Source of the DNA: Candidatus Micrarchaeota archaeon
Lineage (GTDB): Archaea; Micrarchaeota; Micrarchaeia; Anstonellales; Anstonellaceae
NCBI GenBank assembly: GCA_026413965.1
Contig: JAOAJY010000001.1
Coordinates: 1-53,334, forward strand
Length of the DNA: 53,334 nucleotides
Direction of reading: 5' to 3'
The translations under genes and the position numbers were made by a program. Each line of letters opens with the position of its first letter. Positions within the stretch are counted from its first letter, which is position 1. Shown here piece by piece: positions 1 to 53,334 of the stretch. The notes under the pieces were generated by a model. That model did not search any database, was not told where the DNA came from, and worked only from the letters and a program-made list of their open reading frames with translations.

Positions 1-1
1 A

Positions 2-559
2 TGCATGGAAGCAGAATGGAAGAAAAACAAAAAAATTGTCACCACGGTCGCAACGAGCAGAGTAGTTGAGGAGGCATGCGCAGGATTTGGGGCAGAGACA
101 ATCTACACTAAAGTTGGTGCGCCGTACTTGGCAGAAAAGATTGCAGCGCTTGGAGAAAGCGCGGTTATTGGCGGCGAGGAAGTGGGAGGGATTATCTGGC
201 CAAAATTCTCGCTTGCAAAAGACGGAATATTTGCCGCAGCAAAAATGTGCGAAATTATATGCGAAAAAAGCCTCTCTGAACATCTTTCAGAGCTTCCAGT
301 TTACCACAATTCAAAGGAGAAAATAGAGGTTGCGCCTGAAAAAAAGAGGCTGTGCTTAGAGTCTGCCAAAAAACATGCCGAAGGCTCTGGCGGAAAGCTT
401 TGCCTGATAGACGGAGTGCGCGTTGATTTTGACGATTCGTGGGTAATTGTCAGAGCAAGCGGCACAGAGAATGCCATGCGGATTTTCGCTGAGGCAAAAA
501 GCAGGAAGAAAGCCGAGGAATTGGTAAGGGAGTATAAAGATGCCCTAAATGTTGCTTAA
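2..559 (+). CDS. Phosphohexomutase (phosphoglucomutase/phosphomannomutase/GlmM family), C-terminal part, 5'-truncated by window edge
   Basis: Motifs TKVG, GGEEVGG (sugar-binding loop), KDG, IDGVRVDF and VRASGTE (domain IV). Confidence 0.9.
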   Translation, partial: CMEAEWKKNKKIVTTVATSRVVEEACAGFGAETIYTKVGAPYLAEKIAALGESAVIGGEEVGGIIWPKFSLAKDGIFAAAKMCEIICEKSLSEHLSELPVYHNSKEKIEVAPEKKRLCLESAKKHAEGSGGKLCLIDGVRVDFDDSWVIVRASGTENAMRIFAEAKSRKKAEELVREYKDALNVA

Positions 560-1458
560 ATAAGCAGACCTAGCATAAAATCAAATCCTGCAAGAACCAA
601 GACAAAAAATAATGTGCTTATAATGATGGAATCTGCAACCAGCTTTGAATCTAGCTTGAATTTTTGGGCTATCACAAAATTTGTCACTGCAACCGGCATG
701 AGAGCCTCAAGGAATGATATTTCAAAAAGTTCTCCGCTAAGCCCGAAAATTGAAGAAACAGCTATGAAAATGACCGGAAAAACAAGCATCTTGAAAAAGC
801 AAACAAGAAAAAGTTTCGATGGAGGTGAGCTCAGAGACTTTCCGTAAAGGAAAGCCCCAATGGAAAAAAGGGCAAGCGGGGCAGTAGTGGAACCTATTGC
901 AGATATTGCCTTAATCAGAGCATCTGGCAGGCTAATGCCTGAAAAAGAGAATAATGCCCCAAGAATGCAACTTAGTATCAAAGTATTTGAGCTGATTTTG
1001 CCTTCACCTGCAGGCTTTCTGCGAGAAAAAAATGAAACAAGGGCAATTCCGATGCCAAACAAAAAAACATTGTACACAAAAGAGATAATGCTTGCCGTGG
1101 CAAGTGCCTCAGATCCGAAACGAAGCTCTATTAGGGGAAAGCCCAGATAAATGATATTTCCGAAAAATGAGGTTATGACCAAAAGAGCAGCTAGCTCTTG
1201 ATGCAAAATCTTCAGTTTCCATAAAGAAACGACTATCGAAATGCTAATAAGAATAGGGATGGCATTTGCAAGCACTAGCATCAGGTGCTCGATGCCTAGC
1301 CGCACTGAGTAAATTTTAGAGAAAATTAGAAAAGGCATGGAAATGTAGTATATGTAGTCATTTATTACTGGGTTCGCATTTTCTCCCAAGACATTGAAAA
1401 ATCTGGCCAAAAATCCTACGAGCATCACACCAAAGACAGGCAAAATTATGTCGAGCAT
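556..1458 (-). CDS. AEC (auxin efflux carrier) family transporter
   Basis: About 10 TM helices; ILPVFGVMLVGF start, FGNIIYLGFPL, PLALFSIGA and MPVAV motifs; start moved to ATG at 1458. Confidence 0.85.
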   Translation of the reverse strand: MLDIILPVFGVMLVGFLARFFNVLGENANPVINDYIYYISMPFLIFSKIYSVRLGIEHLMLVLANAIPILISISIVVSLWKLKILHQELAALLVITSFFGNIIYLGFPLIELRFGSEALATASIISFVYNVFLFGIGIALVSFFSRRKPAGEGKISSNTLILSCILGALFSFSGISLPDALIKAISAIGSTTAPLALFSIGAFLYGKSLSSPPSKLFLVCFFKMLVFPVIFIAVSSIFGLSGELFEISFLEALMPVAVTNFVIAQKFKLDSKLVADSIIISTLFFVLVLAGFDFMLGLLI

Positions 1459-1539
1459 GCCAGAAAAACGAGAAAACCGTTTATATTGGTTTTGCAAACG
1501 TTTTTTAACAGCATATGAGGTAAAGATGGGGTTGATTTT

Positions 1540-2244
1540 GTGAAAGCAGTAGTTTTGTGCGGAGGCAAGGGCACAAGGCTGAGGCCATACACATATACGA
1601 TACCAAAGCCAATGCTTCCTTTAGGCAAAAAGCCGATACTGTCTTACGTTCTTGCCTCGCTGAAGTCCGCAGGCATCAAGGAAGCATATCTTACTGTAGG
1701 CTATCTTCATGAGCAAATCAAGGATTATTTTGGGGATGGCAAAAAGATAGGCATGAAGCTGTCCTACTCGGTTGAAACAGAAGAGCTTGGAACGGCAGGT
1801 TCTCTTTTGCCTCTCCAAGACAAGCTCAAAGAAAGCTTCATTGTCATGATGGGTGACCACTTTTCAAACCTGAACATAAAGGAGATGATCGCATTCCACA
1901 AAAAAAAGCAGGCGTTTGCGACAATCGCGCTGAACAGGAAGGGAGTGCCGCTGGAATACGGTGTTGCGGACTTGGAGGAAGAGAGAATAATAAGGTTCAG
2001 GGAAAAGCCAATCGTCCAAAATTTCGTCAATGCTGGAGTTTACATTTTTGAGCCTCAAATTTTCAATTACATACGGCCCAAGGAGGATTTTGCGACCCAT
2101 GTGTTTCCGCGCTTGCTTGAAAGCAAGCTGCCCGTCTATGGGTTTGTGTTTTCTGACTATTGGCTTGACATCGGAAGAACCACCGACTATGAGCAAATCA
2201 ACACATACATCAGCATAATCGAGCTGGTGAACAAGGCAAAATGA
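1540..2244 (+). CDS. Sugar-phosphate nucleotidyltransferase (NTP_transferase, mannose-1-P guanylyltransferase-like)
   Basis: KAVVLCGGKGTRLRPYT..PKPMLP, LGTAG, FREKP, NAGVY, WLDIG; GTG start. Confidence 0.92.
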   Translation: MKAVVLCGGKGTRLRPYTYTIPKPMLPLGKKPILSYVLASLKSAGIKEAYLTVGYLHEQIKDYFGDGKKIGMKLSYSVETEELGTAGSLLPLQDKLKESFIVMMGDHFSNLNIKEMIAFHKKKQAFATIALNRKGVPLEYGVADLEEERIIRFREKPIVQNFVNAGVYIFEPQIFNYIRPKEDFATHVFPRLLESKLPVYGFVFSDYWLDIGRTTDYEQINTYISIIELVNKAK

Positions 2245-4378
2245 GAGATGAGGAAAAAAGCCAAAACAGAAGAGAAGCCAGCGAGACTGCCGCACCAGCT
2301 GCTTGTGCTAAGCTTGCCACATATTTCATCTCTACTTCCCCTTTGGCAAAAACCAGCATAAAGCCAGGAGAAGCCATGTAGATTGGAATCTCCATGCCTC
2401 CAATATAGGCTTTCCAGTTTGGATGAAAAGACTCTTTAATTAGAACAGGCGAAACGCTTTCAGATGAAACAGTGAACCTTATGGCGCCATTTTTGTACTC
2501 AAGAAGATTTACCTGCCCCACATCAAAAATAGGAATATCATGGCAGCTGAAAAAGTAAACGTGCTGGTTAGGCATATAAAACCATGTCCTTATGGCATCT
2601 TCCTTGCTTTGGTTGCAAATTGGAATAGCTTTTACAGCCTCAACCAAAGAAAAGTTCCCTACCCTATAGTGAAAAAAAGTCTTGTTTCCTGATTCAAAGA
2701 TGCCGTTCAGTCTGAACTCTTGGCGGAAATAATCTTTGTCCATATCTTTTTCTACAACCAAATCAGTAAGCCAAAGAAAATTTGAGCGGTCTTTCAACAA
2801 CTTCTGATTATTTAGAATTGGCGTTGCCTCCATAATTTGAATTCCGCCCCAATTGATCTTTTGTATGTTATCATTGAAAGAATAAATATGGCTGAAAGAA
2901 ATATGGGAAAGAGAAGCCTGCTCAACAAACAAACCTCCTAAAATAGGCTTTCTGCTCTGGAAAAAGTACTGAAAATCTGGGGAACGGGCATATGCCTTTT
3001 CTTGGGGGCAGAGCACTGCTGTCCGTCCGATGGTTTCTATCGGAAATGAAAGAATCCTGCTGTCTTCTTCAGGATGGCTGTATATGCGGAAATCCGGATG
3101 CAATATGATTGCAAGCGATATCAGAATGAAGAAAAAGGGGGCAGCTGCCTGGTTGATTGTCCTTTCTTTTGCAAGAATGGCAAGTTGGTCTAAAAGCTTT
3201 GGCAACGCTAGGCCAGCTGCGCCTGCTGAAAAGAAAAACAAAACCGTGTCAAATCTTACTATATGAATAAAAAGATTCTCAATATTGTGGGAACTGAGAG
3301 ACAAAAATATAACCGCCAATAGCGATGCAAAATATGCTGCAAGCATGCAAAAAAACAAAAGAGGGAATTTTCTTTCGCCTGACAAAAGAAGGATGGATAT
3401 GGATAAGCCTGCCAGCATAAAAGCAAAATCCTGCAAAGAAAGGCCAGTTGGATAAAAAAACCGCTGCTGGAAGAACATCGCCATCACAAAAATCCCAAAT
3501 ACGGCTGCCGCTCCTATCGTGTCAAATTTCTTCATCTTTGAGAAGAGAATGAGAAAAATCATGCATGAAAGAAGACCTAAAATGCAATAAGAGACGCTAT
3601 AAAGGAATTTTTGCCCAAGGCCATAGAAAACTGGGGATATTGCAGAAGAGCCGTGCCACAGCAGATTTTGAAGGAATGAAAAAAGCCAAAATGCGGACAA
3701 GCCAAGCCCAAGAATTAAAGTTTCGGATAATCTTCGCACTTCATTCCAAGAAAATCCATTTTGAAGCAATGCGAAAATAAAAAAGCCAAAGAAAGAAACT
3801 GCAAGATTGAAAGCTGAAATTATATTAGCCAGGATTACGATGGAAAAAAATAAAGCAGAAAGTTTTGGGGACTTTGGATAAAACGATAATGCTGCAAAAA
3901 AGAAAGGCAAAGAAAGGAAGTTTGAAAAAGACCCGATAAAAAAAGCGCTGTAGAGAGTTGCGCTGTTGCTGTAATTGAAAGTTGCCATCAACAGGCAAAC
4001 GAAAAATGAAGCCCACCCGGAGCGTTCATTTGAATATCCAAAACTTCGCAAGAATTCATAGAAAATCACAGGTATTGCCAACACAGAAATAATGGTCAGC
4101 AGCTTGATAGAGGTTGAGAAATCAAGGAAAAAAGAGAAAAAAGAGGCTAGGATTTTTGATAATGGAGGATATGAATCAATAGGAAAGCCTAAAAGAAAAA
4201 ACGAGTTCCAACCATAAATTCCAGGGAAGACGTTTTCCTTAAATGCGATAGCCTCTGCAAGATGCCCTGGAGAGTCCCAAGAAAGAAGGCGCGAATGAGA
4301 CCAATAAGAAAAAGAACAAAAAAGAATAAGCAAAAGCCCGAAAGCCAAACTCATAGGGATTTTGCCCACGGCAATCAT
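2210..4378 (-). CDS. Multi-pass GT-C-type membrane glycosyltransferase (PTPS-related/YfhO-like)
   Basis: WDSPGH and GWN...GFP..YPPL N-terminal motifs, many TM helices, C-terminal KESFHPNWKAY..PGFMLV YfhO-like segment. Confidence 0.7.
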   Translation of the reverse strand: MIAVGKIPMSLAFGLLLILFCSFSYWSHSRLLSWDSPGHLAEAIAFKENVFPGIYGWNSFFLLGFPIDSYPPLSKILASFFSFFLDFSTSIKLLTIISVLAIPVIFYEFLRSFGYSNERSGWASFFVCLLMATFNYSNSATLYSAFFIGSFSNFLSLPFFFAALSFYPKSPKLSALFFSIVILANIISAFNLAVSFFGFFIFALLQNGFSWNEVRRLSETLILGLGLSAFWLFSFLQNLLWHGSSAISPVFYGLGQKFLYSVSYCILGLLSCMIFLILFSKMKKFDTIGAAAVFGIFVMAMFFQQRFFYPTGLSLQDFAFMLAGLSISILLLSGERKFPLLFFCMLAAYFASLLAVIFLSLSSHNIENLFIHIVRFDTVLFFFSAGAAGLALPKLLDQLAILAKERTINQAAAPFFFILISLAIILHPDFRIYSHPEEDSRILSFPIETIGRTAVLCPQEKAYARSPDFQYFFQSRKPILGGLFVEQASLSHISFSHIYSFNDNIQKINWGGIQIMEATPILNNQKLLKDRSNFLWLTDLVVEKDMDKDYFRQEFRLNGIFESGNKTFFHYRVGNFSLVEAVKAIPICNQSKEDAIRTWFYMPNQHVYFFSCHDIPIFDVGQVNLLEYKNGAIRFTVSSESVSPVLIKESFHPNWKAYIGGMEIPIYMASPGFMLVFAKGEVEMKYVASLAQAAGAAVSLASLLFWLFSSSLILPCSPARLC

Positions 4379-5265
4379 TCTGAAAGCAGCTCCTTTAAGC
4401 CTTGCTCAAGCGGGATTTTTGGAGAATAGCCAAGCGACTTTCTTGCCAGCGATATGTCTGCGCAGCTGTGCTGAATATCGCCTTTGCGGGCAGGCAGGAA
4501 TTTTGGGAGAAGCTCTTTTCCGGATATGGCGCGCATTTTCTCAAACAAACCGATGATTGAGGTTTGCTTTCCTGAGCCTATGTTTATGGGAGAGCCATTG
4601 GGCTGAAGCTCCAATGCCCTAAGGAACGCTTCAGCCACATCATCCACATGCACAAAATCCCTAGTCTGCTTACCATCGCCGTAGATCAGCGGCTGCGAAT
4701 TTGACTTGAAAGCCTCTGCGAACTTGGCTATCACTCCTGAATACGGGCTTTGGGCGGACTGGCCTCTGCCAAAGACATTGAAAAGCCGCAAGGCAAAATT
4801 CTCCATCCCGTAAATTTGGTTGTAGGATATGACATACCGCTCTGCTGAAAGCTTGGACAGGCCATATGGGGATAGCGGCTCTGTTGGATGGCTTTCGGCA
4901 ATTGGCAGGGTTTTTGGGTTACCGTAAACTGCTGCTGAGGAGGCAAAAACCACTTTTTTTATCCCTCTTCTTCGCGCGGCTTCAAGCACGTTGATTGTGC
5001 CTTGGGCGTTCACTTGGAAGTCTGCATAAGGGTCAGATACAGAGGCTTGCACATCCACCAAAGCCGCAAGATGGATTACTGCCTCTGCCTTCTCAAAAAG
5101 CCTCTGCAAGCGAAGTATGTCCAGAACTGAAGCGCGCACGAATTCCGCCTCAGCCTCGGCTTTGGGCGGCGCTATGTCCAATATTTGGACTTTGTAGCCG
5201 CTTTCGGACAAAAGCGAGCAAAGGTGCGAGCCTATGAAGCCTGATCCTCCGGTTACGACTATCAT
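4375..5265 (-). CDS. NAD-dependent epimerase/dehydratase (GalE-like extended SDR)
   Basis: VTGGSGFIG Rossmann motif, HLAA, SSAAVYG, YGLSK catalytic YxxxK, RDFVHV. Confidence 0.92.
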   Translation of the reverse strand: MIVVTGGSGFIGSHLCSLLSESGYKVQILDIAPPKAEAEAEFVRASVLDILRLQRLFEKAEAVIHLAALVDVQASVSDPYADFQVNAQGTINVLEAARRRGIKKVVFASSAAVYGNPKTLPIAESHPTEPLSPYGLSKLSAERYVISYNQIYGMENFALRLFNVFGRGQSAQSPYSGVIAKFAEAFKSNSQPLIYGDGKQTRDFVHVDDVAEAFLRALELQPNGSPINIGSGKQTSIIGLFEKMRAISGKELLPKFLPARKGDIQHSCADISLARKSLGYSPKIPLEQGLKELLSE

Positions 5266-5281
5266 CCAATCGCCATATTCA

Positions 5282-6262
5282 TTAAAGCAGCCTTGCGTAT
5301 AATACTATCGCCAAAAGGCCGAAGAAGGCCTCCGCAGCGATGAAAAACGCCACCAGCTTCTGCTCAGATATCCCGCCTGAAATTTTCATTACAGCCTGCG
5401 CAAGCCCTCGGACTTTTCCCTCAACAGGGTAAAGCTTCCCTTCCCTCAGCTCGCCCCACCACTTTGTGGATGGAAAGCGGTTGTAGGCTTTTATGGCAAA
5501 GTCCAAAAGGTAAGGCAGGACAAGGATTGCGCCCACAGATTCCATATTGCCTATTATCACAGCAGAGGCAAGGGTGGCGCCTATAGCAAGAGTCCCTATG
5601 TCCCCCATGAAAACCTTTGCAGGATACCAGCTGTATCGCAAGAAAGCCAGCAGCGCGCCAAGCATGGATGCGCAAAGAAGAGCCATCTCGACAGAGCCCG
5701 CTGAAATTGCAACCAGCAGGGCAGAGGCGAACATCACCGAGCCCATTCCAGCCTCCATGCCGTTGAACCCGGCAAGCATATTGGTGAGGTTTGAGGCGAC
5801 TGTCACCCCAAGCGGAATGAGGAGGAATATGTAAAGAAACCCGAAATCCACCAGGCCTATTATAGGCAGGGATATTGCGGTGCTTCCTGCCGCGCTCACC
5901 GCCACAAGAGGGAGAGAGGCAACCATGGGCAGCACAGTCTTCACGTCCTTGCGCATGTCAAAAAGGTCGTCAAAAGTGCCTATAAGCGCAATTATGGTTA
6001 TTGTGAGCATGGCGGCAAGCATCTCGACAAGCGCGAATTGGTAGCCAAAAAAAGTCCTAAGCCCGATGGCAAAAAGCAGTGAGCCTATCACGCCCATGAT
6101 GACCGCAAGACCTCCCATCTCAGGAACCTCGGGCTTTCCTTCCTTGTTGACATCTTTGCCCACTATGCCTGAGGCTGCAAGCTTTCGTATCAGGAAAGGC
6201 AGGGAAAAGAAAGTTATGGAAAGAGAGGATGCGAAAACCAAAAACAGCATGAGGAGGTCCAT
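5282..6262 (-). CDS. aglH: UDP-GlcNAc:dolichyl-phosphate GlcNAc-1-phosphotransferase (MraY/GPT family, AglH-like)
   Basis: GKDVNK..PEMGG, GTFDD, NMLAGFNGMEAG, YPAKVFMGDIG motifs. Confidence 0.85.
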   Translation of the reverse strand: MDLLMLFLVFASSLSITFFSLPFLIRKLAASGIVGKDVNKEGKPEVPEMGGLAVIMGVIGSLLFAIGLRTFFGYQFALVEMLAAMLTITIIALIGTFDDLFDMRKDVKTVLPMVASLPLVAVSAAGSTAISLPIIGLVDFGFLYIFLLIPLGVTVASNLTNMLAGFNGMEAGMGSVMFASALLVAISAGSVEMALLCASMLGALLAFLRYSWYPAKVFMGDIGTLAIGATLASAVIIGNMESVGAILVLPYLLDFAIKAYNRFPSTKWWGELREGKLYPVEGKVRGLAQAVMKISGGISEQKLVAFFIAAEAFFGLLAIVLYARLL

Positions 6263-7966
6263 TCAATCCACCTTGAAAACCGAAGCTTGCCCAAAGTCCT
6301 TCAAATGGGAAAGCCTGGTTTTGTTGGAATAAACCCTGGCTATGCTGGGCATGGGCGCGCCTTCATCGACCCAAAGAAGAAGGCTTTGCATTTGCGGTGC
6401 TTTCTTTAGAGGAACGAGGCGGGAGAGCGGGGCTGTGCCGTATTGGTTTCCGGAGGAGTCAAGAAGGATGCCGTCCGATAGCGCGAAATTCCCGTCCGCA
6501 TCAAGCTCCCTTGCAACAAGCACCCCGTCGCCGGATGAGTAGATTGAGAACACTTTCCCTCCGGCTTCAACGTCCCTCAAATGCCTCAAAGGCACAAAAT
6601 CAGGCTTCCTTGGTGCAAATTGCCCGGAGTATATCTGCCTCAATGAAAGCACGGCAAAGCTTCCGCTTTCAAGCTCTCCTGACCCTAAGTAAATATAGCT
6701 TGAGAAAGCAGACTGGTTGCCAAGCTTGGCATGCGGAAGGTAAAAGCGGACAGCGTCGCTTGAGCCAAGCGCATACACTTGGCTCGCGCCCTGCGACTCC
6801 ATGAAAGACAGAGCTTTGGCCATGTCGCTGTCAAAATACCTTTCAGCCGCCTGCTCAGAGGAAGCCATAAGTATTGCGCTGAAAGCCGTGGATGCGAAAA
6901 GGAAAGCGAAAAAGGCGGCTGAAATGACCCTGTTGGAATAATCATAAAAGTGCATAAGAAGAGGCGCAAGGGAGCCGCCCAGAAGCCCGATTGCAGCAGC
7001 CCTGGAAAAGCCAGCCAATCCCAAAGCCAAGCCGAAGACGGAAACAAAGCCCAAGGCAAATGAGCCAAAAAGCTTGGCTGGCTTGGGAATATCCTGCCTG
7101 GCAAGAGCGGATGCTCCTTCCGCAGCAGAAAAAGCCAAGGTCGCGCCTGCTGCGACAGGGCTGAAGCCTGAAAGCACAAAGCCAAGCAGAGAAGAAAGGA
7201 AAGAGCGCGGGCTTGACATTCCGAAGAAATAAAGCACAGCAGAGCAGGCGGCAAGCGAAAAGAGAGCAAAGAACTGCTGCAGCGATGAGGAAATGCTTGA
7301 GGCGCTGAAGCTCATCTTTGAGAAGGTGGGGGAAAGAAAAGAAGCTGCAAGGCAGGCTAAGGCAAGAAGGATGATTGGCATGGCTTTCTGCCGCTCAGAT
7401 AGGGCAGATGAAGCTGAGACTGCGGCAGCCGCAAGCCCAAGCTCAAATGACAGATATCCTGAAATTGCGGCAAAAATTGCTGATGGCAAAAGCAAAGCCT
7501 GCTGATTCTTGGAGAAGGCAAGCAGGGCAAGGAAAGCAGAAAACGGAAGAATGGCAAGCTGCAGGCTTCCATAATAGCCGGGGAGGAAATCCTGCGCAGA
7601 AAGAGGCAGGCACAAAAGAAGCGGAATGAGGGCGGAAATGGCCCTTGCAAAGCCAGCTCCCCTCAAAGCAAGAAAAAGAAGGATAGAAGAAAAAGCCAAA
7701 ACCGCTGGAGAAAGCAGAAGCAACGCATTATTTATTGCTTGAGAAGAATTGGCTGGAAGGCCGGCTAGAGAGGCATAAAGCATGACAAAATATGAGGCGA
7801 ATTGTATATGCATAGGCGAAGGGCTGCCCTCCAAAGCATTCCTAATTGATATGGCTTGGAGGAATTCCGGAAGAGTGGATTGGTTCTGCATCTGCCCAAG
7901 CCCTATGCATGCTGCGAAAATCAAAGCCGCTGCAAGAGCGTCTTTTGCGCCAAGCTTTTTCTCCAT
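6263..7966 (-). CDS. Polytopic membrane protein with STT3/AglB-like architecture but no WWDYG motif
   Basis: About 13 hydrophobic segments followed by a soluble domain starting D..KALSFM...SQVYALGSSDAVRFY; co-oriented with the glycosylation genes. Confidence 0.5.
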   Translation of the reverse strand: MEKKLGAKDALAAALIFAACIGLGQMQNQSTLPEFLQAISIRNALEGSPSPMHIQFASYFVMLYASLAGLPANSSQAINNALLLLSPAVLAFSSILLFLALRGAGFARAISALIPLLLCLPLSAQDFLPGYYGSLQLAILPFSAFLALLAFSKNQQALLLPSAIFAAISGYLSFELGLAAAAVSASSALSERQKAMPIILLALACLAASFLSPTFSKMSFSASSISSSLQQFFALFSLAACSAVLYFFGMSSPRSFLSSLLGFVLSGFSPVAAGATLAFSAAEGASALARQDIPKPAKLFGSFALGFVSVFGLALGLAGFSRAAAIGLLGGSLAPLLMHFYDYSNRVISAAFFAFLFASTAFSAILMASSEQAAERYFDSDMAKALSFMESQGASQVYALGSSDAVRFYLPHAKLGNQSAFSSYIYLGSGELESGSFAVLSLRQIYSGQFAPRKPDFVPLRHLRDVEAGGKVFSIYSSGDGVLVARELDADGNFALSDGILLDSSGNQYGTAPLSRLVPLKKAPQMQSLLLWVDEGAPMPSIARVYSNKTRLSHLKDFGQASVFKVD

Positions 7967-9238
7967 TCAACCTTCCCCTCTAAGATTTTTGAGCAGTTCA
8001 GATGCTTTTGAGGATGAAATATTCTTTTCGCTTATCATCTGCTGGGCAACCAAGTCTATCTCATTGCCCACGGCGCCTGCTGAAATCGCCAGGTTCCTCG
8101 CATGAAGCTCCATATGCCCCCTTTGTATCCCCTCCCCTGCAAGCGCGCGCAAGGCTGCGAAATTTTGCGCCAGCCCAACCGATGCCATCACGCAGGAAAG
8201 CTCTGCTGCGCTTTTGACTCCAAGAATGGAAAGGGCGATTTTTGCCGAGGGCAGCGAGCGTATCGCCCCGCCCACTATCCCGACTGCCAAAGGAAGCTCA
8301 ATCTCCCCCCGCAAGTCTCCATTCGGAAGCTTGGAGTATATGGTAAGAGAGGAATATCTTCCCCCAAAAGCCGCAAACGCATGCGCTCCTGCCTCAACCG
8401 CCCGCCAGTCATTGCCTGTAGCGACTGCGATTGCATCAATGCCGTTCATTATCCCCTTGTTGTGGGTTGCTGCCCTGAAAATATCCGCCTCTGCGAAAGC
8501 CCAGGCGTCCAGTATCCCTTCCACTGCTTCCTCTCCGCCTATGCTCTCCTTTTTCCATACCGCAGAGGCGCGCGCCATCCTCATGACCGCCAGGTTTGAA
8601 AGTATCCTCAGCCTCGCCTTGGCTCCTGCTATCTCAGAAACCTTTGGCGCAACTCCTTCAAGAATGGTGTTTATGGTGTTGGCTCCCATGGAGTCCCGAA
8701 CATCTATGTGAAACTCAGCAATTGCCATGTCGCCCCTCTTTGTGGAAATCTTCCTTGCAGAAAACCCGCGCAGCCCTCCGCCGTATTTTTCTATGCCTTG
8801 GGCAAAGCTGCGCGCATGGGCAATTATTTCCTCTTTTGAGCTTTCAAGCCGCCTGGCTGCATCATCAGCATCAGCCCCAACCAGCTGAATCTGCCCTATC
8901 ATGATTGGGGGGTCTGCGCTTGCGCTGAATCCCCCGGTGTCCCTGCACAGCTTTGCCGCGAAGCTTGCCGCAGCAACAACTGATGGCTCCTCAATTGCCA
9001 TGGGGACAAGATAGTCTTTGCCGTTGATGGTGAAATTGGTGGCTATGCAGAATGGGAGGGAGTGCAGGCTTATGGCATTCTCTGCCATCCTGTCAGCAAT
9101 CTCAAAGTCAAGCGGCATGCCTTCCTCAAGCGAGGCTTTGGCTTCATCTGAAAGCCCGGAAAATTCAGCCACTTTTGCTATCCTTTCTTTTCGGCTCAGC
9201 TTGTAAAAGCCTGAAATCGCAGAGGTTTTCTTGTCCAT
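7967..9238 (-). CDS. mvaA: Hydroxymethylglutaryl-CoA reductase, class II
   Basis: SGFYKLS, ENAIS, PMAIEEPSVVAAAS, DSMGANTIN, THNKGIMNG, GNDWRA, GHMELH; start at ATG 9238. Confidence 0.95.
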   Translation of the reverse strand: MDKKTSAISGFYKLSRKERIAKVAEFSGLSDEAKASLEEGMPLDFEIADRMAENAISLHSLPFCIATNFTINGKDYLVPMAIEEPSVVAAASFAAKLCRDTGGFSASADPPIMIGQIQLVGADADDAARRLESSKEEIIAHARSFAQGIEKYGGGLRGFSARKISTKRGDMAIAEFHIDVRDSMGANTINTILEGVAPKVSEIAGAKARLRILSNLAVMRMARASAVWKKESIGGEEAVEGILDAWAFAEADIFRAATHNKGIMNGIDAIAVATGNDWRAVEAGAHAFAAFGGRYSSLTIYSKLPNGDLRGEIELPLAVGIVGGAIRSLPSAKIALSILGVKSAAELSCVMASVGLAQNFAALRALAGEGIQRGHMELHARNLAISAGAVGNEIDLVAQQMISEKNISSSKASELLKNLRGEG

Positions 9239-9248
9239 GCCAATCAGC

Positions 9249-10112
9249 TTATTTTTTGCCTTCCTGCACATATCCTATGAGCTTGTAGACCAGCCGGGCG
9301 CAAAGAAAATCGGAAACCGAATTGCCTGGGATGGGGGAAAGCTCCACCAAGTCAAAACCGACCACCTTCCTTTTCCTGCAAACCTCCCTGAGAAGGCTGG
9401 TGACCTGCTTCCATGAAAGCCCTCCGGGCTCAGGAGTGCCCACTGCTGGCGCCTCTGAGGGGTCAAAGCCGTCCAGGTCAATTGTCACATAGACTTCTTC
9501 CTTCAGCTTGCCTATGACTTCATCGGCGCTGAAGTCCGAGCCGTAGATGTCAAGCTTCCTTTTTTTGATTGCCTCAGCCTCCTCGGAAGAATAGCTCCTA
9601 ATCCCAACCGAAACCGCATGAAAATTCTCCCTGCAGCGCGCCATGGCGCAGGCGTGGTCGTATTTGCTGCCTTCATACTCGTCCCGCATGTCTGCATGCG
9701 CATCTATCTGCAGGACCGACAGGTTTTTCTTGCCGAATTTGGCAAGGGCGTTGAACGCCCCTACTGAAACAGAGTGCTCTCCGCCAAGCAGTATGGGGAA
9801 CTTGCCAGCCTCAAGAACGGCATGGACTGCCTCCTCCACAAACTTGCAGTTCCTCTGCGGACTGCCCCTGTCAACCTCCAGCTCGTCAGCGGTGAATATG
9901 CCGCACTCTGAGGAAATGTCTTTGCCAAGCTCAATATCATATAGCTCCACCTGGCGCGAAGCGTCAATTATGGCTTTGGGCCCGTTCCTGGCGCCAACCC
10001 CGTATGAGACTGTGGAGTCATAAGGCGAAGACAGTATCACGTACTTTGCGCCCTGCCAATCGCTTTGCACCCCAAGAAAAGTCCTTGGAAGACCGATGTG
10101 GAATATCTTCAT
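9249..10112 (-). CDS. speB: Agmatinase (ureohydrolase)
   Basis: GGEHS, DAHAD, DLDGFDPS.AP.VGTPEPGG, DLVEL; GGAGG RBS. Confidence 0.93.
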   Translation of the reverse strand: MKIFHIGLPRTFLGVQSDWQGAKYVILSSPYDSTVSYGVGARNGPKAIIDASRQVELYDIELGKDISSECGIFTADELEVDRGSPQRNCKFVEEAVHAVLEAGKFPILLGGEHSVSVGAFNALAKFGKKNLSVLQIDAHADMRDEYEGSKYDHACAMARCRENFHAVSVGIRSYSSEEAEAIKKRKLDIYGSDFSADEVIGKLKEEVYVTIDLDGFDPSEAPAVGTPEPGGLSWKQVTSLLREVCRKRKVVGFDLVELSPIPGNSVSDFLCARLVYKLIGYVQEGKK

Positions 10113-10146
10113 ATTCGCCTCCCAAAAGAAGAAAGCCGAAAAGGGC

Positions 10147-10153
10147 TTTTAAA
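10147..10153 (+). promoter_or_regulatory. TATA box (TTTTAAA) with upstream purine-rich BRE, for a probably leaderless UbiA-family gene
   Basis: gaaaagggcTTTTAAA about 29 nt upstream of ATG 10176. Confidence 0.6.
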
Positions 10154-10175
10154 CCCACGCTCTTTTAGGAATAGC

Positions 10176-11018
10176 ATGCTGTCTGCATACGCGCGGCTTT
10201 TCCGAATAGAGCATGCATTCATGCTCTCATTTGCGGTGCTGCTTGCGTTTTTTGCCAGGGGGGCTTTCCCGCAATGGCAAATCCTGCTTGCAGCCCTTGC
10301 AGCCCCTTTCTTCATAGAGATGGGCAGCTTTGCGCTCAATGACTATTTCGATGTTGAGACAGACTTGGCAAACCGGCGCAAAGACCGCCCCATAGCCTCA
10401 GGAGAGATAAGAAAGGAGAACGCGCTTTTTGCCTCGGCAATTTGCTATGCGGCAGGAATTTTTTGCCTGCTTCTCCTTCCTATCCAAGCATCAGCAATCG
10501 GGATGGCTTTCACAGCCCTTTCAGTTGCCTACAACGCCAAGCTGAAGGATTTGCCCGTGGCTGGAAACGCCTATATCGCGGCTTCGATGGCAGTCCCATT
10601 CGTATTCGGGGATTTGGTGGTGTCAAGCCAGCCTTCCGAAAGCATGCTTGCGATAGCTTCAGTCGCCTTTTTCGCTGGCTTTGGAAGGGAAATTGCCAAA
10701 TCCATAGAGGATGCTGAGGGCGACGCGGCATTCAGAAAGTCAAAAACGCTTCCTGTGGTTTTAGGCAAAGCCGCTTCCGCAAAACTTGCGGCAGGCTCAT
10801 ATGCTGCGGCGGTCTTGCTTTCTCCCCTGCCATTTGCCCTTGGGCTGAAGGCAAACACTCTTTCGCTTGGAATGGTGGCTATCGCAGCAATCTCGTTTGC
10901 CTATCTTGCAAAAAGCCTTTTGGAAAAGCTGGACAAGGAAAGCCTGGAAAGCTCAAGGAAAGCCTCCCTTCTTTCGCTTGCCATAGGGCTGGCAGGTTAC
11001 GCAGCAAGCGTCATTTAG
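10176..11018 (+). CDS. UbiA-family prenyltransferase, likely digeranylgeranylglyceryl-phosphate synthase
   Basis: NDYFDVETD.ANR..RPIASG, YNAKLK, GREIAKSIEDAEGD, TLPV; start revised to ATG 10176. Confidence 0.88.
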   Translation: MLSAYARLFRIEHAFMLSFAVLLAFFARGAFPQWQILLAALAAPFFIEMGSFALNDYFDVETDLANRRKDRPIASGEIRKENALFASAICYAAGIFCLLLLPIQASAIGMAFTALSVAYNAKLKDLPVAGNAYIAASMAVPFVFGDLVVSSQPSESMLAIASVAFFAGFGREIAKSIEDAEGDAAFRKSKTLPVVLGKAASAKLAAGSYAAAVLLSPLPFALGLKANTLSLGMVAIAAISFAYLAKSLLEKLDKESLESSRKASLLSLAIGLAGYAASVI

Positions 11019-12039
11019 AGCCCAGCATCTTGGCGAAATTCCTTCTCTGCCTGCTTTTCCATTTTCCTGAGTGGTAAGCATAGCTTGCCAAAAGGGGCAA
11101 AACCGAGGTGGCTTCTGCAAAGACCATCTGCTCAAAAGAGGTATCCACCTTGCCCCAGGAGCTTGCCTCTTTCAGGGTGGAGGAGGAGCATGCCCCGTCG
11201 CGCACATCTGCGACTGTTATCTGTATGGCGTATTTGTGCATCGGGACTTCCTTGCCCAAAATCTCAGCGCAAACCACGGTGTCTTGTGCAAAATTCTTGG
11301 GCACGCCTCCGCCAATCATAAGAAGCCCTGAGGAGGGGGATGCCATCTTTATCTTGGTGAGCTCGTAGAAATCCTTCACTGAGTCTATTGAGACGTGGCT
11401 TTCAGGGTGGTTGTGCTGGTGGAGAACCAGCCCGAAGCCTGCGGAGGAGTCGGAGAACGCTGGGCAGAAAATCGGAACGTTGTTCTCATATGCGATTTGC
11501 ACAAGAGACTCCTTCTTTTTTGCCCCTCCATTTTTCAAGTACTTCCCCATTTCCCAGATGAACTCCCTTGAGGAGTAAGGCTTTGGAGGAAGAGAATCTG
11601 CGATTTTGGCTATTGTCCTGTCGCAGACCTGAAGCTGCTCCTCATCAATGAAGGTGTCATATATCCTGTCTATGTAAAGCTTCCTTAGCAGGCGGTCGTC
11701 TACGTTTGGGGTGCCTATGTAGTGCTTGAAGCCAAGCGCCTCAAAAAAATCCATATCCACTATGGATGCGCCAGTTGCCACCACAGCATCAACCATGTTG
11801 TACTTGACCAAATCAGAGTATATCTTCATGCATCCTCCTGCAGATGTGCTGCCAGCAAGCGTCAGGATTATTGCGCAGCCCTTGTCCGAAAGCATCAAGT
11901 CAAATATTTTCGCTGCTCTTGCCAAATCCCTGCTGGTGAAAGACATCTTCTCCATGGCTTTTATTATCGGGGTGGCGTCAAACGAGGCGATGTCTATGTG
12001 CTCAATCTCCTCTTTGAGAAAATCTTTTTTCGCAGGCAA
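11011..12039 (-). CDS. Deoxyhypusine-synthase-like protein, bacterial (homospermidine / bis(guanidino)-azanonane synthase-like) type
   Basis: EHIDI.SFDA.PII.AM.KMSFTSRDL, GGGVPKNF, ADVRDGACSSSTLKEASSWGKV; TTG start at 12039 behind GGAGGT RBS. Confidence 0.85.
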   Translation of the reverse strand: MPAKKDFLKEEIEHIDIASFDATPIIKAMEKMSFTSRDLARAAKIFDLMLSDKGCAIILTLAGSTSAGGCMKIYSDLVKYNMVDAVVATGASIVDMDFFEALGFKHYIGTPNVDDRLLRKLYIDRIYDTFIDEEQLQVCDRTIAKIADSLPPKPYSSREFIWEMGKYLKNGGAKKKESLVQIAYENNVPIFCPAFSDSSAGFGLVLHQHNHPESHVSIDSVKDFYELTKIKMASPSSGLLMIGGGVPKNFAQDTVVCAEILGKEVPMHKYAIQITVADVRDGACSSSTLKEASSWGKVDTSFEQMVFAEATSVLPLLASYAYHSGKWKSRQRRNFAKMLGSK

Positions 12040-12123
12040 GAAACCTACCTCCGTGAATGCAATCCACAATTAGATAGCATGGATTTTAAACATTAGCAGA
12101 AATTTTAAGCTGGGGGGGAGAGG

Positions 12124-12999
12124 ATGGAGGTCATAACAAAAACCGAGCTTAAGGAGCTTAAGCTTTTTTCGCGAGGAAAAGTGCGCGACACCTATGAGCT
12201 TCCGGACGGAAACTTGCTCATGGTCGCAACCGACAGGCTCTCTGCATTTGACGTGGTTTTCCCAAACGGCATACCTTACAAGGGAGCGGTGCTCACGGAG
12301 CTTTCCCTGTTTTGGTTTGAGAAGCTCAAAGGGATTGTGGACAACCACTTGATATCAACCCAGCTTCCTTCTGGGCTTCCGAATTATCTGAAAAGGAGAA
12401 GCATGATTGTCAAACGGGCAAAGCCCATAAAGCTGGAATGTGTTGTCCGAGGATATCTTGCAGGCTCGGGCCTCAAGGAGTACAACGAGCATGGGACAGT
12501 CTGCGGCATACCGCTTCCAAAAGGGCTGAAAAATTCAAGCAAGCTTCCGCGCCCCATCTTCACGCCCTCAACAAAGGAGGATGTAGGGCATGACATAAAC
12601 ATCAACGACGAGCAAGGCGCCAAGCTTGTGGGCAAGGAGAGGTATGAGAAGCTGAAGGAAATCTCCCTGAAGCTTTACCAGACTGCGGCAGACTACGCAG
12701 CCACGCGCGGGATAATACTTGCGGACACAAAGTTTGAATTTGGGGAATACAATGGCAAGATAATCCTGATTGATGAGGTCTTGACCCCTGACTCATCCAG
12801 ATACTGGCCTGCCGACAAATACAAAGAGGGGCAAAGCCAGCCATCATACGACAAGCAGTATGTCCGGGATTACGTTGAGTCGATAGGCTGGGACAAGAAG
12901 CCCCCAGCGCCTTCCCTTCCGGAAGAGGTTGTCAAAAAGACCACTGAAAAGTACATTGAGGCTTATGAGAAGATAACCGGCAAAAAATTTGCCAGGTGA
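12124..12999 (+). CDS. purC: SAICAR synthase
   Basis: [47 protein letters not shown]. Confidence 0.97.
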
Positions 13000-13008
13000 G
13001 GTGATTTT

Positions 13009-13425
13009 GTGGTGGATGTGCTGATACTTTTGGGAAGCGAGTCTGACATGGAGATAGCCAACAAGGTAAAAGCCACGCTGGATGAATTCGGGGTATCAAA
13101 TGAGGTAAGGGTGGCGTCTGCCCACCGCAACCCTGACTTGGTGGACAAGCTGGTGAAGGAGTCGGACGCCAAAGTTTTCGTTGGCATAGCCGGGCTTTCA
13201 GCAGCGCTTCCAGGAGTGATTGCAAGCAAGACGAAAAAGCCCGTAATTGGCGTGCCTGTCTCAGTCAAGCTTGGAGGGCTGGATGCTCTTCTTTCCACTG
13301 TCCAAATCCCACCCGGCGTCCCTGTGGCAGCTGTGGGGATTGACAACGGCAAAAACGCAGCCCTTCTTGCTGTGCGCATACTGGCTCTTTCCGACCAAAA
13401 GCTGGCTGAGAAGCTTGTGAAGTGA
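13009..13425 (+). CDS. purE: N5-carboxyaminoimidazole ribonucleotide mutase
   Basis: [38 protein letters not shown]; GGTGA RBS with GTG start. Confidence 0.95.
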
Positions 13426-14003
13426 TTGGGGTGTTTTTTCCTGAAATCCTGCGGAACTGCAAGCGCGGTCCGCAGGTGATTCTTCCTAAAGACATAGGCA
13501 TAATACTTGCCTATTCTGGAGTCGGGAAGAACTCGCTGGTTGTGGATGCTGGGACCGGAAGCGGCTGGCTTGCGATAGCCCTTGCCAATGTGGCAAAAAA
13601 GGTAGTAAGCTATGAGTGGAGGGAGGAATTTGCTGAGCTTGCCGAGAAAAACGCCAAAAAAGCAGGAGTCTTGGATTGGCTGGAGATAAAAAGGAAAAAT
13701 GTGCTTGAGGGCATTGATGAGAGGGGCGCGGATTTGGTGACTCTTGACCTGGCAGATTCCGACAAAGCGGTGCCTCACGCATTTTCTGCCCTGCGCAAAG
13801 GAGGCATGGTTTTCGGCTATCTTCCGCACATTGAGCAGTCAAGGAGGTTTTTTGAGGCTTGCCAGCAGGCAGGATTTGAGGAGGCGCAAATGGTCGAAAG
13901 CATAATGAGAAGCTATTTGGTCAGGCCTGCGGGGGTTCGCCCAGAAAACACCGGCTTGACTCACACCGGATATATTGTGTTTGCCAAAAAGGGAAAGCCT
14001 TAA
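13422..14003 (+). CDS. trmI: tRNA m1A58 methyltransferase (TrmI/Gcd14), catalytic domain only
   Basis: [30 protein letters not shown]...HTGY. Confidence 0.88.
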
Positions 14004-14045
14004 AATGCCTCTGCGGCATATCGGGCAAGCATAAAGAGGGATGCG

Positions 14046-14537
14046 ATGAGCAAAATCACCATACCTGCTATAGTGGAAGGAGGAAGGGCGACTGCTGGTC
14101 CTCCTCTTGGGCCTGCTTTGGGCCCGCTGGGCGTGAATATAGGCGGAATAATTGAGGAGATAAACAAGAAGACTGCTCCGTTTGCGGGATTGAAAGTGCC
14201 TGTGAAAGTGGTAGTGGACAAGGCAACCAAAAAATTTGAGGTAGAGGTTGGCAGCCCTTCCACCGGAGAGCTTCTGAAAAAAGAGCTTGGGGTGGAAAAG
14301 GGAAGAAAAGGGGGCGCTGAAGACCCGAAAGTGATAGGCAACCTCACGCTTGCTCAAGTAATCAAGGTCGCAAAGATGAAAGCAGGCGGCTCGCTTGTCA
14401 AAGATGTGAAAAAAGGGGCAAATGAGGTCCTTGGGACGTGCGTTTCGCTTGGCATAACTGTGGATGGCAAGGACCCGCGGAAAGTGATTGAAGAGATAAA
14501 GAAAGGCGAGCACGACAGCCAGTTCGCTTCTCAGTAG
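14046..14537 (+). CDS. rpl11: 50S ribosomal protein L11 (uL11)
   Basis: GGRATAGPPLGPALGPLG, KVPVKV, GTCVSLGITVDG. Confidence 0.97.
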   Translation: MSKITIPAIVEGGRATAGPPLGPALGPLGVNIGGIIEEINKKTAPFAGLKVPVKVVVDKATKKFEVEVGSPSTGELLKKELGVEKGRKGGAEDPKVIGNLTLAQVIKVAKMKAGGSLVKDVKKGANEVLGTCVSLGITVDGKDPRKVIEEIKKGEHDSQFASQ

Positions 14538-14568
14538 ATTTAAATAGTCTTTTTGAGAAGACTGGCGC

Positions 14569-16191
14569 ATGTTCCGCTTTGCCCCTGCCTTTTTCCTTAT
14601 TGCAATCCTGCCTATCTCATTTTGCACAGTGATTTGGAGCCAGTCTGCCTCAGATGCCATAACCGGAAAGCCTGCTTTGTTCTCTGACAAGCTCGTCTTT
14701 ACCTCAGCAGACGGCAAGATTTATGCCCTTTCTGCCCAGTCAGGGGCAATCGCTTGGAGCTATGATTTGGGGGAAAGGGCGGCTTTCCCTGCGCATAAAT
14801 TGGATGAGTCAAAAATTGCTGCAGTTGGAGTAAAAGGCAAGCTTGCGGTGATAGGCGTAGCAGATGGCGTGCCTATCGCTACGGCCAGCTTGCTCTCAGC
14901 GCCAAAGGCATTCGCAGCAGGCGACGGGAAGGCGTTTGTGGCAACAAATGACAGCCTGATTGCCTACACCCCACAGGGCAAAAGAGCATGGAACCTGACC
15001 AAAGAGGGCATAGTTGGCCAGATGGGAATAGGCGAAGGCAGCCTCTATTTTGTTTCATCTGGCAGGCTTTATTCAGCCTCAACAGGAAGCGGAGCAATCA
15101 AATGGTCGGCTCCTGCCCATCAAACCTTCCTTTCTAGGCCAGCGGAATATGCAGGCGCAGTTTATGTTGGCGGAACTGATGGGCATCTTTATTCTTTTGA
15201 TGCTTCCACAGGAAGCCTGAGGTGGAGATTCAAGACTGGTGGATGGGTGGCATCTTCCCCTCTTCCAACCGCTGATGGAGTATATTTTGTATCAAATGAT
15301 GGAAACGCTTATGCAGTAAGCCAAAGCGGGCAGCTTCTGTTCAAAACCCCCATTAAGCCTTCGTGGGCGCAGCCAGCAGTGTACACAGGCAAAGGCAGGA
15401 GGACGGTGGTTTTCGCAGACAGCGAGGGAAAGCTTTATGGGGCGGATGCCTCAACCGGAGAGCTGATTTGGTCTTTCTTCTCCTATGGAACTCCTGAGGA
15501 CCTTGCCATGCACTCAGGAAACATTGCTTTTGGAACCAGCAAGGGCAAAATGTATCTTCTTTCTCCTTCTGCGATGTGCAGCTTCAGCTATCCTGAGAAT
15601 TTGGGGATTGTTGGCGGATGGGTTGTGGAGGTGGAAGGAGCCGCAAGCGCGGATGCTGGAATTGAGCAGGTGGAAGTCCGTGCTTCTTCCCCAGGAAAGC
15701 AAGGCTCTTGGGAAGCTGCATTTGGCAAGGAGAGCTGGCACATGCCTATTGACTTCGCCCGATTTGAAAGCGGACCGGTCAAGCTGGAATGCAGGGTGCG
15801 GGACTCTGGCGGCAGGACAGACACCCGAGATTTCTCATCCATCACATTGATAAAAGACGACAACGCGCCGCTTTTGAAAATGTTTGCGGAATATCCAAGC
15901 GAAGTGGAAGCAAATGAGGAGTTTTTTTTCTCTGCAAAAGATGAGAGAGGAAAGCACTTGAGGAATGTGAAGCTTGTGGTTGGCGGCATAGAAAGCGTTG
16001 GGGAAAGCCCGTTCACTATAAAGCTTGCATCCCCAGGAAAGGTTGCCATAACTGCTGAAAAAGCTGGTTTTGAGCCAATCGCAGCCGATGTGAAAGTCAG
16101 AGGAGGAACTGATTACGCCACGATTATCCTAGGGGCTGCGCTAGTTGTAGCCATTGGCTACTTCCTTGCCAAAAAAATGAAAAAGAAATAA
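14569..16191 (+). CDS. Membrane-anchored surface protein with PQQ-like (BamB-type) beta-propeller and Ig-like domains
   Basis: Signal peptide, repeated DG.lYal.a.tG...W blades, beta-rich C-terminal half, C-terminal TM helix with KKMKKK tail. Confidence 0.85.
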   Translation: MFRFAPAFFLIAILPISFCTVIWSQSASDAITGKPALFSDKLVFTSADGKIYALSAQSGAIAWSYDLGERAAFPAHKLDESKIAAVGVKGKLAVIGVADGVPIATASLLSAPKAFAAGDGKAFVATNDSLIAYTPQGKRAWNLTKEGIVGQMGIGEGSLYFVSSGRLYSASTGSGAIKWSAPAHQTFLSRPAEYAGAVYVGGTDGHLYSFDASTGSLRWRFKTGGWVASSPLPTADGVYFVSNDGNAYAVSQSGQLLFKTPIKPSWAQPAVYTGKGRRTVVFADSEGKLYGADASTGELIWSFFSYGTPEDLAMHSGNIAFGTSKGKMYLLSPSAMCSFSYPENLGIVGGWVVEVEGAASADAGIEQVEVRASSPGKQGSWEAAFGKESWHMPIDFARFESGPVKLECRVRDSGGRTDTRDFSSITLIKDDNAPLLKMFAEYPSEVEANEEFFFSAKDERGKHLRNVKLVVGGIESVGESPFTIKLASPGKVAITAEKAGFEPIAADVKVRGGTDYATIILGAALVVAIGYFLAKKMKKK

Positions 16192-16247
16192 CGCAAATCC
16201 TCTAATTACCACAAATATTAAATACTGTTCTGGGCATATCAGAATGC

Positions 16248-16913
16248 ATGGCAATGAAGCAAAAGAAGCAGGATGCCTTTCAGCCCAGCCTTTTTGACCA
16301 GCAGACGCCTTTCCCAAAAAAAGAGCCCATAAGCGAGAGCATAAGAAAGGCAGGAAAAAAAGCTATTGAAGTTGGAAAAAAAGGCTGGTTCAACAAATGG
16401 AAAAAGGTTGTGGAAGAAGGCCTTTGCAGGTACCCTGACAAAATGCAGGCTTTGGAAAGCACGCCTGAAAGGAAGGCTTTTGACTACCAGCTTTCAGGAG
16501 TGATGATGCACTATTTGGATGAGCTTGGGGTATGCTTGGCTATCCTTGATGGCTATGACAATGCAAAGGAGATTGTGCGTATTGCGAAAAACGGGTTGGG
16601 GGAAATCCAGCTGGAAAGGATGCAAAAAGTGGCAAACAGCCTTCTGGTTGAAGCCCGCTACAGCAGATCATCAGATGATTTGGCAAATGCCTCGGCTGTT
16701 GTGATGCTGGTTGCGCTTCTTGCCCACACAAACAGAATCAAGGCCATGCTTTCGCGGGGGGAGGTAATTTCGCCTGTCAAGGAATATTTTGTGGCTTTGG
16801 AAAGAAAAAAAAGGAGAGGAATAAAATTTGCCAAGTTCATGCTTTCTGACATGCAGCTTTACAGCGCAGCCGAGCGATATGCGCAAAAGGCTTACGAAAT
16901 GGCTAAGCAATAG
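16248..16913 (+). CDS. Hypothetical helical protein
   Basis: 221-aa ORF filling the gap; TATA-like TTAAATA 30 nt upstream. Confidence 0.7.
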   Translation: MAMKQKKQDAFQPSLFDQQTPFPKKEPISESIRKAGKKAIEVGKKGWFNKWKKVVEEGLCRYPDKMQALESTPERKAFDYQLSGVMMHYLDELGVCLAILDGYDNAKEIVRIAKNGLGEIQLERMQKVANSLLVEARYSRSSDDLANASAVVMLVALLAHTNRIKAMLSRGEVISPVKEYFVALERKKRRGIKFAKFMLSDMQLYSAAERYAQKAYEMAKQ

Positions 16914-16915
16914 AG

Positions 16916-17371
16916 CTACTGGCTTTTTTCTGAGGCTTTTTGGTAGACTTTCAGGGTGTTTGCCTTTATTGTCACAGGTATGGGGACTGCGACCTCTGAA
17001 AGCTCCACAGTCACCTCGTCTTTGTTTGTGTCTATCTTTATCACGCGCGCCTTTTCTCCTTTGAAAGGCCCAGAAATAAGCTCGACCAAATCCCCTTTTG
17101 AGATGGAAAGCACGGCAGGCTTGGCAGCAGCTATCATCCCCTCTATCTCGCCTATCTGCATAGGCTTGCTCAGCACTCCTTTTATGTGGGGGATTTTGAG
17201 CCCTGCCTGCCTGACTGAAATCTCGTCAGCCCCTTCCACAACCAAATAGCCTTTGAGATCCTCAAAATGCGCAATTGAATATATTTTGAGCTTTTCTTTT
17301 TTCACCTTTTTCATCAGCATGTCCAGCACTATCTTTTCTTGCCCAGCAGTCACACGGTAAACGTATATCAT
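16916..17371 (-). CDS. spt5: Transcription elongation factor Spt5 (NusG)
   Basis: VTAGQE, KGYLVVE, KOW motif GDLVELISGPFKGEKARV, VPIPVT. Confidence 0.96.
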   Translation of the reverse strand: MIYVYRVTAGQEKIVLDMLMKKVKKEKLKIYSIAHFEDLKGYLVVEGADEISVRQAGLKIPHIKGVLSKPMQIGEIEGMIAAAKPAVLSISKGDLVELISGPFKGEKARVIKIDTNKDEVTVELSEVAVPIPVTIKANTLKVYQKASEKSQ

Positions 17372-17381
17372 CTTTCCACCC

Positions 17382-17558
17382 TCAGATTCTGATTTCTGTA
17401 AGGCTGAGAATGAACGAAATCAGAACGCCAATCAGCCCTATCAAAATTATGCCAAGCAACGTTATCTTCACTATTTTCTCAAACTCCCTTTTTCGTGGGC
17501 GGGAGGCGACATTGAGCACGCGGATGCATTCCCGTGCATAATGAAGAACATCCAGCAT
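17382..17558 (-). CDS. secE: Protein translocase SecE/Sec61-gamma (58 aa, not in ORF track)
   Basis: Translated by hand: MLDVLHYARECIRVLNVASRPRKREFEKIVKITLLGIILIGLIGVLISFILSLTEIRI; AGGTGA RBS; conserved ftsZ-secE-spt5 order. Confidence 0.93.
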   Translation of the reverse strand: MLDVLHYARECIRVLNVASRPRKREFEKIVKITLLGIILIGLIGVLISFILSLTEIRI

Positions 17559-17568
17559 CGCATCACCT

Positions 17569-18675
17569 TCAGCCTAGCAGGTCCAAGTCCAAATCAGCCT
17601 CTGCCAGGCTTGATGGGGAAGAGGCTGCTTGAAGCTCGTAATTTGGGAACTTGGCGCCTGCAAGAACCACAAGCACGCGGATTGAGGATTTCTTTGCGCT
17701 TTTCTCTATTCTGGCTCCCCAGATTATGTGGGAGGAAGGGTCAATCCTTTTTGATACCTCGCTTACTATAAGCTCGGCTTCCTTCAAAGTCATGTCTTCC
17801 CCGCCAATCACATTGATGAGCGCCCTGTTTGCTGTTGAGACATCCACATCCAAAAGAGGCGAGTTCATGGCAGTGTCCACAGCGATAAGCGCCCTCTGCT
17901 CAGGCTTTGCGTCAACCGAGGCTTCCCCCACCCCAACCACTGCGCAGCCTGCTCCTGAAAGGATGGTGCGCAAGTCGGCAAAGTCAAGATTCACCAACCC
18001 TGCCTTGGTGACAAGCTCGGTTATGCCTTTCACTGCCCCTGCAAGCACCTCATCGCTGACCTTGAAGGCAGTATTCAAGGGCAAATCCGGAACAATTGAG
18101 AGCAGCTTGTCGTTGGGGATGACTATGACCGTGTCTGCGTGCTTCCGCAGCTTCTCCAAGCCCTCAAGCGCATTGTGCATCCTTATTTTGCCTTCTGAGG
18201 AGAAAGGCAGAGTGACCACTGCGATAGTGAGGGCTCCTACTGCTTTCGCCTGCTCAGCAATTATTGCTGCGCTTCCGGTGCCTGTGCCTCCGCCAAGCCC
18301 GCAAGTCACAAAAACCATCATCCCGTCTGAGATAGCTGCTTTTATCTCCTCAACTGATTCTTTTGCTGCAGCCTCGCCCACAGCAGGGTTTGAGCCTGCC
18401 CCCATGCCTTTTGTGGTCTTTTTGCCAAGCAGAATCTTCTTGTCCGCCCGCATTTTGACAAGGTGCTGCACATCGGTATTCATGGCGATAAGCTTTGCGC
18501 CCTCAATCCTCATGTCAAACATCCTTGCCATGGTGTTGCAGCCTGAGCCGCCTGCCCCAACCACATAAATCTTCGGCTTGGACTGCTCAATGAATTTCAA
18601 AAGCTCGGCATCTTCCGGGCTCACTGTCACCCCTTCAGGAATCTGCGACTCTATATTGTCAAGGCCCATGAGCAT
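17569..18675 (-). CDS. ftsZ: Cell division protein FtsZ (FtsZ1)
   Basis: GAGGSGCN, NTD, GAGSNP, GGGTGTG, PF.SEG, NLDFADL. Confidence 0.97.
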   Translation of the reverse strand: MLMGLDNIESQIPEGVTVSPEDAELLKFIEQSKPKIYVVGAGGSGCNTMARMFDMRIEGAKLIAMNTDVQHLVKMRADKKILLGKKTTKGMGAGSNPAVGEAAAKESVEEIKAAISDGMMVFVTCGLGGGTGTGSAAIIAEQAKAVGALTIAVVTLPFSSEGKIRMHNALEGLEKLRKHADTVIVIPNDKLLSIVPDLPLNTAFKVSDEVLAGAVKGITELVTKAGLVNLDFADLRTILSGAGCAVVGVGEASVDAKPEQRALIAVDTAMNSPLLDVDVSTANRALINVIGGEDMTLKEAELIVSEVSKRIDPSSHIIWGARIEKSAKKSSIRVLVVLAGAKFPNYELQAASSPSSLAEADLDLDLLG

Positions 18676-18772
18676 CTTCCTCGCGCATGCTAACCCATTT
18701 ATCTTTCACGTCGGATATGCCGAGGAAAATTTATAATACCCTCTTTAAGCGCACATCCCTTAGTCCCCAGCT

Positions 18773-20329
18773 TCAGCCAACTGTCCCAAGAACCACTTTC
18801 CTAAGCTCCACAGGCTCCCAGCCCTCAAGGGCCTTTATGGCAAAGTCCAGCTTGGTTTCTGAGTTGGAGTGTATCTCAAAAAGCACATCCCCTTTTTTCA
18901 CGCTGTCCCCTCTTTCGCAGCAAAGCAGGACGCCGGCTGCCTTGTCATTGGGTGCGCCTGCCGCCCGGGCAACCTTGGAAAGCATCTTGTTGTCTATGTG
19001 GAATATCCTTCCTTGGCTTTGGGCAACCACCTTGTGCTTGTAGGCTGCAGCTGGGACATCGCCAATCTTGACGTTCTTCTTCCCTCCTTGAAGCTCCACA
19101 ATTTCTCGGAATTTGGCAAGGGCTTTGCCTGAAGATAAAATGCTTTGGGCAGCCGAAAAGCCCCTGCCTTTGGGCACCTTTCCAGCCATCTCAAGAAGCT
19201 CGCCTGCAAGCCTGCAGGATTTTTCGCGCAAGTCCCAAGGCCCTGTGTTGTTGAGCACAGAAAGCACGTCTATGCATTCAAGGGCAGGCCCCACCCCTTT
19301 GCCTATCGGCTCAGAGCCGTCAGTCACCAAAACCTCTATTTTCATCCCAAGCCTTTTCCCTATGCTTATGAAATTGGAGGCTAGCTTTTTTGCCTCTGCC
19401 TTGTCAGGTATCTTTGCGCCTCGCCCTATCGGTAAGTCAATCACCACATATTCTGCGCCTACGCTTTTTTTCTTGGCAAGAATGGAGGCAAGCATGACGC
19501 CTGTTGGGTCAAGCGAGAGCGGGTTCCTTATCTTGATCAGCTTGTCGTCTGCTGAGGCAAGCTTGAGCGCCCCTCCCCAAACCACGCAGCCCCTTGCTTT
19601 CCGGACTATTGAGCGCATTTCCTCAATATCAAGAGATACGCTGCAAAGAGTTTCCATGGTGTCCGCAGTCCCCGCAGCCGAAGTTATGGAGCGGCTTGAG
19701 GTCTTTGGGATGTAAAGGCCTGCGGCTGCCACTATAGGAACCACCACCATGGTGGTGCGGTTGCCTGCCACCCCTCCTATGCAATGCTTGTCGCATATGG
19801 GCCTTTTGCCAAGCTGCAGAGTCTGCCCGGTCTTGACCACTGCCTCGGTGAGCCCAACCACCTCATCATCGCTCATCCCCCTTATGTAAAGCGAGGTTAT
19901 GTAAGAGGCAAGCTCAGCCTCAGACAGCCGGTTCTCCATAAGCTCGCGCATTATGGTTTCAGTCTCCTGTGCAGAAAGCGGAAAGCCGTCCATTTTTTTC
20001 TTGATGAATTCTATTGAGGCTGGCCTTTGCATGTGCTTTATCTCTATCCTTTCGTCTTCGCTTGCCTCCAGCTCTTCTGCAACCTCAGAAAAAAGCATTA
20101 TCTCCCCGCGCCGCACAAGCTCTGGGGACAGGTCAATCAAAGCAACCGCCTCCTTGCCGCTTTCTGTGCGCAGTATCACGCGGTGGGAGGCATAAAGGTC
20201 GTTCTCATGGGCATCATCTTCATTGAGGACCACGATTTTGCCGCCTGCAGTCAGGTCCATGAGCCTGGCTTTGCAGAAGAATTTTTTGTATTCCCAGACT
20301 TTGTCCTTTGGGCTGACGGCAGGCTTCAT
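18773..20329 (-). CDS. deoA: AMP phosphorylase (thymidine phosphorylase family)
   Basis: N-terminal extra domain, DKHCIGGVAGNRTT, PKTSSRSITSAAGTAD, SILAKK, GSEPIG.GVGPALE. Confidence 0.93.
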   Translation of the reverse strand: MKPAVSPKDKVWEYKKFFCKARLMDLTAGGKIVVLNEDDAHENDLYASHRVILRTESGKEAVALIDLSPELVRRGEIMLFSEVAEELEASEDERIEIKHMQRPASIEFIKKKMDGFPLSAQETETIMRELMENRLSEAELASYITSLYIRGMSDDEVVGLTEAVVKTGQTLQLGKRPICDKHCIGGVAGNRTTMVVVPIVAAAGLYIPKTSSRSITSAAGTADTMETLCSVSLDIEEMRSIVRKARGCVVWGGALKLASADDKLIKIRNPLSLDPTGVMLASILAKKKSVGAEYVVIDLPIGRGAKIPDKAEAKKLASNFISIGKRLGMKIEVLVTDGSEPIGKGVGPALECIDVLSVLNNTGPWDLREKSCRLAGELLEMAGKVPKGRGFSAAQSILSSGKALAKFREIVELQGGKKNVKIGDVPAAAYKHKVVAQSQGRIFHIDNKMLSKVARAAGAPNDKAAGVLLCCERGDSVKKGDVLFEIHSNSETKLDFAIKALEGWEPVELRKVVLGTVG

Positions 20330-20377
20330 GCCCCAGCATACTCTGAAGAGATTTAAAAAGAATTAGGAATTTGCTTG

Positions 20378-20493
20378 TGTCAGCAGCAACGCGCCTTCCC
20401 GCGCCAAGCGCAGTACAAGCCACGTCGTGCAGGAGCTTAACTTCCGAGTTCGGAATGGGTTCGGGTGTTTCCCCCTGCCTATGGCCGCTGACA
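20378..20493 (-). rRNA. rrf: 5S ribosomal RNA (stand-alone)
   Basis: Minus strand: tgtcagcggccatagg...aacacccgaacccattccgaactcggaagttaag...gtactg...gggaa...gctgctgaca with paired ends; TATA-like TTAAAAA upstream; ends approximate. Confidence 0.95.
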
Positions 20494-20599
20494 AGCCTTG
20501 GATATGCTGGCAAATGTTTTTAACCATTTCCGACAAGAAAGCAGCCTGATATTTTTTTACACGAATTGACACAATATCAATTTGAGGAGGAGGTGCCCC

Positions 20600-21304
20600 A
20601 TGCAAAAAAAGAAAGAAACGCCTTATTATCTTGAGGTTCCTGCTTTGCCGAACCCCATAAGCAAAAGCAGGGCAGTATTCCTCCGCCTCTTCGGAAAGCT
20701 GGAGAAGGCAGAAGCAAGATACAAGGAAGCTTTGATTGAGCATGAGGCTTTCAAGAAAGCTTCTTTTTGGGCTTCAAAGAGGAATTATATTGAGGCAGGC
20801 AACTGCCTTCTTTACGCAGCAGAAAAAATTGGCGATGGGAAAGAGCCTTCAGAAAATCTTTCAGAAAGCCAATTTTCCCTTCTGCAAAAAGCAATAGAAT
20901 GCTACAAGAAGTGGCAAGAGTCTGAGGGAAAAAGCGCCTATGTCCTCATCAAGCTTGGGGAATGCTGCCACTACCTTAGGCAGCCCTCTGAGCATGCCAA
21001 ACATTTCGCTGAGGCAATCAGAATTTCTGGGCTAGCAAAAGCGGACAACAAGGCCCAGGCTGCCCAAAAGCTTCATGAAATCAAGCACAGCCTCCTTTTG
21101 GAGCTTTATTCGGAAGAATTCTCTTTGGAAAAGGCTTTATTTTTGATAAGAGAATTCAGGCAGACTGCCAAAAAAACAGGAAAAGACGCATCAAAAGAGG
21201 CAGAAAAGTGGCTGAACGAAACCCTGCAGGAATACGCAAATTCTGGAGGCAATGATGAGGCATGCCATGCGCTTGCTGGAAAAGGCAGGGGGAAAAGAAG
21301 GTGA
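20600..21304 (+). CDS. Hypothetical helical (TPR-like) protein
   Basis: GGAGGAGGTG RBS before ATG 20600; AGNCLLYAA, KAIECYKK and LGECCHYL segments resemble TPR helices. Confidence 0.65.
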   Translation: MQKKKETPYYLEVPALPNPISKSRAVFLRLFGKLEKAEARYKEALIEHEAFKKASFWASKRNYIEAGNCLLYAAEKIGDGKEPSENLSESQFSLLQKAIECYKKWQESEGKSAYVLIKLGECCHYLRQPSEHAKHFAEAIRISGLAKADNKAQAAQKLHEIKHSLLLELYSEEFSLEKALFLIREFRQTAKKTGKDASKEAEKWLNETLQEYANSGGNDEACHALAGKGRGKRR

Positions 21305-21346
21305 GCCCGCAACTGCTTTAAAAAACTCTAACGCGATTTTTCCATC

Positions 21347-22465
21347 ATGAATATTGCCATGTTCACAGACAGCTACCTGCCGAACACTGATGGGGTAGTG
21401 ACATCCATAATAAACTACCGGAAAGGGCTGGAAAAAGAAGGGCACCGCATGATAATTTTTGCCCCAGACTCCCCAATGGCAAAAAAAGAGGCAGGAGTTT
21501 ACCGATATGCCGCAGTGCCCTTTCCCCCTTATCCAGAATACCGCGCCGCCATTTTCCCATATGTTCCAGCAGACATTGCTAAAAAAAACAGCATTTCGCT
21601 TGTCCACTGCAAAGCCATGGTGAGCATGGGGGTCTCTGCCTTCTCCTTCGCCAACCGCGCCAAGCTGCCCTCAATAGCTTCGCTTGAGACCATGATACCA
21701 GAGGGGGCGCACTACATTGTCCCAAGCAGGACTGCCGAGAGGATAGGCAGGAAGATAGGATGGGCCTATTTGCGCTGGCTTTACCGGCATTTTGAGCTGA
21801 TAACCGCCCCTTCCAAGCATGCGCAGCGCATTTTAGCCGAAAATAAGATAGACTCTGAGATTTTGCCCTCGCCGATAGACACTGATAGGTTTTTCCCAAG
21901 CAAAAATTGCGCAGAGCTTAAAAAAAGGCTGGGCTTGGAGGGCAAGAAAGTGGCAATAGCAGTAGGCAGGGTGGTCAAGGAAAAAAACTATTCTTTCCTG
22001 GTTTCTGTGGCAAAGGAGATGAAAGACAGCGCGGCATGCTTTTTGATAGTTGGAAAAGGCCCTTATATGGATGAGCTGAAGCAGCAGGCCTGGAAAGAAG
22101 GGGTCTTTGGCATGTTCAAGTTCGCTGGATTTGTGGAAGACAGCCTGCTTCCAGACTACTACAACGCGGCAGATGCCATGATTTTCCCTTCCTCTTTTGA
22201 GACACAAGGGCTGGCGCATCTTGAGGCAATGGCTTGCGGAAAGCCTGCCTGCGTGCTTGAGGGCACCCCCATGCAGGAGGTCATAGTGGAAGGGAAAAAC
22301 GGCCGCAGCTTTCAATATGACCCAAAGGAATGCGCTGAAAAGCTTGCGGATTGCATTGAAAAATCCGGGCGCATGGCAAAGGCAGCAAGAAAGACCGCGC
22401 TTGGGTTTTCCATACCAGCCTGCACTGCCAGGCTTTTGAGGCTTTACCAAAGGCTTCTTGAATAA
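21347..22465 (+). CDS. Glycosyltransferase family 4 (GT-B)
   Basis: MNIAMFTDSYLP..DGV, VGRVVKEKN, FPSSFETQGLAHLEAMACGKP. Confidence 0.92.
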   Translation: MNIAMFTDSYLPNTDGVVTSIINYRKGLEKEGHRMIIFAPDSPMAKKEAGVYRYAAVPFPPYPEYRAAIFPYVPADIAKKNSISLVHCKAMVSMGVSAFSFANRAKLPSIASLETMIPEGAHYIVPSRTAERIGRKIGWAYLRWLYRHFELITAPSKHAQRILAENKIDSEILPSPIDTDRFFPSKNCAELKKRLGLEGKKVAIAVGRVVKEKNYSFLVSVAKEMKDSAACFLIVGKGPYMDELKQQAWKEGVFGMFKFAGFVEDSLLPDYYNAADAMIFPSSFETQGLAHLEAMACGKPACVLEGTPMQEVIVEGKNGRSFQYDPKECAEKLADCIEKSGRMAKAARKTALGFSIPACTARLLRLYQRLLE

Positions 22466-22520
22466 GACGAAAGACAAAACCTTATTAAGCACTCTATGAG
22501 AATGTAGGGCAAGTGAAACC

Positions 22521-23330
22521 ATGGTTAATATCAAATACTATTCTTATGGTTGCGCTGGGCTTGGGATATTGGGGGTGATGGGCACATACATCAGCGCAGG
22601 CAACCCCATACTCCTTTTTGTTTCCAGCTTCATGTGCCTGGTTGGGGCGGCAGGCGCAGTGGCATTCTACAAATACGGCTACTTGCTTGTCCCTCTGCTG
22701 ACTCACCGGGCCAACATAGTGCAGATTATTGAGGGGGGATGGGAGATACCGCCCAGCAACGATGTGGTGGTCAAGAATGTCGGCGGGGTTTATTACGCCT
22801 CAAAATACCTCGGTGTGAGGATTTTTGAGTCAGCCTCAGAGAAGTCTGCGGAAGAAAACATGGTTTATTCCGAGTATTTTGAGAGGGCGATTTCCTCAGT
22901 AAAATATGTGACAAAGTTTGCGATAATGGTCTATATGAAAGACATAACAGAATACAGGAACAGGATAGAGACCAAGCATGCAGAGGCTCAGCTTAGGCTT
23001 GCCCGGGAGCGCGACAAGCCCGAGCCTGATGTTTTGAAGCTTGACCGGTATGAGAAAGAGGTGGCGTCTTGGGAAAACCAGATAAACAAGCTGACTAGGG
23101 GCATAAAGCCCATGGGCTTGGTATCATATGTGATGACTACGGCTGTGGGCGTGAGCAAAGAGGCGGCAATTGCGGCAGCCACTGCGCAGGCAAACGAGCT
23201 GAAAGCCACCATATCAAATGCCTTGAATGTCCAGGTGGAAATCCTGGCTGGGGATGAGATGCTGAGGTGCTTCCAGTGGGAAGTGATGATTCCGCCCACC
23301 CCTGCTGAGCTTGAGCAGGAGCTTTTGTGA
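22521..23330 (+). CDS. Membrane protein (2 N-terminal TMs plus cytoplasmic domain with coiled coil), VirB3/VirB4-N-terminal-like; first gene of ATPase operon
   Basis: Hydrophobic residues about 9-60; coiled-coil insert; directly upstream of the ATPase; family call is inference. Confidence 0.6.
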   Translation: MVNIKYYSYGCAGLGILGVMGTYISAGNPILLFVSSFMCLVGAAGAVAFYKYGYLLVPLLTHRANIVQIIEGGWEIPPSNDVVVKNVGGVYYASKYLGVRIFESASEKSAEENMVYSEYFERAISSVKYVTKFAIMVYMKDITEYRNRIETKHAEAQLRLARERDKPEPDVLKLDRYEKEVASWENQINKLTRGIKPMGLVSYVMTTAVGVSKEAAIAAATAQANELKATISNALNVQVEILAGDEMLRCFQWEVMIPPTPAELEQELL

Positions 23331-23340
23331 AGAGGTTTTT

Positions 23341-24930
23341 ATGGGAAGACTGGTGCTTTCAGACATTGACAATGTGGATGTGGGCAAGCGGAATTTCTTC
23401 GTGCGCCCGCCAGAGCCTCCTGAAGAGGTCTTGATGAGCGACCCCACCAACTCCATCTATATTGGCAAGACCAAAATTTTCCATGTCCCTTTTTACTGGA
23501 CATTCCAGAAAACCACCAACCCGCACATCTGCGTGGTCGGAATAACCGGATCAGGAAAGTCCTATTTTGTCAAGACTTTCCTGACCAGAGCAAGCTTTGT
23601 ATGGGGGACGAATGCCTTCATAATAGACTGGGCAGGGGAATACAAAGACTGGGTAAAGCAGACAGGCGGGAAGGTCATCTCTCTTGGGAAAGGCGCGGCA
23701 ATCAACCTTCTTGACACAGCAGGCATGAAGCCAAATGACAGGATAAAGCAGGTCATGAGGACTCTGGATCTGCTCACAGACGTAAGCCGCTATCCTGAGC
23801 AGCGCAGGCTCACCGAGCTTGCAATAGAGAAAGCCTATGTGAATGCGAAATTCAAGCTGGACTCCAAAATGCAGGTTGATGGGCTAGGCAGGCCCTTGCG
23901 CCCTCCTACGCTGCGCGATGTTCAGAAGATATTGGAGGACATGAGCGAGGCAGGAACTTACGAATTTCCAGCTGAGCTTGAGAATGCGATTTACAGGATA
24001 AGGCAATTCACAAGGGAAGGCGAGGACTTTTTCGCCCAGCAATCCACCATAGACTTGGAAAAGCTCACCAAGATAGGGCTGGTTGACTTGGACCTTTCTG
24101 GCTTGCCGGATGAGACATTCAGGGGGCTTGCCGCCCTGTCAATGCTCCAATTCATAAAGGAGAAGATGCGCGAGGAAGGATGGTCGCCAACCAAGGGCTT
24201 GAAGCTGATGGTGGTCTTGGACGAGGCCTGGAAGATTGCGAAAGAGGAGAACTCCGATGCTGTGATGATTGTGCGCGAAGGAAGGAAATACCAATTCGGG
24301 CTGATTGTAGCCTCACAAAACCCCACAGACATATCCGAAGCCATATTCTCAAATGTGGGAACAACATTCATATTGCGGGTCAAATTTGAAAGGTATCTGG
24401 ACTATCTCCAATCCACCCTGAATTTCTCAGATTATCTGCGGGGAGAGATAGCCAAGATGGGAGTGGGGCAGGCAGCAGTCAATATGGCATTCCAGACGCA
24501 GGTGAATTACCCTGAGACGTTCCTGCTTGAGAAGATAGACGGCGAAGAGCCCATGCAGGAGTTCTTCTTAGACCTTGACCGCGTCCTGACGCGCGAAGAG
24601 ATGGCGATGGAGGGGGCTCAAAAGACAGTCTCCTTTGAGAAAGACGAGCTGAAAAAGAAGCTCCGGACTTACGGGATGGGCGAAGAGCAGGCCGACGAGA
24701 TTGCCCTGCTTTTCAGCAAGAAAGGCAGGCGCATTGAGATTGCATCGTTTGTGGTTCTTTTGTCCCGCTACGGAATTGCGCGCAACAACATCTCAAGCTT
24801 CCTCAAAGAGATTGGGCTGGAAGACAGCGTGGTGGTCAGCGTGCTTGCAAATGCTGATGAGCTTGAGATAAAGCTGGGGAATGATGACATAACAGAGCAC
24901 ATACTGAAAGACACTGAGAAGGCTGAGTGA
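23341..24930 (+). CDS. VirB4/HerA/FtsK-superfamily ATPase (CedB/TraC-like) with extra C-terminal domain
   Basis: NPHICVVGITGSGKS Walker A, IIDWAGEY, VVLDEAW Walker B, REGRKYQFGLIVASQNPTD; GAGGT RBS before ATG 23341. Confidence 0.88.
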   Translation: MGRLVLSDIDNVDVGKRNFFVRPPEPPEEVLMSDPTNSIYIGKTKIFHVPFYWTFQKTTNPHICVVGITGSGKSYFVKTFLTRASFVWGTNAFIIDWAGEYKDWVKQTGGKVISLGKGAAINLLDTAGMKPNDRIKQVMRTLDLLTDVSRYPEQRRLTELAIEKAYVNAKFKLDSKMQVDGLGRPLRPPTLRDVQKILEDMSEAGTYEFPAELENAIYRIRQFTREGEDFFAQQSTIDLEKLTKIGLVDLDLSGLPDETFRGLAALSMLQFIKEKMREEGWSPTKGLKLMVVLDEAWKIAKEENSDAVMIVREGRKYQFGLIVASQNPTDISEAIFSNVGTTFILRVKFERYLDYLQSTLNFSDYLRGEIAKMGVGQAAVNMAFQTQVNYPETFLLEKIDGEEPMQEFFLDLDRVLTREEMAMEGAQKTVSFEKDELKKKLRTYGMGEEQADEIALLFSKKGRRIEIASFVVLLSRYGIARNNISSFLKEIGLEDSVVVSVLANADELEIKLGNDDITEHILKDTEKAE

Positions 24931-24931
24931 T

Positions 24932-25228
24932 ATGGCAAAGACGATATTTTTCACGAAAGAGGAGCTGCGCAGGAAGCTTAGGCTCTACGGGCTGGATGAG
25001 GTGCGCATAGCAGAGATAACCAGCGTTTTTGACAAAAACAACAGGCACATAGATGTTGTGTCATTTGTCATAATGCTTGAAAGGTACGGGATACTGCGGA
25101 CGGACATATCGTCATTTTTGCACGATATTGGGATAGACGAAAGCACCATGATAAACATATTCTCCAAGGCAGATTTCACCAGGCTGGGGATGGGAAACCG
25201 CGAGATCACCCAAGTGGTTCTCGCTTAG
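24932..25228 (+). CDS. Stand-alone paralog of the ATPase C-terminal domain
   Basis: Ungapped alignment to the last ~100 aa of the upstream ATPase; 42/95 identities counted by hand. Confidence 0.85.
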   Translation: MAKTIFFTKEELRRKLRLYGLDEVRIAEITSVFDKNNRHIDVVSFVIMLERYGILRTDISSFLHDIGIDESTMINIFSKADFTRLGMGNREITQVVLA

Positions 25229-25239
25229 GGGGGTAGAAT

Positions 25240-25692
25240 ATGGCAAAGGTGTGCATAATATGCGAAAAGGAGGCCGCGCAAGGGCTTGTGGTTGAGGACG
25301 ACGCAGTCATAATCGCCATACGCAAAGTAAAAAACATGCTTGGGGTAGCGAAAAACAACCAGCTTATGGTCTGCGACCTTTGCGCTGAAAGCTACAAGCG
25401 CAAAAGGGAAAGCTATGAAAGGAACATTGTCATACACACAATAATCGCCGCTCTTGTGCTGCTGGCTTTCATACTTCTGCCGCTGTTCACCTCTGGCTTT
25501 TCCATCTGGTCGCTGGTGATGGGCGTGGTGCTTGCAGGAGTGATTATGGGCTTTTCCTTATTCTCGCATGTCCCAAAAGCATCACAAAAAAAGAATGAAG
25601 AGCCGCCCGCAAAAGAATCTGCTGGCAAGCCTGCGGAAAAGCCTTCAAAAGAAAGGAAGCCGAAGAAAAAAAGAAAATCTAAAGGTGGATGA
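25240..25692 (+). CDS. Zn-ribbon (CxxC...CxxC) protein with two TM helices and basic tail
   Basis: CIIC...CDLC, two hydrophobic helices, K-rich C-terminus; GGGGGT RBS. Confidence 0.75.
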   Translation: MAKVCIICEKEAAQGLVVEDDAVIIAIRKVKNMLGVAKNNQLMVCDLCAESYKRKRESYERNIVIHTIIAALVLLAFILLPLFTSGFSIWSLVMGVVLAGVIMGFSLFSHVPKASQKKNEEPPAKESAGKPAEKPSKERKPKKKRKSKGG

Positions 25693-26474
25693 GATTGCTT
25701 GATTTGGCAAAGCCTGAGCAAAAACAGAATCCTTCTGGCTCTCCGGCAGCCCAGCCTGCAGCCCAGGCTTCGCCCACTGTCAGCGGATTCAGGGTGCAGG
25801 CAAAGAGAACAAAAAGCGCCAAAGAGCTGTCAAACCGGTTCGCGGAGATATCTTTCCTTGAGATGATGATTGAAGGGGAAACACTTTCTGTTCTGAATGT
25901 GGAGTCGCGCGATTTGCGCAAAGAGCCTGCCTTGTTCTCAATCATCCGCTTCAAGCCCGATGTGATTGAATGCGCATACACCTGCCTTGCCAACATGAGC
26001 CCGAAAAAAAGGCAGCTGGAAGTGCTGAGGCACTTTCTCAACATGCTTACACTGGCTGAAGACTGCTATGATGTCCAAATGAAGCAGATATACCAGCTTG
26101 TTGAAAGCTCGTTTGCGGAAATGACCGAGTACGTGTCAACAGACTATGACAAGCTTTATTCGCTTTATGACAACCTCAAAACAGAGCTGAATTCCGCCCA
26201 GAAGAAATTGAAGGAGCTGGGCGAGGCGAACTCTGTCCTCTCCAAGGAGAATTATGAGCTTAAAAGCAGGAACGATGAGCTGACTTTGCGCTTGCGCTCC
26301 CTTGAGACGCTTTCCGACAGCGTCTTGCAGCTGAAAATACAGGAGTGGCTCTCAGAGCACAACGGAGAGATAAACATATCTGATTTCTCCAAAGTCTACA
26401 ATGTCCCTGAGATGCGGGTGGAGCAGATGCTCAACAAAATGGTCACCGAGGGCTACTTGGAGACCAAGGGCTGA
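25689..26474 (+). CDS. Coiled-coil protein with C-terminal winged-helix-like domain
   Basis: Heptad region about aa 150-210, then WLSEHNGEINISDFSKVYNVPEMRVEQMLNKMVTEGYL; ATGA overlap with upstream gene. Confidence 0.75.
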   Translation: MRLLDLAKPEQKQNPSGSPAAQPAAQASPTVSGFRVQAKRTKSAKELSNRFAEISFLEMMIEGETLSVLNVESRDLRKEPALFSIIRFKPDVIECAYTCLANMSPKKRQLEVLRHFLNMLTLAEDCYDVQMKQIYQLVESSFAEMTEYVSTDYDKLYSLYDNLKTELNSAQKKLKELGEANSVLSKENYELKSRNDELTLRLRSLETLSDSVLQLKIQEWLSEHNGEINISDFSKVYNVPEMRVEQMLNKMVTEGYLETKG

Positions 26475-29134
26475 TGGTTCCGATGGAAGAGGAGAAAAAG
26501 GGAAGCCCTGAGCTTTCCAAGCTTCGGATAACCAAGAAAGCCTATGTCTTTGATGTCCGAAAAAAATATTCCATCAGCCGCAACTTTGTGATAAAAAAGG
26601 AGGCGCAAACCCCTGCTGAAAGCATAAAGGAGAAGCTGAAGAGCCTTTTCAAAAAAAAGGAAGGCGAAAAGGAGGAGAAGCCTAAAGCCCAGCCTGCCCC
26701 TCAAAAAGCATTTGGGATAAATCCGGTGATTGCCGGAATACTTGTGGTGCTTGCGATTGTTGTTGGCAGCTTTCTTTTTGTGGTCTGGAGGATGCAGCAG
26801 GAGCCAGAGGAGCCTTCTGCGCCTGCCCAAAAAGGCTACTTTGTTGGCAAGGCAGACTACGAAATAAAGCAAGCAGAGATTTTGACCTCCCCGTCAGGCG
26901 AGGATCTTGGGAGAGTCGCATATTATAGGATAGGCTACACCGCAGAAAACTTAAGCCAGCTGAAATTCAGCCTAAAGCTTTATTCCCAAAAGCCCACCAC
27001 GCAAGTTTTCCTTTTGGAATACGCAAAGGATGGGGCAGACACTTATCCGATATTCAGAAAGCACCTGCTTGAAAATCTCAAAAGCCGCGGGATTCCCATA
27101 AGCGAGATAACCATAGAGAAGCTGGCAGAGCTTCCTGGAGGGGCGACCGTGATAGTGCCCACTGGCTACTTCCCAAAGGAGCTTTTCGGCAAAGACAGCC
27201 ATTTCAGCTTTGAGGACTTGCTTGAGCGTGGCAACAACATAGTATATATAGGATTCCAGGTTGACAGGGTGCTCAACCGGGACGGCCTGACTGAGCCTGT
27301 CGCCTCCACGAACCTCCAATTCAGCAAAGCCAAACTCTCCTCCACGGACGGATTTAGGCTTTTTGACGCGCAATATTCTGCCTCAGGAACCGGAAACCTA
27401 TACTCTGCTGGCCAGATTTACGGCTCTGTTAGCGTGGTTAAGTCCTCAAAAGGAGGAGGTGCGCTGGTCATACTTCCCCAAAGCCTTGACGGAGGCTGGC
27501 GCGGGGACCAGCGAATGACCAGCGGAGAAGTTGCAGCAGGAGATATTGCCAGGCTGATTGAGGAGCAGCGATGGCTCTTGCCAATAGCCTCGGCAGAGGC
27601 TTCTGCTGAGCTTGGCGGCGAAGAAAAGCAGGCAGGCAGCCTTGAGCTTTATAGCTCAGCATTCACAGCAAACCGAGCCTACGCACAAATTTCAGCTGAA
27701 GCTGAGGATACTGGGGGGGCAAAAACAAGGAAAGTGGAGGTCGTGGAGCTGGAAAAAGCTCCGAAAGGGGAGATGCAGCCAAGGGAGCCTGTGGCAGTGC
27801 CCTACTACCTTTCTGGGCAGCTGACTCGCCTGAACATCCAGCTGAGGGAAGACAGCTCCAAGCCTGTGAAGCTTTTTGTAAAGCTTTACAGGAACGGCTC
27901 TTTGGCTCAGGAAGAAGAGCTGGAGCTTGGGATGACCAATCCAACAGCAGAAAAGCCCAAAGACATACCCGTGAATGTTGAGCCAGGCACCTATCTTGTC
28001 CGGGTGGAAAGCCGGGAAGGTAAAGTGTACGCCCAAACTTTTGTCCGAGTGACAGGGCTGGAAGCTGGCATCAGGTCAGCCAACTGGCAGAACCGGACTT
28101 TTGTCTTTTACTTTTCGGCAGGCAATCAGTCAGTCAACCCAAGGACTGTTGAAATATCCATGGATGGCAAGAACTGGAAAAAATTCACTTCCTCACAATA
28201 CCAATTTTCTGGAGGGGAGACCCAAATTGCCTATAGCTATCCAGAAAGCATAACCCCAGGCAACCACACTTTCCAGATAATCATAGGAAGCTGGAGCAAG
28301 CAGATAGTCCAAGAATACCGCCCTACGAGGTATCCTTGGGACAACCCATTATTTGTGATTCTTGGGGTTCTTTCAATCCTTATATTTGCGGTCGGGATGT
28401 TTTTGCGCAGGCCCGAGACTTTGAAATATGGGCTGGATGTGCCTGACTTTCCTCCGATTTCTGCGATAAAGATACCTGTCAAAAGGGAAGCAGTCATGCA
28501 AATATTCAACGATGTGAACGCAAGCTATTCGTGGCAATACATGCCTCTCCGCCCAGAGGAGATAAAAAACGGCTTCCGGCGGCTAACCTACAACGGCAAG
28601 CCCATACTTATAGGGGACTTCAATTTGGAGAGGGTGCTTTTCAAGCTGAAAGAGGAGGGGAAAGTGAAGGAGGAGCTGGGATACTATGGGCTGAGCCAAT
28701 GGGAATCCCAAAGCAAGCACACCATAAGATATCTTGCGATATACCGGATAATGAGGAACGTCTTTGTCAACAGTGCAGTGCGCTTCTCCAAGCTTGACGC
28801 CATTCCTGAATGCGATGTGAAAGCAATTGTGGGCAAGGAGGAGATATACTTCCACATAATGGAGGAGCCTTTCTCTGCTGAGGACAAAACATATCCAAAT
28901 GGAGCAGTCTGCAGGGGGGCGGAAACCATAGTCCATCGGGCGCTTGCCACTGCCAAAAAAGGAACCACAATAATTGTATTCAGGACTGAGGAGGAGAGGG
29001 ATTCATTCTTTGACAGCCTCGCCGCGCCTTCCAAGCTGGCGGTGGCTTTGAAGATGGAGATAAGCAACCGGAACATTTTCCTGCTTCCTGTCAAGAACGC
29101 AATTTCGGCATTCTTGAAAGGCGTGGTCAAATAA
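26474..29134 (+). CDS. Large membrane protein: two TMs flanking a large extracellular beta-rich region, cytoplasmic C-terminal domain
   Basis: TM at about aa 85-105 and about 625-645; N-x-S/T sequons (NLS, NGS, NRT, NQS, NHT) between them; TGATG coupling. Confidence 0.8.
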   Translation: MVPMEEEKKGSPELSKLRITKKAYVFDVRKKYSISRNFVIKKEAQTPAESIKEKLKSLFKKKEGEKEEKPKAQPAPQKAFGINPVIAGILVVLAIVVGSFLFVVWRMQQEPEEPSAPAQKGYFVGKADYEIKQAEILTSPSGEDLGRVAYYRIGYTAENLSQLKFSLKLYSQKPTTQVFLLEYAKDGADTYPIFRKHLLENLKSRGIPISEITIEKLAELPGGATVIVPTGYFPKELFGKDSHFSFEDLLERGNNIVYIGFQVDRVLNRDGLTEPVASTNLQFSKAKLSSTDGFRLFDAQYSASGTGNLYSAGQIYGSVSVVKSSKGGGALVILPQSLDGGWRGDQRMTSGEVAAGDIARLIEEQRWLLPIASAEASAELGGEEKQAGSLELYSSAFTANRAYAQISAEAEDTGGAKTRKVEVVELEKAPKGEMQPREPVAVPYYLSGQLTRLNIQLREDSSKPVKLFVKLYRNGSLAQEEELELGMTNPTAEKPKDIPVNVEPGTYLVRVESREGKVYAQTFVRVTGLEAGIRSANWQNRTFVFYFSAGNQSVNPRTVEISMDGKNWKKFTSSQYQFSGGETQIAYSYPESITPGNHTFQIIIGSWSKQIVQEYRPTRYPWDNPLFVILGVLSILIFAVGMFLRRPETLKYGLDVPDFPPISAIKIPVKREAVMQIFNDVNASYSWQYMPLRPEEIKNGFRRLTYNGKPILIGDFNLERVLFKLKEEGKVKEELGYYGLSQWESQSKHTIRYLAIYRIMRNVFVNSAVRFSKLDAIPECDVKAIVGKEEIYFHIMEEPFSAEDKTYPNGAVCRGAETIVHRALATAKKGTTIIVFRTEEERDSFFDSLAAPSKLAVALKMEISNRNIFLLPVKNAISAFLKGVVK

Positions 29135-29175
29135 ACCCTTATAAATTGCAGATGGATTGGATTTTCGGTAGGTTT

Positions 29176-30369
29176 ATGAAGGTAGCCATGCTTGGCTGGG
29201 AATTCCCGCCTTTCATGTCTGGCGGGCTGGGAGTCCACTGCTTTGAGCTGACAAGAGCATTGTGCAGGCTGGGGGTTCGCATAGATTTTTACATGCCAGT
29301 CAGCGGGCAAAAGGTTGAAAGCTCCTGCCCTTCAATAAGGATCATTGAAGTCGCAAAAACCGAGCTTAGGCCTTATCTTTTTTTCTCAAAAGCCTCCCAA
29401 AAGGCAAGCTATGGAGAGAACCTGATTTCCGCGGTCAGAGAATATTGGAAAAAATGCGAGGAGGCTGTGGTGGAATGCGCCAGGGAGGAAAAATACGACC
29501 TTGTGCACACCCATGACTGGCTCACATACAAGGCAGGGGCAGAGGCAAGCAGAAGATTGCGCATGCCGCTTGTCCAGACGTTCCACTCCACTGAGTTTGA
29601 CCGAACCTCTTGGCCTTGGGATTACATACTTGGAGTGGAAAGGGAAGCAGCAGAGAAAGCAGACTTGATAATAGCAGTGAGCAATCGCATGAAAGAGCAA
29701 GTCATGCGCCTTGGGGCTCCAAAGGAGAAGATAAGGGTGGTTTACAACGGGGTGGATTACGCAAGGTTTTCTTGCCCTCAGACTCTTGGCAAAGCAGAGC
29801 AAAATTTCAAGGGGGGCAAAAAGCTTGTCCTTTTTTTGGGGAGGCTGACCGAGCAGAAGGGACCTGTCCAGTTTTTGCACGCGGCAAAGAAGGTGCTTTC
29901 AGCCAATCCAGACGTCATCTTTGTGATTGTGGGCAAAGGGGAGCTGCTTCCGCTTCTGATAAACATGAGCATTTCCCTTGGAATATCGCAAAATGTCAGG
30001 TTCTTGGGGTTTGTGCCTGAGGAAGAGCAGAAGAAGATATACAAAATGGCGGATGTGTTTGTCATGCCCTCAACCTCCGAGCCATTCGGGATAACCGCCT
30101 TGGAGGCCATGAGCAGCGGAGTTCCGGTGATAATCTCCAAAACCTCAGGAGTGGCTGAGATAGCAAAAGCCGCAATAAAGGTGGATTTCTGGGACATCGA
30201 CAAGATGGCCGACAGGATACTTGCGGTCCTCAAATACCAGCCGCTTGCCGCCACCATGTCAAAGCTTGCGGAACGGGAGGCAAGCTCTTTTGGATGGGAA
30301 AAAACCGCAGAGAAAACTTTGGAGGTTTACAAGGAAGCGCTGTCCAAGCATGCGGAAAGAAAGCTGTGA
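29176..30369 (+). CDS. GT4 glycosyltransferase, glycogen synthase-like
   Basis: MLGWEFPP..SGGLG, HTHDWLT, HSTEFDR, QKGP, SEPFGITALEAM; paired with GH57. Confidence 0.9.
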   Translation: MKVAMLGWEFPPFMSGGLGVHCFELTRALCRLGVRIDFYMPVSGQKVESSCPSIRIIEVAKTELRPYLFFSKASQKASYGENLISAVREYWKKCEEAVVECAREEKYDLVHTHDWLTYKAGAEASRRLRMPLVQTFHSTEFDRTSWPWDYILGVEREAAEKADLIIAVSNRMKEQVMRLGAPKEKIRVVYNGVDYARFSCPQTLGKAEQNFKGGKKLVLFLGRLTEQKGPVQFLHAAKKVLSANPDVIFVIVGKGELLPLLINMSISLGISQNVRFLGFVPEEEQKKIYKMADVFVMPSTSEPFGITALEAMSSGVPVIISKTSGVAEIAKAAIKVDFWDIDKMADRILAVLKYQPLAATMSKLAEREASSFGWEKTAEKTLEVYKEALSKHAERKL

Positions 30370-30373
30370 TGGT

Positions 30374-31555
30374 ATGCACATTTGCATTTACTTCCAGGTC
30401 CACCAGCCTCTTAGGCTCGCCAACTTCTCCATAACCAAGGATTATGATGAGGACATGGAAAGCTACTTTGACAGCCAGCTCAACCGCAGGATAATGGAGA
30501 AAGTCGCCCAGAAATGCTATCTTCCGGCAAACCGGCTGATGCTTGAGCTTTTGGAAAAAAACCCTGGCTTCAAGGTAAGCTATTCGCTCACAGGGGTTTT
30601 TATTGAGCAGTGCAAGATGTTTGCTCCCGAGGTTATGCAGACTTTCGCTGAGCTTGCCAAAACAGGAAGGGCCGAATTCCTTTCAGAGACCTATTACCAC
30701 TCGCTTTCCTGCCTTTTTGAAGACAAGGAAGAATTCATATCCCAAATTGAGCTTCATTCCAAAGCAATATCGGAATTTGCCTCTCCATCAAAGGTTTTCC
30801 GCAACACCGAAGCGATGTTCTCAAACGAAATAGCCTATTTGGCAGAAAGGCTTGGCTACAAAGGCATACTTGCGGAGGGGTTGGACCACATATTAGGCTG
30901 GCGCTCGCCAAATTACCTTTACACTGTGAGCGGATGCGAAAGCATAAAGGCTCTCCTGAGGCACTACCGGCTTTCGGACGATGTCGGCTACAGGTTCTCT
31001 GCGAAATGGTGGAGCGAGTATCCGCTCACAGCGGAAAAATACGCAAGATGGCTTTCGGAGCTGCAGGGGGACTGCGTCAATATCTTCATGGATTATGAGA
31101 CTTTTGGGGAGCACCACTGGGAAGACACCGGCATATTTGAATTTTTGCGCCACCTTCCGCAAGAGGTGCAGAAGCACAGGCACCTTGCATTCTCCACCCC
31201 ATCTGAGATTGTAGATAAAGCCCCAGCAAGAGGGGAGATAGATGTCCCGCACACCACCTCATGGGCAGACATGGAGCGCGACACATCGGCTTGGCTTGGA
31301 AACGACATGCAAAAAAGCAGCTTTGCCTTTCTTGAGTCGCTTGGGAAAAAAGTCAAGCAGACTGGAGACAAAGACATCATCAGGGTTTGGAGAATGCTCC
31401 AAAACTCGGACCACTTCTATTATATGTGCACAAAGTCCTTGTCTGACCAAGACGTGCACAACTACTTTTCGCCTTATGACTCCCCCTTTGACGCTTACAT
31501 AAACTACATGAACATACTGCAAGACTTTGCCAAAAAAGTGGAGCAGCGCCTTTAG
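30374..31555 (+). CDS. Glycoside hydrolase family 57 (alpha-amylase)
   Basis: YFQVHQP.RL, CYLPAN, ETYYHSL, FRNTE, MDYETFGEH, SWAD.ERD, SDHFYYM; start at ATG 30374. Confidence 0.94.
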   Translation: MHICIYFQVHQPLRLANFSITKDYDEDMESYFDSQLNRRIMEKVAQKCYLPANRLMLELLEKNPGFKVSYSLTGVFIEQCKMFAPEVMQTFAELAKTGRAEFLSETYYHSLSCLFEDKEEFISQIELHSKAISEFASPSKVFRNTEAMFSNEIAYLAERLGYKGILAEGLDHILGWRSPNYLYTVSGCESIKALLRHYRLSDDVGYRFSAKWWSEYPLTAEKYARWLSELQGDCVNIFMDYETFGEHHWEDTGIFEFLRHLPQEVQKHRHLAFSTPSEIVDKAPARGEIDVPHTTSWADMERDTSAWLGNDMQKSSFAFLESLGKKVKQTGDKDIIRVWRMLQNSDHFYYMCTKSLSDQDVHNYFSPYDSPFDAYINYMNILQDFAKKVEQRL

Positions 31556-32598
31556 CGCTTGTAAATGAAGGCCTTGTGCTCTCTGCTGTAGACAAACCTT
31601 TCGCTCCTCTCATGCGAGCCATAATAGATGGTTATTGAAAGAGCTCCGTCAGGAAGCACCGCAGACCCAACCACGCTTGAGAAATGCTGCGCTCTTTGGG
31701 AAGATATCTCAATGGATGCCTCAAACACAAAATGCCTGAAATTGTTGTTTCTGGCGGGGTCTGGGTCTTTGAGCGAGGGGGTCCTGCACTCAAAAGAATA
31801 TGCGGAAGGGGTGTGGAGAGCATCCTCCACTTTTTTTGGAGCCAAGCCTATGTTTTCTGCTGCGGCAGTCAGGCTATCAAGGAAGAAGATGAAGCTTACC
31901 CCCATTTCTTCAACCATGTCATTGAGCGTTTTGAGGAGCGGAAGCTGGAATTTGGATCCGTTAGCTGAAATCTTCATGACCATAGACTGCACTTTGAAAG
32001 ATTTGGATGCAAAATCATAATCCACCTCAACCACTGGGTAAACCAGCTTGGTTGAGGGGCTGAAAAGATGGCCTTCTGGGATATTTGTGGACAGTATGGA
32101 AAGCGAACCAACGCAAGCATTTGGCTTCCCATGCAGATATATCCCTGAATTATTTTCTTCTTTGAGGAGAACCAGCCTTGAATTGAACGCGGCCTTCCCG
32201 AAAGATTCTGCTATTTGCTCAGCTTTTTTTGGCAGCTTGTACAAGGACAGAAGAGACCCCAAGCTTGCAAAATCTGACTTCTCAACAAGGCTTGGAGGAG
32301 AGAGGCTTTCAACCTCCTTGATTGTGCTTTCCATAGTCTTGATAAGAGTGGGGAGAGAGTCTTCAGGGGCTTCCTTTGCCCTCTCCACAAGAAGGCCCAT
32401 AAAGACGTTGCACTCCTCAAGATAAGTGAGCCCTCGGGCAATCTGCCTTTTGGTCAAAGGGACTTCAAAACTTGCAACTCCGGCTTTGACCTCATTTTTG
32501 TGCTCCAAAAGCCTTTTTCTCATCATAGGCATGGTTATTTGCTTGAAATCCCTGTCAAGATGGGCAGCTTTTGAAACAAAGTGCATTCTGTCTGCCAT
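31552..32598 (-). CDS. Hypothetical protein
   Basis: 348-aa ORF filling the gap, AT-rich promoter region upstream; no recognised motif. Confidence 0.7.
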   Translation of the reverse strand: MADRMHFVSKAAHLDRDFKQITMPMMRKRLLEHKNEVKAGVASFEVPLTKRQIARGLTYLEECNVFMGLLVERAKEAPEDSLPTLIKTMESTIKEVESLSPPSLVEKSDFASLGSLLSLYKLPKKAEQIAESFGKAAFNSRLVLLKEENNSGIYLHGKPNACVGSLSILSTNIPEGHLFSPSTKLVYPVVEVDYDFASKSFKVQSMVMKISANGSKFQLPLLKTLNDMVEEMGVSFIFFLDSLTAAAENIGLAPKKVEDALHTPSAYSFECRTPSLKDPDPARNNNFRHFVFEASIEISSQRAQHFSSVVGSAVLPDGALSITIYYGSHERSERFVYSREHKAFIYKR

Positions 32599-32712
32599 GC
32601 TAAATTAATCAAAACGAGATTTTTTAAATATATCTTTTACCATTTATTGCAACAAATTCAGCAATTATAATCCAAGTATAATAATTAAATTATCTAACAC
32701 CGATTTGCACTC

Positions 32713-35514
32713 ATGTCCGATTTTTCAGCTGGCGGGCTTGGGATGGGCAGGCAAAAGATACTTGCCAATATCCAGATGATAAGAAGCGATGAGAATATTG
32801 GCGGGGCGATTTTGGTTGCCTTAGGCACCCTTTTCATGCTCCTCTCCTTTCCTTTCTATCCAATATATATTGTGTTTCTGCTTGCAATTGCTACTGGAGT
32901 CATAGCGTACAAGCAGCCTCCTTTTGGGACAATAGCCAGCATGGCATTGGCGCTTCCTGCGGTGGCATACCAAGCGCCAGTCTTGGCATGGGTCTTCAGC
33001 ATGGCGCTTGCAATAACCTTGTTTGAGGCATTTGAGCATTGGAAAACCATATCTTTCTTGCAGGTGGCAATCCTGATGCCATTTGCCCCTGAGCCCATTT
33101 CCCTCCTTTCAGGGTTCATCTTCCTTGCGCTGGGCATAGCTGCCATGCACTTTGGAAGCCAGCATAGCTTTGCCATCTCCCTTCCTGCCATATTCATTGT
33201 GCTTTTGCTTTCCACCGTGTGGCTTCAGCCCACCTCCTCCTTCATAACCATATCCAACAGCTACCAAAGCCTTTATGGGCCTGCCATGGACCAGCTGCAG
33301 AACAATGGCAAGCCTGCTGTTGAGCTGGGGCTCTTAATCTCAGAGATGGGCATGGCTTTTGCCTCCATGTTCTCAATTGACAATTTGAGGTATGTCTCAC
33401 CTGCCATTGAAAAGATAGGCAGCAACACCATCACTTTGCTTGCAAAAGACTCCGCATTGCCCCAGCTTGCTGCTTGGGCAGCCGCGCTTTTCCTTTGCGC
33501 ATTTTTGCCTGCCAGGTTTGAGCACCGCTACAAGCAGGCGCTTTCCTCCCTTTCGCTTTTCATAGTCCCTGCCGCAAATGCGGTTACTGCGCCGGCATTC
33601 GGCAACAGCTTCTCTGAGCTGGCTTTCCTTTACTGCGGGCTGTCGGTGGGGGCAATTGCGGTCTTGGAGCACTATGGGTTCGCCTTATCGCAGGAAAAGA
33701 AGGTGATTAGGGCAAAAAAGCAGAAGGCTTTCGGCAAATTCGGGTTGCAGGACCTGGGAGATTCTGAGGGTGTGGATTCGCTTGATGATGTGGGGGGCTA
33801 TGAGGATGTCAAGCTTGAGCTTCGCGAGGCGATAGTTGCCCCCCTGAAGCAAAAGGAGCTGACTTACACTTATGGGATAAAGCCGCCAAACGGCATCCTG
33901 CTTTTCGGCCCTCCTGGAACAGGCAAAACCCTGCTGATGAAAGCCCTTGCCAAAGAGCTTTCGCTTGGGTTCTACTACGTCAAATGCTCGGATTTGCTTT
34001 CCGAATGGTATGGAGAGTCGGAGAAGAATGTGGCAGAGGTGTTCGCGATAGCCCGCAAAAACGCCCCTTGCGTGCTTTTCTTTGACGAAATTGACTCCAT
34101 AGGCAAAAGAAGGGACGCCTACACCTCAGATGATGTTGCCCCGCGCATAATGAGCGTGCTTTTGGAGGAGCTGGACGGATTCAAGGGCAAAAAGACAGTA
34201 ATAACAATTGGAGCAACCAACGTCCCAGACCAGCTGGACCCGGCGCTTATGAGGCCCGGAAGGTTTGACAAAGTCATCTACATGCACCTGCCGGATGCCA
34301 AAGCCCGAGAGGCGATATTCAAAGTGCACCTCTCCAAGCTTCCGCGCGAGGAGAACATAGACTACGGCAAGCTTGCGGCAATGACTGAGCGCTATTCTGG
34401 CGCAGACATAAAGAACATATGCACTGAGGCTTCCAGGCTTGCCGCGCGGGAGGCCCTCAAATCCGACGCAGTGGTTCCAATAACCATGAGCCACCTGGTC
34501 TCCACCATAAAGAAAATCAAGCCCTCAGTCTCCCTTGAGCAGCTTGAAACTTACGAGAAGTTCCGCATGGACTATGAGCGCAGGACCGAGGCTGTGGAGA
34601 AGGAGCCTGAGCCTGACAAGGTCCGCTGGGAAGACGTGGCTGGCTTGGACGAGGTGAGAAGAATCCTTTTGGAAGCCATAGAGATTCCCCTTCTTCATGA
34701 GGAATTGCTTAAGGAGATGGATGTCAAGCCTCCCAAAGGCTTGCTTTTGTTCGGGCCTCCAGGATGCGGAAAGACCATGATTGTCAAAGCCGCAGTCAAT
34801 GAGCTTAAAGCCAATTTCCTATCCATTTCAGGAGCAGAGCTTATGAAAGGCAAAGACAAGCACCCTGCGGCTTATGTCAAGGAGGTTTTCAACCGGGCGC
34901 GCGAGTCCGCCCCTGCCTTGGTCTTCATTGATGAGATTGAGGCTCTTGCCCCAAGCAGAAACGAGTACAGGGGAGGCATACTGACCGAGCTTTTGCAGGA
35001 AATAGACGGAGTGAAGGAGCTCAAGAATGTCATGATAATTGGCGCCACCAACAAGCCTTCTGCCTTGGACTCTGCAATCCTTCGCCCTGGCAGGTTTGAC
35101 AAGATAATATATATACCTCCGCCAGACCTTCCTGCAAGGGAGAGGCTGTTTGCCATAAGCCTTGCCAAGGCAATAAAAGGATATGCAAGAAAGCTTGCCG
35201 CCAAGCTCAAAGGCTACAGCCAGATGGATGAAAAGCAGAAGCGCAAGGCCGAGGACATGGTGGCAGATGAGGTGCTGAAAACTTTGGACTTCAGGAAGAT
35301 GGCTGAGCTTACCGAAGGATTTTCAGGCGCAGACATAGCTTCGGTATGCCAGGAGGTCAAAATGCAGCTTGTGCGGAACGAGCTTGCAGGGAAGATAACG
35401 CCATTCAACACTGAATTTGTGGTCAAAGCCATAAGCGGAAGAAGGCCCTCAATCACCCAGGCAGACTTGAACGAGTATGCGCAATTCAAGCGCGCCTATG
35501 GAGAAAGAAAATGA
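32713..35514 (+). CDS. Polytopic membrane-anchored tandem AAA+ ATPase (Cdc48-like D1/D2)
   Basis: About 320-aa multi-TM N-terminus; D1 GPPGTGKT/FFDEID/RPGRFD, D2 GPPGCGKT/FIDEIE/RPGRFD; start could be 32743. Confidence 0.9.
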   Translation: MSDFSAGGLGMGRQKILANIQMIRSDENIGGAILVALGTLFMLLSFPFYPIYIVFLLAIATGVIAYKQPPFGTIASMALALPAVAYQAPVLAWVFSMALAITLFEAFEHWKTISFLQVAILMPFAPEPISLLSGFIFLALGIAAMHFGSQHSFAISLPAIFIVLLLSTVWLQPTSSFITISNSYQSLYGPAMDQLQNNGKPAVELGLLISEMGMAFASMFSIDNLRYVSPAIEKIGSNTITLLAKDSALPQLAAWAAALFLCAFLPARFEHRYKQALSSLSLFIVPAANAVTAPAFGNSFSELAFLYCGLSVGAIAVLEHYGFALSQEKKVIRAKKQKAFGKFGLQDLGDSEGVDSLDDVGGYEDVKLELREAIVAPLKQKELTYTYGIKPPNGILLFGPPGTGKTLLMKALAKELSLGFYYVKCSDLLSEWYGESEKNVAEVFAIARKNAPCVLFFDEIDSIGKRRDAYTSDDVAPRIMSVLLEELDGFKGKKTVITIGATNVPDQLDPALMRPGRFDKVIYMHLPDAKAREAIFKVHLSKLPREENIDYGKLAAMTERYSGADIKNICTEASRLAAREALKSDAVVPITMSHLVSTIKKIKPSVSLEQLETYEKFRMDYERRTEAVEKEPEPDKVRWEDVAGLDEVRRILLEAIEIPLLHEELLKEMDVKPPKGLLLFGPPGCGKTMIVKAAVNELKANFLSISGAELMKGKDKHPAAYVKEVFNRARESAPALVFIDEIEALAPSRNEYRGGILTELLQEIDGVKELKNVMIIGATNKPSALDSAILRPGRFDKIIYIPPPDLPARERLFAISLAKAIKGYARKLAAKLKGYSQMDEKQKRKAEDMVADEVLKTLDFRKMAELTEGFSGADIASVCQEVKMQLVRNELAGKITPFNTEFVVKAISGRRPSITQADLNEYAQFKRAYGERK

Positions 35515-35627
35515 CAGCTTTAATCTCTTATAACCACAGGAATTCGTCATTTCTGTGTTGAATAATACGGATAATGACGATATTATATATTTTTTTTATA
35601 AAATATTTTTTAAAAAATTGGACAAAC

Positions 35628-35635
35628 TTTATAAA
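35628..35635 (+). promoter_or_regulatory. TATA box (TTTATAAA) of S-layer gene
   Basis: Consensus TATA with upstream gacaaa BRE-like element; implies a leader of about 140 nt. Confidence 0.75.
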
Positions 35636-35656
35636 TGTAGCTAAAGACATCAAAGC

Positions 35657-35794
35657 CAGTCTCCTATGAGAGAGACTGACCAAGCTCTCGAGGGGAAAGG
35701 TACGAAAAAAGGAATGAAAGGAAAGAATACAGGGCAAAAGATAAATGTCGTCGATAAGATTTGTACCTTGCCCTGAAAGACGACATTTGAGGTG
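35657..35794 (+). promoter_or_regulatory. Structured 5' leader of S-layer mRNA (5' hairpin plus three crossing helices, ending at GAGGTG RBS)
   Basis: Complementary pairs 35657-63/35672-78, 35697-706/35760-69, 35730-37/35768-75, 35743-52/35779-88. Confidence 0.65.
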
Positions 35795-35799
35795 AAAAA

Positions 35800-38553
35800 A
35801 TGAAAGGAATAAACGTGAGGAAAATCGCAGCCTTTGCCGGCGCAGCGGTCCTCGGTTTGTCCGCAGTTGCAGTTGCCGACGTGGTTTATGGCAACACGCA
35901 GCTGGTTGACCAGAACGGACAGCCGACCGTGAAGATTTATGTCGGCAGCAAGGCGGCAATCTCCGACGGTGTGGCAGCAGCCAACATCGCGGCAAAGATT
36001 GCGAACGAAGCCTACAAGAGCTCCACCCTCACCGCCACCATGAGCGGGACTCCAACCTGCACAGTGGGAAGCGGAGTGAGCGGAGCAGGAACCTGCTCTA
36101 TTGTGGAGAGCAGCAAGAAGGTGACCCTTTCTGTGACCGTCCCAGGAGTGGTTGCAGGAGCGCACACCTTCAAGACCCTGATAACCGACACGATTGACAG
36201 GGCTCTGGCTAACCGTATCAGCACCAAGGAGGAAGACAAATACAACTCAACTTTGAGCTCCCCTGACACATCAAGCGTCACTACGCCTCTTAGAGGAGTG
36301 GCAAATGACCCGATCTCCACCAACCTCTACAGGATTGGCGCCTCCCAATTCACTGGGTTTGCGGACACTCAGGTAAAAGACTACCAGGCAACAGGCTCTG
36401 GCTCAACTTACACAGTCCAGCAAAGCTTCTGGGTTGGCTCGTCAAATGATGCTGTGAAGTACGACTCCGACTCCTCAATTAGGGATGTTGCAGTCAATAC
36501 CTACACTGCGATGGCTTACAGCGTCAAGTTCGCAGGAAACGACTTTGGAGTTCCTGTGTGCACTGGAGACCTAAACAGCTCAATCTCTGATGACTGGACC
36601 TCCTGTGGAACTGAATCCAACGCAAGGACTGAAAAGCACCGCGTTGAGATACCTTTCATGGGAAGCAAGTGGATAATAAGCGAGCTCAAAGACCCGAACA
36701 TAGACCCGCACCCTGATGAGACATCTGTCAAGAAAGGAGGCCAGATCAAGCTTGCCAAGGAGGCAAAATACGGCATCATAAATGTCGGGCAGACTCTTGA
36801 TGCAGGAGACTTCAAGATAAAGCTGTCAGACATTTCAGTTGCCGTTGGACAAGAAAACAAGCACCCTGCAATCATTGATGTGCTTGACGCCAACGACGCT
36901 GTGGTTGGGCAGATCCAGGTTGACCCAGGAACCACCTACACTTTCACCCAAAGCGGAACCGGCAAAAGCGTGAAAATACACGTCTACAAGACTGCGCCTG
37001 GTTTCACCCTTAATGCAAAGTGGGCTGAGATGGCAATCTACTCAGATGAGATAACCCTCAAAGACGGCTCAAGATACAACCTTGTGCCATCCAATGATGT
37101 GGACAAGAACTTCAAGGTTTCTCTTCTGTGGAAGAACAGGGACAGGGCTTCTGGCTCATCCAACAAATCAGACTCGCTGAGAGAGATAGTTGTCTACGAC
37201 ATCGACACCTTCTCAGGAAACAAATACAAAGCAGGAGACACCTACAGCTTCCTGAAAAGCAAGCCAACCTTCAAGCTCACCTATGATGGGCTTGATTTGA
37301 CTGATGACGACTATGAGGTTTTGACCCTCAACGCAGTCTCGCAGAGCACCTACAGAGTTGCAACTGCTGAAGGAGACAACGCAGTCTGCCAGCCAAACTC
37401 TGCAGATGACCTCTCCTACATTGCCAAGCTTATCAGGATAAAGACTCCTGGTGGCAACTACCTTGGAGGAACCGGATTGCTTGGAAGCAACATGGTGGAC
37501 ACCGTGCTTTTTGATCCGGTTGGAGTAGCTGGACCCGCAAACTCCTCACCAAACGGAACACAAAACCTATCTCACTACAATACTCCCAATGCAAAGCCAA
37601 AGGTCTTCTTCCAGCTTCCTGGTAAAGACTGCTGGAACTGGAAGAATTTGACATTGGAGTCCGCACCTGCATCAGGCATCAGCTCTTTGGCAAATGCGGT
37701 CAAGTTTGAGAAGGCAGGAGAAAACAGCGCTGCATACGGAGCCATCTTCTTTACAAACAACACCGCAAATATGGGCTTTGGAAACGGCGCAGTTGTCTTG
37801 CAAGAGGATGCCGGAAAGAATGACACCAACTCCAACACCAAAGTCCTAACTGCATTCCCCTTCAACACCACTTCAAGCGGAACCGACCCGTTCAAGTTCA
37901 AGAGCTCAGACTCTGCAACCTCAAAAGTTGCTTACCTGGGCGTAAGAGACAGCGCCTTTGCTGAGAAAGAACTGAAATTTGTCACTGAGCGCGGCTCGCA
38001 GGTAACAAATGTGGGAAGCACTGACGCCAGCATGAAGGTTGCAAAGAGAGTGGGAATGGCTTCCTTCACCTTTGCAACTGCCGACACTGCATCCAACCCA
38101 AGCGGAGCTGTGGACTACACTCTCGGAGTGGGCGAAAGCAAGGTGTTCGGAGGAGTGACTGTGCTTGTCAAGGCAATTGACGCCACTGCAGGCTCTTGCT
38201 CTGTGCTTGGGCCTGGAGGAGCGCCAGCATGCACAGTGGATGCTGCAAGCCTCAAGCCAGTCATCAGCCCAGACAACACCGCAAGTGTTGTGGTGTCCCA
38301 GCCGTACGCGCTCACCTCCAAGCTGGTGTACACGGACGCTGAGGCAAAGGGCGCTGGCGCAGCAATCCTGGTCGGTGGGCCAATGGTCAACACCCTGACT
38401 GCCGATGCTCTCAAGGGCAGCGAGATCGACTTGAAGAAAGACGGTCCTGTTGTCAAGGAGATCTCAACCGGCAAGATTGTGGTGGCAGGATACACTGCTG
38501 AGGAGACCTTGGCTGCTGCAGACCAGTTCATTGCTGGGATAAAGAGGAAGTAA
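35800..38553 (+). CDS. S-layer protein (Methanococcales-type S_layer_N/S_layer_C ends)
   Basis: Signal peptide ..VRKIAAFAG, IYVGSKAAISDGVAAANIAAKI, C-terminal ILVGGPMVN and IVVAGYTAEET; many N-glycosylation sequons; strong RBS. Confidence 0.92.
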   Translation: MKGINVRKIAAFAGAAVLGLSAVAVADVVYGNTQLVDQNGQPTVKIYVGSKAAISDGVAAANIAAKIANEAYKSSTLTATMSGTPTCTVGSGVSGAGTCSIVESSKKVTLSVTVPGVVAGAHTFKTLITDTIDRALANRISTKEEDKYNSTLSSPDTSSVTTPLRGVANDPISTNLYRIGASQFTGFADTQVKDYQATGSGSTYTVQQSFWVGSSNDAVKYDSDSSIRDVAVNTYTAMAYSVKFAGNDFGVPVCTGDLNSSISDDWTSCGTESNARTEKHRVEIPFMGSKWIISELKDPNIDPHPDETSVKKGGQIKLAKEAKYGIINVGQTLDAGDFKIKLSDISVAVGQENKHPAIIDVLDANDAVVGQIQVDPGTTYTFTQSGTGKSVKIHVYKTAPGFTLNAKWAEMAIYSDEITLKDGSRYNLVPSNDVDKNFKVSLLWKNRDRASGSSNKSDSLREIVVYDIDTFSGNKYKAGDTYSFLKSKPTFKLTYDGLDLTDDDYEVLTLNAVSQSTYRVATAEGDNAVCQPNSADDLSYIAKLIRIKTPGGNYLGGTGLLGSNMVDTVLFDPVGVAGPANSSPNGTQNLSHYNTPNAKPKVFFQLPGKDCWNWKNLTLESAPASGISSLANAVKFEKAGENSAAYGAIFFTNNTANMGFGNGAVVLQEDAGKNDTNSNTKVLTAFPFNTTSSGTDPFKFKSSDSATSKVAYLGVRDSAFAEKELKFVTERGSQVTNVGSTDASMKVAKRVGMASFTFATADTASNPSGAVDYTLGVGESKVFGGVTVLVKAIDATAGSCSVLGPGGAPACTVDAASLKPVISPDNTASVVVSQPYALTSKLVYTDAEAKGAGAAILVGGPMVNTLTADALKGSEIDLKKDGPVVKEISTGKIVVAGYTAEETLAAADQFIAGIKRK

Positions 38554-38562
38554 GCGCCTTCG

Positions 38563-38610
38563 GGGGGCAAACGCCCCCTTTCCCTTCTTTTTTATTTTTC
38601 TTTCTTTTCC
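38563..38610 (+). terminator. Hairpin (GGGGGC-aaac-GCCCCC) plus oligo-T terminator of S-layer gene
   Basis: 6-bp GC stem followed by T-rich tracts right after the stop codon. Confidence 0.75.
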
Positions 38611-38685
38611 AAAAACCCCTTAGGCTAAGGTATAAATAATTGAAGGAAGCAAAAAGAAGAAGGCGGCGGCCGGGGGTTTGTTCAG

Positions 38686-40782
38686 ATGAGGACTGTTGCG
38701 CTTATTTGCGTGATGCTTTCATTGTCTTTTGCTGCAGAATTTTCGCTTGAGCCTTACCTTTTCGCATCAGAAAAGAACGCAAGCATAAACTACACAGACT
38801 TTTCATACAACAACAGCACAGCGAAAATAGTCCGGATAAATGGAGAGGAAGCCTTGCTTTTGATTGACGGCAAGCTTGCCACAAGCACGCAGGATATTGC
38901 CGCAGCCATATCTTACTATTACCAGCAGAACTTTTACCCCTCAAAGCAAGACATGGAGGCGCTTTTGGGGTTTGCCGAGGCTTTCAACAAAAGCAGGAAT
39001 GCAAAAACCAAATTCGGCCCTGCTGAAAAGGTTTGCTATGAGCAGGGAACCCTTCTTTCCCACAAGCCGTGCAGCGACATGAAAAGCTGCACGATGACTG
39101 CCACGCTCATCTGCACCCTTTCCGGAGCAGACGGCTGCATAGTTGATGTTCTTGCAGGCCACATACTATCATACTCAAAATCCATAGAAAAGCTCAACAC
39201 TGCCTATGCCAAGTTCCAGTCTGCCCACTCAGGATTTTCTGCAGGGACGGTGGCAGATTCGCTTAATTCCATGGAATCTGCATTGGATGAGATGAAAAGC
39301 GCTGCTGATGAGGTCAAAAAAAGCAAGCTGATATTCCCTGAGACATACTCTTGCGCAGACTGCATAGGAATCTGCCCTGAGCCCAAATTCGACTACTCTG
39401 CCATAAGCTCAGGCAAGGCAAAGATAGCTGAGCTTAGGTCCAAGACCGCGCCTTTTTCCAGCCTCAACAAGGTATCTGCAAAAATAGCGCTTTCTACCCA
39501 GGAAAGGATAGCCTACAGGGAAGGCGAGGAGAAGGCGAAGATATATGAGCCGAAATACAGCGCAGCAAAGGGCAAATACGCCTCCCTCAAGGAGAAAGTG
39601 CTTGCCGCAAGGGCATTGGTGGCAGACTCCGGATTTGTTTCAGCAGCAGACTCCTTCCTTTCAAAAGAGGAGGAGCTTGAAAAGCGGGTGGCAAAAAGGC
39701 AGTTTGACGGCTTTGAGCCGCTTTTGTCTGCATACACTGATGAAGCAGCCAAGCTTTCAGGCATGATAAACAACTCCACTTCTGCATACCACTCTGCCCT
39801 TGAGGCGCAGGACAGCGCAGGGGACTTGCTGCTTCAGGCTTTGTGGAAAACCAATCCTCTTGATGGCAAGATGGCAGAAAAATACAACGGCCTTGCGGAG
39901 AAGAAAAACAAGATTGATGAAAAGCTCAAGCCCCCAATGACTTCTGAGAAATACGCTGAAATTGAGGCAGAATACGGCGCTTTTTCAAGCGAGGTGAGGG
40001 CTTACCTTGCAAGCTCCTCAAGCAGCCCGCTTTTGCCAATATTTGAGCTTGGGAACAGCTTTGGCAGAAGCTCGATTGACAGCACAGTCTCTCTTGCCTC
40101 AAGCATGGCTCCCATATCCTTCAAGACGCGCCAAAGCATGGCAGCCTACGTCCTTCCGGTTGCGCTGGGCGTGATTGACCTTTCAATCCTTGCGCTTGCG
40201 CTTTTGGCATTCGCAGGCATATTCCACCACTTCCACGGGATGTTCAAAAGCAAGCTGGCGATATCAGGCTGGGTGCTGGCTTTTGTGGCATTCGCATTTA
40301 TTCTCCTTGCCGGCTCAATAGGGTTTTACGGAATTGTCCTTTCAAGCGAAAAATATGCGTCTTTTTCCGATTTTTTCAATTCGCTCAAGCACTCCGACAA
40401 AGCAGCTGTGGTGGTCCATCAGACAGGAGTGGGCTCAGAAACTGCGAAAGCCATGGACAAATGCGCCTCTCAGATAGAATCCCAGCTTGCGATTTTGGGC
40501 AAGAAAACCATAAAGTACTACATAGACGGAAGCAGGTGCAGGTACCTTCTGCCCATGAACTCCACCAACTCCACAAACCTGACCTACAAGGAAGTCGCCG
40601 ATCAGACTGCTGAAAAGTGCCTGGACAGCTTGCCAGATGTCCCTGTATTTGACTTGAAGTACTCCGAGGCAAACCAGCCTCCCATATTCACCACTGTGGT
40701 GGCAAAGCAGGCAATAATAAAAGGCAACCAGAACTATTACAGCAAAAAGCCCATGTGCGACATAGCCAACATACTAAATTAA
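38686..40782 (+). CDS. Secreted/membrane protein: signal peptide, Cys-rich region, long coiled coil, two TMs, Cys-containing external C-terminal domain
   Basis: Composition and hydropathy read from the translation. Confidence 0.8.
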   Translation: MRTVALICVMLSLSFAAEFSLEPYLFASEKNASINYTDFSYNNSTAKIVRINGEEALLLIDGKLATSTQDIAAAISYYYQQNFYPSKQDMEALLGFAEAFNKSRNAKTKFGPAEKVCYEQGTLLSHKPCSDMKSCTMTATLICTLSGADGCIVDVLAGHILSYSKSIEKLNTAYAKFQSAHSGFSAGTVADSLNSMESALDEMKSAADEVKKSKLIFPETYSCADCIGICPEPKFDYSAISSGKAKIAELRSKTAPFSSLNKVSAKIALSTQERIAYREGEEKAKIYEPKYSAAKGKYASLKEKVLAARALVADSGFVSAADSFLSKEEELEKRVAKRQFDGFEPLLSAYTDEAAKLSGMINNSTSAYHSALEAQDSAGDLLLQALWKTNPLDGKMAEKYNGLAEKKNKIDEKLKPPMTSEKYAEIEAEYGAFSSEVRAYLASSSSSPLLPIFELGNSFGRSSIDSTVSLASSMAPISFKTRQSMAAYVLPVALGVIDLSILALALLAFAGIFHHFHGMFKSKLAISGWVLAFVAFAFILLAGSIGFYGIVLSSEKYASFSDFFNSLKHSDKAAVVVHQTGVGSETAKAMDKCASQIESQLAILGKKTIKYYIDGSRCRYLLPMNSTNSTNLTYKEVADQTAEKCLDSLPDVPVFDLKYSEANQPPIFTTVVAKQAIIKGNQNYYSKKPMCDIANILN

Positions 40783-40791
40783 GGTGCCAGC

Positions 40792-41298
40792 ATGCAGAAA
40801 AAACCAGAAGCGCCGCTTTCAGAAGATAGGAAGAAAATGCTGTTCGCCCTGCTTGCCTTGGCAGCATTGGCCGCATCTGCCTACGTTTTTCTCTTTTCTC
40901 CAAAGCAGGACCTGCCTTCTGATGGGCGGGAGTTTTACTTTTTGCTCCAAAATTCAGGCAAAGCCGCCTTTCTTTATGATGTGAGAGGAGCTGAAGGAGA
41001 CCAGGCATCAGCAATTTACCAGTGCGGAGTGGACATAATAAGCAAAGGCAGGTTGGCAGGAAAGGAGCTCACAAACATAGGATGCGATGAGAATGGCTGC
41101 TTGGCGAGCCGGCCAGAAAGCAACCGCACAGCGAAGATGAGCTATGAGCAGGCGCTTGCGGAAATCTCCAGCCAGCCATATATCCTGATTAAAGCTGGCT
41201 CTCCAGGATACCAATTTTTCCAAAGGCACATGGAGATAAGAATCGGCAAAGAGGCTTCAGAAGGAGTCTCCTGCGACATCTCGGCTGTGGAGAGCTGA
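40792..41298 (+). CDS. N-terminally anchored protein homologous to the C-terminal domain of the upstream gene
   Basis: AGGTG RBS; TM at about aa 17-35; shared F..L..S.KAA......G.....A.A...C...I.S.....GK.......D...C pattern. Confidence 0.75.
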   Translation: MQKKPEAPLSEDRKKMLFALLALAALAASAYVFLFSPKQDLPSDGREFYFLLQNSGKAAFLYDVRGAEGDQASAIYQCGVDIISKGRLAGKELTNIGCDENGCLASRPESNRTAKMSYEQALAEISSQPYILIKAGSPGYQFFQRHMEIRIGKEASEGVSCDISAVES

Positions 41299-41302
41299 CG
41301 GC

Positions 41303-42379
41303 ATGGACATTTACACCAGAATTGGGCTTGTGAAAAAAGGCCCGATTTGCGAAATTGTGACTGAAGAGGAGCTCATGAGCCTTTTTGAGTCCTCTTCCTC
41401 CCCGACGCATTACATAGGCTTTGAGATTTCAGGAAAAGTCCATATTGGCTCAGGGCTTCTGACCGCTATGCTTTTGAAGGACTTCATGAAAGCAGGGATT
41501 CGCCCGACAATTTTCCTTGCCGATTACCACGCTTGGATAAACGGCAAGCTTGGAGGAGACCTGGAGAAAATACAGCAGGTGGCAAAAGGATATTTCAAGT
41601 CTGCTTTCCTTTCCCTTGGGCTGGAGGAGGGCAAAGTAAGATATGTCTTGGCTTCAGAGATTTATGACGCAGACTACTGGAAAGAAGTCCTTAGGATATC
41701 CAAAGACACCAGCATAAGCAGGATGCTGCGCTGCACCACCATAATGGGCAGGTCGCAAAAGGAAGCGCTTGATTGCGCCTCAGTCCTTTATCCTGCCATG
41801 CAGGCAGCGGACATGAGGCTTCTTGACGTGGATATTGCCCATGCAGGGATGGACCAGAGGAAGGTGCACATGCTTGCGAGGGAAATCTCAAGCAAGCACG
41901 GATGGAAAAAGAAGCCTGTGGCTATCCACCATGCCCTTCTTATGGGGCTGAATGGCCCGCAGAGGATGGGGATTGGGCAGGATGAGAAGGAGGATTTGGA
42001 GATATCCTCAAAAATGTCCAAAAGCAAGCCAGGCTCCTGCATATTCATACACGATTCTGAGGAGGAGATAAGAAAGAAGCTCAAAGGGGCGTATTGCCCT
42101 GAAAAGTCAGAGGAAAACAACCCTGTGCTTGAAATCTGCAAGCATTTTGTCTTTCCGCAAGCAAGCCTTCGCGTGGAGAGGCCGGCGAAATTTGGCGGGG
42201 ATGCTGAATTTTTCTCATATTCCCAGCTTTTGGAGGACTACAAAGCAGGAAAGCTGCACCCTGCTGACTTGAAGAATGCCGTGGCAGGCTTTCTTGCAAA
42301 AGCGCTTGAGCCTTGCAGAAAGCACTTTGAGAAGCGCCCAGAGCTTTTGGAGCAGGTGGAGGAGGCTGCGAAACGATAG
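41303..42379 (+). CDS. tyrS: Tyrosine--tRNA ligase (archaeal)
   Basis: YIGFEISGKVHIG, ADYHA, YPAMQAAD, GMDQRKVH, KMSKS, LHPADLK. Confidence 0.97.
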   Translation: MDIYTRIGLVKKGPICEIVTEEELMSLFESSSSPTHYIGFEISGKVHIGSGLLTAMLLKDFMKAGIRPTIFLADYHAWINGKLGGDLEKIQQVAKGYFKSAFLSLGLEEGKVRYVLASEIYDADYWKEVLRISKDTSISRMLRCTTIMGRSQKEALDCASVLYPAMQAADMRLLDVDIAHAGMDQRKVHMLAREISSKHGWKKKPVAIHHALLMGLNGPQRMGIGQDEKEDLEISSKMSKSKPGSCIFIHDSEEEIRKKLKGAYCPEKSEENNPVLEICKHFVFPQASLRVERPAKFGGDAEFFSYSQLLEDYKAGKLHPADLKNAVAGFLAKALEPCRKHFEKRPELLEQVEEAAKR

Positions 42380-42412
42380 CGGTTTAAATCCCTTGCACTC
42401 CAAGCAAAAGCC

Positions 42413-44170
42413 ATGGGAAGGCTGCTTTATTTGGCTGCCGCATTGGCTTTGCTTGCAATTTTTCCCAGCCAATTTGCCTACTGCCCGAATGCCACAAGGA
42501 GCATATATCTTGCAGCAGTAACCGGGGAGGACAGGGGGGGAGTCTTCTTGCTTGAGGTGGATGTCCGGCCAGGAAACGGGACGATATACACCTCAATACA
42601 CCCAAGGACCGGGCTTTTGACGCAGGAGTCGCAGGAGGCGGCTGTGGAGCATGCCTTTGCCGGAAGCGGCATAATGAGAAAGGAGTGCGATGTGCTGTTC
42701 AGGATAAAGGGCAACTTCGGGGAGAATGTTGTGGATGGCCCTTCTGCAGGAGCAGCCATGGCTATTGCCGCAAAAGCTGCGCTGATGAACAAAAGCATAA
42801 GGAAAGACATTGTGATGACCGGCTCTATTCTGCCAGGAGGAAGGATAGGGGAAGTGGGGGGCATAATTGAAAAGGGAATGGGAGTTTTTGAGTCAAAAGC
42901 GAAATATTTCCTTGTGCCAAAGCCTATGAAAATTCATGAGGCGGTCCTATTCTCCACGCTTTCAAGCAGCCGCGAATTCAAGGTGATTGAGGTTTCAAAT
43001 CTGCAGGAAGCCGAAAGGATTGCCTTCTCAGGCTATTCTGAGCAGTTTGACTCCCAGTTCAAGCCGGAAAGCAGAAAGCTGCCTTCCTCGCTTAAAATCA
43101 GGGAAGCGGACAAAGACATGGCAAGGTTTTCGCTTGTGGCAAGAAAGGTGGTGGATGAGCTTGAGGAGAAAGTCAGGCAGGCTTTCAGGGAGAGCGGAGA
43201 AAGCGCTGAGGAGAAAGCCATGCGAGAGTATTTCCTTTCCGAAATCTCAAAATACCGCTATCTTATAGCAGCCGGATACCCTTTCACTGCAGCAAACTCG
43301 GCTTTTCTGCTCTCAATTGATGCCGAATACGCCCGCCTGGGCGATGCCAAGGTGGATTTCGACAAGACTATTCAGAACGCAAAGAAGTGCGCAGCCAGCC
43401 TGCAGCCTCCTGCAAAGACCGCCGAAAACATCCACTGGGCGATAGGCGCAGACCTCCGCCGAATTTGGTCTGAAAGCAAGCTGAACGATACGGTTGAAAG
43501 GCGGGAGGAGCAGGGAGGATACACCACCTTGCGCGATGTCCTTTACTCATACAGCTGGTGCGACATCTCGCAACAGCTTGGAAAGCACGCTGCTGAGATA
43601 GGCGGCAGGCCTATTGACGAAAGCCTGCTTTCCAGCCTGTCTTCCCAGAAGCTTGCGGAAGCAAAGGAAGCCATAGATTCGGCAAAGCGCCCAGATTATG
43701 ACGCAATTTGGCACCTCAAAAACGGGCTGAAAGCCAATGAAACCGGAAAATACGGGGCGGCAATTTATGAGGCAACATATGCCGCAACCATGCAGCAGAT
43801 AGCCTCCGGGGGCGAGGCAAATCTTTCCTCCGCAGCAGAAAAGCTTGCTGAAGGCGAAAGGAAAACCCTTTGGGGAAAGATTTATCAGAGCCAAGGCGCT
43901 TATTTATACCAGGAGGCGAAAGAAGCCAACGCCTCTTTTGCGGACGCATACAGGATACTGAAATATTCATATGAGCTGGACAAGGCTGCGCTTGAGATTG
44001 AGGAGGAGATAGCAAAGACAAGCAAGAAGGATGAGGAGGAGAAGCTGGCGGAGAAGGCGGGAGAAGAAAAAACCCCCAAGCAGGCAGACTACGCCATTGC
44101 TTTTCTGATGGCAGCAGGGCTGTTCTCATTCGGGGGGATTGCGGCATCCAGGCTTTTGAGGAAAAGGTGA
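42413..44170 (+). CDS. Extracellular S16 (Lon-protease-domain) serine peptidase with C-terminal membrane anchor
   Basis: Signal peptide, DGPSAG catalytic Ser, MTGSI..GRIGEVGGIIEK catalytic Lys, no AAA domain, C-terminal TM. Confidence 0.88.
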   Translation: MGRLLYLAAALALLAIFPSQFAYCPNATRSIYLAAVTGEDRGGVFLLEVDVRPGNGTIYTSIHPRTGLLTQESQEAAVEHAFAGSGIMRKECDVLFRIKGNFGENVVDGPSAGAAMAIAAKAALMNKSIRKDIVMTGSILPGGRIGEVGGIIEKGMGVFESKAKYFLVPKPMKIHEAVLFSTLSSSREFKVIEVSNLQEAERIAFSGYSEQFDSQFKPESRKLPSSLKIREADKDMARFSLVARKVVDELEEKVRQAFRESGESAEEKAMREYFLSEISKYRYLIAAGYPFTAANSAFLLSIDAEYARLGDAKVDFDKTIQNAKKCAASLQPPAKTAENIHWAIGADLRRIWSESKLNDTVERREEQGGYTTLRDVLYSYSWCDISQQLGKHAAEIGGRPIDESLLSSLSSQKLAEAKEAIDSAKRPDYDAIWHLKNGLKANETGKYGAAIYEATYAATMQQIASGGEANLSSAAEKLAEGERKTLWGKIYQSQGAYLYQEAKEANASFADAYRILKYSYELDKAALEIEEEIAKTSKKDEEEKLAEKAGEEKTPKQADYAIAFLMAAGLFSFGGIAASRLLRKR

Positions 44171-44174
44171 GGAT

Positions 44175-45416
44175 ATGCAGGAGTTTGAGTCTTTGGCAAA
44201 GCAGATTTCAAAGGACTACCCGAACGTGAAAAAAGTTGCCCTTTCATATTCAGGAGGCTTGGACTCGGCAGTGGTTGGAAAGCTTGTTGAGCTTGCAGGA
44301 ATGACTGTCCTCCCAGTTGTGGTGGATGTGGGGCAGCGGTCGGATTTCCGGAGGATTGAGGAGAATGCCAAAAAAATGTTCAAGCAATGCTTAGTGGTGG
44401 ATGCCAAGCAGGAGGTGGCAGAGGCAGTGATGCGGGCAGTGAAGTCCAATTTTGGCCATGACCGGAAAGCCAATGGCGGCGGGATTGTAAGGCCGGCGCT
44501 TGCGCACGCCCTGGTCCAAGCGGCAAGAAAGCATGGCTGCCAGGCAATAGCCCACGGCTCATCGGGCATGGGCAATGACTCCTTGTGCATGGAGAATTCA
44601 CTCAGAGTGCTTGCCCCTGAGCTTCGCATAATGGCTCTTGTGCGCGACTTGGATTTGCGGCGCGACCAGTCGCTTGAATTTGCTGCCAAAAGCAAGCTTC
44701 TGACCAATTTGGAGCGGGCAGAAAAATTCTCAGCTGATGAAAGCCTTTGGGGAAGGACAGTGAGGCAAGGAAAGCTTGTGGAGGAGAAAGAAGCCCCAAA
44801 AGACGCTTACAAATGGACCGCCTCGCCTGAGGAGGCTCCTGATTCTTCGGAAGAAATCGAGCTTGCATTCCATTCAGGAGAGGCGTCTTTTGCCAAAATT
44901 GGGGGAGAAAAGCTGAAAGAAAAGGTCGCAATCATCCAAAAGCTCAACGAAGTTGGGGGAAAGCATGGCATAGGCAGGATGGATGTGATGGATGACAAGG
45001 TTGTGGGGCTGAAAGTCAGGGAAGTGTATGAATGCCCGGCGGCATCAATACTGCTTTTTGCGCACCAAAAGCTGGAGGAGCTTACGCTGACTCGCCAAGA
45101 GCTTTTGGCAAAGCAGAGCATGGATGCCTTGTGGAGCAGGCTGGTGCATGCAGGGCTTTGGCATTCCAGATTGAGAAGGGCGATTGACGCGTTTGTGGAT
45201 GAGACCCAGAAAGCTGTCCAAGGCAGATTGGTTATAAGGCTTTACAAGGGGAACATAATCCTTAAGGAGAGGGAGAGCATCAATGCCCTTTACGACCGCA
45301 GGCTTTCTGGGCGCGACTCCAAAGGAGTATTCTCCCAAAAGGAAGCCAGGCAGTTCTCCAAGCTTTATGCCTTGCAGGAGATAGTCGCCTATCTTGTGGA
45401 AAGCGAGGCGGAATAG
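44175..45416 (+). CDS. argG: Argininosuccinate synthase homolog with divergent active site
   Basis: LSYSGGLDS, VDVGQ, RP, AHG..G.GND, S.DESLWG, HGIGR.D, K.REVYECP, LYKG. Confidence 0.82.
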   Translation: MQEFESLAKQISKDYPNVKKVALSYSGGLDSAVVGKLVELAGMTVLPVVVDVGQRSDFRRIEENAKKMFKQCLVVDAKQEVAEAVMRAVKSNFGHDRKANGGGIVRPALAHALVQAARKHGCQAIAHGSSGMGNDSLCMENSLRVLAPELRIMALVRDLDLRRDQSLEFAAKSKLLTNLERAEKFSADESLWGRTVRQGKLVEEKEAPKDAYKWTASPEEAPDSSEEIELAFHSGEASFAKIGGEKLKEKVAIIQKLNEVGGKHGIGRMDVMDDKVVGLKVREVYECPAASILLFAHQKLEELTLTRQELLAKQSMDALWSRLVHAGLWHSRLRRAIDAFVDETQKAVQGRLVIRLYKGNIILKERESINALYDRRLSGRDSKGVFSQKEARQFSKLYALQEIVAYLVESEAE

Positions 45417-45455
45417 CCGAATTCTTCTCAAAAGCGAATGGTTAGAGGTGCTTAT

Positions 45456-46115
45456 ATGAAAATGGAGCTGAATAGAAGGCAAGAAAATCTTGAAAAGGCA
45501 AAAGGAGGCGATTTTGTGAAAAAGCACATGGGACCCGATGTGAATTTGAGGTCGCAGGAGGCTTTTGAGAGGCTAAAGAGCGGAAACAGGAGATTTGTGG
45601 AAGGCAAACATGAGAATTGGGATGTGATTAAGATAAGAAAAGAGCTTGTGAAAGGGCAGCATCCCTTTGCGATGATTGTGGACTGCGCTGATTCGCGCAC
45701 CACTCCTGAATTCGTATTCGACACACGGCTGGGAGACCTGTTCATAACCAGAAAAGCAGGCAACTATCTGGAGCCTGGAGACATAGGCTCTTTGGAATAT
45801 GGAGCGGAGCATCTGAAAGTGCCTCTTCTTGTGGTCATGGGGCACCAGTCTTGCGGGGCTGTGAAAGCCGCATGCTCAAAAGCAAGCGCAGATGGGAATC
45901 TTGGAGAAGTAATCAAGTCGCTCCAGCCTGCTGTGGAGGCAGCGAAAAAAGACCCGGAAGCTGCTGTCATTGAGAATGTGAAGATACAAATACGAAAGAT
46001 AAGGGAAAACAGCAAGCTTCTCCGAAGGCTTGAGAATGAGGGCAAGCTGATGATAGTTGGAGCCTATTATTCGCTTGAAAGCGGAGAAGTGGAATTTTTC
46101 AAGGAAGGTTTTTGA
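45456..46115 (+). CDS. Beta-class carbonic anhydrase
   Basis: LKSGNRRF, GQHP, CADSR, GDLF..R.AGN, SLEYG, GHQSCGAV; GAGGTG RBS before ATG 45456. Confidence 0.94.
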   Translation: MKMELNRRQENLEKAKGGDFVKKHMGPDVNLRSQEAFERLKSGNRRFVEGKHENWDVIKIRKELVKGQHPFAMIVDCADSRTTPEFVFDTRLGDLFITRKAGNYLEPGDIGSLEYGAEHLKVPLLVVMGHQSCGAVKAACSKASADGNLGEVIKSLQPAVEAAKKDPEAAVIENVKIQIRKIRENSKLLRRLENEGKLMIVGAYYSLESGEVEFFKEGF

Positions 46116-47330
46116 GTGGCTGAACAGGCGGACAAGACAAAAGCAAAATACGAGCTTAAAAAGCAGCTTGAGCGCCTGCGTGAGATGAAAGGCAGTGGCA
46201 CCGAGCTTATCTCAGTCTACATACCAGCAAACCAGCCAGTCCATGAAATGAGCAACAAGCTTAGGGAGGAAGCAGGGCAGGCGCAAAACATAAAATCAAA
46301 ATCCACCCGCAAAAACGTCGGCGACGCCCTTGAGCGCATTCTCCACCACCTCAAAACGTATGGCAACACCGTTCCAGAGTCAGGGGTTGCGATTTTCTGC
46401 GGCAATGTGTCAGACAACCCGGCGAAGGTGGATATTGAGCTTTTCACGGTTTATCCGCCTGAGCCGATAAATGTGCAGATTTACCGCTGCGACTCCCGGT
46501 TTTTCCTTGAGCCTCTTGAGAGGATGCTTGCCGCAAGCGAATCCTATGGAATCGTGGTTTTGGACGGAAGAGAGTGCACGTTGGCAGAGCTTAAGGGCAC
46601 CACTGTCCGCATCCTCCACCGCCTCAACTCCACTGCGCATGCGAAAATAAGGAAAGGCGGGCAGTCAGCAAGAAGATATGAGAGGCTGATTGAGGAGTCC
46701 ATAGAGCTTTACTACAAAAGGATTGGGGAGTCCATGGACCGGTATTTCCTCAACAGCGTCAAAGGAGTGATAATCGGCGGGCCAGGGCCTGCGAAGGACA
46801 ACTTTGTCAAGATGTCGCCGTTCAACTACCAGATAAAAATACTTGGGGTGGTGGATACAGGCTACACTGACGAGTACGGGGTTCGCGAAGTGATGGCAAA
46901 AAGCGAGGGCATCATAGCAGAGCAGGAAGCCATAAAAGAGAGGATATTGGTTGAGCGCTTCATAAAGGAGGTTGTAAGCGGAGGGCTTGCCGCATATGGC
47001 GAAAGCGAAGTCAGGAAAGCCCTTGAAAGCAGGCAAGCCTCGCTTCTTTTGGTTTCAGAAGGGCTAGGCTACAAGAGAGCCAAGCTTGTTGACAGCGCAA
47101 CAGGGAAGGAACACTTTGTGACCTCAAAAAGCCCATCTGAGCTTGAGGAGAAAATAAAAAGCATTGGCGGAAATCTTCGGCTTGAGTCAGAAAAGCCGCT
47201 GCTTGATGATTTGATAGAATTGGCAGAAAAGATGGGGGTGGAGGTGGTGGTGGTGTCTGCAGACACAGCAGAAGGGGCGCAGTTTTTGGGCTCATTTTAC
47301 GGGATTGGCGCTTTTTTGAGGTACCGATAA
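46116..47330 (+). CDS. prf1: Peptide chain release factor aRF1
   Basis: GSGTELISVYIP, NIKS, YRCDSRF, KGGQSARRY, GIGAFLRY. Confidence 0.97.
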   Translation: MAEQADKTKAKYELKKQLERLREMKGSGTELISVYIPANQPVHEMSNKLREEAGQAQNIKSKSTRKNVGDALERILHHLKTYGNTVPESGVAIFCGNVSDNPAKVDIELFTVYPPEPINVQIYRCDSRFFLEPLERMLAASESYGIVVLDGRECTLAELKGTTVRILHRLNSTAHAKIRKGGQSARRYERLIEESIELYYKRIGESMDRYFLNSVKGVIIGGPGPAKDNFVKMSPFNYQIKILGVVDTGYTDEYGVREVMAKSEGIIAEQEAIKERILVERFIKEVVSGGLAAYGESEVRKALESRQASLLLVSEGLGYKRAKLVDSATGKEHFVTSKSPSELEEKIKSIGGNLRLESEKPLLDDLIELAEKMGVEVVVVSADTAEGAQFLGSFYGIGAFLRYR

Positions 47331-47372
47331 AGAGGTGTCTGGAGATTGCCAAAAAGAAAAACAGACGGGCTG

Positions 47373-48008
47373 TCACCAGTAGCAAGATGAGCCCCCTGTG
47401 CAGACTCCGCATGGAATGACAAGCGGGGTTTGTCCAACAAATCTTCTAGACAGCACGGAATTTCCTTTTATTATATCATAATCAAAGCCGAAGTCCTGAA
47501 CAGACACGACACCTTCGCCATCAGTGCTACAGACAGTATCTGTGGCAAACATCTGATTGGGAGGCAACTCGGCAGAGCCGGAAGAACCCGGAACAAAAGC
47601 TATAGAGTATTGGCAGTTGCTTCCGTAGCTTCCAAAGCATATTTCTCTTCCTGCTGGTATGTAAATAGAAGAGATGGATTGCGTGATTCCGTTTGCAGAC
47701 CTGTAGGTGTTAAGAACGTTGTTGCCTGCAACTATGGCGCGCAGCCTTATCGGGTCTGCCCCAGTATTTTTTACCCTAAGGTAAGGATAGTGCGAAGTGC
47801 TTGATGGATTGCGGTAAATGGATGATGCGACAATTGCAAGAGGAGAGGCGCTTGACCAGTAAGACTGGCTTTGCGAAAGCTTCACGTCACTAGTCCTACC
47901 AAAAACATCTCCAAGGAGAGCAATTCCAACCAAAGCAACTACAAGAATGACTGCAAGCAAAACAAGATATTCGGTTGCTCCCTGACCGAGAAGCTTTCTG
48001 CTGCTCAA
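47373..48008 (-). CDS. Class III signal peptide (type IV pilin-like) protein
   Basis: RKLLG|QGATEYLVLLAVILVVALV prepilin motif; Cys-rich C-terminus; AGGTGA RBS with TTG start. Confidence 0.85.
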   Translation of the reverse strand: MSSRKLLGQGATEYLVLLAVILVVALVGIALLGDVFGRTSDVKLSQSQSYWSSASPLAIVASSIYRNPSSTSHYPYLRVKNTGADPIRLRAIVAGNNVLNTYRSANGITQSISSIYIPAGREICFGSYGSNCQYSIAFVPGSSGSAELPPNQMFATDTVCSTDGEGVVSVQDFGFDYDIIKGNSVLSRRFVGQTPLVIPCGVCTGGSSCYW

Positions 48009-48070
48009 AGCATCACCTTTTACACAATTTTATATTAATATTTATAATGACGATACTTTGCATTCAGAAT

Positions 48071-49057
48071 TTAGATTTTCCTTTGCTTTAGAGTGTATGA
48101 AGATGAAAGCCCTGTGAAGATGGCGATTGCCTCTATCTTTTTGTGGTAAGATGGCTCGGTCCTGGCGCCATAAATCACATTAGCATCAGGAGAGACTTGC
48201 TGCGTGAGCAGCTCGCCTAGCCTTGTGGCTTCCCCCAAAGTCAAATCCTCTCCGCCTGTGATGTGAAGCAGCGCGCTTTTGGCGCCTTCAATGTTCGCAT
48301 CCAAAAGGCGGTTTTTGAGTATGGCCTCAGCAGCATCCTCCACTTTGGAATACCCTGAAGCCTCTCCAACCGCAATCAAGGATATGCCGCCTTCCTCCAT
48401 CACCGCGCGCAAATCCATGAAATCCAGGTTGAGAAGAGATGGCTCCAGGATGGTCTTGGATATGCCTCTTATGGCTTTTGCCACAATCTCATCAAGGAGC
48501 ATGAAGGACTGCTCTATTGGAAGATTGGGGGCATAATCCACCAGCCTGTTGTTGTCAATAAGCACCACTGTATCTGCTGACTGCCTCATCCTCTCTATCC
48601 CATGGAGGGCTTTTGCCTGCCTGCCTTTTTCTATCGCAAAGGGATAGGTGCAGAAGGCAACCACCAAAGCTCCTTTCTTCTTCGCAATCTCCGCAATCAC
48701 AGGCGCAGCGCCCGTTCCTGTCCCTCCGCCCATGCCGCAGGCTATGAAAACTATATCTTTGCCAGAAAGGTGCGCTGCTATCGCCTTTCTTGAGAAAAGC
48801 GCAGCCCTCTCTGCAATTTCAGGGTGCCCTCCTGCCCCAAGACCCTTGGTTATGGAAGGCCCAAGCAGGCAATGTGTCGCTTTTTTTCCAACGAGGGAGA
48901 GGTGCTTTTTGTCTGTGTTGAAGGCAAAAAGGCTTGCTTCCTCCAGCCCCATCTTTATCAGCCTATTTATTGTGTTGCAGCCTGCTCCTCCGACGCCGCA
49001 GACGGCGATAGACGGAACGCTTTCCTCATCCATGCCAACACCCAAAAACAAATCCAT
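48071..49057 (-). CDS. ftsZ: Second, divergent FtsZ-family GTPase
   Basis: GVGGAGCN, NTD, GLGAGG.P, GMGGGTGTG, PF..E, DNNRL, NLDFMDL. Confidence 0.92.
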   Translation of the reverse strand: MDLFLGVGMDEESVPSIAVCGVGGAGCNTINRLIKMGLEEASLFAFNTDKKHLSLVGKKATHCLLGPSITKGLGAGGHPEIAERAALFSRKAIAAHLSGKDIVFIACGMGGGTGTGAAPVIAEIAKKKGALVVAFCTYPFAIEKGRQAKALHGIERMRQSADTVVLIDNNRLVDYAPNLPIEQSFMLLDEIVAKAIRGISKTILEPSLLNLDFMDLRAVMEEGGISLIAVGEASGYSKVEDAAEAILKNRLLDANIEGAKSALLHITGGEDLTLGEATRLGELLTQQVSPDANVIYGARTEPSYHKKIEAIAIFTGLSSSYTLKQRKI

Positions 49058-49064
49058 GCTTGGC

Positions 49065-49289
49065 TTAAGAATGGTTCAGTTGCCCTTTTTCGCTTTCCGC
49101 TTTCTTTTTCAATCCAGAGCTTCTGATGGAGTCTGCCTCATACATCATGGTGATGTAATAAAGCTGCCAGCAGAGAACTGAAAAAATGAAAGCCGCTGCG
49201 CGAATCTGGTAATCATCGCTTGTTATTATGAAATATCCGCATCCTGCGACCAAAAACATGAGAACCCAGCGGATTGGAGTGGCAAGCAT
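49065..49289 (-). CDS. Small two-TM membrane protein upstream of second ftsZ
   Basis: 74-aa ORF with two hydrophobic helices; TTTAAA box upstream; 7-bp gap to ftsZ. Confidence 0.55.
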   Translation of the reverse strand: MLATPIRWVLMFLVAGCGYFIITSDDYQIRAAAFIFSVLCWQLYYITMMYEADSIRSSGLKKKAESEKGQLNHS

Positions 49290-49341
49290 GAGGAAAATTC
49301 CTGCTTAAAATTTAAAGCCATATGCCGCAGGCGCATAGGTA

Positions 49342-49348
49342 TTTAAAT
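49342..49348 (+). promoter_or_regulatory. TATA box of SRP RNA
   Basis: TTTAAAT 28 nt before the predicted 5' end. Confidence 0.65.
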
Positions 49349-49369
49349 TGGCTCAGCAGCAACATATTA

Positions 49370-49634
49370 GGCAGGATAGGCAGGGGAAGTAGAGGCTCCC
49401 TTTTACCGCAAATCCTCTTTGGCGGTGCCGAATGTCCGGCGAAGTTTCTGCATTGGCTGCAAGGCCTTTGCTTCAAGCGTAGATGCTTTGCCTTGCCGGA
49501 CGGTCCATTGTGCCAACCGGGTCAGGCCGGAAGGAGCAGCCCTACGCATTCTGTACCGTGCTGGCAAGCACCAAAGCGGAGCGGCGGCGAAGACCACCTT
49601 GCATTCTTTGCAGAGGCGCGCCGGAAATCTTGCC
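49370..49634 (+). ncRNA. ffs: Signal recognition particle RNA (7S)
   Basis: Helix-8 motif GGGTCAGGCCGGAAGGAGCAGCCC; 5' GGCAGGAT pairs with 3' ATCTTGCC; Alu-like 5' domain; long rod-like helix 5. Confidence 0.93.
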
Positions 49635-49677
49635 TTTGATTGACAAAAAAAAGAAAGGAAAAAGAAGGAAGCCGCAT

Positions 49678-50061
49678 TCATGGCTTTTCAAAAATCGGGA
49701 TTTCCACTGGCAAATCTTCTGCCACTGCTTGCGGATAATCCGATTGGGCAAACTCCTCTAGCGCAGCCATGTCCTTTGGGCTGATTTCAGCCTTTGCGGC
49801 TGGCTCTTGCTTTGCCGGCTTTCCTTCATCCTTTGGACCAGCTTCTGGCTTTTGCTCCTCTTTCGCAGGAGCAGGCTCTTCTTTTTTCTCCTCAACCTTT
49901 GGCTGCTCTTTCTCCTGCTGCTTGCCAGTCTGTTGCTCTTTTTTTGGCTCTTGCAGCTGCTGTTGCTGAGGCGCCTGCCTTTGCTGCTCTTGCGCGCAGC
50001 CGTATATGAAAGGCAAGGCCAGAAGGCAGATTGCAAGGGCGACTGACATAAGGGCTTTCAT
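49678..50061 (-). CDS. Putative lipoprotein with Q/E/K/P low-complexity stalk
   Basis: MKALMSVALAICLLALPFIYGC lipobox-like signal; GAGGTGA RBS. Confidence 0.75.
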   Translation of the reverse strand: MKALMSVALAICLLALPFIYGCAQEQQRQAPQQQQLQEPKKEQQTGKQQEKEQPKVEEKKEEPAPAKEEQKPEAGPKDEGKPAKQEPAAKAEISPKDMAALEEFAQSDYPQAVAEDLPVEIPIFEKP

Positions 50062-50065
50062 ATTT

Positions 50066-51070
50066 TCACCTCGATGAAGATAGCGCTTCTTTCACAAGCG
50101 AGGCTGCTTCTGCCAGCAGAGACCTCAGCTTTTGCGCAACCTCTTCGTCATACACGCTCGACTTTGAAACAAGAGCGTTTGCCTCGTCCAGCTTTGCCTG
50201 AGCTTTTGCAAGGGCATCTGGCGAGCCTTTTGCTTTGGCCTTGTCCAGGATTGACTGCAATCTTGCGATTTGCCCTTTGGCATTCTCAAGGTATTTTTCT
50301 TTCGGCACACAAGAGGAGCCGATGCATCTCTTTTCCAAAGTCTCTTTCACCTTTTCTGCTTGGCGCGAAGCGATTGCTGCCCTGAGGGCTTCATTCTTCT
50401 CTTCCTGCTGCGCCCTCTGGCTGCCCAAAGCCATCAAAGCCTCGCTTCTGCAGGATGCCATCTGCTGCTTAAGCTCTAAATAAGCGCCTTTCATGGCTGC
50501 AAGCTGCTCCTCTGGCAGGGTTTTTGCCAGATTGGCGATTGCCTTGCTTGCCTCAGCCACGCTTTTCTGCGCCTCTTTCATGGCTTTTGCATAAGCTCCC
50601 TCATCTCCGCTTGCCGCAGCCATAGCCAAAGCCTCTTTTGTTTGCTGGAGCTTTTGCAGGTGCGCCTCAAAATCCGGGGCAGGAGAAGCGGCTGACATCT
50701 GAGAAGCCAGCCCTATTGCAAAATCAAGCTGGCAGAAAGCGTAATTCTGCCTTGCGCGCAAAGTTTCAGCAGCCTTCTCCTTCTTCATCTTCATGCTCAA
50801 GTCCCCCATTTTTTCCTTCTCTGGAGCAGGAAGGACAGCCCTGCCAGACTGAACAGCTGAAGCAGAATCAGGATTCGCCTTGCCTGGCGCTGCTGCCGGG
50901 TTCAAATCCGGGTTTTGCGGCGCTCCTGTTGGCCCTGCCGAAGTTGGTGAGCCTGCTGCTGGGCTTGGATAGCCTGCCGGACCTGTTGGGTCAGGATAAG
51001 GCTCGGCAAAAGCCACAGAGAATGCTAAAAGCAGCATCGCTCCTAAAAACATGCTTGTGCTCCTCATCAT
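50066..51070 (-). CDS. Secreted protein, Pro/Ala-rich N-terminus and long alpha-helical/coiled-coil body
   Basis: Signal peptide ending AFA; GGAGGTG RBS. Confidence 0.78.
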   Translation of the reverse strand: MMRSTSMFLGAMLLLAFSVAFAEPYPDPTGPAGYPSPAAGSPTSAGPTGAPQNPDLNPAAAPGKANPDSASAVQSGRAVLPAPEKEKMGDLSMKMKKEKAAETLRARQNYAFCQLDFAIGLASQMSAASPAPDFEAHLQKLQQTKEALAMAAASGDEGAYAKAMKEAQKSVAEASKAIANLAKTLPEEQLAAMKGAYLELKQQMASCRSEALMALGSQRAQQEEKNEALRAAIASRQAEKVKETLEKRCIGSSCVPKEKYLENAKGQIARLQSILDKAKAKGSPDALAKAQAKLDEANALVSKSSVYDEEVAQKLRSLLAEAASLVKEALSSSR

Positions 51071-51181
51071 ACACCTCCTTGCAATAACTAAAGCAGCGCC
51101 ATAAAATATTATTAAACTTATTTAAACTTGGATGGGAAACGAAACTGACGAATGGAAAAAAGTGAAAAAATTAAAAAAATA

Positions 51182-51865
51182 TTATGGACGGGCGGAAATG
51201 ACGCTGCCTAAAGACATCAAGAGAACCGATAGGAAGAAGAAAAAAAGCAAAATCACCAGTATCGCAAAGATTATTAACGGCGCCACCACGACAAATGCTG
51301 CTTTGAGGGAAGAAAGCTGGTGAGCTTCCTTAATCAGCTTGTATTGGCTGTACATGGAATAGACGCTTATCAACAAAATTGGTATGTTGAAGATTATGCC
51401 AATTAGAGGCAGAAGAGCTAGGACTTGGAAAGGCAGCTGCAGCAAAGCCGAGCCGCCAATAAGCAAAGAAAGAACATATGTTTGCTGGGAAAATTTTCCT
51501 TTGCCACCCACAATCTTTGCAAAAGCAAATAGTATTGCCGATAGGATAAACCCCACGACAAAGACGGATACGGGGAATAAGACAACTGAGGTCAACGCGG
51601 ATAGGGCGCCACTCATATCGCCACTAAGAGCAGAGATGGTAAAGCCTGCTACGCCTATGGCAGCACCGGTAAGCAATCCATAAGCAACAAAATTTTTGGC
51701 TGCGCCCAAGGCAGTAGCATTTTCTGCCTCTATTTTGAATACTGCCTCAGGCCTGAAAAATGCGGTTATCCATTTTGTGGTTGTGGATGAAAAAGGAAAA
51801 CCGTTGGCCACATTCAAGAACCTGCCTTCAATATTCCCTGGCGCACCATATCTGTTTTCTGTCAT
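51182..51865 (-). CDS. Yip1-family membrane protein
   Basis: W..AFFRPEAVF, five TMs, AKIVGGKGKF, AHQLSSLKA; start revised to ATG 51865 behind GGAGGT. Confidence 0.85.
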   Translation of the reverse strand: MTENRYGAPGNIEGRFLNVANGFPFSSTTTKWITAFFRPEAVFKIEAENATALGAAKNFVAYGLLTGAAIGVAGFTISALSGDMSGALSALTSVVLFPVSVFVVGFILSAILFAFAKIVGGKGKFSQQTYVLSLLIGGSALLQLPFQVLALLPLIGIIFNIPILLISVYSMYSQYKLIKEAHQLSSLKAAFVVVAPLIIFAILVILLFFFFLSVLLMSLGSVISARP

Positions 51866-51870
51866 CCAAT

Positions 51871-52005
51871 CTACCTCCCATTCAGTTTCGCATAGCATTT
51901 TCCGCAGTAGCTATGCACAAATCCAGAGGAATCTATGCTCTGCCTCTGGCTGAAGCGGGTAAGCTCAGCTCGGCAAATTTCGCACAACAAATAGTCATTA
52001 TACAT
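51871..52005 (-). CDS. 44-aa CxxC/CxxC zinc-finger microprotein (not in ORF track)
   Basis: Translated by hand: MYNDYLLCEICRAELTRFSQRQSIDSSGFVHSYCGKCYAKLNGR; AGGTG RBS; ends 5 nt before Yip1 start. Confidence 0.75.
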   Translation of the reverse strand: MYNDYLLCEICRAELTRFSQRQSIDSSGFVHSYCGKCYAKLNGR

Positions 52006-52076
52006 CCGAGCACCTAAACCTAATGGTGATTCTCTGCAAAGAAATAAAAGAATATATCTGCCCTAAAAGCAGAGGC

Positions 52077-52180
52077 GCTGGGGTCGCATAATCCGGTATT
52101 GCGGCAGGTTGCTAACCTGTTGAAGGGAAACCTTCGTGTGAGTTCAATTTCCAGATGGAGAGCAAATCTCACCCCCGGCG
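52077..52180 (+). tRNA. tRNA-Ser(GCT) with 18-nt intron in the T-loop (52148-52165)
   Basis: Acceptor GCTGGGG/CCCCGGC plus G73, anticodon stem GCAGG/CCTGT with GCT at 52111-13, long variable arm GAAGG-GAAA-CCTTC, T-stem GTGAG/CTCAC; T-run terminator follows. Confidence 0.93.
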
Positions 52181-52208
52181 CTTTTTTTTGGGAAAGCCAG
52201 CATAAATA

Positions 52209-52254
52209 TTTTAAATACAACACGACAATACGAATGGCAGAGCCTTAGAGGCTC
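52209..52254 (+). promoter_or_regulatory. TATA box (TTTTAAATA) and 5' hairpin (GAGCCT-tag-AGGCTC) of pilin transcript
   Basis: TATA at 52209-17; hairpin at 52240-54 near the expected start site; GGAGG RBS downstream. Confidence 0.6.
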
Positions 52255-52271
52255 GGAATTGGAGGGATGAA

Positions 52272-52601
52272 ATGAAAAGGATTCTATTGGCTTTGCTTGC
52301 TATAAGCGCTCTTTTGGCAGCTGCTTCCTCGCCTCTTACAAGAGTGAGTGCGGCTGTTTCTAACCTTTGCAGCGAGCTTAAGGGATTGCTTCCCGTTGTC
52401 TCAATGCTTATGGTGGTGGTTGCGGGAGTGATTTATGCGGCAGGGCAGATAATGGGCGCTGAGACTCGCGCAAGGGCGAATGTTTGGGCAACTGCCGCAT
52501 TGGTTGGGGCATTGATTGGAGTGCTGATATATGCTGTTGCGCCTCCTGTCCTGCAAACAATATACAGCGGAAGTTCGCAGGGAAGCGACTTTAACTGCTG
52601 A
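52272..52601 (+). CDS. VirB2/TrbC-like pilin, copy 1
   Basis: Signal peptide, amphipathic helix with LC, two hydrophobic helices joined by a short basic loop GAETRARA, terminal Cys. Confidence 0.8.
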   Translation: MKRILLALLAISALLAAASSPLTRVSAAVSNLCSELKGLLPVVSMLMVVVAGVIYAAGQIMGAETRARANVWATAALVGALIGVLIYAVAPPVLQTIYSGSSQGSDFNC

Positions 52602-52613
52602 TGGGGGAGAAAT

Positions 52614-52967
52614 ATGAAAAAATTGGCATTGACTTTGGCTCTTGTTGCTGCTGCCGCATTTGCCACATCCCCTCCTCTTGGGACAGGTGGCAGCGTACGG
52701 ATGGCAATTCAAGACCTCTGCTGCGAGCTTAAAGGATTGCTTCCAGTGGCATCCATGCTCATGATAGTGGTTGCGGGAGTGATTTATGCGGCAGGGCAGA
52801 TAATGGGCGCTGAGACTCGCGCAAGGGCGAATGTTTGGGCAACTGCCGCATTGGTTGGGGCATTGATTGGAGTGCTGATATATGCTGTTGCGCCTCCTGT
52901 CCTGGACACCATCTACTCCCAAAGCGGCACCGCAACAGGCCAAGTATCTTGCGTCTCAGCTTGCTGA
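52614..52967 (+). CDS. VirB2/TrbC-like pilin, copy 2
   Basis: Same architecture; LCC near N-terminus and two C-terminal Cys. Confidence 0.8.
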   Translation: MKKLALTLALVAAAAFATSPPLGTGGSVRMAIQDLCCELKGLLPVASMLMIVVAGVIYAAGQIMGAETRARANVWATAALVGALIGVLIYAVAPPVLDTIYSQSGTATGQVSCVSAC

Positions 52968-52995
52968 TTTTTTTATTTTTCTTTTTTTTTATTTT
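52968..52995 (+). terminator. Oligo-T terminator after pilin 2
   Basis: Long T tracts directly after TGA. Confidence 0.6.
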
Positions 52996-53055
52996 AATCC
53001 ACTTTTTACCACATATTTTTTAAATTCTTCGCGCTCTAAAAATACAGGTGGAAAA

Positions 53056-53334
53056 ATGAGGAAGGCAGCAGCATTCATCCTTCTGCTTTCTTTTCTTGCG
53101 CATGCCTCTTCACCTTTAAGCACGGTGAAGCTTGCGGCAAGCATGCTGTGCCATGACGCAAAAAGCCTGCTTCCAGTGGTCTGCATGCTTATGACTGTTT
53201 TTGCCGGAGTGATTTATGCGGCAGGGCAGATAATGGGCGCTGAGACTCGCGCAAGGGCGAATGTTTGGGCAACTGCCGCATTGGTTGGGGCATTGATTGG
53301 AGTGCTGATATATGCTGTTGCGCCTCCTGTCCTG
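53056..53334 (+). CDS. VirB2/TrbC-like pilin, copy 3 (3'-truncated by window end; not in ORF track)
   Basis: MRKAAAFILLLSFLAHASSPLSTVKLAASMLCHDAKSLLPVVCMLMTVFAGVIYAAGQIMGAETRARANVWATAALVGALIGVLIYAVAPPVL; AGGTGG RBS. Confidence 0.8.
   Translation, partial: MRKAAAFILLLSFLAHASSPLSTVKLAASMLCHDAKSLLPVVCMLMTVFAGVIYAAGQIMGAETRARANVWATAALVGALIGVLIYAVAPPVL

Follow-up and report, generated by a model that had tools for sequence, protein, structure and literature searches.

Comparative sequence evidence for a conserved pseudoknot and a candidate kink-turn in the S-layer mRNA leader of Micrarchaeota

The preQ1 and SAM-II riboswitches are H-type pseudoknots that adjoin the ribosome-binding site, and riboswitches for metabolites as a rule regulate a number of genes for transport or biosynthesis. 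Pseudoknots also act as protein-bound translational operators in the T4 gene 32 leader, E. coli rpsO/S15 and alpha-operon/S4; such an operator is bound by the product of its own gene or by a ribosomal protein, and in most cases the start region is part of it. To our knowledge, very few cis-acting structured mRNA elements have been described in archaea, and none in DPANN archaea. Pseudoknot riboswitches adjoining the Shine-Dalgarno are reported as a known kind (PMC11625349). L7Ae binds kink-turns of archaeal 5' UTRs and represses translation through them (PMC5539422). Half-lives of 14-15 min of Lactobacillus S-layer mRNAs are attributed to their structured 5' UTRs (review PMC3666127), a raised protein yield is reported with S-layer 5' UTRs in Sulfolobus and Methanococcus (PMC11627041), and the S-layer gene ranks third in expression in a cultured Micrarchaeon (preprint 10.1101/2021.04.28.441871).

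We analysed the leader of an S-layer gene of a Candidatus Micrarchaeota archaeon (assembly GCA_026413965.1), which lies in a window comprising the first 53,334 nucleotides of contig JAOAJY010000001.1. Homologues of the S-layer protein were found in 40/41 related genomes. The features of the locus are collected in Table 1. An initial annotation of the sequence had pointed out a TATA box, a 5' hairpin, the segments X, A, B, X', A' and B' and the GAGGTG motif, and every segment was recovered where it had been placed; the ATG follows at 35800. The TATA box occupies the same position in the upstream regions of relatives. Since archaeal transcription usually starts about 23 nt past the TATA box, the S-layer transcript probably begins at about 35658. 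RNA-library contigs, from four libraries of four studies, span both the ORF and the pseudoknot in relatives. Such contigs extend just 34-61 nt 5' of helix A, a weak hint on the start. They prove neither transcription nor transcript ends, and stretches that they leave uncovered do not count as evidence. None of the sequencing runs contains over 9% of the words sampled; the organism itself was thus not found in them, and no habitat is claimed.

Table 1. Features of the S-layer locus and its leader (positions in the window)
Feature	Position	Strand	Sequence or remark
TATA box of S-layer promoter	35628..35635	+	TTTATAAA; read from sequence
Candidate kink-turn hairpin	35660..35696	+	parsed motif in family f1
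Kink-turn C-stem	35660-64 / 35692-96	+	UCUCC / GGGGA
Kink-turn bulge	35665-67	+	UAU
Kink-turn G.A/A.G pairs	35668-69 + 35690-91	+	GA + GA
Kink-turn NC-stem	35670-74 / 35685-89	+	GAGAG / CUCUC
Kink-turn hairpin loop	35675-84	+	
X, 5' arm of third helix	35697..35706	+	DNA AAGGTACGAA, RNA AAGGUACGAA; adjoins 3' end of kink-turn C-stem
Purine-rich linker	35707..35729	+	contains AATGAAAGGAA (35713-23) and start of upstream ORF
A, 5' arm of pseudoknot stem 1	35730..35737	+	CAGGGCAA
Loop L1	35738..35742	+	AAGAU, A-rich
B, 5' arm of pseudoknot stem 2	35743..35752	+	DNA AAATGTCGTC, RNA AAAUGUCGUC
Loop L2	35753..35767	+	conserved motif G-N-U-A-A-N-N-N-U-N-N-U at 35753-35764
X', 3' arm of third helix	35760..35769	+	DNA TTTGTACCTT, RNA UUUGUACCUU; one G-U with X
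A', 3' arm of stem 1	35768..35775	+	DNA TTGCCCTG, RNA UUGCCCUG
Loop L3	35776..35778	+	AAA
B', 3' arm of stem 2	35779..35788	+	DNA GACGACATTT, RNA GACGACAUUU
Shine-Dalgarno	35789..35794	+	GAGGUG (DNA GAGGTG); outside every conserved helix
S-layer protein gene	35800..38553	+	917 aa; Pfam S_layer_C, E 1.4e-16

Within the linker, AATGAAAGGAA is a direct repeat of the true start region (35799-809). A 20-codon upstream ORF opens there (ATG 35714 to TGA 35776). We considered it as a leader peptide and rejected it; its frame, length and peptide are unconserved, and 6/58 leaders contain no upstream ATG. The distance from the end of the model hit to the GGTG/GGTA core of the Shine-Dalgarno is 8 nt or less in 48/58 distinct leaders and 11-36 nt in the remaining 10.

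The order X-A-B-X'-A'-B' cannot be nested, as had been claimed. In order to gauge chance complementarity, 1000 dinucleotide-preserving shuffles of 35657-35800 were scored. The best crossing helix pair has a stem score of 47 (shuffle maximum 46), and the three crossing helices together score 68 (shuffle maximum 54); neither value was reached by any of the 1000 shuffles. In most sequences L1 measures 4-11 nt and L3 2-8 nt, being longer where there are insertions, and L2 is long, at 14-20 nt or more. A 3-nt L3 across an 8-bp stem is tight and makes a classical coaxial pseudoknot geometry doubtful, although the long L2 may relax it. Helices A and B have nearly equal energies when taken alone (-11.1 and -11.7 kcal/mol respectively), and it is therefore possible that the two alternate.

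The pairing of A with A' and of B with B' is borne out by comparison among relatives. Across 54 distinct sequences, 90.3% of the A and B cells are paired against 73.5% in shuffles, and in 14/17 pseudoknot pairs both partners have changed. A covariation score of 0.415 was obtained, compared with 0.165 in shuffles, and 0/500 shuffles scored as high. When the partners were slid as a control, the paired fraction was only 34-50%. Each helix also holds in alignments in which only the other was modelled: helix A remains paired where only B was modelled, and helix B has 89.7% of its cells paired (73.6% in shuffles) where only A was. All 10 pairs of helix B changed on both sides. In helix A the flanking pairs covary (pair 6-81, for example, is AU in 19, UA in 10 and GC in 9 sequences), while the three G-C pairs of the stem almost never vary. 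Antisense scores are weak, at about 11 bits where the sense strand reaches about 80 bits, and together with the G-U pairs this points to an RNA of sense-strand sequence. The a-b-a'-b' order, with comparative evidence for both stems, is that of an H-type pseudoknot. These alignments show A/A' and B/B' to be conserved as such a pseudoknot, with compensatory changes, within a single class and there in two orders or more. The covariation that was to be expected if the S-layer leader is a structured and conserved element is thus present for A and B, and with 0/1000 shuffles we regard the element as real.

Conservation is not confined to the helices. The L1 columns of A35738 and A35739 are A in 52/54 distinct sequences. 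In L2, the columns of 35753, 35755 and 35756 are G in 50, U in 51 and A in 52 of the 54, and those of 35757, 35761 and 35764 are A in 51, U in 52 and U in 52; in L3, which is A-rich, A stands in 43/54 sequences at column 89 and in 42/54 at column 91. Since alignment by MAFFT alone proved wrong for distant sequences (A1-A3, A7, A10), no column counts are given for X or the kink-turn stems, which were parsed sequence by sequence instead.

Model R1 matched 38/151 genomes of the order, and model R2 matched 35/151 genomes of a phylum sample, with one match per genome. At 31/33 loci from the model searches an S-layer homologue begins right after the match; the two exceptions are a contig end and a false match. 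The match at G071:C1 (L063) is followed by no S-layer gene and shows none of the helices, and was taken as a false positive. A 32-nt match inside a 346-aa ORF on contig C9, examined as a second copy in the genome, was taken as chance; we read that ORF as a DNA methyltransferase from motifs in its sequence and without a family search. The pseudoknot is retained in plain form in families without any X element, and was hardly found in the big sister families (1/45 in f13, 0/25 in f14 and 0/6 in f9). The L030 leader, which the R1 and R3 model searches miss, carries a pseudoknot with insertions in all three loops that was recognised by eye only, and no pseudoknot was seen in L023, L026 and L032. 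These sister families presumably need abundant S-layer protein too, a point which speaks against a stabilising role.

The 5' end of the leader had been annotated as a simple hairpin, CAGTCTC (35657-63) with GAGACTG (35672-78). Both arms are there and the 7-bp hairpin is feasible (-9.9 kcal/mol), but the fold conserved in relatives is a kink-turn hairpin (-10.5 kcal/mol here, Watson-Crick pairs only). The two folds are mutually exclusive and their energies are nearly equal. As in known kink-turns, a 3-nt bulge is followed by tandem sheared G.A/A.G pairs, the C-stem is Watson-Crick with C64-G92 as its -1 pair, and the NC-stem continues beyond. In family f1, 25/27 leaders parse to a kink-turn (L015 and L059 fail); the non-bulged strand reads GA in 22 of the 25 and AA in 3. 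The stems vary among relatives yet remain complementary, e.g. CAUUCC/GGAAUG and GGGUGC/GCACCC. A stricter two-polarity scan found a K-turn-like site in 26/58 distinct leaders against 120/1160 shuffles, a 10% background, and this count misses L014, L016, L015, L010 and L052 and includes L025 and L090, which are likely chance matches. By that scan the kink-turn occurs only in families f1 and f15. The hairpin begins about 2 nt after the probable transcription start and lies about 95 nt 5' of the Shine-Dalgarno at 35789. The genome encodes an L7Ae-family gene (PF01248, 105 bits), and on sequence grounds the hairpin is likely to be an L7Ae site.

The third helix behaves differently from A and B. 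It had been proposed that three helices cross mutually; A and B are conserved, and X pairs significantly in this genome (-11.6 kcal/mol for its duplex with the X' window, z -3.9, 0/200 shuffles), but X/X' proved specific to a lineage. Compensatory changes in X/X' were seen in one lineage (L006) and the helix is missing from most families, while a GGUAY core of X is retained in genera g1, g2, g3 and g18. X' and A' share 2 nt, and in many relatives the X bases pair with A' as well as with X' or better. L011-type leaders favour X:A' (-13.1 vs -9.8 kcal/mol), and in L055, L019, L062, L064 and L067 this pairing reaches -12.2 to -15.5 kcal/mol (0-2/200 shuffles); in this genome it is not significant (-10.5 kcal/mol, 12/200 shuffles). 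In this genus X/X' can stack between the kink-turn hairpin and the pseudoknot.

A search of Rfam 15 with 35300-36100 (E up to 10) returned chance-level matches only, far below the gathering scores, and ten diverse leaders (E up to 1) gave a single match, whose 18.7 bits fall short of the gathering score of 50. The suggestion that the leader is a candidate new RNA is consistent with this lack of a matching family, and our literature searches returned no description of the structured leader.

Our best guess, which we hold tentatively and at a little under an even chance, is that the leader acts in cis to stabilise the mRNA and to support its translation. It would form an expression module of the protein that is most abundant in the cell. 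The 5'-terminal kink-turn would be bound by L7Ae, and this complex, along with the compact pseudoknot, would protect the mRNA against 5'-end-dependent decay; two beta-CASP nucleases are encoded in the genome. Locking the upstream sequence in the pseudoknot would at the same time leave the A-rich ribosome-binding site single-stranded and accessible. The near-invariant bases of L1 and L2, like the unvarying G-C pairs in stem A, seem to go beyond the need of a passive stabiliser, and they suggest a specific partner.

Such a partner raises the possibility, which we consider real but rather unlikely, that the pseudoknot acts as an aptamer, or as an operator bound by a protein, and so adjusts how far the S-layer mRNA is translated or degraded, for instance in a feedback loop on synthesis of the envelope. 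Its pocket, made up of near-invariant bases in L1, L2 and L3 together with the fixed G-C pairs, would then accept an ion, a metabolite, or a protein, be it L7Ae or another. Conserved, near-invariant unpaired bases of the kind expected of a riboswitch aptamer are indeed present: six positions of L2 and two of L1 are as well conserved as the helices or better (50-52/54), covariation is lacking in the three G-C pairs within stem A, and hairpin insertions are tolerated at certain loop sites only, as in known aptamers. The pseudoknot also adjoins the ribosome-binding site, as pseudoknot riboswitches beside the Shine-Dalgarno are reported to do (PMC11625349), and repression by L7Ae through 5' UTR kink-turns (PMC5539422) offers a second precedent. 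Against this, the element is a single copy per genome and always at one structural gene; no regulon of metabolically related genes was found, no conserved alternative helix sequesters the Shine-Dalgarno or the start codon, the Rfam aptamers gave no match, and the distance of about 95 nt sets the kink-turn apart from the L7Ae autoregulatory site. A Shine-Dalgarno outside the conserved helices and one gene per genome argue against a classical metabolite riboswitch. A bolder form of the idea, which we judge improbable, is that the pseudoknot is the aptamer of the first sensing RNA specific to Micrarchaeota or DPANN archaea. A small molecule or a protein devoted to this task would be held in a pocket of near-invariant loop bases and fixed G-C pairs, with helix X and the kink-turn, bound by L7Ae, as its scaffold, and occupancy of the pocket would set the S-layer protein output of these host-dependent cells.

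The multiple partners of X, A and A' could also mean that the leader has two folds, toggled kinetically during transcription or by temperature, as in the sequential or alternative folding put forward in the initial annotation. In many relatives A' is at least as good a partner as X' for the bases that directly follow the kink-turn. X' and A' overlap by 2 nt here, and the 5' hairpin is incompatible with the kink-turn fold and nearly equal to it in energy. We find a folding switch quite improbable, since X:A' lacks significance in this genome, the ribosome-binding site is hidden in neither state, and families without X keep the plain pseudoknot, so that a switch would be an add-on. It is very unlikely that the leader is a stable small RNA, cut off or terminated early, which acts in trans or is a by-product. 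In run X3, a 94-nt contig covers the pseudoknot region only, at a depth of 312 against 37.8 for the ORF contig, but contig depth is no measure of RNA level and other contigs (records 1, 9, 15 and 16) connect the pseudoknot with the ORF. L2 is U-rich in many relatives, while its longest U run here is three, and we looked for a terminator-like site and found none. Finally, the arms are inverted repeats in the DNA as well, and a 20-codon ORF lies upstream (35714-35776); chance complementarity, transcription-factor palindromes in DNA or a translated leader peptide might thus be invoked in place of an RNA structure. We hold this to be extremely improbable given that the observed score was reached by 0/1000 shuffles, that the compensatory changes include G-U intermediates, and that the antisense strand scores so much lower (~11 bits vs ~80 bits).

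The leader unites a likely L7Ae site with an invariant-loop pseudoknot, and it does so in front of the gene whose protein is the most abundant. Should it stabilise the mRNA or boost translation, as we favour, it would show a route by which genome-reduced archaea attain very high expression, and it could become an expression part for archaeal genetics. If a ligand or protein is sensed instead, the leader would represent a new archaeal class of regulatory RNA that controls the envelope of symbiotic cells.

With T4 gene 32, rpsO and the alpha-operon, the leader shares a pseudoknot placed near the start in the mRNA of one gene or operon. Its likeness to the preQ1 and SAM-II riboswitches lies in the crossing stems, the A-rich loops, the conserved unpaired bases and the place upstream of the Shine-Dalgarno. 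Unlike in these riboswitches, the Shine-Dalgarno here is not within stem 2, L2 is long, and the element is a single copy at a structural gene with no Rfam match. By its sequence the candidate kink-turn is of the standard type, like the L7Ae-bound 5' UTR kink-turns of Sulfolobus acidocaldarius l7ae and saci_1468 (PMC5539422, PMC6298567), with the same 3-nt bulge, tandem G.A pairs, Watson-Crick C-stem and NC-stem. The Sulfolobus sites are located at the Shine-Dalgarno and repress translation 1.6-fold, whereas the kink-turn here, a predicted L7Ae site, sits at the probable 5' end, on an S-layer gene and joined to a pseudoknot. It is thus not an L7Ae autoregulatory element, in which the kink-turn overlaps or flanks the Shine-Dalgarno of l7ae. 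The slpA leaders of Lactobacillus acidophilus and L. crispatus (review PMC3666127) are simple bacterial stem-loops of unrelated sequence that carry no conserved pseudoknot, kink-turn or invariant loops. Like the leader described here, they are long and structured and precede the most abundant surface protein, and the role proposed for both is the same, a long mRNA life and high output.

The leader of the S-layer gene (35657-35800) holds three pairs of complementary segments. On re-reading the window, every segment and position given in the initial annotation proved exact, and the order X-A-B-X'-A'-B' is non-nestable, as it had claimed. By a simple stem score, the top-scoring pair of crossing stems reached 47 and the top-scoring crossing triple 68, and neither value was attained in any of 1000 dinucleotide-preserving shuffles of the same stretch. 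The S-layer leader element is real, beyond chance. The 917-aa ORF that follows (35800-38553) gave a match to Pfam S_layer_C (E 1.4e-16), and its nearest homologues in named records, titled Candidatus Micrarchaeota, Micrarchaeia or Anstonellaceae archaeon, share 65-77% identity over the matched N-terminal stretches. On its 5' side lies an ORF (32713-35514) for a 933-aa CDC48-like ATPase with two AAA domains; the 698-aa ORF directly 3' (38686-40782) gave no Pfam match. The window is contig C11 of an assembly of 0.77 Mb, 87% complete.

Features of the S-layer leader, in forward-strand positions
Feature	Position	Strand	Remark
TATA box TTTATAAA	35628-35635	+	sequence read
Kink-turn fold	35660-35696		C-stem UCUCC/GGGGA; bulge UAU; GA; NC-stem GAGAG/CUCUC and loop; GA
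X	35697-35706	+	pairs with X', 10 bp, one G-U
A	35730-35737	+	pairs with A', 8 bp, perfect
B	35743-35752	+	pairs with B', 10 bp, perfect
Near-invariant G, U, A, A, U, U of loop L2	35753, 35755, 35756, 35757, 35761, 35764	+	54 distinct sequences
X'	35760-35769	+	partner of X
A'	35768-35775	+	partner of A
B'	35779-35788	+	partner of B
Shine-Dalgarno GAGGTG	35789-35794	+	3' of B'
ATG of S-layer ORF	35800	+	sequence read

S-layer homologues were present in 40 of 41 related genomes, and upstream regions were cut from 26 loci with the S-layer N-terminus. Searched blind for their best pair of crossing stems, most of these 26 regions yielded a homologous A/B pseudoknot and three (L023, L026, L032) yielded none; in L030 the pseudoknot was recognised by eye, with insertions. 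The arms diverge yet remain complementary (GGGGCC/GGCCCC with AAGCCGCC/GGCGGCTT; GTGGGCT/AGCCCAC with GCCACC/GGTGGC). A model, R1, trained on 13 sequences of the genus and one from another family with helix B as its only structure, matched 38 of 151 genomes of the order, once in each except G071. Its successor R2, trained on 40 aligned matches, matched once each in 35 genomes when a phylum-wide sample of 151 was searched: 8/10 in the window's own family (f1), 14/27 in f8, 5/6 in f15, 1/2 in f19 and 1/45 in f13, with none in f14 (0/25) or f9 (0/6). Of these families, f13, f15 and f19 come from other orders within the class. At 31 of 33 loci from the model searches an S-layer homologue starts (residue 1-4) directly behind the match; the remaining two were a contig end and a false match. 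Six more named Micrarchaeota records also carry the pseudoknot, at a protein identity of only 37-45%.

Covariation in homologous leaders, which the initial annotation had proposed as a check, was found for both A and B. In alignment A8 (67 matches, 54 distinct rows), standard pairs filled 90.3% of cells as against 73.5% after shuffling, 14 of 17 pairs showed changes on both sides, and the covariation score was 0.415 as against 0.165 in shuffles (0/500 reached the observed value); sliding the 3' partners by 1-3 columns left 34-50% paired. The earlier alignment A6 (36 distinct rows) agreed with this in its pair counts. Since both alignments had been fitted to helix B, with helix A modelled in neither, we built a third model, R3, whose only structure was helix A, and took the pair counts for B from the alignment that it gave. 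Here B was 89.7% paired (73.6% shuffled), all 10 pairs had both-side changes, and the score was 0.475 as against 0.220 (0/500), with slides at 26-59%. The outer pairs of helix A covary in A8 (e.g. AU 19, UA 10, GC 9), and its three central G-C pairs are almost invariant. The G-U pairs, together with antisense scores of about 11 bits as against about 80 for the sense strand, point to sense-strand RNA as the carrier of the pseudoknot signal.

Among the 54 distinct sequences, two A of loop L1 (35738, 35739) are kept in 52, the near-invariant bases of L2 in 50, 51, 52, 51, 52 and 52 respectively, and L3 is A-rich. Inserted hairpins occur in all three loops and mark variable sites of the pseudoknot fold; such loop insertions are typical of structured RNAs. 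They lie in L1 in leaders L053 and L056, in L2 in L012, L052, L068, L108 and L110, and in all three loops in L030. One L1 insert, GCCC-GAAA-GGGC in f8, has a GNRA tetraloop.

The initial annotation had described three mutually crossing helices. Helices A and B are broadly conserved, and X:X' is the best linker-to-L2 duplex in the window (-11.6 kcal/mol, z -3.9, 0/200 shuffles), but X is confined to part of f1. Genera g1, g2, g3 and g18 keep its GGUAY core, directly 3' of the kink-turn, and in L006 GGAU/AUCC replaces GGUA/UACC, changing two pairs on both sides. X is absent from L012, L014, L016, L052 and every family outside f1. For the X bases, A' is an equal or better partner in leaders of the L011 type and in L055, L019, L062, L064 and L067 (-12.2 to -15.5 kcal/mol, 0-3/200 shuffles). 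Given this partial retention and the pairing with A', X is a lineage-specific addition that either stacks on A as a third helix or competes with it.

A hairpin is possible at the 5' site, as had been noted, but relatives keep a kink-turn fold in place of the proposed 7-bp stem CAGTCTC/GAGACTG. The two folds compete at -9.9 (hairpin) and -10.5 kcal/mol (kink-turn, Watson-Crick pairs only). Our own parser found the kink-turn arrangement in 25 of 27 f1 leaders, failing in L015 and L059; both stems differ with complementarity kept, and the second GA is AA in three leaders. A stricter scan of both polarities gave K-turn-like sites in 26 of 58 distinct leaders and in 120 of 1160 shuffled sequences. 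The leader sites cluster in f1, those of f15 have the bulge on their 3' strand, and the other families have plain hairpins. The kink-turn-like f15 hairpins of opposite polarity (L073, L078, L086, L087) lie about 10-60 nt upstream of helix A, with CA-UGU/UAU-GA-GAU as the bulged strand and compensatory NC-stem differences between genomes. The loop of the kink-turn hairpin (35675-35684 and relatives) often contains UGACC or UGGCG within the genus and could make a tertiary contact. Given the distance from TATA box to start site that is usual in archaea, transcription should start near 35658, about 2 nt 5' of the C-stem. RNA-library contigs of relatives (four libraries, four studies; mostly <95% alike) join the pseudoknot to the ORF and extend upstream only 34, 49 and 61 nt, a weak hint of a start near the hairpin.

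In 48 of the 58 distinct leaders the model match ends at most 8 nt before the GGTG/GGTA core, and in the other ten the gap is 11-36 nt; in none is the Shine-Dalgarno part of a conserved helix. No terminator-like site was found, and upstream ORFs were not conserved. AATGAAAGGAA occurs twice, in the linker (35713-35723) and at the true start codon (35799-35809), and linker plus X resemble a Shine-Dalgarno with spacer; the linker copy appears to be a degenerate ribosome-binding-site duplicate that only part of the genus keeps. Further upstream, 48-85 nt before the TATA box, an inverted repeat TTCGTCA-N24-TGACGA (35543-35580), single-copy in the whole assembly, may serve as the operator of a dedicated transcription factor; in most relatives, similar TTCGTCA/TGACGAA words precede the S-layer promoter. 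About 35 nt separate two TATA-like A/T blocks, TTTTTTATAAAA (35592-35603) and TTTATAAA; both are kept within the genus, and the former may act as a second promoter or as an upstream A/T element.

The element is a conserved pseudoknot adjoining the Shine-Dalgarno, preceded by a kink-turn hairpin at what is probably the 5' end of the transcript, and it occurs once per genome, at the S-layer gene. The window's genome encodes an L7Ae-family protein (105 bits) and two beta-CASP nucleases. We suggest that L7Ae may cap the 5' hairpin, that the capped hairpin and compact pseudoknot would shield the S-layer mRNA from 5'-end-dependent decay, and that the A-rich ribosome-binding site may be kept free of pairing with upstream sequence by the pseudoknot. 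The invariant loop bases and fixed G-C pairs argue against a purely passive role and lead us to suspect a specific partner. On these grounds we retain two alternatives to mRNA protection: a sensor or operator, in which such a partner binds the pseudoknot, is conceivable though rather unlikely, and a folding switch of the leader is improbable.

A scan against Rfam 15, suggested initially as a further check, matched neither the window nor any of ten diverse leaders. Full-text searches on archaeal S-layer leaders, the S-layer of Micrarchaeum harzensis, Micrarchaeota pseudoknots and DPANN RNA motifs turned up no account of such an element. A preprint on the Micrarchaeum S-layer (10.1101/2021.04.28.441871) ranks its gene third most highly expressed and nowhere uses the terms promoter, UTR, leader, mRNA or upstream. 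Judged from sequence, the element is a new RNA family, a structured mRNA leader of kink-turn and pseudoknot, of a general kind already known. The suggested roles have precedents: Lactobacillus S-layer mRNAs have half-lives of 14-15 min through structured 5' UTRs (PMC3666127), yields in Sulfolobus and Methanococcus rise with S-layer 5' UTRs (PMC11627041), and kink-turns in archaeal 5' UTRs are bound by L7Ae (PMC5539422).

Follow-up and report, generated by a model that had tools for sequence, protein, structure and literature searches.

The question raised by this locus is how three neighboring genes can be identical letter for letter in their middle part, silent positions included, while both of their ends differ. 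The genes, pil1, pil2, and pil3, form a tandem array in a tiny, symbiotic-type archaeon of the Micrarchaeota, and lie at the end of the analyzed window, i.e., the first 53,334 nt of contig JAOAJY010000001.1 (assembly GCA_026413965.1). In window coordinates, the array comprises:

52202..52217, + strand: TATA-like A/T-rich box, about 55-70 nt 5' of pil1, read from the sequence
52272..52601, + strand: pil1, open reading frame of 109 aa, predicted TrbC/VirB2-like pilin paralogue
52425..52553, + strand: core copy 1 (in pil1), invariant in the three-way DNA alignment
52614..52967, + strand: pil2, open reading frame of 117 aa, paralogue
52776..52904, + strand: core copy 2 (in pil2), from the three-way DNA alignment
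52968..53055, + strand: spacer of 88 nt between pil2 and pil3, read from the sequence
53056..53334, + strand: pil3, open reading frame with N part and core, open at the window end
53206..53334, + strand: core copy 3 (in pil3), from the three-way DNA alignment

The pil1 product is built of a Sec-type signal peptide, an N-segment with one Cys, two hydrophobic helices, and a tail, again with one Cys. The pil2 gene begins 12 nt past pil1 and has its own ribosome-binding-like purine run; in its product, the N-segment contains a CC doublet, and the tail likewise has two Cys. The core encodes the second half of helix 1, a basic loop (GAETRARANVW motif), and helix 2, the helix positions being those of an AlphaFold2 model of pil2. 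A start codon, a ribosome-binding-like run, and a signal peptide are present in all three copies, and the array contains two promoter-like boxes. The box at 52202..52217 is likely the promoter for pil1 and pil2. The spacer contains T-runs, which may be terminator-like for archaea, followed by a TATA-like box (about 53015-53026) and a purine run ahead of pil3, and pil1-pil2 and pil3 would be separate transcription units. Rfam and ARAGORN searches of positions 51800-53334 and 51800-52400 matched nothing.

A three-way DNA alignment confirmed the original prediction that 43 codons are common to the three genes with zero differences: bases 154-282 of pil1, that is 129 nt, are invariant. Between pil1 and pil2 the exact run amounts to 138 nt, and in pil2 it begins 9 nt 5' of the core. 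The claim that synonymous sites are identical as well was equally correct. Within the 21 codons 5' of the core, synonymous differences were found in the three pairs at 6 of 17, 7 of 13, and 5 of 12 same-residue codons (35-54%), in stark contrast to 0 of 43 per pair in the core. Of the same-residue codons that the core has in common with two dispersed paralogues of the same genome, 15 of 33 and 12 of 31, respectively, differ. Over their matched part the tandem copies are 70-74% identical. Because silent differences reach up to the core edge and none occurs inside, selection on the protein ends is not able to cause this pattern.

Related genomes offered a second line of evidence. The closest matches to the N flank and the tail of pil3 were found in the last array gene of genome G010 (72 and 65% identity, core 74%), and the values for a gene on metagenome contig L070 were similar (N flank 75%, tail 67%, core 75%). 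The core of pil3 is 100% identical to those of its neighbors, and only 74-75% identical to those of its orthologues. On contigs L068 and L070 the tandem cores are 95% identical, in contrast to 84-88% for cores compared between the two contigs, the orthologous pair included, and exact shared core runs in relatives reach up to 141 nt. In multi-copy genomes of the genus, the same-genome copy was the nearest one for the core DNA in 30 of 40 cases, compared to 13 for the N flank, seven for the N-segment, and four for the tail, with 2.4 expected by chance. Cores therefore group by genome and ends by orthologue, which argues for gene conversion, and not for recent duplication or an assembly artefact. 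Homogenization of the core by gene conversion, as originally proposed, is thus in agreement with both the drop of silent-site differences from 35-54% to zero and the different histories of the pil3 ends and core. As judged from these sequence comparisons, the core has been shown to behave as a unit of concerted evolution in its own genome, and less completely so in related genomes, while the ends of the array genes keep their own orthologous histories.

Our main reading, to which we assign a probability of roughly 0.7, is that the genes encode paralogous TrbC/VirB2-like subunits of a conjugation-type pilus or surface filament, with a core that is converted and ends that are kept distinct and tied by disulfides. 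Mechanistically, non-reciprocal recombination between the tandem copies would repeatedly overwrite the core, and conversions that reach the ends would be lost, either because homology is too low or through selection. The outcome would be subunits with one common packing, lipid- and lumen-facing scaffold, suiting one assembly machine, which differ in their outer surfaces, namely the short and exposed N-segment and tail. Unequal exchange through the core could change the copy number, which ranges from two to eight in the genus, and might occasionally re-pair ends.

The same range of copy numbers could also speak for a recent tandem duplication without conversion, in which positive selection rapidly rewrote only the ends of young copies. 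The N flanks of pil1 and pil2 are indeed mutually closest (73-81%), and therefore these two genes may be a fairly recent pair. However, silent differences are plentiful up to the core edge and absent within, and for the N part as well as for the tail of pil3, orthologues are found at the corresponding position in G010 and L070. Therefore, pil3 is older than those splits, and its core is still identical to that of its neighbors, which renders recent duplication very improbable as an explanation of the array.

The identity might alternatively have been created by the assembly, if the cores differ slightly in the cells and all copies received the same consensus from a short-read assembler or scaffolder. 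A scaffold gap indeed sits within the array. The original prediction had taken the window end as a repeat-induced contig break, behind which more copies may follow. Neither part was borne out: the contig (C11) has 219,173 nt, and base 53334 borders a 100-N scaffold gap at 53335-53434, inside pil3. Past the gap, C11:53435-53511 equals core positions 58-134 at 100% identity, and C11:53512-53571 encodes a distinct tail with a stop codon near C11:53571, so that the sequence following the gap is read as the remainder of pil3. The N part and the tail past the gap probably belong to one gene, since both are joined in the orthologues, at the same position beside a PAC2-like gene (genome G010; metagenome contig L070:310-663). 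The orthologues and the k-mer depth indicate that the copy number of the array is three, not more.

The read-level check consisted of the Logan contigs from one DNA run, a 2014 metagenome, which is known in the form of contigs. These contigs stop at the core edges, break points that are explained by mapping the 31-mers of the assembly. Two core pieces have depths of 66.7 and 47.2 compared to 20-23 for the flanks, that is 2.1-3.0-fold the flank depth, and one piece thus reaches 2.1-fold rather than threefold. Eight of 18 aligned Logan contigs are less than 99% alike. No differing core letter is listed among the contigs, and truly identical copies fit these data, with the reservation that such contigs drop rare variants and report short pieces poorly, so that a minor variant core may exist. 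The contigs contain a single core path, but half-depth alleles are present near 52424 and 52775. These sites lie at the 5' edge of the core in pil1 and pil2, where the base of pil3 is a different one, and therefore some heterogeneity exists. An artefact is nevertheless improbable: the independent contig set has one core path at two- to threefold flank depth with breaks at the core edges as predicted by the 31-mer map, the same sequence is entered from all three flanks and from the post-gap piece, and tandem cores are 95-98% identical in unrelated assemblies, with exact runs of 89-141 nt. Near-identity of tandem cores is thus a habit of the family.

Which proteins are encoded? By sequence, pil1-pil3 appear to be distant TrbC/VirB2-like pilins, i.e., pilins of the type IV secretion kind. 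The Pfam model TrbC (PF04956) matches pil1 with an E-value of 2.8e-5 (24.7 bits) and pil2 with 8.1e-5 (23.2 bits), both below the cut-off of 27.9 bits, while pil3 is without a TrbC match and is found by PF18895 (T4SS_pilin) alone, at 19.0 bits versus a cut-off of 26.6. Among 115 relatives, PF04956 matches 39 and PF18895 matches 15 at E <= 1e-3, and other families yielded single stray matches. Precomputed Pfam annotation gives PF04956 for some relatives, atlas protein clusters are automatically named TrbC/VIRB2, and the best PDB profile match is the R388 pilin TrwL (E 0.075). The array proteins have the expected layout of a signal peptide followed by two hydrophobic helices that are joined by a basic loop, which is invariant in the alignment of the 115 sequences; the signal-peptide cleavage site was placed by visual inspection, at a small-x-small motif ahead of the N-segment. 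As modeled with AlphaFold2, pil2 is a helical hairpin (pLDDT 83.9) with helices at residues 2-17, 26-63, and 66-101. Foldseek with this model gave no match at E <= 0.001, and the archaeal conjugative pilin 8dfu ranked 30th (TM 0.50/0.66). VIA-align scored the archaeal conjugative pilins 8dft and 8dfu with Z 6.6 and 6.5, tied with hundreds of helical hairpins (Z 6.4-7.3). A tblastn search of 72,556 plasmids with pil2 yielded no match at E <= 1.

The pilins of the original prediction are, on the basis of the Pfam profiles, best regarded as TrbC/VirB2-like ones, and not as type IV pilins. Archaeal type IV pilins and archaellins have a class III signal peptide, a short charged leader that is cut directly ahead of a single N-terminal hydrophobic helix. 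They were rejected as candidates, since the array proteins start with a Sec-type signal peptide, after which come about 15-20 polar residues and then two more helices, and are without any pilin or archaellin Pfam match.

The proteins could also be membrane-resident two-helix hairpins that anchor or display the outer ends, or could have another role of small membrane proteins, with a VirB2 likeness that is convergent or vestigial. Every family match on the array genes is below threshold, and the basic loop follows the positive-inside rule. In some relatives the domain is joined to cysteine-rich repeats of about 580 residues, and a paralogue in the own genome bears a cysteine-rich extension; both would suit an anchor. 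In addition, a secretion machine is absent beside the array, and the VirB4 N-domain and VirB6 were not matched. We regard this non-filament role as rather unlikely, because TrbC/VirB2 and T4SS_pilin are the sole families with at least two matches among the 115 relatives, the top profile match among solved structures is a conjugative pilin (TrwL), two CedB/VirB4-like ATPases are kept in 41 of 41 relatives, and the VirB2 arrays of Patescibacteria are, according to the available part of the report, also commonly apart from virB4 (PMC12102498).

A candidate motor lies 27 kb upstream of the array:

23311..24930, + strand: candidate motor, CedB/VirB4/HerA-like ATPase, from profile searches

Its gene is one of six in an overlapping run (22521-29134) that also encodes small membrane proteins. 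Its best NCBIfam match is CedB (E 1.4e-21, 76.7 bits versus a cut-off of 700), and its Pfam matches are DUF87, AAA_10, and P-loop_TraG. Two ATPases of the genome match CedB, CedD, and VirB4 models best, all far below the cut-offs, and an NCBIfam search (E <= 10) with the five genes surrounding the ATPase yielded nothing above noise. The VirB4 N-domain and VirB6-TrbL (PF03135, PF04610) were not found in the genome, which is 87% complete. T4SS-like genes do not adjoin the array. The array also lacks an adjacent CedA/TedA-like gene (VirB6-like, with six to seven helices), which would be expected of a Ced or Ted system, together with a CedB/TedB ATPase. The conserved CedB-like ATPases could perhaps drive the pilus, and host contact or DNA uptake may be its biological role.

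The neighbors of the array are, upstream, a tRNA-Ser gene, followed by a divergent five-helix Yip1-domain gene, and, downstream, a PAC2-like gene. The array precedes the PAC2-like gene in nine of 12 relatives' loci, while the Yip1-like gene is beside it in only three of the 12. In related genomes, the family mostly occurs as arrays of two to eight genes at one syntenic locus of housekeeping genes. The nearby upstream tRNA gene could have indicated a tRNA-linked mobile island, but this was ruled out, as the synteny of the locus, amid housekeeping genes, extends across the genus.

The original prediction had also noted matching numbers of cysteines at the two variable ends, and this is the case not only for pil1 (1 + 1) and pil2 (2 + 2). 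In the alignment of 115 sequences, C36 on the N side and C113 in the tail are invariant. The counts of N-segment and tail cysteines covary: they are (1,1) in 132 proteins, (2,2) in 13, (2,1) in 11, and (1,2) in five, which corresponds to an odds ratio of 31 when the relatedness of the sequences is ignored. Two-cysteine tails are present in 13 of 16 proteins with a CC doublet (six of seven N-segment groups) compared to five of 145 others, again ignoring relatedness. The invariant cysteines and the pairing of CC doublets with two-cysteine tails support a disulfide staple: the N-segment would be tied to the tail by one disulfide, and by two in the CC forms. Such a tie would be a non-peptide counterpart of the head-to-tail closure in cyclic conjugative pilins.

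In those pilins (RP4 TrbC, IncH TrhA), as described in the available parts of the sources, a covalent bond likewise connects the N and C ends of a two-helix pilin, but it is a peptide bond that is made by a dedicated peptidase, while a disulfide is suggested for the Micrarchaeota proteins by the conserved and covarying cysteines. Clustered paralogues are known from the Rickettsiales T4SS of Anaplasma and Ehrlichia: 8-15 virB2 paralogues per strain are clustered at one locus, each encoding a signal peptide and two hydrophobic helices as in the array studied here, and diversity is concentrated in two regions, before an N-terminal cysteine and near the C-terminus (PMC3556328, available part). However, these arrays are bacterial and are situated beside virB4-2 in a recognizable T4SS (PMC3556328, same part), in contrast to the archaeal array, which lies among housekeeping genes without a machine nearby. 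Neither a letter-identical core nor cores grouped by genome were found in the available part of that account (PMC3556328).

A second example are the Patescibacteria (CPR), which are, like the Micrarchaeota, ultra-small host-dependent cells with VirB2-like arrays. The accessible part of the report lists 441 arrays of 2-11 VirB2-like pilin genes with PF04956/PF18895-type profiles, which often lie apart from virB4 and have been proposed to aid in host adaptation (PMC12102498). Within-array identity has a mean of 25% and a maximum of 54% there (PMC12102498, same part), compared to 70-74% over the matched part for the Micrarchaeota tandem copies. These have an identical 43-codon core, conserved Cys in both the N-segment and the tail, and a fixed, syntenic position.

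Within archaea, the Ced and Ted DNA-import pili (CedA1, TedC) have VirB2-like two-helix pilins and VirB4-like ATPases, and the Sec signal peptide of TedC is cleaved (PMC9905601, in the part available). Like these systems, the Micrarchaeota array appears to encode archaeal two-helix VirB2-like pilins, and the two ATPases of the genome match CedB best. The comparison of array pilins with Ced/Ted pilins yielded no sequence match, and the structural match (Z 6.5-6.6) is non-specific. The Ted locus has a VirB6-like seven-helix gene after the pilin gene, which is absent at the Micrarchaeota array, and the Ced and Ted loci are drawn with a single pilin gene instead of an array (PMC9905601, available part). 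A cysteine pair or disulfide in Ced/Ted pilins was not found in the available part of that source (PMC9905601).

A wider reading, along the lines of the original prediction, is a programmed cassette variation, in which recombination through the core would regularly re-pair ends or swap the copy that is made, leading to surface variation within the population that could serve host range or virus escape. Several observations point in this direction. Among 85 pairs of proteins with tails that are at least 75% identical, 14 have N-segments that are at most 35% identical, and, conversely, 13 of 85 pairs with like N-segments have unlike tails. Two N-segments that have their own tails on contig L068 carry a third, shared tail in proteins P0006 and P0049, and the half-depth alleles described above lie exactly at the 5' core edge. 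However, most discordant proteins stem from contigs of 0.5-1.2 kb, for which chimeric joins through the core are expected, and one protein, P0015, is part of nine of the 14 tail-alike discordant pairs. An assembler that jumps between near-identical cores on short contigs gives the same picture, so the data suggest shuffling of N and C ends, with possible chimeric assemblies as a confounding factor. In addition, several pairings of N-segment and tail have been inherited together, and stably so, between species, and a PHI-type incompatibility test for mosaicism was non-significant for the arrays of G005, G017, and G019 (p = 0.51, 0.29, and 1.0, respectively).

All copies are complete genes with a start codon and a signal peptide, and silent cassettes were not found. 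In Neisseria, gene conversion takes place between pilin copies of pilE and pilS that have common constant segments; one type IV pilin gene is expressed, silent partial cassettes serve as partners, and conversion diversifies the variable part. A silent-cassette system of this type was rejected here, as promoterless partial donors are absent and all three copies are complete VirB2-like genes, and conversion homogenizes the constant part instead. Taken together, programmed cassette variation is unlikely. Doubtful to the same degree is a more comprehensive scenario of a conjugation-type pilus at a fixed locus with interchangeable subunits, in which conversion would keep the scaffold, exchange would re-pair the stapled ends, and CedB-like ATPases would drive a machine that is not a classical T4SS. 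If true, it would be an archaeal surface-variation system for host attachment or DNA uptake by host-dependent cells.

A homogenized core with distinct exposed ends is a pattern known from some bacteria, and it has apparently not yet been described in archaea. A literature search revealed no paper that describes the family in archaea of the Micrarchaeota group, and homologues from archaea or DPANN may be included in the supplements of PMC9905601 and PMC12102498. The array is a clean natural case of region-limited concerted evolution: the homogenized part is expected to pack, face the lipid, and line the lumen, while the exposed ends remain distinct. It also illustrates why short-read assemblies fragment at such loci, and why public protein sets may often contain chimeric pilin models. 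The replacement of pilin cyclization by a disulfide is a testable structural idea. The family bears on how DPANN archaea, e.g., Micrarchaeota, contact their hosts and exchange material with them. All 41 related Micrarchaeota genomes contain it, as do 200 of the 301 genomes sampled across the phylum (including the unpublished genome G219; 199 of 300 without it), and because of this distribution, its multi-copy nature, and its invariant loop, it is, as far as can be judged from genome sequences, a strong candidate for a major surface organelle of these archaea.

Three tandem pilin genes (pil1, pil2, pil3) lie at the end of the window, and the same genome contains two dispersed paralogues:

52272-52601 (+): pil1, 109 aa
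52614-52967 (+): pil2, 117 aa
from 53056, open at the window end at 53334 (+): pil3, on the same strand as pil1 and pil2
52425-52553, 52776-52904 and 53206-53334 (+): the three core copies (three-way DNA alignment; also found as repeat family D1)
C21 near 87.6 kb: dispersed pilin paralogue
C11 near 190.3 kb: dispersed pilin paralogue

In the three-way DNA alignment 129 consecutive bases, i.e., 43 codons, are invariant across the array genes, in agreement with the original prediction that they share 43 codons free of differences, synonymous sites included. The exact run common to pil1 and pil2 is even 138 bases long. The identity of this core far exceeds what protein conservation would give, because in the 21 codons 5' of the core silent differences were found at 35-54% of the same-residue codons (6/17, 7/13 and 5/12 in the three gene pairs), in contrast to 0 of 43 codons inside the core. 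Compared with the two dispersed paralogues, 15/33 and 12/31 same-residue codons of the core differ.

Sequence data across the cores were inspected for SNPs using the Logan contigs of one DNA run, X1, which is labelled a hot-spring metagenome and carries the stretch. These contigs end at the core edges, with depths of 23.1, 20 and 22.5 for the flanks and of 66.7 and 47.2 for two core pieces, and no differing letters are listed for them. The break between the two core pieces is reproduced by a 31-mer map of the assembly, 12 k-mers being common with the paralogue at C11:190469. From the ends of X1 contigs 1, 2, 4 and 5, two alleles of about half depth each were inferred at both 52424 and 52775, the bases directly 5' of the three-way core in pil1 and pil2, respectively, where pil3 differs from both; they may represent the polymorphic edge of a conversion tract. 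The contig data are as expected if the copies are truly identical and the population is somewhat heterogeneous at the tract edge, and they are also compatible with a minority variant core.

The genome (28 contigs, 770,713 nt) is 87% complete, and the window corresponds to C11:1-53334 of the 219,173-nt contig C11. Directly beyond the window end follows a 100-N scaffold gap (C11:53335-53434), and 3' of it core positions 58-134 are found again at 100% identity, then a fourth distinct tail, the stop of which lies near 53571. The next two genes are PAC2-like and for superoxide dismutase. Judged by comparison with related arrays, the N-terminal part of pil3 and the post-gap tail belong to one gene, because the last array gene of another Micrarchaeota genome (G010), which adjoins the PAC2-like gene, combines an N-segment and a tail of these two types, and because a complete gene with both comes after a pil2-type tail on the metagenome contig L070. 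In addition, the X1 contig piece over the final 90 nt of the core reaches only 2.1 times the depth of the flanks, while a fourth copy would need about 3.8. With a single pil3 gene across it, the gap most likely represents two contig ends overlapping within the repeat, and the array has three genes. The proposal of a repeat-induced contig break with possibly more copies to follow is thereby corrected: the window ends at a scaffold gap inside pil3 and not at a contig end, and the remainder of pil3, not further copies, lies beyond it.

Tandem cores of the relatives have 71-98% identity within a genome, with exact runs of up to 141 nt, and genome-specific residue changes in the core are common to the paralogues of one genome. 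A nearest-neighbour test included 46 complete pilin genes (ATG start, loop motif, at least 40 residues before the motif) from the fetched loci of 19 genomes of the genus, which do not comprise every paralogue. Among the 40 genes of multi-copy genomes, the nearest neighbour was in the same genome for 30 based on core DNA, 13 on the N flank, 7 on the N-segment, and 4 on the tail, with a chance expectation of 2.4. On the metagenome contigs L068 and L070 the tandem cores are 95% identical within a contig, versus 84-88% between contigs. While pil3 and its L070 orthologue are 75% identical in N flank and core alike and 67% in the tail, the pil3 core is 100% identical to its own neighbours. A PHI-type mosaicism test in three arrays was not significant. 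That cores are mostly closest to same-genome copies and ends mostly are not is the pattern left by gene conversion restricted to the core, and the present genome is the extreme case. Together with the step at silent sites, this supports the idea that gene conversion homogenises the core, and we regard this tandem array of VirB2-like pilin genes as a real and well-supported example of conversion limited to the core.

The assignment to the family is based on several searches. Pfam TrbC/VirB2 matched pil1 and pil2 with E-values of 2.8e-5 and 8.1e-5, respectively, under the curated cut-off, and pil3 matched T4SS_pilin weakly. Of 115 aligned relatives, 39 matched TrbC and 15 T4SS_pilin (E <= 1e-3), and only two other Pfam families occurred, each matched by a single relative. 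The Atlas clusters of the family are archaeal and auto-named TrbC/VIRB2 family. The best match of the alignment profile to solved structures was the R388 pilin TrwL (E 0.075, not significant). In the AlphaFold2 model of pil2 (pLDDT 83.9), a signal-peptide helix precedes a long hairpin (residues 26-63 and 66-101), and the tail is loose. Fold searches are uninformative for helical hairpins of this type, and the archaeal conjugative pilins 8dft (Z 6.6) and 8dfu (Z 6.5) were tied with ESCRT-III and many others. The core runs from the middle of helix 1 through the invariant loop (motif GAETRARANVW) to the end of helix 2, and the variable parts are signal peptide, N-segment and tail. In solved VirB2-type pili both ends point outward and the loop lines the lumen (sections of PMC9905601; also established knowledge), and by analogy the same orientation would apply to the array pilins.

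Cysteine numbers of the two ends had been noted to correspond, suggesting disulfides, and this is backed by the larger family. C36 and C113 of pil2 are invariant in 115 sequences. Cysteines were counted in 162 of 166 distinct sequences, excluding those that lack the motif, have fewer than 40 residues ahead of it, or have tails of <5 or >30 residues; the N-segment/tail counts were (1,1) in 132, (2,2) in 13, (2,1) in 11, (1,2) in 5, and (0,1) in 1 (Fisher odds ratio 31, p 3e-9, sequence kinship ignored). An adjacent CC doublet is present in 16 sequences of 7 N-segment groups, a nine-member group being represented by four N-segments, and 13 of the 16 (6 groups) have two-cysteine tails, compared to only 5/145 sequences without the doublet. 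Eight other two-cysteine N-segments have the extra cysteine further upstream, all with a one-cysteine tail. Invariance, covariation and doublets thus support putative disulfides between N-segment and tail. Pil3 has one further cysteine, within helix 1.

Unlike N-segments were found in 14 of 85 like-tail pairs (the public pilin P0015 being involved in 9 of these 14), and unlike tails in 13 of 85 pairs with like N-segments. Two N-segments, each joined to its own tail on L068, recur with a shared third tail in the public proteins P0006 and P0049, and P0039 and P0086, encoded on a single 133-kb contig, are identical in the N-segment but differ in the tail. Discordant proteins stem mostly from very short contigs, for which assembly chimeras through the core explain the combinations equally well, and a real exchange of N and C ends is a possibility only.

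The source names of close relatives are Candidatus Anstonellaceae, Micrarchaeia and Anstonella stagnisolia, and the genes in the window are archaeal, with those for eRF1, FtsZ (two genes) and an S-layer protein and the PAC2-like gene as examples. The pilin family is present in 41/41 related genomes and in 200/301 sampled genomes of the phylum (E <= 1e-5; unpublished genome G219 counted). Tandem arrays are usual, with 7, 5 and 4 complete copies in G005, G017 and G019, respectively. In 9 of the 12 loci compared among relatives the same PAC2-like gene comes after the array, and 5-6 of those 9 have argininosuccinate synthase, carbonic anhydrase and eRF1 on the upstream side. The array occupies a stable chromosomal locus; an island is ruled out by the common gene order.

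Several further features were observed. A probable tRNA-Ser(GCU) gene (52077-52181, +), followed by a T-run, lies 90 nt upstream of pil1, and its T-arm region carries an insertion of 16-20 nt (about 52144-52165). ARAGORN calls tRNA-Ser(gct) after deletion of these nucleotides; ARAGORN and Rfam gave no call on the unmodified stretch. Its 5' part is matched by contigs of other organisms in X1. The 53-kb window, from a very small genome, contains two FtsZ paralogues (17569-18675 and 48071-49057, both -). A 211-aa ORF (47373-48008, -), 4 kb from the array, has a weakly archaellin/type IV pilin-like N-terminus (PF01917, E 3.5e-4, under cut-off). Two adjoining secreted-looking low-complexity proteins without family (49678-51070, -), of 127 aa (rich in Q, E, K, P) and 334 aa (alanine-/lysine-rich, coiled coil possible), have counterparts at just 1-2 of the 12 loci of relatives. 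Contig C3 of G030 carries adjoining genes for 716 and 688 aa (L059:3411-5561 and L059:5647-7713, both -), in which cysteine-rich repeats of about 580 residues come after the same pilin domain, pointing to the tail as attachment site of large modules. The dispersed paralogue at G000:C21:87622-88101 (+, 159 aa) has a 50-residue cysteine-rich C-terminal extension, and the arrays of G019 and G016 close with members extended in a similar way.

VirB4 N-domain and TrbL/VirB6 gave no match in the 87%-complete genome. Two CedB-like ATPases are candidates only for the pilin machine:

23311-24930 (+): candidate ATPase 1, NCBIfam CedB best, E 1.4e-21
near C11:127.3-128.8 kb: candidate ATPase 2, NCBIfam CedB best, E 4.4e-23
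22521-29134 (+): six overlapping or abutting genes, ATPase 1 among them, for a 269-aa protein whose N-terminal part has two membrane helices; ATPase 1 itself (CedB/VirB4/HerA-like); a 97-aa protein like the C-terminal 100 residues of this ATPase (43% identity, kept in relatives); a protein with a zinc ribbon and two membrane helices; a coiled-coil protein; and a membrane protein of 886 aa without family

For both ATPases CedB is followed by CedD and VirB4-type NCBIfam models, all ahead of HerA and every match far under cut-off; in a direct sequence search of solved structures HerA came first. ATPase 1 is present in 41/41 relatives, with 83-90% identity within the genus.

Known archaeal VirB2-like pili are Ced and Ted, according to sections of PMC9905601. 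Our literature search found no VirB2-like pilins of this type in Micrarchaeota or DPANN; the accessible text of the Mia14 paper treats type IV pili only, and searching the Micrarchaeum harzensis paper for pilus terms gave no match. In Patescibacteria, 441 arrays of 2-11 VirB2-like genes with a mean identity of 25% have been described (PMC12102498, in part). In the virB2 arrays of Anaplasma the variable regions are arranged in the same way, one ahead of an N-terminal cysteine and one near the C-terminus (PMC3556328, in part). The pilin array is an archaeal variant of this bacterial theme.
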